Below, piece after piece: positions 1 to 39,331 of a stretch of 39,331 bases of DNA. The notes under the pieces are model-generated. The model ran no database searches, was not told the DNA's origin, and saw only the letters and a program-made list of their open reading frames with translations. The position numbers were made by a program, and so were the translations under genes. Positions within the stretch are counted from its first letter, which is position 1; each line of letters begins with the position of its first letter. The DNA comes from a virus (taxonomy: Duplodnaviria > Caudoviricetes), in the IMG/VR virus record IMGVR_UViG_3300007764_000003, positions 1 to 39,331 of that record; one strand, 5' to 3'.

Positions 1-780
1 ACGCATATCAAGGCCGAGCTGAGAGCGGGAGATGTGGTGGAGAAGATTCGCAGGGTGGAGAACGCTCATCGTCGCCATGAACCCACCGTCCAGAAAGAAG
101 ACCTCGCCGAGCTCGTCCGGATTCGGGCCGCCCGCATCGCTGCCGAGCCTGCCCCGCATCGAGAAGGCCCCGGTCGGCCGGTCACCCCCAAGGGCCAAGC
201 CGTCCGGGAGGTGGCCAAGGAGACGGGCTGGGCCCCGGAGACGGTCCGCAAGGCCATTCGCCCCGAAACCCCCAAGCCACCGCCCGGACGTCACCCTGAC
301 GAGCCCCCCAGGGAAGCGCCCACCCAGCCCGATCCACCGACCTACGGGCCGAAGGATGACACTGATCCGCGCCCAACCAGGGAGGGGACGCTCGTCACGT
401 TCGGGCTACGGCTTGAGGAGGACTTCGACATCGAGATAGCCGAGGTGAGGGAATACTTCGACCGAGTAGCCCAGGCCTTGGGGTCGACGCGGGCGGCCCT
501 GCGGAACCTCCTCGGCTGCGGCCACCCCGTGCCGGCGGACCGCATGGCCCAGTGGGGCGAAGAGCTGGCCACGCTGGCGGCCGAGGTGGCGCGCAGTAGG
601 CCCACCAGCCTCTGCCCGTACTGCAAGGTAGTGGAGGGCGTCATCGAGGGCTGCACGGGCTGTGAGGCCCGGGGGTGGGTCGGCAAGCATGTGCTTGAGA
701 GCGCTCCCAAGTCGCTGCTCGACGAGGATCCGATGTGGATCGTCGTCGGGGGCAAGAAAACCCAGTACCCGGAGGAGTGA
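1..780 (+). CDS. ParB-like/HTH DNA-binding protein with C-terminal Cys4 motif (5' truncated)
   Basis: Frame is open from base 1. 'RVENAHRRH' resembles the ParB 'EN..R' segment, followed by an HTH-like 'AVREVAKETGWAPETVRKAI' and CPYC...CTGC. Confidence 0.5.
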   Translation, partial: THIKAELRAGDVVEKIRRVENAHRRHEPTVQKEDLAELVRIRAARIAAEPAPHREGPGRPVTPKGQAVREVAKETGWAPETVRKAIRPETPKPPPGRHPDEPPREAPTQPDPPTYGPKDDTDPRPTREGTLVTFGLRLEEDFDIEIAEVREYFDRVAQALGSTRAALRNLLGCGHPVPADRMAQWGEELATLAAEVARSRPTSLCPYCKVVEGVIEGCTGCEARGWVGKHVLESAPKSLLDEDPMWIVVGGKKTQYPEE

Positions 781-783
781 GAG

Positions 784-837
784 ATGTCAGACAGTGACCG
801 CGTCTGGGTCAGCATTATCGGTCCGTCCCACAAATAG
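784..837 (+). CDS. 17-aa mini-ORF MSDSDRVWVSIIGPSHK
   Basis: GGAGGAG lies upstream of ATG 784. The ORF fills the gap before the helicase and contains one array-type unit (AGTGACCGCGTCTGG, 793-807). Confidence 0.25.
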   Translation: MSDSDRVWVSIIGPSHK

Positions 838-839
838 CC

Positions 840-2450
840 ATGCAGCTACGCGACTACCAGCAGGCGGCCATCGACGGAATTCATGAGGCATTCCGCGAAC
901 ATAGGTCCACCCTGCTACAGTTGCCCACCGGTACGGGTAAGTCGGTGGTGTTCGGTGACATGGCCGCGAAATGGAAGGGCTCGGTGCTCGTGCTGGCCCA
1001 CCGAAAGGAGCTCGTAAATCAGGGCCGGCAGCACCTATCACACATGTCGGGTGGCGAGTGGGTGGACGTCGAGATGGCCGATCGGCGTGCGTACAACGCC
1101 CGCATCGTGATGGCCTCGGTGCAGAGCGCCATGCAGCCCAAGCGGCTGCGCCGGCTGCAGCAGATGGGGTTCGATCTCATCATCGCTGATGAATCGCACC
1201 GTGCAGTGGCTAAGAGCTGGCGGAAGGTGCTCGACGCCTTCCCAGAGGCCAAGGTCCTGGGCGTCACTGCCACGCCGGACAGGGGCGACGGGGTGGCTCT
1301 GCGCAAGGTGTTTGAGTCGGTGGCCTACAAGCTGGACATCCTGCCGGCCATTGAGGCTGGTTGGCTGGTGGAGCCGGTGGTGGAACGGGTGTGGGTCGAC
1401 GAGGTCAACCTCGACAACGTCAAGCGGACGGCCGGTGACTTCCAGGTCCGCGACCTCGATGAGGAGATGCTCAAGGGCATCAAGGGGGTGTGCCACGAGA
1501 TCGCCAAGCGTGGTGGCGAGCGGCAGGGTATTCACTTCTTCCCGGGCGTAAAGAGCGCAGAGCAAGCCGCTGTCGAGCTGAACGAACTCCGGCCTGGATC
1601 AGCCCGCTGCATTCACGGCAAGACCCCAGAGGTCGAGCGTGACATGATGATTCGCGACTTCAAGCAAGGGCGCTTCCAGCATCTGAGCAACTGCGCCGTG
1701 CTCATCGAGGGCTTCGATGCGCCGCGGGTGAGCCTCATCAGCCAGGTTCGCCCCAGCAGCTCACGTTGCTTTGTGGCGCAATGCGTCGGACGAGGGTTGC
1801 GAGTGCTCAAGAACACGGTCGACCACCTGGCATCGCCGGAGGAGCGTCGGGCGGCCATCGCCGCAAGTGCGAAACCTGACTGTCTAATCCTTGACTTCGT
1901 GGGCAACAGCAAGCACGAACTCGTCAGTCCAGAGGACATCCTTGGTGGCCGCTACTCCGACCCTGTGGTGGCCGCGGCAAAGAAGAAGCAGCAGAAGGCC
2001 AGCGGCGAGCGGATCAACATCCTGCGAGTCCTGGCCGAGGCCCAGTCCGAGATGGAGCGCGCGGCGAAGGTCGCCGCCGAGGTCAAGAGTCGGTCGATTC
2101 GCATCGACCCCTTCAAGGCATTCAAGCTCAAGGAGAAGTCGCCCGAGTGGACCAAGCGCCATGGTGGCGGCAGGGAGCCATCCCGAAGGCAGCGCGACTA
2201 TCTAGAGAGGCAGGGCATCGACGTCAACGGCTATGATGCCGCAGCGGCCCAGCAGCTCATTGGCACCATCGAAACGAGGCGGAGGTTGGGACTGTCCGAC
2301 TATCGCCAGCAAGCTCAGCTACGGAAGTGGTGCAAGCCACCTACCAATTGCACGGCACCCAAGGCCGCGCAGGCCATTCGCTATGCCACAGGGGCCGAGA
2401 GAAGCGGCGCAGCGGTCAACAAGTACGTGCTGGAAAGGATGCTCAAGTGA
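840..2450 (+). CDS. Superfamily 2 DExH helicase (ResIII/Irc3/RadD-like)
   Basis: Q motif LRDYQ, Walker A LPTGTGKS, DESH, TATP, LIEGFDAP and motif VI QCVGRGLR. Confidence 0.92.
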   Translation: MQLRDYQQAAIDGIHEAFREHRSTLLQLPTGTGKSVVFGDMAAKWKGSVLVLAHRKELVNQGRQHLSHMSGGEWVDVEMADRRAYNARIVMASVQSAMQPKRLRRLQQMGFDLIIADESHRAVAKSWRKVLDAFPEAKVLGVTATPDRGDGVALRKVFESVAYKLDILPAIEAGWLVEPVVERVWVDEVNLDNVKRTAGDFQVRDLDEEMLKGIKGVCHEIAKRGGERQGIHFFPGVKSAEQAAVELNELRPGSARCIHGKTPEVERDMMIRDFKQGRFQHLSNCAVLIEGFDAPRVSLISQVRPSSSRCFVAQCVGRGLRVLKNTVDHLASPEERRAAIAASAKPDCLILDFVGNSKHELVSPEDILGGRYSDPVVAAAKKKQQKASGERINILRVLAEAQSEMERAAKVAAEVKSRSIRIDPFKAFKLKEKSPEWTKRHGGGREPSRRQRDYLERQGIDVNGYDAAAAQQLIGTIETRRRLGLSDYRQQAQLRKWCKPPTNCTAPKAAQAIRYATGAERSGAAVNKYVLERMLK

Positions 2451-2638
2451 AGAGACTTGACCGCGTCGGGGCCCGCGTCACTGCCCGCGTCAGGGCCCGC
2501 GTCAGTGCCCGCGTCACTGCCCGCGTCTGGGGCCGCGTCTGGGACCGCGTCAATGCCCGCGTCAGTGACCGCGTCAGTGACCACGTCTGGGACCGCGTCA
2601 ATGCCCGCGTCAGTGGCCGCGTCAGGAGGCTGCCATGA
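2447..2638 (+). CDS. Arg/Val tetrapeptide-repeat microprotein A1 (63 aa)
   Basis: GTGA overlap with the helicase stop; MKRLDRV(xxRV)n...RVRRLP. Confidence 0.7.
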   Translation: MKRLDRVGARVTARVRARVSARVTARVWGRVWDRVNARVSDRVSDHVWDRVNARVSGRVRRLP

Positions 2639-2793
2639 TGAAGAGACTTGACCGCGTCGGGGCCCGCGTCTGGTACCACGTCAGTGACCGCGTCAGTGCC
2701 CGCGTCAATGCCCGCGTCGGGGCCCGCGTCTGGGACCGCGTCAGTGCCCGCGTCTGGTACCACGTCTGGGACCGCGTCAGGAGGCTGCCATGA
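2635..2793 (+). CDS. Arg/Val repeat microprotein A2 (52 aa)
   Basis: AGGAGG SD plus ATGA overlap; MMKRLDRVGARVWYHV...DRVRRLP (below the ORF-track size cutoff). Confidence 0.75.
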   Translation: MMKRLDRVGARVWYHVSDRVSARVNARVGARVWDRVSARVWYHVWDRVRRLP

Positions 2794-2972
2794 TGAAGAG
2801 ACTTGACCGCGTCAATGCCAGCGTCAGTGTCCGCGTCAATGCCCGCGTCACTGCCCGCGTCACTGCCCGCGTCGGGGACCGCGTCAGGGCCCGCGTCTGG
2901 CGGCGCATCAGGTACCACGTCTGGCGGCGCGTCACTGCCCGCATCAGGGACCGCGTCAGGAGGCTGCCATGA
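2790..2972 (+). CDS. Arg/Val repeat microprotein A3 (60 aa)
   Basis: Same SD and ATGA coupling, same termini. Confidence 0.75.
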   Translation: MMKRLDRVNASVSVRVNARVTARVTARVGDRVRARVWRRIRYHVWRRVTARIRDRVRRLP

Positions 2973-3163
2973 TGAAGAGACTTGACCGCGTCGGGTACCG
3001 CGTCTGGGACCGCGTCAATGCCCGCGTCGGGTACCGCATCAGGGACCGCGTCATGGACCGCGTCTGGTGGCGCGTCTGGGCCCGCGTCGGGTACCGCATC
3101 AAGGACCGCGTCTGGGAACGCGTCTGGTGGCGCATCAGTGACCGCATCAGGAGGCTGCCATGA
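2969..3163 (+). CDS. Arg/Val repeat microprotein A4 (64 aa)
   Basis: Same SD and ATGA coupling, same termini. Confidence 0.75.
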   Translation: MMKRLDRVGYRVWDRVNARVGYRIRDRVMDRVWWRVWARVGYRIKDRVWERVWWRISDRIRRLP

Positions 3164-3456
3164 TGAAGAGACTTGCCCGCGTCAGTGCCCGCGTCAGTGA
3201 CCGCGTCGGGTACCGCGTCTGGGAACGCGTCGGGTACCGCATCAGGGACCGCGTCGGGGCCCGCGTCAGTGACCGCGTCGGGTACCGCGTCAGTGACCGC
3301 GTCATGGACCGCGTCGGGGCCCGCGTCTGGGACCGCGTCAGTGCCCGCATCAGGGCCCGCGTCTGGCGGCGCGTCACTGCCCGCGTCAGTGACCGCGTCA
3401 GTGACCGCGTCATGGACCGCGTCAGGTGGAGCGTCGATGCAGAGCGCGGAGCCTAG
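3160..3456 (+). CDS. Arg/Val repeat microprotein A5 (98 aa, unique C-terminal tail)
   Basis: Same SD and ATGA start. Its stop overlaps the convergent endolysin stop within CTAG 3453-3456. Confidence 0.7.
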   Translation: MMKRLARVSARVSDRVGYRVWERVGYRIRDRVGARVSDRVGYRVSDRVMDRVGARVWDRVSARIRARVWRRVTARVSDRVSDRVMDRVRWSVDAERGA

Positions 3457-3890
3457 GCACCGTCCTCTGGCCACCGACAGCCGATCAGGCGCTCCCGCGG
3501 ATACCATCTACATTGCACGCGGTTGCCCTGGTTGCCGCCGAGCAGCAACAGCCTGTCGGCGCCATAGTGCACGACAAACGCCACGTGGCCGCTGCCGGGG
3601 TTGGGCGGCCTCTTCAGCACCGCCACGGCGCCGTGCTGCAACTCCACATCCCGGCCCCATTCGAGCCAGCTACGCGCCGCCGCCGAGCCCGTGCCATCGA
3701 TTTCCACCGCACGCATGCAGAGGTTTGCGAACGCGCTGCACCATGGGGTTTCATCGCCACGCTTGCGCGCCATCCACGGCGCCACCTCGGCAATCATCTC
3801 GACCACGGTGCGGTTGTGCTTCGCGCCTGGGATTTCGGACAAGCCGTAATAGCTCCACGCGATCGGCATCCACGGGGGGAGAATGCTCAC
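3453..3890 (-). CDS. TIGR02594-family (CHAP/NlpC-like) peptidoglycan hydrolase, probable endolysin
   Basis: PPWM.IA...G.SEIPG..HN, DETPWCSAF, AARSWL.WG, SGHVAFV and LGGNQ motifs; GTGA-coupled start. Confidence 0.85.
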   Translation of the reverse strand: MSILPPWMPIAWSYYGLSEIPGAKHNRTVVEMIAEVAPWMARKRGDETPWCSAFANLCMRAVEIDGTGSAAARSWLEWGRDVELQHGAVAVLKRPPNPGSGHVAFVVHYGADRLLLLGGNQGNRVQCRWYPRERLIGCRWPEDGA

Positions 3891-4150
3891 CGTGCGCCCC
3901 CGGGAGGTGGCAGCCAAAAGACGCAGTCGAGCCTGATGCCAGACCCGCCCTTGTCGTCGGTCTCAATTTCCAGCGGATCGCAGTCCACTGCGTGCACGTC
4001 GTCCAGACCTTCCGCGTTGCGGATGTGTCGCTCCAAGACGGTGGCGATCAGCTGCAGTCCCTGCGGCACAACCGTCGGGGCTGCCTGCTCCCACAGCCCG
4101 CACCCACATGGCAGCAGCAGCGCTACCAGACATAGCTTTACACGCATCAT
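3887..4150 (-). CDS. Probable lipoprotein (o-spanin-like)
   Basis: Basic N-terminus, hydrophobic stretch and LLLPCGC lipobox-like Cys; position in lysis cassette; GGAGGAG SD. Confidence 0.45.
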   Translation of the reverse strand: MMRVKLCLVALLLPCGCGLWEQAAPTVVPQGLQLIATVLERHIRNAEGLDDVHAVDCDPLEIETDDKGGSGIRLDCVFWLPPPGGAR

Positions 4151-4543
4151 CTACTCCTCCTGTCGCCTAGCCCAGCGACGGCGGCGCGCGTCCGCCTCAT
4201 CCATTCGCCGATCCAGGTCGCCCACATCCTTCGCTGTCTCTCGGGAGATACCCCGAACCTCTGACAGCCCATCGCGTAGCCCGCTGACGCTAGACGTCAG
4301 CACGCGGTCCTTGTCATGTAGGCCGGCAAGCTCCTTACCGACCTTGGTGTCTAGCGCGTCGAGCTTCGACTCAATGCGCCCGAGCGCGTCTGTATCGCCC
4401 GACGCAAACATGCCCACGAAGCCGGGCACGGTCCCTCCGCCCGTCATCAGGGCTATCAGCCACGCCCACGGAGGCATGCCGCTCAACGGCCCCCAGCTGT
4501 CGCGCTTGGGGGCGGGGTTTGGGGGAATGATTTCGTCCGGCAT
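4151..4543 (-). CDS. Membrane protein with coiled coil (holin or i-spanin-like)
   Basis: One hydrophobic segment, heptad-like C-terminal region and basic tail; adjacent to the endolysin. Confidence 0.45.
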   Translation of the reverse strand: MPDEIIPPNPAPKRDSWGPLSGMPPWAWLIALMTGGGTVPGFVGMFASGDTDALGRIESKLDALDTKVGKELAGLHDKDRVLTSSVSGLRDGLSEVRGISRETAKDVGDLDRRMDEADARRRRWARRQEE

Positions 4544-4550
4544 ACCTACC

Positions 4551-5102
4551 TCATGCGGCCTCGAGATCCGCGGGCGACAGTCCCGCGTACATCGCGGGAA
4601 GGGTCAGCTTGGCGCTGGTGATCACAAACCCGCCCGGCGTCCATGGGCTACCGGGCGTCACGCTGAGCGGGACATCTCCCCCGGTCAGCCCGTAGTTCGT
4701 CAAGTTCGCCACGTTGTTGAACGGCTCCCCGGCCGGGTTCGTACCCGCGATCCTCCAGTGCGGCCACATACTTCGATAGTCCGCCTTCGCCTGGGCCAGC
4801 GTCATGGCGGGGGCCGGCAACGTTAGGTTGTAGGGTTTCACCGCAAACACGTGGTTTGTCGGATGCGTCAGGTGCTTGGCCACATGCCAAATATCGAGCC
4901 GCCCGCCATACAGAAAACGCAGGTCCCAGGGCACGTTTGGGTTTCCGACGAACACGGAGCCGAACTTGCCATCCGCCCGCACCCGTAGGTAATCGCTGCT
5001 GTCTTGCGCGATGCTGGCGATCTCCAGCCCGCCAACAGGCAGAACCGGCCAGTTCAGGTCATCGATAACCTCAAGGTTGCGCTGAAATATCTGCAGCGTC
5101 AC
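4551..5102 (-). CDS. Hypothetical protein (183 aa)
   Basis: GTGA-coupled to the upstream gene; protein-like composition. Confidence 0.6.
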   Translation of the reverse strand: MTLQIFQRNLEVIDDLNWPVLPVGGLEIASIAQDSSDYLRVRADGKFGSVFVGNPNVPWDLRFLYGGRLDIWHVAKHLTHPTNHVFAVKPYNLTLPAPAMTLAQAKADYRSMWPHWRIAGTNPAGEPFNNVANLTNYGLTGGDVPLSVTPGSPWTPGGFVITSAKLTLPAMYAGLSPADLEAA

Positions 5103-6232
5103 GGGTAGACCTCCGGGGCTGCAACTAGCCCGTCGTATTGCTGCACCGTGGGATGACTTCCAACGTTGAGGGTGCCGGCTGTCCAGGTGATCGCGCTGTC
5201 CGTGTCGGCGCCATCGCCCGAGGCGTAGCCACTCACAGTCAGGCGGCTGGTAGCCATCTCGTTGACGTGCAACAGCTGATCGTAACGACCCCATGTGACC
5301 GTACGCGCACACAGGTTACCGGCGCCCTGCAGGGATGCAGTCACTGCGCCACCGCCTGACTTCGCGATCGCCGCGTATTCGCTGCTACCTGTGGCGTGCG
5401 CCATTCGGCACGTTGTGCTGTTCGCTAGATCGGAGCTTGCGTGGTAGGGGATGCCGCGCTGCTGCCACGACCCGCTTTGCATGACATCCGGAACCGCGGA
5501 GTACTGCAGCAAGTCAGCACCCCTCGCGACAGGTGAAGCGGACGGAGCAATCGGACTGCCGACAAACCGACGCTCTTCGAGCTGTGGCCACCACGCGTAA
5601 AAGTCAAAGGTTTCGATCGGGTCACCAAAAAACATTCCCGCATTGCCAGACCCATCCGCCACCCACGGGTTGACCTCTGTGACGGCCGGGTGATCGCGAT
5701 GCAGCCGCGTCCAGGCCGACGTAGACAGCGCAGAGACGTCGATCGTGTAGCGGCCGAATGCCGAGCCCGCTTGGTTGTCCCAGTTGAGTGTTCCGGTCGT
5801 CGTGACGGCCTTGAAGAAGATCGATGGGCTGATGGTCGCGCTGGCCGTGAAGGCCGCTGAGAGCGTCAGGTAGGCGCCGAAACCGCCCCCAACGGTGTCC
5901 ATCAGGAATGCCGTGCTACCGCCCAACGGGTCTGTCTGGCCCGCCGTTCGACCAACGCCGGCCTCCAGCGTCCATGCAGACATCACGTCCATGTAATTGG
6001 TCGAAGCGGTCTCTATCTGGATGTGCCGAACGCCGCTGATCACGCACGTCGCGCGCTCATTAGCCGCGTAGGGGCCGGTCAGGACTTCGTTGACCGGATC
6101 CCACAGGTAGCGCCCCCCCGAGGCATTGGTGTAGGTGCCGCCAGAGGCGATGTTCAGCAGCCCGCCGATGCTATCGAACGTGTCCGGGAACCGGTCACCA
6201 AATAGGTCGCTGAACTGGCTCTGAAACGGCAT
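5099..6232 (-). CDS. Putative virion fibre/receptor-binding protein
   Basis: 377 aa, G/S/T/A-rich and beta-rich, located at the end of the structural block. Confidence 0.55.
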   Translation of the reverse strand: MPFQSQFSDLFGDRFPDTFDSIGGLLNIASGGTYTNASGGRYLWDPVNEVLTGPYAANERATCVISGVRHIQIETASTNYMDVMSAWTLEAGVGRTAGQTDPLGGSTAFLMDTVGGGFGAYLTLSAAFTASATISPSIFFKAVTTTGTLNWDNQAGSAFGRYTIDVSALSTSAWTRLHRDHPAVTEVNPWVADGSGNAGMFFGDPIETFDFYAWWPQLEERRFVGSPIAPSASPVARGADLLQYSAVPDVMQSGSWQQRGIPYHASSDLANSTTCRMAHATGSSEYAAIAKSGGGAVTASLQGAGNLCARTVTWGRYDQLLHVNEMATSRLTVSGYASGDGADTDSAITWTAGTLNVGSHPTVQQYDGLVAAPEVYP

Positions 6233-6239
6233 GGCCCGC

Positions 6240-6638
6240 CTACAACACGTAGTTGAAGAATGACTCGTAGCGTCCGGAACCGCTCGACCGGGTAGCCAAA
6301 CATCGAATCGCGAGCCACCCGGAAAAGCTGCCGTTCACCATCTCCTCGCCAGCGCCGGAAGTGGGGTCCGTGTAGGTCAGAGATGGCGACGTTGATCCGC
6401 TTATCGTGATCCAATTCGCGTTCGTGGTTCCGTTGCGAACGTCGCCGCGCACCTGCGGGTCGCTGGTGATCTCCCACGTGAGCGTAGCGGCCAAGGTCTG
6501 CCCGTCTGCCGCCAACTGATTCCAGTGGTGCCCAAAACTCCACGACTGCATCCCCCCCATGTCCAGCAGAATCGGGCCGCCCTGCACGGTGGTCGTGGTG
6601 CCGTCCAGGACGGTGTTGATGTAGACAGTGCTTGGCAT
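6240..6638 (-). CDS. Hypothetical virion structural protein
   Basis: 132 aa, beta-strand-rich, AGGGAG SD. Confidence 0.6.
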   Translation of the reverse strand: MPSTVYINTVLDGTTTTVQGGPILLDMGGMQSWSFGHHWNQLAADGQTLAATLTWEITSDPQVRGDVRNGTTNANWITISGSTSPSLTYTDPTSGAGEEMVNGSFSGWLAIRCLATRSSGSGRYESFFNYVL

Positions 6639-6641
6639 CTG

Positions 6642-8792
6642 TTATTGCTCCCTTTCGCGCCGCTCGTCGGCTTCAATGAGCTGCCGCAGCCAGTCGAGAT
6701 CGAACTCTTGCTGCTGCATTTCCATGCTTTCCCCCGCGGTGGCCCCGGCCGATGCGCGGATGCCTGCCGCCGTCGGCCCTTCCCCCAGCTTCACGAAGAA
6801 GTTGAACACGGGGTCAATGCGGCGCCCCAAGCTCCCGCCCTGCAGCGACCCGTAGGCGCCGCCCGACGACGTTCCTACATGAACGTCATGTCCACGCAAG
6901 GCGTCGGTAGCACGACTCGCCCTGGCGTCCTTGAGGATGTCTTTTAGCTCGGGATGCCTGTTCGCCATCCGCAGCAGGTCTTTGTCTCCCATCCACCCGG
7001 CCAGCTTCTGGCGCACCGCGTCGAGCTGCTGCTTGGGGATTTGGCTGCCCTTATCCGGCAAGGCTGCGTTGGGCGACAGCCCTAGGGAATGCTTCGCGTT
7101 TGCAATGTCCACCATTTCATTGTGGTGTCGCTGCTTCAGCGCCGACCATCCGCCAGGCTTGCCGTCCATTGTGAACTGATCGCGCACCTGACGCATGGCC
7201 TCGGCCAGAGACGCCATCGCGCGGTCCTTTTTGCCGCGGGCGCTGTCCCAACTGAGCTTCTGGTCCAGCTCCTCGAGCGCCACGTCCAGCTCCCGGGCAT
7301 TCATCGGGACAGCCTTGTCCGAGTCGAGGTCTCGCATGGCCTCGATACCCGTGACCTTGTCTCGCAGCTCAGCCAGATACTCCTCGCTGACCAGCGACTC
7401 ATCGGCCCGCTCCAGCGCTGCCAGGTCTTCGCGGGCCTGCGCCAAGTCGGCGTCGAACTCCTTGGGCGGCTTTCCGGTAAGCCGCTTGTAGAGCTTCTCC
7501 AGCTCCGCAGTCTCCACAAAGGGAAGCGCTTCTTCCCCACCCTCTCGCTTGCGACGCTTCAGCTCTTCCCGAACGCGCTCGAGCAGTACCGTGGTGTCTT
7601 GTGGCTGCAGGCCCTCCGGGGTCTTGTGGTAGGCATCATTTTCGGACTGGTGGGCGCGGCGCGTGGATACCTCGTCTTTGCGCACCTGGCGAATCGCGGG
7701 CTCCGCTGTGGCATGCACGATCTCGTCTGACGGGGGGGCAATCTCAGTGACGTCCTTCTCCCGTAGCGCCTTGCGGTGCCTCTTGTAGGCCGCCTCCGCC
7801 ACCCTCTCGTGTTCCGGGGGGCCCTTGACGCCGCCCCTCCCGGTCATCGCAGTCCGCCCCCCGCCCTGCTCCACAGCCCGCACTAGCTCCCCCTGCTTAC
7901 CATCCCGGACATACTGGTTCACCCTCCCAGCAAGGGCTCCGAACGGCAGCAACCCGAGGTCGACCACCGGCGCCATCAGCGCGTCCGATACGCCCGACTC
8001 CAACGCCCGCATCCCCGCCTCCCCCAGGTTCTCCGGGGTGAGCTCCTGGTCAATGGGTTCGTTGTTCAAGGACATCAGGGCGCCCGCCATCCCCGAAGCC
8101 AGCGCATCGCCGCCCAGCATGGCACCCAGCGCCGGCATGCCCGGCACGCGAGACAAGAGTCCCATGCCTCCCTTGGCTGCGGCCCCGACCGGGGCCGCCA
8201 TCGCAACCATATTGCCTGCGCCTTCCGCCAGCGCGCCTGTTAGCGAACTTTGGTCCAGTCGACCGGTCACCGGGGCGCTGATGCCACGTTCAGCCGCTAT
8301 GGGAGCGCTCGGCTCGATGTTGGCGACTTCCCGCTGATTCTGGACAGCCGCCTCCATGGAGCCGGGAGCCGACATCATCGGTATCACCGGAGGGCTTGCT
8401 AGGAATAACGCCCTCAACGGGTTTTGGACGTACGTGACGCCAGGCTCTTCGGCCGGGGCGTCAATGCCCCGCTCCGTCGCAACGGGGTAGGGATGCATGA
8501 GAGCTGCGGCTTGGTGGCCCAGGGCGGCTATGGCGCTGCTGGACCCGGGTATGGCTGCCAGTCCCTTGGAGAACTGCCTGAGCCGAGGGGAATTGGATAG
8601 CTCGCGCTCCATGTCGCGCCCCTCGTCCGGCGGGGCGGGGTCGGCAATCTTCGGCGGAGCGTCCTCTTCGTTGACCGCCTCGTACAGCCCGGAGGCGATC
8701 ATCTTCTCCAGGCCTTCCCGGGTGGGCACGGTGCCCACCTTGCCGTCTCGCTTGCGGCGCACAGGGATTGGCTTTTCCTCGGGCTCTGGCAT
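6642..8792 (-). CDS. Large probable internal virion/DNA ejection protein
   Basis: 716 aa, helical with Gly/Ala-rich hydrophobic stretches; last of a run of genes downstream of the nozzle. Confidence 0.6.
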   Translation of the reverse strand: MPEPEEKPIPVRRKRDGKVGTVPTREGLEKMIASGLYEAVNEEDAPPKIADPAPPDEGRDMERELSNSPRLRQFSKGLAAIPGSSSAIAALGHQAAALMHPYPVATERGIDAPAEEPGVTYVQNPLRALFLASPPVIPMMSAPGSMEAAVQNQREVANIEPSAPIAAERGISAPVTGRLDQSSLTGALAEGAGNMVAMAAPVGAAAKGGMGLLSRVPGMPALGAMLGGDALASGMAGALMSLNNEPIDQELTPENLGEAGMRALESGVSDALMAPVVDLGLLPFGALAGRVNQYVRDGKQGELVRAVEQGGGRTAMTGRGGVKGPPEHERVAEAAYKRHRKALREKDVTEIAPPSDEIVHATAEPAIRQVRKDEVSTRRAHQSENDAYHKTPEGLQPQDTTVLLERVREELKRRKREGGEEALPFVETAELEKLYKRLTGKPPKEFDADLAQAREDLAALERADESLVSEEYLAELRDKVTGIEAMRDLDSDKAVPMNARELDVALEELDQKLSWDSARGKKDRAMASLAEAMRQVRDQFTMDGKPGGWSALKQRHHNEMVDIANAKHSLGLSPNAALPDKGSQIPKQQLDAVRQKLAGWMGDKDLLRMANRHPELKDILKDARASRATDALRGHDVHVGTSSGGAYGSLQGGSLGRRIDPVFNFFVKLGEGPTAAGIRASAGATAGESMEMQQQEFDLDWLRQLIEADERREREQ

Positions 8793-10225
8793 CAGAACGT
8801 CGCCCCCGCCTCCTCGGCCACCCGCCGCTCTTCGTCGTCGGCCGCCTTCTTGGCCCCAAGATCCTTCTCCATCCGCCCAAAGCGCGACCCAAGAACCGCC
8901 CGGTAGCCCTTCTCCATGTCATCGGAGTTCTGGACCCCGGCCTGCACCTCCATTTCCGCCCTGGCCTTTTCAACCAGCTCCAGGCTGGAGCGCCGGGAGA
9001 TCTCAAGCGCTTTCTTGACGGCGGCCATCCGAACCTGGCCCGGCTGGCCTTGGAACAGCTTGCGAATCTGCTCCTCTGCCATCCCAAGGATGGACGTGAC
9101 GCCCATGGAGAACGAGATATCCTTGTCGGTCAGCTTGGCGCCGGGGTCGTTGGACTTCGCCATGCCGTAGATAACCGAGGCGAACACTGCGGGATTGTCA
9201 GGCGCTCGCTCCAGCTTCGCGATTGCATCGTCAGCCATCGAGTAAGCGCTCACGTACTCATCAGCCTTGGTGCCTCTCCATGCACGCTCTGCGTTTGACA
9301 CTCCAGCCTGATACTCGAGACGGTCCCCTTTGCCTCCGCCCTTACCTCCGCCGCCACCGCCACCCTTGACCGACAGGCTCTCCTGGGCCGCGGCCATCAT
9401 GCGGTCGAGTGCCTCGGCCTTCCTGCCCTCGCTGGCGTTGTAGTAGGGCTCCGCAGCGCTCGCGATGCCCTCAAAAACCTTGCGCTCCTTCCCCGTACGG
9501 GCGCCCTTCGCTCGGGCTCGGAACACCTGCTCCAACTCGGCGATGTCCCGCGCCCTGCCCGACTCCGCCGCCGGCACCGACAGCTCCGGCGGCCTTTCCT
9601 GGGACGGACCGGTATTTGGCCCCATGTCGGGCTCTAGCTGGCTCATGGCCTCATCGAGGACGCCCTGGGCCTTCTCCTTGACCTCGGGGCGCTTGTAGGT
9701 GCCCTGTAGCTGGGGGCTATGCATCGGGATGGGGCCAAGGGCCTGGTCGAGCACCCGCTCGGTGTCCGACGTCAGCTGGGGGGTGGGCTGTTGTGGGGCT
9801 TGCTGCGGGACCTGGGGGCGCACCGGCACTGGGCCGCCGGGCATGGGGGGCATCGGGGGGAGCCTGGTAGCCTCGCCGTACTCCTGCATTCGCCGATTCT
9901 GACGGTCCTTCTCAAGCTCGGTCCGCTTTTCGTACGCCTCGCCCTGGAACTTCGCCCGAGCCCTGGCTTCTTTGAGCATGTCCAGCAGATGCTTCTTCTG
10001 GTCGAGCGAGAGTCGACCCATTTTCTCGCCCATCTCGCGCTTGAGCTTATCGGCGTCGTAGGCTTCCTGGGCCTTCGCCTGCCGCATTGTCTCCTCCTGG
10101 GCCTGCTTCAGGAGGGCGATGCGCTGCTGGTCACGCTCTCCGGCCAGCCCTCGATGTAGGCCACCATACTGGGGCATGGGGGCCCCAGGGATGAACGGCA
10201 GCGGACTGGAGAAGCGGAACGGCAT
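8792..10225 (-). CDS. Probable DNA ejection protein (477 aa)
   Basis: Start MPFRFSSP is TGATG-coupled; coiled-coil and Pro/Gln-rich. Confidence 0.6.
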   Translation of the reverse strand: MPFRFSSPLPFIPGAPMPQYGGLHRGLAGERDQQRIALLKQAQEETMRQAKAQEAYDADKLKREMGEKMGRLSLDQKKHLLDMLKEARARAKFQGEAYEKRTELEKDRQNRRMQEYGEATRLPPMPPMPGGPVPVRPQVPQQAPQQPTPQLTSDTERVLDQALGPIPMHSPQLQGTYKRPEVKEKAQGVLDEAMSQLEPDMGPNTGPSQERPPELSVPAAESGRARDIAELEQVFRARAKGARTGKERKVFEGIASAAEPYYNASEGRKAEALDRMMAAAQESLSVKGGGGGGGKGGGKGDRLEYQAGVSNAERAWRGTKADEYVSAYSMADDAIAKLERAPDNPAVFASVIYGMAKSNDPGAKLTDKDISFSMGVTSILGMAEEQIRKLFQGQPGQVRMAAVKKALEISRRSSLELVEKARAEMEVQAGVQNSDDMEKGYRAVLGSRFGRMEKDLGAKKAADDEERRVAEEAGATF

Positions 10226-11346
10226 CAGGCGCCTCCGAGCCCACCACCCCCAAACGAGCCAAGCAGCTCGAACAGGTTTCCCGACCCCTCGTCCTTCTGG
10301 GCCCCGCGGCGCAAATCTTCGCTGAGCTTCTGGCTCGGGATGCCGAGGTCCAGATTCTGGATGAGGTCGAACAGGGCCTGGTCTGAGGAAAGGCCCTCTT
10401 CCTGGAACCCCAGAGAGGGGCCGAAGGTCGCGTTGGGGATGCCCATCAGATTGCCGAACATCCCCCCAATGCGCCCCTCCCGCGCCTGCTGACCACCAAG
10501 CCCGGCCTCGGTCAACAAGCCCAGCCGAGCGCGCGTCGCAGCATCTAGGCCACCGGCCATGGTGCCCGCGGCCACGTTCCTGGCCAGCTCCTCCTCTGCC
10601 GCTGCCCCCGTGGTCTCCCCGCCCAGGGTCGCCCACAGGCGCTGAGCATCGGTCAGCATCCCGGCCATATTTCCCTCGGTCTGCGCCCCCAGGCGCATGG
10701 CCTCCGCCCTGTCAAGCCCGTACTGGGCCTCCTTGCTGGCCCTGTCGGCCTCCAGGTTGCTGATGAGGTCGGTGCCCTGGTTCAATGCGGCGCTCGAGCC
10801 GTACGCGCCCCGAGCAGCCGCCTGGGCGTTCACGTTCTCCAACCCACGCTCCGTGGCCCGATTGTAGAACGCCCCGAGGTTCGGGTCAGTGGCGAGGTCT
10901 GGGCGGTTCGCTCGATAGTCGTCCAGCGTCTGGTTGAGCGGATTGCTGCCCCCGGCCTGGGACATGAACTGGTCCTGGTACTGGGCATTGAAGTCCTGCA
11001 TGGGCCCTCCGGGCTCCATAAGTCGCTGCAGGATGTCGCCCTGGGCCATCTCGCCTTGTCCAGGGCCCATCAGGCCCATCATGGCAAACAGGGACGCGAT
11101 CTCCCCCATCCCGGGATTCTGGAGGTTGAAATCACCTTGTAAGGGCTGTGGCTGTGGGGTGGGGGTCGGCAGCCCAGACAGGGCAGCGTTGCCAGCCTGC
11201 TGTGCCGCGCTGACGACATTGCCAGCGGCACTAAACAAGTCGCCAAAGCCCGAGCTGCCGGAGTTGTTGCTGGTGGGCGCGTGTTGTGGGTGGCGGGCGC
11301 GAAATTGTTTGCTGGCGGGCGCGAAGTTGTTGCTGCCGAAGGTCAT
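10225..11346 (-). CDS. Probable DNA injection/pilot protein
   Basis: Gly/Gln/Ala-rich; 'NAQAAARGAYGSS' resembles podophage DNA-transfer proteins. Confidence 0.65.
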   Translation of the reverse strand: MTFGSNNFAPASKQFRARHPQHAPTSNNSGSSGFGDLFSAAGNVVSAAQQAGNAALSGLPTPTPQPQPLQGDFNLQNPGMGEIASLFAMMGLMGPGQGEMAQGDILQRLMEPGGPMQDFNAQYQDQFMSQAGGSNPLNQTLDDYRANRPDLATDPNLGAFYNRATERGLENVNAQAAARGAYGSSAALNQGTDLISNLEADRASKEAQYGLDRAEAMRLGAQTEGNMAGMLTDAQRLWATLGGETTGAAAEEELARNVAAGTMAGGLDAATRARLGLLTEAGLGGQQAREGRIGGMFGNLMGIPNATFGPSLGFQEEGLSSDQALFDLIQNLDLGIPSQKLSEDLRRGAQKDEGSGNLFELLGSFGGGGLGGA

Positions 11347-11350
11347 CTGT

Positions 11351-11806
11351 CTAATCCACCAGCTCGCCAAGGCCGAAAAGCCCGCCCGTCAGGAGCGGGT
11401 CGCCGCCGCCCATGATAGCCGTGCCAGCCAGGTTCCCGGGGCCGCTGTAGTCCGGCGGCTGAGCCTGTTGGGGCGTGATGCCCGCCAGCCCCTGGCCAAC
11501 AGGCTGCGTCGCCTGGTTGAAGTCAATCATCGCCTGGGGGCCATACATCGCCCCCAGGGCCGAGTTGGCCGGGCCGTACAATTGGAACAGCTGCTGCAGC
11601 GCCTGGGCGCGCTGCTGTGGCATGGCCTCCCGGTACATCTGCGCCGCCATACGATTGTTCTTCATCTGCTGGCGCATCTGCTCGTCCGCCGGGTTTGATA
11701 CCAGGCCGCCGAGGATGGGATCGTTGCTCACCTCGAACCCGAACGCCCGGGGGGCTGCCCCCATCTGGTCCAGCAGATTGCCTTCGCCACCGAGGAAGTC
11801 GAACAT
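11351..11806 (-). CDS. Small probable ejection protein
   Basis: G/Q/M-rich, 151 aa, directly after the nozzle gene; GGAG SD. Confidence 0.55.
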   Translation of the reverse strand: MFDFLGGEGNLLDQMGAAPRAFGFEVSNDPILGGLVSNPADEQMRQQMKNNRMAAQMYREAMPQQRAQALQQLFQLYGPANSALGAMYGPQAMIDFNQATQPVGQGLAGITPQQAQPPDYSGPGNLAGTAIMGGGDPLLTGGLFGLGELVD

Positions 11807-11807
11807 C

Positions 11808-13253
11808 CTACTCTCCTGTAACCGTGTAGGTTTCCCTTGCGCTCGCCAGCGCCAGCCGCTCCGAGCTGCTGAACGTGAATCGCCAGTTTCGCCGACGATA
11901 CACCCCCAGCGAGGACAAGGTTATCACGGGTCGTGCCTGCCCTGCCATCCCGAGCCAGAGGGGTCGCGGAGAACACCACACGCCCGGCTCATCGGCCCAC
12001 TGCACGAAAGCCACCGGCTCAGTGGTGGTCGAGCTCGTGGTGCCGCGCTCCAGCGCGAACTGGACGCGCTGGCACTCTTTGTTTTCGTCGGTCCCGTGGT
12101 CGATGAAGCCGGTCTCCACGCGGGCGACGATGTCTTCTCCGAGGTCGTCCGCGGCGTCGTGGGACAGCTGACCTACGATGCCGTCCGAGGTCGCCACATA
12201 TTGGGTGTCGGTCACCGGATCGTGGGCGAAGGCGGTGGCGTTGAAGGGGCCCAGGACCCCGCTGGTGGTCGACTGCCACTGTGACCAGCCGCCTCCGTTG
12301 GTCTGCACGGCCATCGTGCGGCCCTCGGTGGGAAACACCCACACCAGGCAGTCCGAGACGCCCACCTTGACCCGAGCCCCAATGCAGTCGCTGACCGTGC
12401 CCATGGCCTGCAAATCGGCCTCGATGGGGCCCGAGATGGGCTGCATGGCCCGACCATTGCCGAGGATGAGACGGCGCCGGTGGTCGAGCCAGGCGAAGTT
12501 GGTGTCCTGGCGGGTGACCGAGTAGGGGGCGATGCAGCCGAAGTCTCGGGTCACCACGCGGGCAAAGGCGAAGAAAGCGTCGGGGGTGAAGATCTCGAGG
12601 TTGGTCTGCCCCCATGCGAACAGCTCCGAGCCATTGTCGCCCAAGGCCACGATCGGGTCAGGGCGAGCCTCCGCGCTGGTGAAGCCGCTGCTCCCGGTGC
12701 CATTCCACTGCTCGTGTCCGGTGGTGACGGTGCTGCTCGCTGGAGAGGAGAAGTTGATCTTCGACTTGTCCACCTGCACGTCGTTGGCAAGGAGCCGCGA
12801 GGCCAGAAAGGAGACGTGGGACGCCTGGGGGGGCGAGCCGGCAAGGCGCGAGCTTATGCTCCCATCCAGAACCATCTTCTGCATGTCTGCGCCGCCAGCA
12901 ATGACCAGCAAGGCTTCGGTTTCAGCAAAGGTGGGTCGAAGAGTTCCGCGCAAGTCCCCCTGGTCCACGCCAGTCAAATCGACGGCCGCCCCCCCCGTGA
13001 TCGCATAGATCGACCGCGATGGCGCACTGCCGCCGACGGCAAACAATTTGCCAGCGCTGGTGACATACAGGCCGCTTACCCCGTTCCCGTCGATAGACGT
13101 GCTCGGCGCCGTCGCCACGTTCTGGATGCCGGGCCGGCGATGTACTGCCCCCCGCCCATCGACGACCACATTGAGGGCAAGCGGCGAGCCACCCGCAAGC
13201 GGCTCCCAGCCCGATGCCTGGTTGGGGCCGAATGGGATGGGCTCGGTAGGCAT
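11808..13253 (-). CDS. Tail nozzle / packaged-DNA stabilisation protein (P22 gp10-like)
   Basis: 481 aa, beta-propeller-like; 'AEARPDPIVAL', 'GCIAPYSV', 'FAWLD' and C-terminal 'LGVYRRRNWRF'. Confidence 0.8.
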   Translation of the reverse strand: MPTEPIPFGPNQASGWEPLAGGSPLALNVVVDGRGAVHRRPGIQNVATAPSTSIDGNGVSGLYVTSAGKLFAVGGSAPSRSIYAITGGAAVDLTGVDQGDLRGTLRPTFAETEALLVIAGGADMQKMVLDGSISSRLAGSPPQASHVSFLASRLLANDVQVDKSKINFSSPASSTVTTGHEQWNGTGSSGFTSAEARPDPIVALGDNGSELFAWGQTNLEIFTPDAFFAFARVVTRDFGCIAPYSVTRQDTNFAWLDHRRRLILGNGRAMQPISGPIEADLQAMGTVSDCIGARVKVGVSDCLVWVFPTEGRTMAVQTNGGGWSQWQSTTSGVLGPFNATAFAHDPVTDTQYVATSDGIVGQLSHDAADDLGEDIVARVETGFIDHGTDENKECQRVQFALERGTTSSTTTEPVAFVQWADEPGVWCSPRPLWLGMAGQARPVITLSSLGVYRRRNWRFTFSSSERLALASARETYTVTGE

Positions 13254-14866
13254 CAGATCGTGACGTCTCCGGAGTCTGACGCCAGTACCCAGCGCAGGTT
13301 GGAGCTCACTCCACAACTGACAAACTCGAACACTCGGGCGCTACCCGTCGCCATGCTGAACGTGGGCGCCTCAAACACCGCCGTGTCCCATGTAATAGTC
13401 CCAGTGTTGGCCGTCGCCTCCAGGCACACCACTAGCCTGGATCCTTCAGGCATAAACCCCGCCGTCAGCGTGGTCGCCGAAGTGCCGTTGATGATCCCCG
13501 AAATCACCTCGTATTCCTGCGACAGCAGGGTCTCGGTACCGCCATTGATGGTGCTGGAGTGGTGGTCCTTGCGTCCCTTTCGAGTGCCGGTGTTCGCCGC
13601 CCAGTCGCCTGTACTGTCGTCCGTTCCCGCGATGGTCGTGTAGTAGGCGGTTGCGCAATCTACGACGTTACCGTATTCGGCCACGAAGTTGCCGGACGAC
13701 CACCCAAGTTCCATGGCATACACCGTCTCCGTACCCCCTCCGGAGGCCGAGAAGTAGCACCCCGCAACAAGACCGTCGTCACTGATGCCCGCCGCCCCAG
13801 GCAGCGTCCCCGAGGTGATTGCAGACAGGTCGAAGTGGCACCCAATGATCTGCCCGTGTCGCACATACGCCAGCGGGACGTTACACGTGGCGGGAGCAAT
13901 GAAGTGACACCCCATGACGCCAATCCACGCGTTGTTGAGGATTGATAGGATGCAGGCATCGAGGGGTGGGGACTTGAACCAACAGTTACTAAGTACAGCG
14001 TGTCCATCCTCCCCCGTCGAGAACAGATCGTTGGTGAAGTTGGTCCCGTCCAGATAACACCAGTCCACCAACGCCTTGTAGTTGTCGCCTCCGGTGGTGA
14101 TGGCCTTGCCGCTGTTGCTCTGCGCAGAAGCAATGCGGAGCCCGGTGATCCTCTGAAAACCATAAGTCACAGACGCCGCGAGCGTAATCACGTCCGTGCC
14201 CGAGTCATCCATGGTGATGACGCTCGCTCCGGGCCCGGCGCCCATCAGGGAGACCGTCGCCGCGGGGGCAAGGCTGGACGTGATTCTGTAAGTGCCGGGG
14301 GGGAAGTACACCGCCCCACCGCCCGTTGCCGCCGCGGTGAGCGCCGCGGCAATGGCCGTCGTGTCGTCCGTTGATCCGTCGCCAGTGGCGCCGTATGCGG
14401 AATCTTGCACGTTGACGAAAACCCCGGACAGCCCCGCAATGGCCGATTGCACCGTTGTCGACGATCCACCCACCAGCACATTGAAATCCGTGGTGCCGAA
14501 CGACGTGAACAGCTTGTCTAGCGCGCCTCCAAGCGAGAGCGGGTTGCCCACGGCGCTGGTGGCGTCATCGTAAGCCGTGCCAGTGAACGACGTGCTACGG
14601 ACCTCTACGTTGTCGTCGTAGCTGCCCTCCACGAAGCTCGTAACCAGCACCCCGTCCGAATCGTAGACCTGCACGGTCACCAGCTGGCTGACGTACACTA
14701 CCGCCCGGCCATTGCTGTCAAGCGAGACGTCCGCGGTACTGGTCGACTCCAGCGCCTCAAACTCGGTGTAATAGCCAGAGCGCGAGCTGGTGCCGCGGGC
14801 ATAGATCTCCGCATGACCGCTCTCAGCGCCCGAAACACCCGCCGCCAACGCCGAAACGAGCTGCAT
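13253..14866 (-). CDS. Tailspike-like protein with pectate-lyase-3/beta-helix domain
   Basis: 'VNVQD..YGATGDGSTDDTTAI..A...GG.VYFPPGTYRI' motif; N-terminal 'LDSNGRA' resembles a head-binding region. Confidence 0.8.
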   Translation of the reverse strand: MQLVSALAAGVSGAESGHAEIYARGTSSRSGYYTEFEALESTSTADVSLDSNGRAVVYVSQLVTVQVYDSDGVLVTSFVEGSYDDNVEVRSTSFTGTAYDDATSAVGNPLSLGGALDKLFTSFGTTDFNVLVGGSSTTVQSAIAGLSGVFVNVQDSAYGATGDGSTDDTTAIAAALTAAATGGGAVYFPPGTYRITSSLAPAATVSLMGAGPGASVITMDDSGTDVITLAASVTYGFQRITGLRIASAQSNSGKAITTGGDNYKALVDWCYLDGTNFTNDLFSTGEDGHAVLSNCWFKSPPLDACILSILNNAWIGVMGCHFIAPATCNVPLAYVRHGQIIGCHFDLSAITSGTLPGAAGISDDGLVAGCYFSASGGGTETVYAMELGWSSGNFVAEYGNVVDCATAYYTTIAGTDDSTGDWAANTGTRKGRKDHHSSTINGGTETLLSQEYEVISGIINGTSATTLTAGFMPEGSRLVVCLEATANTGTITWDTAVFEAPTFSMATGSARVFEFVSCGVSSNLRWVLASDSGDVTI

Positions 14867-15673
14867 CTACCAAACCCCCGTGTGCTGACCGCTGACCGTG
14901 GCCGGGTTCACGTACCCGGTGGAACTGGCGTGGATGGTGTAGTCCGCCCCTCGCAAAAACGACAAGGAGCGAGCCCGCAGGTTTGTGATGGCCCCCGCGC
15001 TTGCCTTGAGCGCGTAGTCGCTGAACCCATACGAGCCGCCGTCAAACACCACGCCATCCATCCGAATTCCCGTCACCGCCGCGCTCAGCTCCAGGGCGAT
15101 GGTCGGAACATCCGTGTTGTCGGTCGCGTCCGATACGAAGGTGCAGTTGCGCAGGCTGCTGTCCGTGCCGCTGCCGTTGATCTGGCACAGCGCCGCGTCA
15201 CTGTTCTCGTCGCCCTCAAAGTACACGTCTTCCAGGTGCACTGCCTGGGCAGAGATTGCCACCGCGACCGCAGAGCACGCCTGGCTCTGCTTGGCAATCC
15301 AGATGTTGTAAACCTCGGCATACGCCGTGGAAAGCGTCAGCACCGCTCCAGCCGCCTGGTTGTTGGTCAGCACAACGGCGGGCTGGCCAGAACTTTGCCC
15401 CTCGCCGACGATGGCGATGGCCTTGTTGACCGTGACAGCGCTTGTGATGGTCTCGGTGTGCCCGTCCATCAGGACGACGATATCGCCAGCGCTGGCCGCC
15501 GAAACTCCGTTCGCCAACGTGTCCAGCGGCTTCTCCGCGGACAGTCCGCTGTAACCGCTGTCACCCGTCGCGGAGTTCACATAGTAGACCAGGCCGCCGA
15601 CGTGGAGCGGAGACGCGGTACCGACCTCGCTGCCGAGGCTATGACCCAGTCCGTTTGCCAGTAGAGCTACCAT
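14867..15673 (-). CDS. Beta-helix-type virion protein
   Basis: 'YYVNSATG...GLSAEKPLDTL...AGDIVVLMDGHTETI' opening typical of right-handed beta-helix proteins. Confidence 0.65.
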   Translation of the reverse strand: MVALLANGLGHSLGSEVGTASPLHVGGLVYYVNSATGDSGYSGLSAEKPLDTLANGVSAASAGDIVVLMDGHTETITSAVTVNKAIAIVGEGQSSGQPAVVLTNNQAAGAVLTLSTAYAEVYNIWIAKQSQACSAVAVAISAQAVHLEDVYFEGDENSDAALCQINGSGTDSSLRNCTFVSDATDNTDVPTIALELSAAVTGIRMDGVVFDGGSYGFSDYALKASAGAITNLRARSLSFLRGADYTIHASSTGYVNPATVSGQHTGVW

Positions 15674-16404
15674 CACCGCCTCAGAAAGTTGTGCCCGAGA
15701 TCAACATCGACCGTAACATCGTTTTGCGGCACCGCAGCGCCGCGAGCCTCTCTGCGCATGGTCGCCGCACTGCTGCGAAGGTCGCGCAGCTTGCCAGCCG
15801 ACCCGTTGCTCGCCAAGCACAGCTGTGCCGCTAGCTCGTGCATCAGGTACTCGTTGTAGAAGCCCTTGACGTCCAGCGTCTGCTCCCCGGAGTCGGTCTC
15901 TGCCATCTCGCGATGCACCACCAGACGCAAGGTCCCGGCCGCGTCAGGGATGGGATAGAGGAACAGCTCGATGGCATAGCCCGATCCGCCGCGGTGGGGA
16001 TACATGCTGTCCGGAGTTCCGGTGGTCGACTTGCTTTGCAGCGTCTGCCATTCCGGCATGGTGAGCTGGGTCACGACATCCTCTTCGTCTGGAGCGGTTG
16101 TGCTGGTCTCGTCAGGGTCGATGTAGCTCCCGTCACCCACCACGATGTAGATGCCCGCATCAAGCATGTAGCTCTGGGTGTTGGCCGTGAGGGTGACGTA
16201 CTCCCAGTCCAGAAGCCGCGCCGACGAGATGGCCCCCTCGCGCTTGAGGATGCTTCCTAGCTTGCGCCGGCCGAATGCCATCTTGCCATTGAGCTGGGGC
16301 TCGCTCTCCGAGGCATCCACGTCGACGATACCCGCGAGCTTCCAGGCGTCCAGGACGAACTGATTGACGGTGACCTGGGTCCCGCGATTGCTCGAGACCG
16401 TCAT
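15673..16404 (-). CDS. Head-tail adaptor (P22 gp4 / tail tubular A-like)
   Basis: 243 aa; 'QSKSTTGTP...LFLYPIPD...YLMHELAAQL' pattern and position. Confidence 0.7.
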   Translation of the reverse strand: MTVSSNRGTQVTVNQFVLDAWKLAGIVDVDASESEPQLNGKMAFGRRKLGSILKREGAISSARLLDWEYVTLTANTQSYMLDAGIYIVVGDGSYIDPDETSTTAPDEEDVVTQLTMPEWQTLQSKSTTGTPDSMYPHRGGSGYAIELFLYPIPDAAGTLRLVVHREMAETDSGEQTLDVKGFYNEYLMHELAAQLCLASNGSAGKLRDLRSSAATMRREARGAAVPQNDVTVDVDLGHNFLRR

Positions 16405-17465
16405 AGCGACAGCTCCGAGTGGTTGCGGGCGAAGTAGGTGCGCATGTCGGCAATCTCCGAGGCGGACGGCTCGATGCCGACCACGACCTCGCGAATGACG
16501 CCGTCCCAGGTGTTGTGCGAGCCACCCTCGCTAAACGTCGCCGCCCCGCCGATAGAAGCGTGGTCCACCGCGCCGAGGAGCGAGTCGCCGTCCGTGATGG
16601 CGGTCTTCGTCTCCACGCCGTCGAGCTCAAGCACCAGCCCATCGCCCTCAAGCCGCAACCCGATGAGGTGCAGGCCCGCGTCATCCGGATAGGTCACCGA
16701 CACCGTCATGGCGCCGGCCGTCGTGAAGATTGCATACCCCGTCAACATAGGCGTGGTGTCTCGGTTGGTCACCTGCAGCGCGAAGTGAACGACCGAGGAC
16801 AGCAACCACGTGAACCCCACCGCCACCGACGGGGGCGAGGAGTTTGTCAGCGAAAACAAGCCCGTGGTCGTGGCCGAGTGGTCATCGCTCGCGTAGGTGT
16901 CGAGCGAGGCCACGACCCATGCCGCCGGCAGCGAGCCCGCCGCAGCAAACTGCCCCCGCGGCGTGTTCAGCGACTGATGGTCAAAGTGCGGGTAGCCACT
17001 ATCCCAGGCGGGCAAAGCCACGTCCGGGTCAATGTCCGCCCCGTTCGGGGAGGTGTCGGTCCTGACGCCACTGGCGTCCCCAAAACTGTCAGCCCATTTG
17101 TGGCTCGGCAAGGCGTTGGGCCAGAAGGCATTGCCGGCGCTCAGGTACACCCCCTGCTGGTAGGTCCAGTGCGCAACGGGCTCCACCAGGATGCCCTTGG
17201 GGGTCGTGAGGTAGTCGCGGTTGCTGTCCCGCTTGCGGCCCTCTTTGATGCGCCAAGAACGGGATCCCGCCCTTGCCGCGATGGAGGCGTTGGCCTTGGC
17301 GATGGTGACCCTGTCGCGCTCGCCCTGGTCATCAGGGCAGCGTAGCTGGCCCGTGCCGTCCTTCCTCAGATCCGACCGCAGCCACGTTGCCCCGCAGATG
17401 TCGCACACGGCCTCGAAGTCGCCGGGGACGTGGGGCTGTCGGATATGGCGGCCAATGGTCTTCAT
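16401..17465 (-). CDS. Zn-ribbon protein fused to a ConA/LamG-like domain
   Basis: N-terminal 'AVCDICG...LRKD..GQLRCPDD'; C-terminal beta-sandwich-like 'SIGG...WDGVIREVVV'. Confidence 0.55.
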   Translation of the reverse strand: MKTIGRHIRQPHVPGDFEAVCDICGATWLRSDLRKDGTGQLRCPDDQGERDRVTIAKANASIAARAGSRSWRIKEGRKRDSNRDYLTTPKGILVEPVAHWTYQQGVYLSAGNAFWPNALPSHKWADSFGDASGVRTDTSPNGADIDPDVALPAWDSGYPHFDHQSLNTPRGQFAAAGSLPAAWVVASLDTYASDDHSATTTGLFSLTNSSPPSVAVGFTWLLSSVVHFALQVTNRDTTPMLTGYAIFTTAGAMTVSVTYPDDAGLHLIGLRLEGDGLVLELDGVETKTAITDGDSLLGAVDHASIGGAATFSEGGSHNTWDGVIREVVVGIEPSASEIADMRTYFARNHSELSL

Positions 17466-17480
17466 AGGTGCGAGGCCCCC

Positions 17481-17525
17481 AAGGACAAGGAGGCCCCGCG
17501 GGAGCAGGATGGCCAGGGGCCTCCC
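17481..17525 (-). terminator. Possible intrinsic terminator after the head genes
   Basis: GGAGGCCCC (17489-17497) and GGGGCCTCC (17516-17524) form an inverted repeat; on the minus strand it is followed by TTGTCCTT. The loop is large and the U-tract weak. Confidence 0.4.
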
Positions 17526-17545
17526 TACATGTCATGCGGCAGCCG

Positions 17546-18499
17546 CTAGGCGCTCGCCGTTCCGAGCACCAAACCTCGCTCGCCCACCGTGTTGGCCAGC
17601 GTGTTCTGGTTGCCCATCGTGATGTTGCCCACGGTGTCCATGGCCACCGAAGCGTTGTCGAGCACCGCCAGATGGTTGTGGTCCATGAACCCGGTAGTGG
17701 ATGCCAAGAGAGTAAGCGCTTCCTCGCTCGACGCCAAGTTGTTGGCGAGGTAGTTGCCCCAGATGAGCATGTTGGTGCTCGCCGTTCCGAGCACCCGCAC
17801 GATGCCAACATCCACCGCCGAGGTTGCCCCCGAGATGTAGTTGCCGACGATGCTCACGCTGTCGCCACCGACCACCTGCAGGAACGTGGTGCACTCGGCC
17901 GCGGTGGCGCCGATGCAGCGGTTGTAGGAGAACTCGAATCGGTTGGCCGCTGTGGTGGTCGTCACGCCGATGGTCACGAGGTCGTTAGCATCGTCGCCGA
18001 AGTTGATGAGGCAGTTGCGAATCGAACAGTTGGCCGCGCTCACCGTGATGGGCGCCGCCACAGTCACCCCGGAGTTACCGGAGCTGGCCATCTGCAGAAT
18101 GCAGTTCTCGATGGACACATCCGCCACGTCGAGCAGGAGGGTTGCGGTCGCTGCCGTCCAAGTGAACGTTGGGCGATTGCTCCCGTATCCAAGCCCGATG
18201 ATGCGCGTGCCGGCAACCAGGTTGCTCATCTGGTCGGCGCTGGAGATGTTCTCCGCATGCCCCGACATCACCACCACGATATCCGCCGCGCCCGAACGAC
18301 ACTTCCCCAGAGCCGCGTTCAGCGTGGTGTACGAATTGCGCGTGATATCCGGCGCGTCCTGGCTGGCATTGCGCCCCGAGTCCACGTAGGCCGCGACGTT
18401 GCCGCCAGTGGACAACAGCAGCCCCTGGGGGGTGCGGATGCCCGAGCCAACCGACGTCAGCCCGTGGGGGAAGGGGGGTCCGTAAGCGACTTGACGCAT
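17546..18499 (-). CDS. Beta-helix-type capsid-associated (decoration/fibre) protein
   Basis: Directly after the MCP; 'YTTLNAAL...DIVVVMSGHAENI' resembles the 14867-15673 product; AGGAGG SD. Confidence 0.65.
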   Translation of the reverse strand: MRQVAYGPPFPHGLTSVGSGIRTPQGLLLSTGGNVAAYVDSGRNASQDAPDITRNSYTTLNAALGKCRSGAADIVVVMSGHAENISSADQMSNLVAGTRIIGLGYGSNRPTFTWTAATATLLLDVADVSIENCILQMASSGNSGVTVAAPITVSAANCSIRNCLINFGDDANDLVTIGVTTTTAANRFEFSYNRCIGATAAECTTFLQVVGGDSVSIVGNYISGATSAVDVGIVRVLGTASTNMLIWGNYLANNLASSEEALTLLASTTGFMDHNHLAVLDNASVAMDTVGNITMGNQNTLANTVGERGLVLGTASA

Positions 18500-18508
18500 G
18501 ATGCCCTC

Positions 18509-19414
18509 CTAGGCCTGCACTCCGTAGAACCCGCGCGGGTTGCTGTGCCCACGAGCCCACCGTGCCCGGCAGGCCCAGTGTAGCACGCCCTGGCGCTTGC
18601 CCTCCCAGCTGCGGCCCTGCGGACGCACGCGCCAGAACCACTTCAGGCCGTTGGTCGCGTTGGTCTTGAAGCCGTAGTTGGTCGTGGTGTTGTTCCAGTG
18701 GACCAGCGGCACAGGCTCGATGCCCATGTTGTACGACACGTTGATACGTGCCTGGTTGTTGTCGACAGGGTCCATCTTCGACTTGAGAATCTCCTCCCAT
18801 GTCGAGATCTGGTCGACGGGGTGGATGCACTTGGTGATCATCACATCGTTGCCGAGCTGGCCATGGTGGCCGGGGAACTGCAGCACCGCGGCGCGGGCCG
18901 TCTGCACAGCCTGATTGCTCGGCGCCTGGGGGGTCGCCATCGTGTTGCTGAAGGTGCCGCCCAGGGGCAGCGGGTGGCTGGCCGAGCACAGGGGCTGGCC
19001 GTCTCCGTAGACCGTGCCCGAGTCCCACGCCAGCGCGAACACCTGCGCTGCCTGGACATCGACGGTCAGGAACATCGAAGTCCGACACTCGACCGCGGTA
19101 CCCACAGCCTTGTCGTACTTCTTGTCCTCCATCAGCTCCTCGGCCACCTGGAGCTCGAGAGCCCAGGTGTCCATGTTGTAGCGATAGGTGGCGCCTTGCT
19201 TGCGCTGCCCAACGACGATGGGCTCGCCAACGTCCTTGAGCGAAGCCAGCCCGGGGCCGCCCATCTCCTGGTCCTCGTGCCACGCGTCGGTCGCCTTCTT
19301 CTCGTCGAAGCACTTGGGCATGCGCAGATTCGCATCCGCGTACGCCTTGTCCGTGACCACGGCGTCCAGCGTGAGCTTGAGGGTGTTGCCAGCAGATCCT
19401 GGTGTTTGAAGCAT
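18509..19414 (-). CDS. Major capsid protein
   Basis: 301 aa, strong AGGAGG SD; 'EELMEDKKY', 'GDGQPLCSASHP..GGTFSN' and C-terminal 'NPRGFYG' seen in HK97-fold capsids; follows the scaffold. Confidence 0.85.
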   Translation of the reverse strand: MLQTPGSAGNTLKLTLDAVVTDKAYADANLRMPKCFDEKKATDAWHEDQEMGGPGLASLKDVGEPIVVGQRKQGATYRYNMDTWALELQVAEELMEDKKYDKAVGTAVECRTSMFLTVDVQAAQVFALAWDSGTVYGDGQPLCSASHPLPLGGTFSNTMATPQAPSNQAVQTARAAVLQFPGHHGQLGNDVMITKCIHPVDQISTWEEILKSKMDPVDNNQARINVSYNMGIEPVPLVHWNNTTTNYGFKTNATNGLKWFWRVRPQGRSWEGKRQGVLHWACRARWARGHSNPRGFYGVQA

Positions 19415-19422
19415 CGCTCCTC

Positions 19423-20073
19423 CTAGACCCCGGACGCCGGGGTGGCCGCAGCGCCAGCCTCTTGCGTGAGGTTGCCAGTGACGATGAGCTTCCAGTTCGC
19501 ACCGGTCTCATCCTTGTTCTCAGCGGTCTTGCTGATTTCCATGATCTGCCACTCAAGCGCCGCGGTCGTGGCCGCGGTGCTGATGTCCAGGTGGGCATCC
19601 GCAAAGGGCTTGCTGGTGTCGGTCTGGTCGCCAGGGCAGGTGTGCGTGGCATTCAGCCCGCGGTCCGACTCCCAGGTGGCGAACGTGCTTGGCGCCCCCG
19701 TCGAGTCCGCGTCGATCTCGAAGTAGCAATCTGAGGCGTACACGATGCCAACGATGGTACGTCGACTCCAGACCGTGCCCCAGGCCGTTGCGCCCGGCAC
19801 CCGGTCAACGTCGCGCCGCAGGCGCGTGCCGTCCCAGTACTGCTTGATGCAGACGATGACCCCGAGAACCGTCTCGGTCGTCAGGGCCAGCGCCACCGAC
19901 CCATCGTTGACCTTCTTCACCGGGTCCCCGATGTTCAGGTCCACACTGAAGCCGGCCCCGTCGTTGGTGGCCTGGTACCCCGTGGCCACGTGGACATACT
20001 TGGGCTCGATGCAACTCGGCCCGTAACGAGGCTTCACTGGTCGGAACCCGGAAATGTGCTGGTTGTCAGCCAT
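19423..20073 (-). CDS. Probable capsid decoration/minor head protein
   Basis: 'GFRPVK...IGDPVK' pattern in the gene immediately before the MCP. Confidence 0.6.
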   Translation of the reverse strand: MADNQHISGFRPVKPRYGPSCIEPKYVHVATGYQATNDGAGFSVDLNIGDPVKKVNDGSVALALTTETVLGVIVCIKQYWDGTRLRRDVDRVPGATAWGTVWSRRTIVGIVYASDCYFEIDADSTGAPSTFATWESDRGLNATHTCPGDQTDTSKPFADAHLDISTAATTAALEWQIMEISKTAENKDETGANWKLIVTGNLTQEAGAAATPASGV

Positions 20074-20605
20074 TGACCGCCTCCATCGGCTGTGCGTTCA
20101 CATCGACGTTGAAGTCCTGCATGGACACTCCGTCCGCCATCTCGGGCGGCTTCTGCGCCTTGGTCAGGCGCTGCACCTCGCGAATGCGCTGGTAGCCCCG
20201 GTCACCCGTGACTCCGCGCTCCTGAATGTAGTTCCAGTCCACCAGCTCCGGATCGCGCCCAGCCTTCTCCGAGTCGAACGGGATGCGCGTCAGGAACTGG
20301 CCCTGCGCCCGCACCGGCTCACCGGGCTCTGGCACGATGCCACCGCCTCGCTCCGGCATGCCGTCCTGGCCCGCGACCACAGCCTCGAACCCCATGGTCT
20401 GGCAGTACGCCTCAACCCCGTACGGTCCGTCCGCATTGGCCCACACGTAGTGGAACAGCGGCTTGCCGTCGTCGCCCAGGGGCTTGTTCAGCACCTGGAA
20501 CAGCATGGACTGGCGATCGTAGTGCATTCCCTCCGGCGACTTGCGCAGGGGGGCCTTCTTGATCAGGGCACTGGCTGAAACGGGCCGGCGGGCCTTTGGC
20601 GGCAT
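20066..20605 (-). CDS. Hypothetical head-module protein (179 aa)
   Basis: ORF between scaffold and MCP; contains 'FHYVWAN'. Confidence 0.65.
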   Translation of the reverse strand: MPPKARRPVSASALIKKAPLRKSPEGMHYDRQSMLFQVLNKPLGDDGKPLFHYVWANADGPYGVEAYCQTMGFEAVVAGQDGMPERGGGIVPEPGEPVRAQGQFLTRIPFDSEKAGRDPELVDWNYIQERGVTGDRGYQRIREVQRLTKAQKPPEMADGVSMQDFNVDVNAQPMEAVNG

Positions 20606-20673
20606 ATCTGCATTCCCTGCCCTCGGAAATACAGACCGGACGCCATGGGGCTGTGGCCGGTCGAGATGGGTTC

Positions 20674-20703
20674 AGCCTACGGGGACGATTCCGCCCCTGT
20701 CAA
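20674..20703 (-). promoter_or_regulatory. Sigma70-type promoter for the capsid genes
   Basis: TTGACA-18 nt-TAGGCT in the only sizeable intergenic gap (20606-20732) of the head module. Confidence 0.6.
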
Positions 20704-20732
20704 CTCCATTCCGCAAATACCGGGATGGACCA

Positions 20733-21557
20733 CTATTTCTTCTGCGCCGCCCGGATACCCTTGAGCCACTCCTTGAACGCCTCTTTCTCGGGGAGATTCG
20801 GGTACAGAGCCATGGCCATCGAAAGGTTTTCGTCGCTCATCGGGAAAGAATCGGCCGAGGTCTTTGCGCCGCCAGCCGGCGCCCCCTCGCTAGTCCGCTG
20901 CTGAGCCTCGGTCGAGTCCGCGCCGGGGCCGCGGGGCACTATGCCCAGCTCCTGACGCACTTCTTGCGCAATCTGCGCAGCCGTTTCGTCGGTGAGTCGC
21001 CAGTTCTTGTCCTTGGCCGCGTTGCCCATGGCCTTGCTGGCAAACAGGTTCTGAGCCTGCTGGCTGCCCTTCATGACGTCCGGGTTCTGAACAGCCATGC
21101 GCTCGAACCGCTCCTGGTTCGCGCGCGTCTGTGGGTCGACCGGCGGGGGCTGGTTTTCCAGCTGGGTAAGCTTGCTGGTGGCCCGAGCGCTGGCTAGGCG
21201 CAAATCCTTCGCCTTAGCGCGGTACTCCTTGACCCGCTCGCTGTAGTCAGGGTCCTTGGGGTCGAGCCGGTAGGCCGCGTCCGCAAGGTCCTCCTCGGCC
21301 TTGTAGGCCACGTCATACTCGGCACGGGCCTCGTCCAGGGCAGAGCTTTGCTGGGTCTGCTGATGCTGTTGCACCTGCTGGTTGCGCAGCGCAGCCATCT
21401 CGGCCTCGACGCGCGCCGCCCGCTCCTCAGCAGCCTGGGTGCGCCGCTGCAAGTCATCATAGCGGTCCAAGCGCTTCTGCTTGCGGGAGGGTTCGTCGGC
21501 GTCGGCGTTGACGTCGTCGTCAAGCTCCTCGTCGGTTTCTTCAAACGGATTGGCCAT
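20733..21557 (-). CDS. Capsid scaffolding protein
   Basis: Acidic N-terminus, long coiled coil, basic C-terminal tip; located between portal and MCP. Confidence 0.7.
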   Translation of the reverse strand: MANPFEETDEELDDDVNADADEPSRKQKRLDRYDDLQRRTQAAEERAARVEAEMAALRNQQVQQHQQTQQSSALDEARAEYDVAYKAEEDLADAAYRLDPKDPDYSERVKEYRAKAKDLRLASARATSKLTQLENQPPPVDPQTRANQERFERMAVQNPDVMKGSQQAQNLFASKAMGNAAKDKNWRLTDETAAQIAQEVRQELGIVPRGPGADSTEAQQRTSEGAPAGGAKTSADSFPMSDENLSMAMALYPNLPEKEAFKEWLKGIRAAQKK

Positions 21558-22192
21558 CAGTAGGTTCCCTTGTCAGCTGCCATGGGGGTCCAAGTTCGCT
21601 GGAGGCTCCCATCGGGGTCGTATTCGCGCAGAACCCGCTCCTGCACAGTGTAGCCCTCCCTCTGGAACTCCTCGATCTCGAACTTGTGCAGCCCCAGGCG
21701 CTGGTACATCGCCGACTCTAGCGAGCCACGAATCTCACCGGCCAGAACGGTGATGTAACCCTTGGGCTCGGTATGCAGGCTCCCGGCGTGGGTGTAGTAG
21801 GCACTCATGCGGCTCGTCAGGACCGTGTGGCCGATGTCGATGCCCACGCTGTTGAGCTGGTCGAGCGCCTGGGGCCCGGCGGAGATGAGCACGCCCCGGG
21901 CGTTGCTGTGCTGGAGGTGATCGGCATGCTTGTCAGGCATCACGATAGCCCCCCCGTCGACATACGTCTTGCCTTCCCCATGGTGGGCCTTGAGCTGCAC
22001 CACGAAGCAGTAGCTCCAAGTCGCCGCGTAGTCCCACAGATCGTGGATGAGCTGGTACTGCTCGCGCTTCTTGGCCAGCAGCGGCGGCAGGTTCAGCACC
22101 TCGTGGGGCCACTCGGCAATCTCCTCCTCCCAAGCTTCATCGAGGGCCCTGGCCACCTTAGCGTAGTATGAGTTAACGTCCTGCTTAACCAT
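21557..22192 (-). CDS. GroES-like co-chaperonin domain protein
   Basis: 'KT..GGAIVMPD...RGVLISAGP...IDIGHTVL.SR..A...YITV..GEI' parallels the GroES pattern; N- and C-terminal extensions. Confidence 0.55.
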   Translation of the reverse strand: MVKQDVNSYYAKVARALDEAWEEEIAEWPHEVLNLPPLLAKKREQYQLIHDLWDYAATWSYCFVVQLKAHHGEGKTYVDGGAIVMPDKHADHLQHSNARGVLISAGPQALDQLNSVGIDIGHTVLTSRMSAYYTHAGSLHTEPKGYITVLAGEIRGSLESAMYQRLGLHKFEIEEFQREGYTVQERVLREYDPDGSLQRTWTPMAADKGTY

Positions 22193-22439
22193 TGAAATCC
22201 TCGTATTTCTTCTCGTTGCCCTCGAGCGACTCGAGATCTCCACCAAACAGCTTGCGAACCTGTTGCACTTGCGCAAGCTGGGCCGCCACGCGCGAAACCG
22301 CCGGGTCCGTGCTCGCCAGCGCCGTGGTCTGCAGCCCAGCTCGCAGCTCTTGCTCTCTGCGCTCTAAATAGCGCTTCACCCTGCCGGCGGGCTTCTGATC
22401 AAGCCATTGCCGCAGGGCCTCCCTGCTCTCCTCGTCCAT
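22185..22439 (-). CDS. Small helical hypothetical protein after the portal
   Basis: 84 aa, GGAG SD. Confidence 0.6.
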   Translation of the reverse strand: MDEESREALRQWLDQKPAGRVKRYLERREQELRAGLQTTALASTDPAVSRVAAQLAQVQQVRKLFGGDLESLEGNEKKYEDFNG

Positions 22440-24513
22440 TCTCTGCTCCCTGCCCCGCCTGCTGAGGCTGTCCTTGGGGCTGTTGCTGCTGCATTTGCTG
22501 TTGCACCTGCTGCATCAGCACCTGCATCACATTCGTCATGAAGGGCGCCGGGTTGCCCTGCGGTCTCTCTCCCAACAGCGGCACCATCGCCTCCATCCCG
22601 TGAGCCACGAAGCTCCGGCGGAATAGCTCATACATTAGATGGGCATTCTGAGAGAGGTATGGGACGGCCAGCGCCATCTGGATCATCCCATCGGCCTCTG
22701 CGATCTTGGCCGCGTCCGGCTTGAATTTCAGGTCGGAGGCAATGATGATATTGCGGTCGGTGCGGCGGTACATCTCCCGGCCGACGGCCGCGAACCTCTC
22801 GGCCCCGGGCAGGTGGTTGCTGATGCGGAACACCTCTTCGGGAGGCAGCCAGATGCCGTTGAGCCGAACGTTCTGCTTCAGCACCGGTGTCAGCGCCTGG
22901 TAGGCGTACGCCCGGGTACCGACGCTGAGGGTTTTGGTGGCCTCGCCGATTCTCGCCAGGATGCCTTGGGCCGTCTCGCCGCTCTTGCCTGAGGCTCCCG
23001 ACAGGACGTCCGGGCTCTGGATGCCCTGCTGGGCGCGCTCGTCGGTGTGCTTGATGAGCTCGAACAGTGCGCCCGAGGGCTTGGCAAGCGTCATCGGCAT
23101 AATGGCTTCCGACAGTTTCTGCCCTTCGATGCCGGTGATGCGGTTGATGTGCCCGGGACCGATCTTCAGCCGGTCGAGGTTCACGTCCCCCGTTGCCAGG
23201 TAGGCGGGGAAGTTCTCCATCGTCGAGGCGTCGAGTAGATGGTTGATGCCCGAGTCCACCACCCGGTTCATGTCCGCCATCAGTCGGCCAAATCCAAACC
23301 CATACACACCCTGCAGCGGCTCAATGAATACCGAGTGGGTGAAGTTGCGCACCGGCTCCTTGCGCGGCGGATCGGGCATCCGGTCCTCGGCCCCCATCCA
23401 CTTCGGACGCTCGGGTTGGGGCCCCATCTGCGCCAACACGCCCCCAAGATTGCTCGCCTGCTCGTCATCCAGCCCGCCGAGGTCGACCTGCGCGAGGATG
23501 CTGTCGCTGGCCTGGGTCGCCTGCTGCTTCTGCACGGCGTACGCCTTGTACTGGCTCAGCTCCTGGTTGTGGCGGTCGATCTCCTCCCAGCTCTCCGCCT
23601 CGTGCAGCGACAGGGCCAGAAGCCTCGTGTCGGCCTTGTCGACCACGGCCTTAAAGAACCGAGCGCGGGGCTGGCGGGGCATCCTGACGTGGAAGTAGTG
23701 GGTAAGCACGATGTACGGGGCCGGCCCGTCGTCGGGAAGCTCAGTGCGGTGGATCTCGCTGACCGCCTTCTTCATCTCGCCCTGCGGCTCCTCGTCGCCG
23801 GTGGGCATGCGCTCGAGCATCCGGTCAACGCCCCACCACAGGCTCCTGAAGTGCTCGAGCTGATGGGGGAAGTAGTGGCGGATGCGGCCATAGAAGGGAA
23901 CGTCCGACAGGTCGCTCAACGTGGAGAGCGAGGCCGAGGGCATGTAGAATTCGTCATCGGTCAGCGCAACGTGGCGATTGCAGCGCCGCTGGGGGTCCCG
24001 ATAGCTCTCAAACACCACGTCCCCATGGTGGTAGTACAGGAGCATCCCACGAGCCTGCTGGCGGTAGAAGTCGGGGATCTTCTCCCGCAGCTGCCAGTTG
24101 CTGTGCGCGCCGATGAGCTGCGCCTGCTCCCTGTCGTCCTCGCCGATCGGCTCGTAGCCAAAGACGTTGCTGAGATCGCCAAACAGCTCTCCCACGCCCC
24201 GGAACCACAGGCGCATGATGTTCTCGAGGGCTACGGGGTAGTGCAGCTGCGCCATCTCGTCAAAGGGCGGCTTTTTGGCTCCTATCTCGCCCTGGAAGAT
24301 CTTCCAGTCCGCCGCATGCCCCTGCCGGCGCTTCTCGTTGCTGGCCCAGGCGCTATCGAAATCATTGCAGATTTGGGAGGCCAGGCGGTTGAGCAGGAGT
24401 TCGCCCTGAGTCAACGTCTGCTCGTCCTCACTCATCAGGAGGTCGGCCACGATGTTCGGGGCGTCGATGTTGACCGTCAGGCCCTCGAACTCTTCATGCA
24501 GCGCCGTAGCCAT
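22399..24513 (-). CDS. Portal protein (P22-like)
   Basis: About 704 aa directly after TerL; 'YGFGFG.L...N.L.DA...N.P' and 'G..GKSGETA' motifs; Gln-rich tail. Confidence 0.85.
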   Translation of the reverse strand: MATALHEEFEGLTVNIDAPNIVADLLMSEDEQTLTQGELLLNRLASQICNDFDSAWASNEKRRQGHAADWKIFQGEIGAKKPPFDEMAQLHYPVALENIMRLWFRGVGELFGDLSNVFGYEPIGEDDREQAQLIGAHSNWQLREKIPDFYRQQARGMLLYYHHGDVVFESYRDPQRRCNRHVALTDDEFYMPSASLSTLSDLSDVPFYGRIRHYFPHQLEHFRSLWWGVDRMLERMPTGDEEPQGEMKKAVSEIHRTELPDDGPAPYIVLTHYFHVRMPRQPRARFFKAVVDKADTRLLALSLHEAESWEEIDRHNQELSQYKAYAVQKQQATQASDSILAQVDLGGLDDEQASNLGGVLAQMGPQPERPKWMGAEDRMPDPPRKEPVRNFTHSVFIEPLQGVYGFGFGRLMADMNRVVDSGINHLLDASTMENFPAYLATGDVNLDRLKIGPGHINRITGIEGQKLSEAIMPMTLAKPSGALFELIKHTDERAQQGIQSPDVLSGASGKSGETAQGILARIGEATKTLSVGTRAYAYQALTPVLKQNVRLNGIWLPPEEVFRISNHLPGAERFAAVGREMYRRTDRNIIIASDLKFKPDAAKIAEADGMIQMALAVPYLSQNAHLMYELFRRSFVAHGMEAMVPLLGERPQGNPAPFMTNVMQVLMQQVQQQMQQQQPQGQPQQAGQGAENGRGEQGGPAAMA

Positions 24514-26056
24514 CACGTCCTAGTTCGGAGGGTGCGCTTTCTTCGCGTGTGTCGTCAAGTGCACGCTTTCTGGCGTTCCAGTCCGGAATGCCCTGCTGGC
24601 CCTTGCTCGCGGGGGCGATCCCATAGGTCAGGGTGTCCCAGTGGTGGTCCTCGCCACCCTTGATTGGGGTTTCCGGGTCGTCAGGGTCGGCCTGGATGCC
24701 CACGATGGTTCGCAGGGTCTCCCGGCAGCTGCGAAAGAATACCAGCCCAGGACGTACGCCGCGGGCGCCCCGCTGGCCGAGCCGCCGAACCACTCGTTGG
24801 GCGTTGGTGGCGCGAGACTTCTTGTCCGCCTGCCTCCAGGGAATGCCGCGGCGGCGGAACTCGGCCTGCTTGGTGAGCCCTGTGTCGCCACGCTCTTCCC
24901 AGATCTGAGTGTCCGCCCACCCCGGCAGACAGGACTGCCCGCGGTACCAGGTGCCCTCTCGCTCGCCCTTGTACTTCACTCGTTCGGCCACCCAGTCGAC
25001 ATGCTTCAGGCGAAACGTCAGCTCCCGATAGACGTAGACAGTGTCATCGTCGTCGATGGCAAACCACAGCACGACACCCCGCGTCTTGAACCCCCAATCC
25101 ATGGCCACCCATCGCTTCCACTGCTTGGGGATGCGGAAGTCGTCGACGATGTGAACGTTGGGGTCCCAGACGTGCTCGATGTACCCCCCGAGCACCACGT
25201 CCCAGTCTCCCTCGAGCAGGGCCTGACGCAGATAGGGCGGCAGGAACACCAGCTCCCGCTTGTACTGCTCCTGGAACTGCTTGTCCGGGTTGTCAGTGAG
25301 CCGGGCGGGCATGTAGAGCAGCGTCCGAGTCCACTTCTGGCCGTCGTACTCGACCTCCTCCTCATGGATGACGTTTCCCTCTGGGGCGGGGTCGACGAAA
25401 CGGCGCTTGACCCATTTCGGATCACGGACCGCAAAGTCCTCCCCCTTCTGGCGCATGAGCACGGGGTTGCTGGCGGCACGAATGCGCAGCTTGTGCCGCA
25501 GGACGGGGTCTGACGTCCGCAGCCGGGAGTTGATGAGGGTGTATTGCTCCTCCAGGAAGTGGATCAGCTCGTCCCAGTAGATGGCGGTGTACTCGTTGCC
25601 AATGTACTGCTCGACCGAGCCCTCGTCCTTGCAGTGGCCGAACTGCATTCGGTAGCCCGAGCTAAAGACGAACGTGCCCGCCGCGCCGCCGGCCGACTGG
25701 TACCACTTCCCGCCCGGGTCCCACGCCTTGTAGACCTGCCGGATATGGGCGATGACCTGCGGCAAGGCGGTGGTGGTTCGGCGCAGAAACAGCCCCCAGC
25801 CAACGCTCTCCCCCCAGTGCAAAGGGTGGGGGTGATCGCGGCGGCCGTCACCTGCCAGGCAGCGGATGTGCTCATCCTGCGCCTGGCTGATGATGCAGTC
25901 GTGCTTCAGGACGAACGTCTTGCCGGGGCCCGCGGTGCCGGCGCCGAGAATCTCGCGAATCTCCGAGCCGTCCGGGGCCTTGAGCGTGTGCATCCGCCGG
26001 CCCCAATCCGACGGGTCGTATTCAAACGTTAGTCGTGAACCACCAGTCTGTGCCAT
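24494..26056 (-). CDS. terL: Terminase large subunit
   Basis: Walker A GTAGPGKT, Walker B IYWDE, ASNP, 'PARLTDNP', 'LLEGDWD', nuclease MDWG and EDH.WDTL.Y. Confidence 0.93.
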   Translation of the reverse strand: MAQTGGSRLTFEYDPSDWGRRMHTLKAPDGSEIREILGAGTAGPGKTFVLKHDCIISQAQDEHIRCLAGDGRRDHPHPLHWGESVGWGLFLRRTTTALPQVIAHIRQVYKAWDPGGKWYQSAGGAAGTFVFSSGYRMQFGHCKDEGSVEQYIGNEYTAIYWDELIHFLEEQYTLINSRLRTSDPVLRHKLRIRAASNPVLMRQKGEDFAVRDPKWVKRRFVDPAPEGNVIHEEEVEYDGQKWTRTLLYMPARLTDNPDKQFQEQYKRELVFLPPYLRQALLEGDWDVVLGGYIEHVWDPNVHIVDDFRIPKQWKRWVAMDWGFKTRGVVLWFAIDDDDTVYVYRELTFRLKHVDWVAERVKYKGEREGTWYRGQSCLPGWADTQIWEERGDTGLTKQAEFRRRGIPWRQADKKSRATNAQRVVRRLGQRGARGVRPGLVFFRSCRETLRTIVGIQADPDDPETPIKGGEDHHWDTLTYGIAPASKGQQGIPDWNARKRALDDTREESAPSELGRDGYGAA

Positions 26057-26414
26057 CGCTCACTACTGAGGCCACCGTGGTGACCGCCTGGGTTGCAGAC
26101 CCCTGAATGTCTCCCCCAGAACTTGCCAGCGTAACCGCGGCATCGGTGCGAATGACCACCACCCGTCGCTCCGGGAAATCCGATGCGTCGGGCAGGGTGA
26201 CGGTGATGGCGCTGGTGTTGGTGCAGATGCAGACCGAGACGATGGGCTCAAGCGTCGTGTCCTCGTCGGCCGTCAACTGGTCACCGGACAACCTGTGAAT
26301 CTCATCGCGCAAGGCGCGCAGGACGGGGACGATCTCCCGGTTGATGGCCTCGGCGAGGTCCTCTGCGTTCTGTGCTACCGGCAGGGAGCGGACGCCTTGG
26401 GAAATGCTAGCCAT
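26022..26414 (-). CDS. Small fibre-domain-like protein
   Basis: 'ITVTLPDA...VVIR...I.G...VVSDGTDW' motif typical of phage fibre modules. Confidence 0.55.
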   Translation of the reverse strand: MASISQGVRSLPVAQNAEDLAEAINREIVPVLRALRDEIHRLSGDQLTADEDTTLEPIVSVCICTNTSAITVTLPDASDFPERRVVVIRTDAAVTLASSGGDIQGSATQAVTTVASVVSDGTDWWFTTNV

Positions 26415-26766
26415 CGCACAGGTCTCCCAACACCCCCATGATGGCCTGGAACATACGCTGGCGCAGGACACCTTCGGGACCCCGCTTCGCCCACTCTGCC
26501 TGCTTCCCTTGCGATAGGGAGACATACGAACGGCGCCCGGGATCTGGCCGACCGATGAGGTCGCACAGGTCCCTGTCCGCCGCGTATGCCAGGGCCGCTA
26601 CCGCCACCCGCTTGTAGGGGCGGTGTTCCTCCTCGGGCTCCCAGTCGCCCTCCTTGTAGGTCACCACCCGACTGTCGGGCCCCTGGTCGTAGCGAACGGT
26701 CAGCTCACCGTCGTGCTCCTCCAGGAAACCGGCGTCTCCGGTCTGGGTGTGGCGAACGCGGGTCAA
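26407..26766 (-). CDS. Hypothetical protein (119 aa)
   Basis: GGAGG SD plus TTGA-coupled TTG start. Confidence 0.6.
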   Translation of the reverse strand: MTRVRHTQTGDAGFLEEHDGELTVRYDQGPDSRVVTYKEGDWEPEEEHRPYKRVAVAALAYAADRDLCDLIGRPDPGRRSYVSLSQGKQAEWAKRGPEGVLRQRMFQAIMGVLGDLCDG

Positions 26767-27110
26767 AACACCTCCCAGTCGCACTCAACGATGGGTCCCG
26801 AATGAATACGAAGCTCATTCCCTTTGAGGCCCACGCCAATCACGACCGTCGCCCCAATCTCCGCGGCGCGGCGGGACGCGTGTAGCGAGATCTCAACCGC
26901 CTCGAACTCCCGGCGCTCCGCCTTCGGCATGTCGCCATGCACCCGCTCATGGTGGCACCCCCGGCACAGGGGGATGGACTCGTGGTCATGGGCTCGCTTG
27001 CCCATGCCCGCGCCGGTGCGGTGGTGCTGCTGGCTCGGAGGCGGTCGGCGGCAGAGCGCGCAGGGCTGCATCCGAACCCAAAGGCTGTGCTCGGAGTCCT
27101 CCCCCGCCAT
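26763..27110 (-). CDS. DUF968/Ref-like HNH-type nuclease
   Basis: 'WVR.QPCALC...HH..G.GMG.RAHD...IPLCRGCH...H'. Confidence 0.7.
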   Translation of the reverse strand: MAGEDSEHSLWVRMQPCALCRRPPPSQQHHRTGAGMGKRAHDHESIPLCRGCHHERVHGDMPKAERREFEAVEISLHASRRAAEIGATVVIGVGLKGNELRIHSGPIVECDWEVF

Positions 27111-27427
27111 CACAGCCCCGCGGTGATGTCCTCGATGACCGCGATATCCGCATGCCCGATAACGAGGTTCACGCCGGTCTTGCCAATGCAGTGGCACAGC
27201 TGCGGACCGTAGGCCACGATGCGGCCCACGCCACCCGGTCCGCCACCTCGGACGACATGCTTGGTGCCGGGTTTGGCAGCCTTCATGTTCGCCACCGCCG
27301 TCTGCAGCTGCTCTGGCGGGTGCTCCTCGAAGTCGACCTTTTGGCCGTCGGCGAGCTTGAACGGGCCCTTTGGCAGGGGCTTGGGAGCTTCGGTCTTCTT
27401 CTCGGGGGGCTTCTGTGATTTGGCCAT
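27110..27427 (-). CDS. Hypothetical protein (105 aa)
   Basis: Tightly packed ORF with SD. Confidence 0.6.
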   Translation of the reverse strand: MAKSQKPPEKKTEAPKPLPKGPFKLADGQKVDFEEHPPEQLQTAVANMKAAKPGTKHVVRGGGPGGVGRIVAYGPQLCHCIGKTGVNLVIGHADIAVIEDITAGL

Positions 27428-27805
27428 CTATTCCCTCTTGAGTCGCTTGGTGGGCAGGGTCTCGGCCTGCTCTACAACGATGAACTCCTTGGGGAGGTCG
27501 CGAGGGGCGTCCTCCTTGCGGAACCGCAGGATAGCAGAGACGCTCTCCCGATTCTCCTTGATGCCGACCGGCGCGGCCGAGGCGGGCAAATTCGCCGCCT
27601 GGGCCGCCCGGAACATCGCGAATGCCCTGTTCCCGTAGCGCTCGATCCATTCGGGAGGGGGGCCCTTCATGTCTGGCGTGATTTCAGCCCAGCGGAGGAC
27701 GCCGGCCATGACGACCAGCCCATCCTCCAAAACCTCGTCAAGCAGCTGCTGGACCTTGGGGGTCTCGACGATGTGGGCTTTGGCCTTGTCCAACTTCTCG
27801 GACAT
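27428..27805 (-). CDS. Hypothetical helical protein (possible terminase small subunit)
   Basis: 125 aa, upstream of terL. The function is a positional guess only. Confidence 0.45.
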   Translation of the reverse strand: MSEKLDKAKAHIVETPKVQQLLDEVLEDGLVVMAGVLRWAEITPDMKGPPPEWIERYGNRAFAMFRAAQAANLPASAAPVGIKENRESVSAILRFRKEDAPRDLPKEFIVVEQAETLPTKRLKRE

Positions 27806-27808
27806 ACT

Positions 27809-28090
27809 TCAGCTTAGCGTGACCTTGGGTTGTGGCACAACCAGCCCGCTGTGCGCCGGCAGCTTCCGGACGGCGTGGGAGATCTGTTGGATGCCCAGGT
27901 CGTCCAGGATGCGCTTCACCGTCAGGCCCGGGGCCGCAGCGATTTCCGCCTCCAGCACCGACCCAAACTTTTGGGCGTAATGCGTGATGGCGAGCTTGCC
28001 CTCGGCCTCGTCTGCCACGGTCTCCAGCACAAGATCCATAACCTGGCCGCCGATGGTTAGCCGGCGAAAGGCTACGTAGACCTCGCTCAC
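27809..28090 (-). CDS. Hypothetical protein (93 aa)
   Basis: GTGA-coupled, GAGG SD. Confidence 0.55.
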   Translation of the reverse strand: MSEVYVAFRRLTIGGQVMDLVLETVADEAEGKLAITHYAQKFGSVLEAEIAAAPGLTVKRILDDLGIQQISHAVRKLPAHSGLVVPQPKVTLS

Positions 28091-28341
28091 AGGCGCCTCA
28101 AACCAGGCGAGCTGGGGATGAACGTGCTCTCCCTCTGCTCAAGCGCAAGATCGCCCATGCTGGTCGGCCGCGGGTCCCCCTGCGGTGGGCCGGCACACGG
28201 GATGGATCCCTCGTGCAACTTGCTGCCAAGGTACGCCCACACTCGTTCCTGCATACTGCGGGTCGGGCACTTCCCCAGCCAGCGCTCGAGCGCACTGACG
28301 ATTGTCTGCTCACTCGGTTGCTTCTTCTCGCCTTCTGTCAT
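28087..28341 (-). CDS. Hypothetical protein (84 aa)
   Basis: AAGGA SD; stop coupled to the next gene. Confidence 0.5.
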   Translation of the reverse strand: MTEGEKKQPSEQTIVSALERWLGKCPTRSMQERVWAYLGSKLHEGSIPCAGPPQGDPRPTSMGDLALEQRESTFIPSSPGLRRL

Positions 28342-28723
28342 CGTTGTCCTTCTTTCTGGCTCGCCGCCTAGGCGGCTTACGCCCTGCTCCCGGGTAGTAC
28401 ACCAACGCCCCCTGAAACCCTGCTGCCTCGAGCTGCATCCAAGTGCCGCCCCTCTGGCCCAGCCACACCATGGGCTTGTTGCGGGTGGTGGCGATGCCCT
28501 TGGCGACCTCCACCAGATAGTCGATGGCCTTCTGGCCGGCCTGCCCCTCGAGCCGTGTCACCGGACCCAGCAGGCTGAGGATAGCGCCATCCGGCACGAG
28601 GTAGGCCACTGCATACGGCGCGTCTTCGTCGCCGGCCATCAGACAGCTGTCGGGCTGGCCGCGGATGGGGGCCCACTCCATGACCGCGTCGAGCCGCTCG
28701 CTCGTGGGCGCCAAAAGCCTCAT
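28310..28723 (-). CDS. Hypothetical protein, possibly GNAT-like fold
   Basis: 'GQAGQKAIDYLVEVAK...VWL...LEAAGF' loosely matches GNAT motifs A/B. Confidence 0.4.
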   Translation of the reverse strand: MRLLAPTSERLDAVMEWAPIRGQPDSCLMAGDEDAPYAVAYLVPDGAILSLLGPVTRLEGQAGQKAIDYLVEVAKGIATTRNKPMVWLGQRGGTWMQLEAAGFQGALVYYPGAGRKPPRRRARKKDNDDRRREEATE

Positions 28724-28732
28724 ACTGTCCTC

Positions 28733-28960
28733 ATGGCAGTAACCAGTCGCGAGCTCCGAACTAGGCTCAAGTTGGACGGCTCACGCTTTGCTAAGCTGCG
28801 AACCGAAGCTGGGGCCCAGGCCAGGGCTTCGGGAGTGCTCACCGACGCTGAGGCGAAGGCCATCATCACCCTGTGGGCCTCGCGCAGCGGTGGACGCGGT
28901 AGCGGGGCCAAGAAAAAAGCTCCGGAGGGCACCGCGCCAGACGATTCCCAAGGCGAATGA
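28733..28960 (+). CDS. Small HTH-like DNA-binding protein, antisense to the operon
   Basis: 'TSRELRTRLKLDGSRFAKLR...LTDAEAKAII'; CATACT ends 6 nt before the ATG (possible leaderless transcript). Confidence 0.4.
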   Translation: MAVTSRELRTRLKLDGSRFAKLRTEAGAQARASGVLTDAEAKAIITLWASRSGGRGSGAKKKAPEGTAPDDSQGE

Positions 28961-29081
28961 ACTCCCCGTCCTGCACAAGGGTGGTGTCGAACTTCTGCCA
29001 GACCGTGCCGAGTCCGCCGGGGCGCTGGACGCTCAGAACCTGCTGCTTGCATGTGGGGCATCTCGAAGGCTCCACTACCAC
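28866..29081 (-). CDS. Small Zn-finger-like protein
   Basis: CPTC...HRC; start uncertain (GTG 29075 or 29081). Confidence 0.45.
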   Translation of the reverse strand: MVVEPSRCPTCKQQVLSVQRPGGLGTVWQKFDTTLVQDGEFIRLGNRLARCPPELFSWPRYRVHRCARPTG

Positions 29082-29479
29082 ACCGTGGTCGCGGGATCGG
29101 CCCTGGCGGTCTTGCGATAGCATGCCTTACAGCTTGCGGCTGCGCCATTCCGCCACTCGCTGACAGTCATCCGCTTGACAACGCCACACTCGCACCTGAC
29201 ATCGACGTACTTGCCGCCTTTCGCGCCCTGTCTCACGTAGAGGTATGGGCCGTAGATGAGCGTGTACTTGCCGACCGTCTTGGGCAGCTCGGGGTTCCCG
29301 CCTCTGGCCTGGAACTCGCACAACTCCTTGGCGCCGCGATTGCTGAGGCCATTGTCCTTGTCAACCTTCGATGCCCTGTCCGGCGCGAGGCGCGAGACAG
29401 CGCCAGCCACACCGAGCTGATGGCGGCGCCGGATGCCGTTCACCATCTCCCAATCCGACCAAACGACTTCGTAGTTCAT
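29075..29479 (-). CDS. Hypothetical protein with C-terminal Zn ribbon
   Basis: GAGGTG SD, ATGA coupling; 'RCECG...G...SCKAC'. Confidence 0.6.
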   Translation of the reverse strand: MNYEVVWSDWEMVNGIRRRHQLGVAGAVSRLAPDRASKVDKDNGLSNRGAKELCEFQARGGNPELPKTVGKYTLIYGPYLYVRQGAKGGKYVDVRCECGVVKRMTVSEWRNGAAASCKACYRKTARADPATTVW

Positions 29480-29664
29480 AGCTTCACCTCGCATGTGATC
29501 GCCGGCACACGGAAGTACGTCTCCTTGCCGCAGGCGGAGCACTCGTGCACATAGTTGCCTGGCTCAAACACTTGATGCATCGGCGGGCGGTGGTCGGAAC
29601 TATGACAGATTTCTGGAGGACGCACCCACCCGTTTGGCGTATCCGTCAATCGTCTCGTCGGCAT
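29476..29664 (-). CDS. Small Cys/His protein (62 aa)
   Basis: 'C...DHRPPMH...PG.Y.HECSACG'; coupled at both ends. Confidence 0.6.
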   Translation of the reverse strand: MPTRRLTDTPNGWVRPPEICHSSDHRPPMHQVFEPGNYVHECSACGKETYFRVPAITCEVKL

Positions 29665-30212
29665 CACATCTCTCCCTCCGGCCGCGGCCGCATGAAATGG
29701 TTCTTGGTTTCGCCGCAGTCCACTTCGACGGCGCGCGGGTTCTGCATGATGTAGCGCTTGCGGTCCTTGGCGTTGCCCCACGTGATGGGCTTGCCGTCGC
29801 ACACCCTTACGTCATGCTCGAGCACGTACCGGACGTGCCTGACGAGACGAAGCCACCCCCTCCGGTTCCGCCCGTGCCAAGGCAGGTGAGCATACCAGTG
29901 GCGTGGTTTGCGCCCATCCTCCCGCAGCCACGCTAGCCACGCCCGCCGGTCGGTGCGAGTGCGATCGAACACGCGGTCGCTGTGAGCCCGCATCACTTGG
30001 CGCAGCGTCTGGCCGCGACGCTCTGCACGGTTGCGTAGTGTCTCCGCGATGGCGGCGCACTCCCATTGCGCGGAGAACGTGCCTGCCTCCGACACGCATA
30101 CCTGGGCCAACTCGGGCGCCAAGCCAGGATCCTGCGCACATGCGCCTCGCGCCAACAGCCACAGCAGGCAGGTCAGGCACGCGAGGATGACGTGCATGGC
30201 ATGGCGGTTCAT
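29664..30212 (-). CDS. Secreted SleB/Hydrolase_2-like cell-wall hydrolase
   Basis: Signal peptide (..ARGACA-Q) then 'LAQVCVSEAG...AAIAETLRNR', resembling the SleB catalytic-Glu motif; ATGA-coupled to array B. Confidence 0.55.
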   Translation of the reverse strand: MNRHAMHVILACLTCLLWLLARGACAQDPGLAPELAQVCVSEAGTFSAQWECAAIAETLRNRAERRGQTLRQVMRAHSDRVFDRTRTDRRAWLAWLREDGRKPRHWYAHLPWHGRNRRGWLRLVRHVRYVLEHDVRVCDGKPITWGNAKDRKRYIMQNPRAVEVDCGETKNHFMRPRPEGEM

Positions 30213-30415
30213 AGCGGTCCCCTGACGTGGTACCAGACGCGGTCCCTGATGCGGGCACTGACGCGCCACCAGACGCGGTCACTGACGCGGTCACTGACGC
30301 GGTCATTGACGCGGGCAGTGACGCGCCGCCAGACGTGGTACCTGATGCGGGCCCAGACGCGGGCACTGATGCGGGCACTGACGCGGTCATTGACGCGGTC
30401 AAGTCTCTTCATCAT
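30209..30415 (-). CDS. Arg/Val repeat microprotein B3 (68 aa)
   Basis: SD plus ATGA start; stop is ATGA-coupled to the hydrolase. Confidence 0.75.
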   Translation of the reverse strand: MMKRLDRVNDRVSARISARVWARIRYHVWRRVTARVNDRVSDRVSDRVWWRVSARIRDRVWYHVRGPL

Positions 30416-30594
30416 GGCAGCCTCCTGACGCGGTCCCTGATGCGGGCACTGACGCGGGCCCAGACGCGGGCCCAGACGCGGTCCCTGATGCGGTACCCGA
30501 CGCGGTCACTGACGCGGGCAGTGACGCGGTCACTGACGCGGTCCCAGACGCGGTACCAGACGCGGTACCAGACGCGGTCAAGTCTCTTCATCAT
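30412..30594 (-). CDS. Arg/Val repeat microprotein B2 (60 aa)
   Basis: MMKRLDRV...RVRRLP, coupled at both ends. Confidence 0.75.
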   Translation of the reverse strand: MMKRLDRVWYRVWYRVWDRVSDRVTARVSDRVGYRIRDRVWARVWARVSARIRDRVRRLP

Positions 30595-30746
30595 GGCAGC
30601 CTCCTGACGCGGTCCCTGATGCGGGCACTGACGCGGGCCCAGACGCGGGCCCAGACGCGGGCCCCGACGCGGGCAGTGACGCGGGCCCCGACGCGGGCCC
30701 CGACGCGGGCAGTGACGCGCCGCCAGACGCGGTCAAGTCGCCTCAT
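30591..30746 (-). CDS. Arg/Val repeat microprotein B1 (51 aa)
   Basis: MRRLDRVWRRVTARV...DRVRRLP; ATGA overlap with the VRR-NUC stop. Confidence 0.7.
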   Translation of the reverse strand: MRRLDRVWRRVTARVGARVGARVTARVGARVWARVWARVSARIRDRVRRLP

Positions 30747-31081
30747 GCCATCGCCTTCCGCACGGCGGCCACTGCCGCCTTCACGCTGTCGACCGTGACC
30801 ACCGCGTGTCCAAGATCGAGAGCCTTATCGCGCCACTTCGTCTGCGCCTCTTCGGTGGGCGTCAGTTTGCGGTTACCGCTTGGGATCTTCCCAGGCGCCT
30901 TGACTTCCACCCACAACACGCGCCCACGGGGGAGCACAACGGCCCTGTCAGGCGTGCCGGGCGGGAGGCCCTTCATGCGGCTGCGGAAGCCTCCGGCGTT
31001 CAAGCGCAGCACGATGCAGCGACCACCGGTCGACGCAATGATAGCGGCCTCGATTGCCTTGCTGAGCCTCGTCTCGCTCAC
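30743..31081 (-). CDS. VRR-NUC domain nuclease
   Basis: PD-(D/E)xK pattern 'GTPD...WVEVKAPG...Q..W...GH.V.TV.SV'. Confidence 0.85.
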   Translation of the reverse strand: MSETRLSKAIEAAIIASTGGRCIVLRLNAGGFRSRMKGLPPGTPDRAVVLPRGRVLWVEVKAPGKIPSGNRKLTPTEEAQTKWRDKALDLGHAVVTVDSVKAAVAAVRKAMA

Positions 31082-31368
31082 TTGCTGCCCCTGTACGCCT
31101 TCATGTCCACCACGTTGCCGCGCTCCTGAATCATCCGGTCTACGTCATCCAAGACAGCCGCCTCCATGCGCATGAGTGCATGCCGCAGCTCCATCGCCAG
31201 CACGCGCCGCCCCTGCTGCCGCGCGCTGACGGCGGCGGAGGCGACTGCGCAAAGTAAGCCCGCAGCAAGCTCGATGAGTCGCTGCCCTTGCTCGGTACGC
31301 TTGATGCGATCGGACCGCTTGTCCAGCTCCAACCAGTTGACAGTTTCGCGTGCGAGTTGGTCAGTCAC
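31078..31368 (-). CDS. Hypothetical protein (96 aa)
   Basis: GTGA-coupled at both ends. Confidence 0.55.
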   Translation of the reverse strand: MTDQLARETVNWLELDKRSDRIKRTEQGQRLIELAAGLLCAVASAAVSARQQGRRVLAMELRHALMRMEAAVLDDVDRMIQERGNVVDMKAYRGSK

Positions 31369-31428
31369 CAGTCCCCCAACAGGTAGTGCTCCGGCGATGC
31401 GTACTTGTAGCGCAAGACAGCCTCGTCA

Positions 31429-31671
31429 CTATCGCCTGTCCAGCGCGTGAACAGGCCCGTTTCCTTGTCGCGTACCATCCACCCCGCACATCGGGCATGT
31501 GAGTTTACCGGGGAACAACTCTCGCAACGCATCGAAGGTCTCCTTGGTAGGCATGACGACGTCTCGCTCGAGCTTGCTGATGTGGGAGCAGGAGAGCATC
31601 TCCAGCTCCGCAACGAAGGCGCGGGTGCTGGCGTCGCCTCGACACATGCGCAGCGCTTCTCCGAAGGTCAT
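31429..31671 (-). CDS. XRE/Cro-CI family HTH regulator
   Basis: 'TFGEALR..R...S...F...L..S.SHISKLER....P'; ATGA-coupled start. Confidence 0.7.
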   Translation of the reverse strand: MTFGEALRMCRGDASTRAFVAELEMLSCSHISKLERDVVMPTKETFDALRELFPGKLTCPMCGVDGTRQGNGPVHALDRR

Positions 31672-31757
31672 TTTTGGCTCCCCCACGCCCTCACGAACGC
31701 AACCTCAACCCAGCCAGGGTTGAACTCCGTCTCGTCGTCGCCCCAGTCGTCGTTCAT
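31668..31757 (-). CDS. 29-aa acidic mini-protein
   Basis: MNDDWGDDETEFNPGW...; ATGA overlaps at both ends. Confidence 0.4.
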   Translation of the reverse strand: MNDDWGDDETEFNPGWVEVAFVRAWGSQK

Positions 31758-32026
31758 CGTCGAGCCCCGCACTGGAACTCGATCTCCCGCGCGATGCGCT
31801 GGGCCAGCCCGTCCTCGCCCTCCCGCAGCACCAGGCACACGTACTTCCACACCCGCACGTGCATCATCACGATGGGCTCGCGCCTCGGAGCTGCACTCCA
31901 ATCGGTCTCCCCCGGCCGGTCAGGCTTGAGGGAGCGAACTCGGTCGGCCATGTGACCCACCAGCGCCCTCTCCCTCGCCACCTCGGCGTCGATCTGCTCC
32001 CGCGTCATCGTCATCTTCTTCTTCAT
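31754..32026 (-). CDS. Hypothetical protein (90 aa)
   Basis: Helical, coupled to the next ORF. Confidence 0.5.
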   Translation of the reverse strand: MKKKMTMTREQIDAEVARERALVGHMADRVRSLKPDRPGETDWSAAPRREPIVMMHVRVWKYVCLVLREGEDGLAQRIAREIEFQCGARR

Positions 32027-32139
32027 TACCGGTCCGTCCCAGAAATACTACCGGCCCCCTGGCGCGCGACCGACAAGGGGGGGGTAAGCGGCGCGCGCCA
32101 GAGAGCCGTAAACGTGTTGTACCATGACTCACGCGGGTG

Positions 32140-32607
32140 TCAAACCCATTTCCACGTCCGGACCCGGCGGGCCCCTTTGAATTTGAACCCTGTGCACTGC
32201 GCGCCCCTCAGCCCGCCCTTTCCGTCTGGGAGCAGCCTGTACCCCCCTATGGGCGGAGGCGGGAGTTCTTCGCCAGCGGGCGGGAGGACCTCTCCGACGA
32301 TTTGGGCAGCGCAGGATTTGCACAGGCGGAGGCCGGGGAGACGTGGGCGCTCCCAGCAGCCGGGGCAGACGGTGGTGTCGCGCTCGCGGGCGGGCCCTGG
32401 AGCCGGCTCCCGCTCGAGCGGTTGGTGGGCGGTCTTGGTGGCTGGCAGGGCCCGTTGGCCAGGGAGGCCTTTGCGGCGTCTCACAAGACGAGCCCTGCAG
32501 AATCGAACCGGCGTCGCATGCGTCGCAGCATAACACGCATCGAGGTTCTTGACAGGCGGGGGCGGGGTGATGCAGGTTGGTCGGCGTGAAGCAACACAGG
32601 CATGCAT
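32140..32607 (-). CDS. Hypothetical Cys-containing protein; frame and start uncertain
   Basis: CPGC...CKSC in the C-terminal half; competing frames overlap it. Confidence 0.3.
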   Translation of the reverse strand: MHACVASRRPTCITPPPPVKNLDACYAATHATPVRFCRARLVRRRKGLPGQRALPATKTAHQPLEREPAPGPARERDTTVCPGCWERPRLPGLRLCKSCAAQIVGEVLPPAGEELPPPPIGGYRLLPDGKGGLRGAQCTGFKFKGARRVRTWKWV

Positions 32608-32965
32608 CTATCCGAGGCATGGGGCGCGAGTCCGGGGCGAAGCGACGCGACCGGGCAGACGGGTAACCGGACCCTGGGCGGAGCACCTATCCTCTACCGG
32701 CCGCGAAGTTTGCGGCACCCCTTGGCACGTTTTTGGCTAGGGGGGGTAGGGGGGGTTCGCTCGGCTCTGGGCTCCGGGAGGGGGGACTGGGGGATGGGCT
32801 TGGACGGAGGCGGGGCGCTGGACGGATAGGGGAGGCTGGCTTGGGGTGGGCCTTGACGATGTGTGCCAAAGAGGTCAGGCTCTGGGCTGCCTGTTGATTC
32901 ACACTGGCCAGGGCAAGGCCCGGCGGAGCCCTCCATCGTCACGCTACGTTGGGGGGCTTTGTCGT

Positions 32966-33121
32966 TCAGATGTTGCTGACGATGTTTGCGTCGGAGTAGA
33001 AATCCTCGGCGCTCACGATGCTGTCCAGCTCGTCCAGGATGGCGTTGTCGAGCAGGCACGAGCCCAACACCTCGCGCTCGGCCCGCAGGTCGTTCGGTGG
33101 GACGCGGGAGGCTTGCGTCAT
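32966..33121 (-). pseudogene. Truncated DnaB helicase N-terminal fragment (51 aa)
   Basis: 'RVPPNDLRAEREVLGSCLLDN...IVSAEDFYSDAN' matches the start of the DnaB N-terminal domain, then stops. Confidence 0.7.
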
Positions 33122-33819
33122 GGGCGGGCCTCGAACAGCTCGTCCTGCACGCGCTCGAAAACTGTGACTGCGCGGATCGGAAATCCAAAGCCCGTAGACA
33201 GGCCGAGCACGCGTACCAGGTGGCACGCCGGCGGGGGCATCGGCACCAGGTAGTGCACGATGGCGATCCGCCCGCAGGGCCGAACCACGCGCGCCGCCTC
33301 CCGCAATAGGTGGCTGGGACGCGGGTATTCGACACCGTAGATGTCCTGGGCGTACTGCGGCGTGTAGGGCGGGTCGAGCATGACAGCCGCCATCGATGCG
33401 TCGGGGAATGGCAACTCCCGACCGTCGGCGATGACGTCGGGCTTCGCCTCGATGCGAGCGTCGACGCGCAGCCCCTCGCCCGGAAGCAGAGACCCGGAGC
33501 ACACATGCAAGACGTCAGATCGCTTGCATCGCAGCCACGGCAAGACCTTGCCGATCAGGGCCGTTGGGTACTGGCCAAAGACGGCTTCAGGCAGGTCCTC
33601 GGGGTCGTTGAGGTCCTCGTAGAGCGCACAGATGACGGGTGGGCTTGGTTTCCGGCCATCTCGCGGGCGACGTGCTGGCATCCCGTTGCGGACGTTTCCG
33701 CCACGCTGGTGCATGACACGCTCAACCCCATCGGGGTCACGGCTACGGCTGCCGTGCAGGCTCGCCTTCGGGCGCGACCGCACGCGGCGTTCGGTGCCAT
33801 CTGGGTCTGGCCTGCTCAA
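33118..33819 (-). CDS. Amino-group (N6A/N4C) methyltransferase-like protein
   Basis: 'VLHVCSG', 'PDVIADGRELPFPDAS', DPPY and 'LREAARVVRP.G'; start is TTG 33819 (GAGGA SD, TTGA overlap) or ATG 33714. Confidence 0.75.
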   Translation of the reverse strand: MSRPDPDGTERRVRSRPKASLHGSRSRDPDGVERVMHQRGGNVRNGMPARRPRDGRKPSPPVICALYEDLNDPEDLPEAVFGQYPTALIGKVLPWLRCKRSDVLHVCSGSLLPGEGLRVDARIEAKPDVIADGRELPFPDASMAAVMLDPPYTPQYAQDIYGVEYPRPSHLLREAARVVRPCGRIAIVHYLVPMPPPACHLVRVLGLSTGFGFPIRAVTVFERVQDELFEARP

Positions 33820-34010
33820 TTCACGTCCTCGGTGACCGCGGCCTTCACCACCACCCCGACCAGCTCGTCGAGCTGTCGCGCGATCTCGTCGGACACCCGG
33901 TTCTCCATCGCGAACTGCGACGTGATCGTGATGTCGCCCGCGACGCTGACGCGCATGACCTGCGTGCTCGGGTCCCACGTCTGTCCTTGGATCTCGAACT
34001 TCCCTGGCAT
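33816..34010 (-). CDS. Hypothetical protein (64 aa)
   Basis: GGAGG SD, TGATG coupling. Confidence 0.55.
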   Translation of the reverse strand: MPGKFEIQGQTWDPSTQVMRVSVAGDITITSQFAMENRVSDEIARQLDELVGVVVKAAVTEDVN

Positions 34011-34306
34011 CACTTCCCTCCGATGGTCTTGCGAAGATGCCGCGCCACCTCGACGCGGTCGTAGATGCGGAGCACCTCGGGCAGCAGCTCCTTGGCATCG
34101 GACAGCCGATCGAACCGGCCGTGGGCGCGCTCCGACGTGTGTCCCAACCCATTGACGCGATCGATTGTCCACACCCACTCGCGGCGTTGGAGCGAGGGCG
34201 CCACGGTGACGCGGCACTTGACCCCGCGCATGCGCCACACCCGGGGCTTGTGCTGCTCCCAAACCCACGTGACGTCAGTCCATTGAATTCCCGTCTTGTC
34301 TGCCAT
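34010..34306 (-). CDS. Hypothetical protein starting with a DUF5131 (Gp37Gp68)-like N-terminus
   Basis: 'MADKTGIQWTDVTW' followed by unrelated sequence; GGAG SD. Confidence 0.55.
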   Translation of the reverse strand: MADKTGIQWTDVTWVWEQHKPRVWRMRGVKCRVTVAPSLQRREWVWTIDRVNGLGHTSERAHGRFDRLSDAKELLPEVLRIYDRVEVARHLRKTIGGK

Positions 34307-34369
34307 TACGAATACCGCTCCCAACGCGCGCACTACATCGCGTCGACACTGAGGAATTTCCCGATCCGC

Positions 34370-35080
34370 TCACTCGCAGGCATGCTGCACCTCGCTACCG
34401 TGCCGGCGACGGCAGATTGAACATTCTGGGTGCTGCATATATGGCACCAGCATGCGCGATACCTGTTCCTTGGCCTCTCTCATCCCTTCTCCGAACGAGT
34501 CAGCCCGCAGACGCGGGCACAGCGCCTCACCGTAGGTGGTTGTCCAGGTCCACAGGCGGCCCAACATGTCTTCGAGGTGCTGGGGCAACGGCAGCTGACG
34601 AAACAATGCCGTTTGCCGCGCCCCCGCCTCCAGTGACTCGCATCGATCGATCAACCACTGCACGTCAGCGTGGCTGTAGACGTTGATTCCAGTCCGCTGC
34701 GCTTCTGCGGCACCGGCCTTGATCTCGGCGAAGCGCTCGTTAGGGCGCACCCGCTTGAACTCGATCCGCGTCACCACCGTGTTGGGTCGGCACGAATGCG
34801 TGCGGCAGAAGAACTCGACGAACCACGCGGGCGACTTCCCCGGGAAGCCCTCGCGGGTAACGTCGTCGGCCGTGATCGCGTCGAGACGTTCGAGCCTGAC
34901 GTTGAGTGCGTCGAAGGGCCCAAGCTCCACTTGCTGCTCGCCCTTCTTCAGTCCCATGCCTTTGCGAATGCCCATGACGCGCTCGCCGGGCTTGAGCGTC
35001 TTCCAGCCGGTGCGCCTCGTCACCGTCTTGGAGCCGTCGAGGTACTGGGGCTCAGTCAAGGCGAAGGACATGCGTCTCAT
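34370..35080 (-). CDS. ASCH-domain protein with C-terminal extension
   Basis: 'MSF.LT.PQ.LDGSKTVTRR.GW..LKPG...VRLERLDAIT..DV.REGFP...F..FF...VTRIEF'. Confidence 0.8.
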   Translation of the reverse strand: MRRMSFALTEPQYLDGSKTVTRRTGWKTLKPGERVMGIRKGMGLKKGEQQVELGPFDALNVRLERLDAITADDVTREGFPGKSPAWFVEFFCRTHSCRPNTVVTRIEFKRVRPNERFAEIKAGAAEAQRTGINVYSHADVQWLIDRCESLEAGARQTALFRQLPLPQHLEDMLGRLWTWTTTYGEALCPRLRADSFGEGMREAKEQVSRMLVPYMQHPECSICRRRHGSEVQHACE

Positions 35081-35214
35081 GACGCGTACTCCAGTCCCTT
35101 GGCGAGCTCGCCCCATGTGCGCCAGAGGTTGTAGCGGTAGCCCCCACACTCCGACAGCACTGCGCCGGAGGTCGGCGTGGGAAGACCGAATAAGGTGCTC
35201 TGCGCCTCAGGCAT
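35077..35214 (-). pseudogene. DUF1643-like N-terminal fragment (45 aa)
   Basis: Hand translation MPEAQSTLFGLPTPTSGAVLSECGGYRYNLWRTWGELAKGLEYAS*; ATGA-coupled to the ASCH gene. Confidence 0.55.
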
Positions 35215-35401
35215 CGTGCGTCTCCACATAACCGTGCTCATCCCACTCGATGATCACGCATCCAAACGCTTGGCACATCACGGTATCCCGCGCGCTCTCT
35301 TGTGCAGCCTCAAGGGTATCGAAGCGGGCCGACTCTCCGGTCTCGTCAACCAGAAAGATTGGCTCGGCACGACCCGACATGACGAAGAATTGACTAGCCA
35401 C
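35207..35401 (-). CDS. Hypothetical acidic protein (64 aa)
   Basis: GGAG SD plus GTG start; overlaps its neighbours by 8 nt. Confidence 0.5.
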   Translation of the reverse strand: MASQFFVMSGRAEPIFLVDETGESARFDTLEAAQESARDTVMCQAFGCVIIEWDEHGYVETHDA

Positions 35402-35600
35402 GCCCCGCTCCCTTCCCCTGCACCGCCACCAATCCACCCCGTACCGCACGTTCGACCGCGTACGACACGCCGCAGCTACGGCACACGATCTTTGCGGCGC
35501 CGACACTCGTGCGGGTAGCGGACTGGCACTTGGGATCCGGGCACAGCACGAGGGTGGTGGTGTTGGCGGGGAGGGTGGTCATGGCGTGTAAGCGGTTCAT
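35394..35600 (-). CDS. Small Zn-ribbon protein, first gene of the leftward unit
   Basis: CPDPKC...CRSCG. Confidence 0.5.
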   Translation of the reverse strand: MNRLHAMTTLPANTTTLVLCPDPKCQSATRTSVGAAKIVCRSCGVSYAVERAVRGGLVAVQGKGAGRG

Positions 35601-35608
35601 CGAGTCAC

Positions 35609-35637
35609 AACGTAACACAGGATGGGACACGGGACAA
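35609..35637 (-). promoter_or_regulatory. Leftward promoter candidate
   Basis: TTGTCC-17 nt-TACGTT with extended -10 TG; predicted start close to ATG 35600. Confidence 0.45.
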
Positions 35638-36021
35638 TGCGCGGTTGGGTGGCCGCCCCCCTCACCCCCCTCCCCCCTCCCCCGGGGGGTACCCCACCCC
35701 ATCAACCTGAACAGACACCCAGGGGTGAACAGAAGCACAGCACTGAACATCCGCGCAGGTAAGATGGGTAGGCGAGCTCGGGAGGACCGGCATGTGCGTG
35801 CATGTGGGTAGCACTGAACAAATAGGGGGTGCTGGATAAGTAGGCGTACTTGCTGGGTTTCTGGCTTTTGTGTAAACCCGCGGGTTTTACCAGCCCGGGG
35901 ATTCGTTGTACAAAACCGTGGGAGTGAGGGCAGATGGGGGGTTGGTCCCCCCAGCTCGGGGCCGGGGGAGGGGTTGGCGTGGCCCCATCAACCCGAGCCG
36001 TGCCGTCACCTCGAGGGAAAT

Positions 36022-36037
36022 GGTTTCATGTGAAACT
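36022..36037. promoter_or_regulatory. parS-like palindrome
   Basis: GGTTTCATGTGAAACT, 13/16 match to TGTTTCACGTGAAACA. Confidence 0.4.
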
Positions 36038-36350
36038 GTTATCGGTGTGCTGTTACAGCGCCACTGCGCGCCGTAGCCCCGTTCAGCGTCTCAGGGCGAG
36101 CCAGCGCCGCGAGCAGCGCCGCGTACCGGCTGTACCGGTTGTGGGGGCTGGAGGTGAGGCTCTCCTCCTCCCTCTGGGCGCCTCCCTCCGCTGCGCTCCG
36201 GGCCGGGCCCTACTCGCTCCGCTCCCTGAGCCCCTGCGGGTCTCCGCCCATTCGGGTGACGGTCCCTGGCGCTCTCCACTGCCCACACCTACATGTCACA
36301 CCTAATTAGCGGGCCGTCCCAATAATCGACAGGTTTGTGTGCTGGCTCAC

Positions 36351-36381
36351 TTGATTCGTGTCACGCCATGACACATATTAT
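36351..36381 (+). promoter_or_regulatory. Rightward promoter candidate with operator-like palindrome
   Basis: TTGATT-17 nt-CATATT(AT); GTGTCA-N5-TGACAC at 36358-36374. Confidence 0.5.
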
Positions 36382-36427
36382 AGACATGGGCAGGACGAAT
36401 GGAACGCCAGCCCGTTGGAGGACAATC

Positions 36428-36718
36428 ATGGACACGATCAACAAGTTCCCTGGACGCCTGGAAACTCGCGCTTGGCGCACCGTGCCCGCCGGCCACCGCG
36501 CCGCGGTCGCGGACCTCATGCGCGTGCACAGGATGAGCCCGAAGGCCGCAGCGAGCGTGATCGGTGATGCGCTCACCTACCTCGCCACCCCCGACGGCGG
36601 ATGGCCGGAGACGGCGCAGGCGTGGCGCCGGATGGACGCAGAGTATCGCGATGCGGCCATCGCGGCCGTGCGACGGCATCTGCCCGGGAGCCAGCACGGC
36701 AGCCGGGTGCAGTCATGA
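36428..36718 (+). CDS. Hypothetical protein (96 aa)
   Basis: GGAGG SD; ATGA-coupled to the next gene. Confidence 0.65.
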   Translation: MDTINKFPGRLETRAWRTVPAGHRAAVADLMRVHRMSPKAAASVIGDALTYLATPDGGWPETAQAWRRMDAEYRDAAIAAVRRHLPGSQHGSRVQS

Positions 36719-37398
36719 GCACCTGCCAAATCATACGCCGCTGGGACAACGGCGACATCATCTACACCGGCGAGCACGCCGACCTGCTCGAGGCCGTGGA
36801 GCACTGCGCGCGGTCAGGCGTCTCGCTGTACCGCGCCTACCTGCGCAGGGCCGGAATGTACGAGGCCAGCCTGATCGGGGCCGACCTACGCGAGGCCGAC
36901 CTGCGCGGAGCCGACCTGCGCGGAGCCATCCTGATCGGGGCCGACCTGGGCGGAGCCGACCTGCGCCAGGCCGACCTGAGCGATGCCATCCTGCGCAAGG
37001 TCGACCTGAGCGAGGCCGACCTGGACGGAGCCGACCTGGACGGAGCCGACCTGGACGGAGCCGACCTGAGCGAGGCCGACCTACGCGATGCCATGGGTCT
37101 ATCCGACGCGCCCGCGATTCCGCAGCTGGAGTCAGCCATCCTGGCGGCCATCCTGGCGGGTGGTGAGCTGCGCATGGGTGACTGGCACACGTGCGACACC
37201 ACGCATTGCCGCGCTGGCTGGGCTATCACGCTCGCGGGCGAAGCCGGGGCGAAACTGGAGCGCGAGCACGGCCCCGCCGTCGCTGGCGCGCTCATCTATC
37301 ACGCGTCATGTGGATACGTGCCAGATTTCTACGCGCCCGATGGTGCCGCGCTCGAAGACATGCGGGCGCGGGCAGAGGGGGAGGTGCAGTCATCATGA
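36715..37398 (+). CDS. Pentapeptide-repeat protein 1 with C-terminal His/Cys domain
   Basis: A(D/N)Lxx repeats; 'WHTCDTTHCRAGW'. Confidence 0.9.
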   Translation: MSTCQIIRRWDNGDIIYTGEHADLLEAVEHCARSGVSLYRAYLRRAGMYEASLIGADLREADLRGADLRGAILIGADLGGADLRQADLSDAILRKVDLSEADLDGADLDGADLDGADLSEADLRDAMGLSDAPAIPQLESAILAAILAGGELRMGDWHTCDTTHCRAGWAITLAGEAGAKLEREHGPAVAGALIYHASCGYVPDFYAPDGAALEDMRARAEGEVQSS

Positions 37399-37724
37399 TC
37401 GATCCCTGGCGGGAATTCACGATGGGGGTTACCGCGTGGGTTCACCCACGGGGGCCAGGCTACCGCATGGGGGCGCTACTCCGCGGCGCCCCCCCGGAGA
37501 CACCCCAGGAGGCGTTGCAGCTCGCGGGCTACCGAGCCCGGAGCGCATCCGCGTCTCCGGAACTATGCGAGTCGTATGGCGTCGCCGACTGCGGCGATTG
37601 GCTGGTCATCGCTGCGCGCGGGTGGCCGCACGCCGGCGACCAGTGGGCACCCGTGCGGCTCGTGCGCCGCAGCGACCCCAGCGTGCCTGCCTGGGCGCGT
37701 GCGCGGACATGGGAGGCGCTGTGA
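37395..37724 (+). CDS. Hypothetical protein (109 aa)
   Basis: GGAGG SD; ATGA and GTGA coupling. Confidence 0.55.
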   Translation: MIDPWREFTMGVTAWVHPRGPGYRMGALLRGAPPETPQEALQLAGYRARSASASPELCESYGVADCGDWLVIAARGWPHAGDQWAPVRLVRRSDPSVPAWARARTWEAL

Positions 37725-38131
37725 GCACGCTATCGAAGCGCGACGCGGATGCCCTCGGCGTCGCCGACATGACCGGCGCGCAGCTCCGCATGCGCGTGTT
37801 CCTGGTCGAGGGACTCATGTGCGAGCTGGCGCTGGTCGTCGAGGAGATGCTTCGCCGGTTCGCGTCGGACGACGACGGTCTGGGCGAGGCTGAAATCATG
37901 TGCGCGGAACGGGCACGAGAGGCCGTGACAAGCGTCCGGGAGCGCTACGGCGAGCCGCAGTACGGCCTGTACACAATCCAGTTGACGATGCGCGAAATGG
38001 AAGTAGCTCGCGAGCGGATCGCGTACACGGTCACTGTCCCATCGGACCATCCCAACGCCGACCAGGACAACGAGACGGCCGAGTCGGTCATCGCCAAGCT
38101 CGAGGCCCTGGGAGCGAGGGGCACGCTGTGA
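37721..38131 (+). CDS. Hypothetical protein (136 aa)
   Basis: GGAGG SD plus GTG start. Confidence 0.6.
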   Translation: MSTLSKRDADALGVADMTGAQLRMRVFLVEGLMCELALVVEEMLRRFASDDDGLGEAEIMCAERAREAVTSVRERYGEPQYGLYTIQLTMREMEVARERIAYTVTVPSDHPNADQDNETAESVIAKLEALGARGTL

Positions 38132-38161
38132 TTGTTAACCACGACCGTCGATTGTTAACCA
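38130..38161. repeat. Direct repeat GATTGTTAACCA x2
   Basis: 38130-38141 and 38150-38161. Confidence 0.8.
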
Positions 38162-38210
38162 AAGTGTCAAGTGAGTTTTGGGACGCCGTGAGCGTGGAGG
38201 GGATGTCGGC

Positions 38211-38588
38211 ATGAGCAACCAAACCATACGCCGCTGGGACAACGGCGCCATCATCTACACCGGAGAGCACGCTACGCTATGCGAGGCCGTGGAGCACTGC
38301 GCGCGGTCAGGCGTCTCGCTACGCAGGGCCGACCTACGCGTAGCCGACCTGGACGGAGCCGACCTACGCGGAGCCGACCTGCGCGAGGCCAGCCTGGACG
38401 GAGCCAGCCTGCGCGGGGCGGACATGTACGGGGCCGACCTACGCGAGGCCGACCTACGCGAGGCCGACCTGTTCGAGGCCGACCTGGACGGAGCCGACCT
38501 GCGCCAGGCCGACCTGAGCGAGGCCATCCTGGACGGAGCCAGCCTGCGCGGGGCGGACATGTACGAGGCCATGGGCCTGGCCGACTGA
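38211..38588 (+). CDS. Pentapeptide-repeat protein 2 (no C-terminal domain)
   Basis: GGAGG SD; MSNQTIRRWD... followed by ADLxx repeats; stops after AMGLAD. Confidence 0.88.
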   Translation: MSNQTIRRWDNGAIIYTGEHATLCEAVEHCARSGVSLRRADLRVADLDGADLRGADLREASLDGASLRGADMYGADLREADLREADLFEADLDGADLRQADLSEAILDGASLRGADMYEAMGLAD

Positions 38589-38666
38589 AGCCTGATCTCA
38601 GCCCCTAGAGCACCGGCCCGCCGGCGCTCCTGGGCATGCGACTTGGCGCATGAAAGGAGAGTGAAA

Positions 38667-38861
38667 ATGCACACCTACACTGATGTTGGCTGTGAGGACA
38701 ATGAGGACAGAATGGACGTAATCGAACTACTGGGGAGCGATGTGGGGGCAGACGAGCTCGCCGGGCTGCAAGCGCTACTCGACGACGGGGCGTCGGAAGC
38801 GCTGTCGCTGGAGTCGCTGGCGTGGCTAGCGGAGGTAGTGCGGATTGGGGGTGAGCTGTGA
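38667..38861 (+). CDS. Small acidic hypothetical protein (64 aa)
   Basis: AAGGAG SD; D/E-rich. Confidence 0.55.
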   Translation: MHTYTDVGCEDNEDRMDVIELLGSDVGADELAGLQALLDDGASEALSLESLAWLAEVVRIGGEL

Positions 38862-38872
38862 CCGACGCAGTC

Positions 38873-39331
38873 ATGAGCAACCAAACCATACGCCGCTGGG
38901 ATACCCGCGCGGTCATCTACACCGGAGAGCACGCCGACCTATGCGGCGCAGTCGAGCACTGCGCGCGGTCAGGCGTCTCGCTGTACCGCGCCGACCTGAA
39001 CGAGGCCAACCTGATCGGGGCCGCCCTGCGCGGGGCGGACATGTACGAGGCCAACCTGAACGAGGCCAACCTGAACGGGGCCGACCTGAACGAGGCCATC
39101 CTGACCTGGGCCAGCCTGCGCGAGGCCGACCTGCGCGAGGCCGACCTGCGTAGGGCCAACCTGATCGGGGCCAAGCTACGCGGGGCCGACCTACGCGATG
39201 CCATGGGCCTACCCGACGCGCCCGCGATTCCGCAGCTGGAGTCAGCCATCCTGGCGGCCATCCTGGCGGGTGGTGAGCTGCGCATGGGTGACTGGCACAC
39301 GTGCGACACCACGCATTGCCGCGCTGGCTGG
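38873..39331 (+). CDS. Pentapeptide-repeat protein 3 (3' truncated)
   Basis: Frame open to the window end; same N-terminus and His/Cys domain as paralogue 1; alternative GTG start at 38858. Confidence 0.88.
   Translation, partial: MSNQTIRRWDTRAVIYTGEHADLCGAVEHCARSGVSLYRADLNEANLIGAALRGADMYEANLNEANLNGADLNEAILTWASLREADLREADLRRANLIGAKLRGADLRDAMGLPDAPAIPQLESAILAAILAGGELRMGDWHTCDTTHCRAGW

What the first reader, a model, noticed from the sequence alone, without database searches (positions are those of the whole stretch)
2447..3456. Cassette array of hypervariable, translationally coupled Arg/Val microproteins
Seen: five consecutive microgenes (52-98 aa) made of 12-nt units encoding x-R-V-x. Position 1 is mainly D/A/Y/R/W/G/E and position 4 is W/S/R/N/T/G/M/K. 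They are joined by an identical 29-nt junction that encodes the C-terminal RRLP, provides the AGGAGG SD through its two Arg codons, and contains the ATGA stop/start and the next MMKRL. Junction spacings (155, 179, 191) are all 12n-1, so length changes never break the frame. No two genes have the same unit order. The first gene is GTGA-coupled to the helicase. Inference: a self-expanding combinatorial library of cationic peptides, diversified by slippage or unequal recombination. Possible roles are nucleic-acid binding/condensation, membrane activity or counter-defence. I cannot assign it to a described system.
Basis: partly seen in the sequence, partly recalled or inferred. Interest (0 to 1): 0.92.

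Follow-up and report, generated by a model that had tools for sequence, protein, structure and literature searches.

The report
Stand-alone DUF6745 repeat microgenes in phage
An uncultured phage carries thirteen tiny genes built from a shuffled four-amino-acid repeat that other phages keep inside one unstudied protein (DUF6745); its own DUF6745 lacks the repeat, so the peptides likely serve as swappable variable parts for it.

Summary
Observation confirmed and extended. Five coupled ORFs (52-98 aa) of x-R-V-x units with an identical 29-nt junction lie at 2447-3456. A second, missed array of three lies at 30746-30209 (-). Overlapping contigs L009 and L004 continue the phage with five more, around a DUF6745 gene that lacks the tetrapeptide tract its homologues carry. 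The microproteins' best database hits are those tracts (33 of the top 60 are DUF6745 proteins). Stand-alone copies occur in 5 of 6 other repeat-less phages (one decayed) and 0 of 5 tract-bearing ones. That is a single lineage contrast, and G002 and Ma-LMM01 have neither. All 18 variant codons change the amino acid, units exchange at a constant hexamer, and unit order differs in near-identical strains. Best reading: an externalised, recombination-shuffled variable module that likely works with DUF6745 in trans (0.5), like Tweety gp54's tunable repeat. Binding, translation and target are untested. I found no description in print; this scan noted the arrangement before in at least 8 other genomes. 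New variant of a known kind; interest 0.6.

The parts
2447..2638 (+). Microgene A1, 63 aa, 14 units, GTG start overlapping the helicase stop (GTGA)
2635..2793 (+). Microgene A2, 52 aa, 11 units
2790..2972 (+). Microgene A3, 60 aa, 13 units
2969..3163 (+). Microgene A4, 64 aa, 14 units; modelled as one long helix (pLDDT 84, pTM 0.36)
3160..3456 (+). Microgene A5, 98 aa, 22 units; its stop overlaps the stop of the convergent CHAP-like lysin gene
2622..2650 (+). 29-nt junction 1 (C-terminal RRLP, AGGAGG, ATGA, MMKRL)
2777..2805 (+). 29-nt junction 2
2956..2984 (+). 29-nt junction 3
3147..3175 (+). 29-nt junction 4
30591..30746 (-). Microgene B1, 51 aa, 11 units, ATGA-coupled to the VRR-NUC-like gene
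30412..30594 (-). Microgene B2, 60 aa, 13 units; same 29-nt junction at 30607-30579
30209..30415 (-). Microgene B3, 68 aa, 15 units; junction at 30428-30400; ATGA-coupled to the next gene
840..2450 (+). Superfamily-2 helicase (ResIII/DEAD/Helicase_C; phrog_16): context, array A is coupled to it
30743..31081 (-). VRR-NUC-like endonuclease (phrog_93 E 6e-12; Pfam hit below cut-off): context, array B is coupled to it
784..837 (+). 17-aa mini-ORF with an SD and one DRVW unit in front of the helicase; possible decayed microgene (uncertain)

Best explanation
The arrays are free-standing genes for the four-residue repeat that other phages carry inside DUF6745 proteins, shuffled most likely by recombination at a constant hexamer, and their products likely bind this phage's repeat-less DUF6745 in trans as interchangeable variable arms. 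Step by step. (1) Shown: 13 microgenes in five places, each coupled to or beside a replication/recombination gene or the DUF6745 gene, with a junction that carries its own SD and overlapping stop/start, so a duplicated cassette would be translated without further change. (2) Shown at sequence level: the DNA word that varies is the hexamer (codon 4 + next codon 1) between constant CGCGTC cores; tracts are shared between distant arrays; anchored units differ between near-identical strains. Inferred: slippage and short-patch recombination, plausibly by the phage's own ERF annealing protein and exonuclease. (3) Shown: the phage's DUF6745 has a short loop (about residues 71-81 in the model) where homologues have the tract. 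(4) Inferred, untested: the constant start (M-K-R-L-D) docks on DUF6745 and the variable stretch faces a host target. (5) By analogy only: the target is a host defence or other host component, and variation tunes specificity, as repeat number does in Tweety gp54.
For: Homology: 369 proteins at E<=0.001 for A5; 33 of the top 60 carry DUF6745 (31 over the cut-off); 85 of 150 hit a profile of the repeat-less form, many split into positions about 2-80 and 82 onwards around the tract. Alphabet of 1,074 fused units D/A/N/S-Q/K-V-R/G/W against A/D/Y-R-V-W/S/R/G here (partly circular, since hits were chosen by likeness). Linkage: L004 953-1828 is DUF6745 (50.1 bits, cut-off 27) without a tract, with microgene D just upstream and E1 GTGA-coupled to its stop. 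L009 matches the window's last 2,095 nt and L004's first 284 nt at 100%; a 4,776-nt contig of run X3 lies on L004's end and the window's start. Distribution: stand-alone copies in G001, G003, G005, G006 and (decayed, E 0.001) G004, i.e. 5 of 6 repeat-less phages, directly after DUF6745 in four; none outside the DUF gene in 5 of 5 tract-bearing contigs scanned whole. Same cassette design with other junctions in G003 and G007. Similar starts: MRLDSV, VTRLGSV, MKQLG, VKRLGG. Protein-level constraint: G003 codes Val as GTG in 68 of 72 units; G006 core mismatches per position are 9,6,13,8,2,16. Diversification: 22 codon states = 22 residue states in 158 units, crude P 0.018; MI excess 0.37 bits within the hexamer against 0.08 across the core; a 27-nt copy of B3's tail behind gene D ends at a core-like CACGTC; MDRV here against WARI in X2 and X3, whose flanks differ at only 2 and 4 sites in about 1.75 kb; an X3 contig anchored in DUF6745 reaches the junction after 4 units against 15 here. 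Precedent: PMC2884959, PMC9262239.
Against: The 7 repeat-less proteins in the tree form one clade (99/99), so the complementary distribution is one contrast, not several. Repeat-less DUF6745 without detectable microgenes exists: G002 (167 kb, 87% complete) and Ma-LMM01 gp174 (whole genome). The nearest tract-bearing relatives have xAAT tracts, not xRVx or xQVx. 8 of 13 genes lie away from DUF6745, coupled to a helicase and a nuclease, and 2 more follow ERF. Gln>Arg makes them strongly cationic (+7 to +18), unlike the fused Gln tracts, which fits a role of their own. The G006 genes lack the K/R-L-D/G start. G007's core mismatches show no clear third-position excess (16,8,14,10,10,14). One copy (C2) has a 1-nt deletion in its assembly, unresolved. 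DUF6745 has no known function or solved relative, so the last step rests on analogy.
Confidence: 0.5

Rival explanations
1. The peptides descend from the DUF6745 tract but now act alone as Arg-rich nucleic-acid-binding or condensing peptides (or membrane-active ones) that accompany replication and recombination.
For: Net charge +7 to +18, 20-33% Arg, 2-7 Trp. Arrays are coupled to helicase, VRR-NUC, ERF and exonuclease genes. Amphipathic at both helix and strand periodicity.
Against: General DNA binding does not need 13 different versions with amino-acid-changing variation only. Microgenes track a repeat-less DUF6745 and often abut it. No signal for export was seen in the sequences (by eye).
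Confidence: 0.2
2. A self-copying, nearly neutral cassette: once the tract gained an SD and an overlapping stop/start it could duplicate inside operons without cutting translation of the downstream genes, and the peptides do little.
For: The junction makes each copy self-sufficient. Decayed copies in G004 and at 784-837. Some DUF6745 phages do without any repeat. PMC2884959 presumes gp54 non-essential.
Against: No synonymous variant among 18 variant codons. R-V is kept through synonymous change in G003 and G006. 12 of 13 copies are intact and in frame.
Confidence: 0.17
3. The function lies in the DNA: periodic CGCGTC cores as protein-binding, decoy or recombination sites, with the ORFs incidental.
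For: The core hexamer is almost invariant here, with one codon per residue. Arrays A and B are inverted relative to each other and could recombine.
Against: The core DNA differs in G003 (CGCGTG) and drifts at third positions in G006 while R-V stays. Every array has an SD, start and stop in the R-V frame and follows the direction of its operon. The same repeat is protein-coding inside DUF6745.
Confidence: 0.07
4. The variation is made by a diversity-generating retroelement (adenine mutagenesis), or the unit order is an assembly artefact.
For: Variation falls on first and second codon positions as in DGR targets. No contig spans the array.
Against: No reverse transcriptase in the window or among the L004/L009 ORFs scanned. 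Unit position 1 is never A. Difference-free pieces and anchored ends occur in run X1, and the same architecture in other runs and phages.
Confidence: 0.06

Closest known systems
DUF6745 (Pfam PF20530; phrog_31813) phage proteins with an internal tetrapeptide tract
   Same: Same repeat pattern, [D/A]-x-V-[W/G/R], about 8-69 units long in the homologues measured. The phage encodes a DUF6745 and its conserved upstream partner gene.
   Different: Here the tract is absent from DUF6745 and coded by 13 separate genes, and position 2 is Arg, not Gln/Lys. The microgenes have no DUF6745 domain. The family has no function, and no paper names it in the library searched.
Mycobacteriophage Tweety gp54 (PMC2884959, passages read; PMC9262239, one passage read)
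   Same: 12-bp unit, six invariant bases, invariant third codon positions, two variable residues, variable copy number; the authors read it as selection for variation. Repeat number tunes counter-defence against Phrann gp29/gp30 according to the review.
   Different: gp54 is one protein with unique N- and C-terminal parts around Ala-Ala-x-x repeats. No sequence homology was shown here (one search gave one weak mycobacterial prophage hit, not Tweety). No stand-alone cassettes.
Bordetella phage BMP-1 bbp36 VR2 (as described in PMC2884959 only)
   Same: Phage gene with a short repeat of constant and variable parts and isolate-specific copy number.
   Different: 24-bp unit inside one gene; no coupled microgenes.
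Diversity-generating retroelements (recalled)
   Same: Amino-acid-changing variation at first and second codon positions.
   Different: No reverse transcriptase, no template repeat seen, and variation is in the order and number of units.

Membership tests
DUF6745 (PF20530): the microgenes | Match to PF20530 above the curated cut-off | tested here: not met
   No PF20530 hit for the 8 window microgenes at E<=0.1
DUF6745 (PF20530): gene at L004 953-1828 | Match to PF20530 above the curated cut-off | tested here: met
   50.1 bits against 27; phrog_31813 E 6e-7
DUF6745 internal tetrapeptide tract | Period-4 repeat [D/A]-x-[V/I]-[W/G/R] | tested here: met
   position 2 differs (Arg against Gln/Lys)
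DUF6745 internal tetrapeptide tract | Tract lies inside the DUF6745 ORF, after the N-terminal 75 residues or so | tested here: not met
   This phage's DUF6745 has an 11-residue loop there
DUF6745 module acting in trans | Physical binding of microprotein to DUF6745 | not tested
Tweety gp54-type tunable repeat protein | 12-bp unit with six near-invariant bases and variation at first and second codon positions only | tested here: met
   against PMC2884959
Tweety gp54-type tunable repeat protein | Unique N- and C-terminal domains flanking Ala-Ala-x-x repeats in one ORF | tested here: not met
   Microgenes are repeat only, with an Arg-Val core; tblastn of A5 in phages did not list Tweety
Tweety gp54-type tunable repeat protein | Counter-defence activity tuned by repeat number | not testable with these tools
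   Needs a host and a defence panel
Diversity-generating retroelement | Reverse transcriptase gene | tested here: not met
   PF00078 not found in G000; none among the L004/L009 ORFs scanned; an RT supplied by the host is not excluded
Diversity-generating retroelement | Invariant template repeat differing from targets at adenines | tested here: inconclusive
   No separate template seen; base counts fit poorly; no formal TR/VR search

The most novel reading that the evidence does not exclude
A split phage adaptor system: one DUF6745 core (with its small partner) is loaded with any of a dozen co-expressed variable peptides from self-translating cassettes, reshuffled by the phage's own recombinase at a constant hexamer. 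This would give each infection a repertoire of specificities against host defences without a reverse transcriptase, a phage counterpart of an interchangeable variable chain.
Probability: 0.3. Interest if true: 0.85.

Novelty: new variant of a known kind. Interest (0 to 1): 0.6.

Why it matters
DUF6745 and its tetrapeptide tracts are common in phage metagenomes and have no assigned function; the one tetrapeptide-repeat phage protein with a phenotype (Tweety gp54) is a tunable counter-defence. A natural split into a constant core and a dozen short variable peptides makes the role of the tract directly testable: each peptide can be made, swapped and assayed against one core. If they work in trans, it is a way of diversifying phage proteins that differs from DGRs, invertible tail fibres and repeat-number phase variation. 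Practically, such arrays are easily mis-called in the antisense (PDAG) or +1 (PASG) frame.

Tried and rejected
No relatives by direct routes: the junction in viral contigs gave 0; the word-indexed protein search with A4 gave 0; A5 and the single DUF6745 protein in viral contigs gave 0; the ESM Atlas gave only unnamed viral clusters under 0.9 for A4. Of the 9 rows of the metagenome junction scan, 3 were the window's own record, 3 rows were L004 (listed twice) and L009, and 3 (L003, L006, L007) were chance SD matches without repeats. Of 48 genome-contig loci for the repeat pattern, only L052 is a microgene behind DUF6745; the rest are mostly Pro/Ala-rich or low-complexity tracts read in other frames, judged by eye. 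Alternative frames (PASG in +1, PDAG antisense) are open within genes and absorb part of the variation as synonymous; rejected because SD, starts, stops and operon coupling all fit the R-V frame, and because. No DUF6745 or partner gene inside the window. Fold searches for DUF6745: only its own family in BFVD (2 hits at E<=0.001); best Z 4.4 among 48,161 solved chains, no conclusion. The microprotein helix model has pTM 0.36, and the hydrophobic moment is higher at 180 degrees than at 90-100, so the fold is open. No RNA holder listed, which is no evidence on expression. No sigma-70-like promoter at 1-4300. Longest shared unit runs between genes are only slightly above shuffles (1.36 against 1.21, maximum 1.38 in 200). 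Host not determined. Paper searches without a description of the arrangement: (5 of 8 searches; others were for Tweety, Ma-LMM01 and VR2). The primary Tweety counter-defence paper was not held. CRISPR-like reading rejected: the stretches between junctions are themselves repeats in open frames.
Full report
Setting. The window is a whole 39,331-nt virus record, 83% complete by CheckV. It is a tailed phage with terminase, portal-like, tail and lysin genes on the minus strand and replication genes on the plus strand. The host was not determined.

Observation. The 12n-1 rule is arithmetic rather than separate evidence. Runs of the core hexamer at 12-nt spacing occur only in the microgenes.

The rest of the phage. 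A junction scan found two further contigs. L009 is identical to the window's last 2,095 nt and runs on; its other end is identical over 284 nt to the start of L004. A 4,776-nt contig of run X3, recognised by equal length and depth, lies on L004's end and on the window's start and leaves about 56 nt between them. The genome is thus likely about 45.6 kb and circularly closed. The added part holds ERF, microgenes C1 and C2, a 100-aa partner gene, microgene D, a DUF6745 gene (50.1 bits against a cut-off of 27), microgenes E1 (GTGA-coupled to DUF6745) and E2, and an exonuclease-like gene. That makes 13 microgenes in five places. C2 carries a 1-nt deletion in its assembly, which one search did not resolve.

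What the repeat is. A full phmmer search with A5 gave 369 proteins at E<=0.001. Of the top 60, 33 carry DUF6745 (31 over the cut-off), and 85 of the 150 listed hit a profile built from repeat-less forms, many in two pieces around a long tract. In 31 of these proteins, 1,074 units read D40/A25/N12/S11 - Q79/K10 - V94 - R24/G24/W23 (percent); the microgenes read A39/D34/Y13 - R92 - V87/I13 - W25/S22/R20/G15. The likeness is partly circular, because hits were picked by similarity, but the enrichment for DUF6745 is not. This phage's DUF6745 has no tract. Its model (pLDDT 93.9) has a loop at 71-81 where homologues have it. It resembles only its own family among viral models and nothing clearly among solved chains (best Z 4.4).

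Distribution. A profile search gave 19 DUF6745 loci. Seven are full-length and repeat-less (6 distinct phages); the others carry xAAT or Ala-rich tracts or are cut by contig ends. On whole contigs, stand-alone xRVx genes occur in G001 (1), G003 (8 profile matches), G005 (2), G006 (5 genes) and, decayed, G004; none in G002. In five tract-bearing contigs scanned whole without regard to frame (G009-G012, G014) no array lay outside the DUF6745 gene; three more (G008, G013, G015) were searched with the profile only, and G013's one match likely reads its own tract antisense. G003 and G007 repeat the design with other constant junctions that again hold an SD and GTGA; G007 is 16% complete and shows no DUF6745. 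L052, found through the repeat, has a repeat-less DUF6745 with a coupled microgene. The partner gene stands upstream in 12 of 19 loci; the other 7 are cut there. Against the reading: the repeat-less forms are one clade (99/99), sister to xAAT-bearing rather than xQVx-bearing forms, and Ma-LMM01 gp174, an independent tract-less form, has no 12-nt array in its genome. DUF6745 can therefore exist without the repeat.

Coding and diversification. In 158 units of 12 intact genes each residue at each position has one codon: 22 codons, 22 residues, no synonymous variant (crude P 0.018; homogenisation and few mutational origins weaken this). That the protein and not the DNA core is kept shows in relatives: G003 uses GTG for Val in 68 of 72 units, and G006 drifts mostly at third positions; G007 is unclear. 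Codon 4 and the next codon 1 travel together (excess MI 0.37 bits) much more than codons across the core (0.08 bits), so the exchanged word is one of 22 hexamers (4.1 bits) between cores. Genes of different arrays share 38-39-nt runs, and D is followed by a 27-nt copy of B3's tail that ends at CACGTC, which points to exchange between arrays. Runs X2 and X3 of another study hold the phage with 2 and 4 differences in about 1.75 kb of flank but 4 differences in the last two anchored units of A5. One X3 contig reaches the junction four units after DUF6745, where E1 has 15; contigs in repeats can be mis-joined. No reverse transcriptase was found.

Mechanism. Shown: cassettes that carry their own translation signals, homology to the DUF6745 tract, linkage to a tract-less DUF6745, and unit-level variation. 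Inferred: translation, shuffling by the phage's ERF and exonuclease, and docking through the shared start (MKRLD here; MRLDSV, VTRLGSV, MKQLG and VKRLGG elsewhere; absent in G006). By analogy only: a host-facing, tunable role. I put 0.5 on the trans-module reading, 0.2 on independent cationic peptides (+7 to +18), 0.17 on a near-neutral cassette, 0.07 on a DNA-level role and 0.06 on DGR or artefact. The microprotein model is a single helix with low global confidence, and strand periodicity is as compatible.

Literature. PMC2884959 (passages read; supplementary tables S1-S2 not read) describes Tweety gp54: a 12-bp unit, six invariant bases, invariant third positions, 15-48 copies. PMC9262239 (one passage) reports that repeat number in gp54 tunes escape from Phrann gp29/gp30; I did not see the primary paper. 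PMC5780444 (passages) classes the flanking Ma-LMM01 genes gp173 and gp178 as middle genes; gp174 is not named in the main text and its supplement was not read. Searches found no paper on DUF6745 or on stand-alone tetrapeptide microgenes; subscription journals and bioRxiv supplements are outside these searches.

Earlier scan notes. I stated the DUF6745 reading before the look-up. Eight notes describe the same arrangement in other genomes, several with docking models that I could not check; they are not counted as support. No notes exist for this genome or this DUF6745 sequence.

Verdict. Real, coding by all sequence signs, and a new variant of a known kind: not a DUF6745 member itself, but its tract set free as a library. 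This case is an Arg-type, cationic version with exact junctions and strain-level evidence of shuffling. Interest 0.6.

Noticed in passing
window 813-836, 32024-32047, 36304-36327: A 24-nt motif (core GGxCCGTCCCA) recurs three times at operon starts, in differing orientation to the genes (family D19); possible operator or promoter.
   Followed up: no
window 36577-37166, about 38250-38600, 38908-39331 and on in L009: Three paralogous pentapeptide-repeat genes with a shared N-terminal domain (PF00805 for the first; translations); the contig breaks at a duplicated C-terminal part.
   Followed up: partly
window 784-837 (+): 17-aa ORF with a strong SD and one DRVW unit between the ParB-like gene and the helicase; possibly a decayed microgene.
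   Followed up: partly
window 2447-3456 (+) and 30209-30746 (-): Arrays A and B are inverted repeats of about 79% identity flanking the 27-kb late region; recombination between them would invert it. Not looked for in reads.
   Followed up: no
L102 2003-2800; L095 16943-17589: The xAAT tracts of the sister clade read antisense as S/A-R-V-A, and the xRVx arrays read antisense as T/P-D-A-x. It may be codon symmetry or an old inversion.
   Followed up: no
L004 460-762: Small partner protein always upstream of DUF6745 (RQGD...G-H-x-H motif, also in Ma-LMM01 gp175 by eye); no Pfam family; unnamed viral clusters in the ESM Atlas.
   Followed up: partly
L004 3221-4451: This 1.2-kb accessory stretch is replaced by 995 other bases in run X3.
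   Followed up: no
window 32900-33150 (-): A short ORF resembling the start of a DnaB-type helicase (recalled motif) ends abruptly before a non-coding stretch; it looks truncated.
   Followed up: no
L110 3194-4471: DUF6745 in MW202476 has an xSSL tract with the same W/G/R/E variation, a further repeat class.
   Followed up: partly
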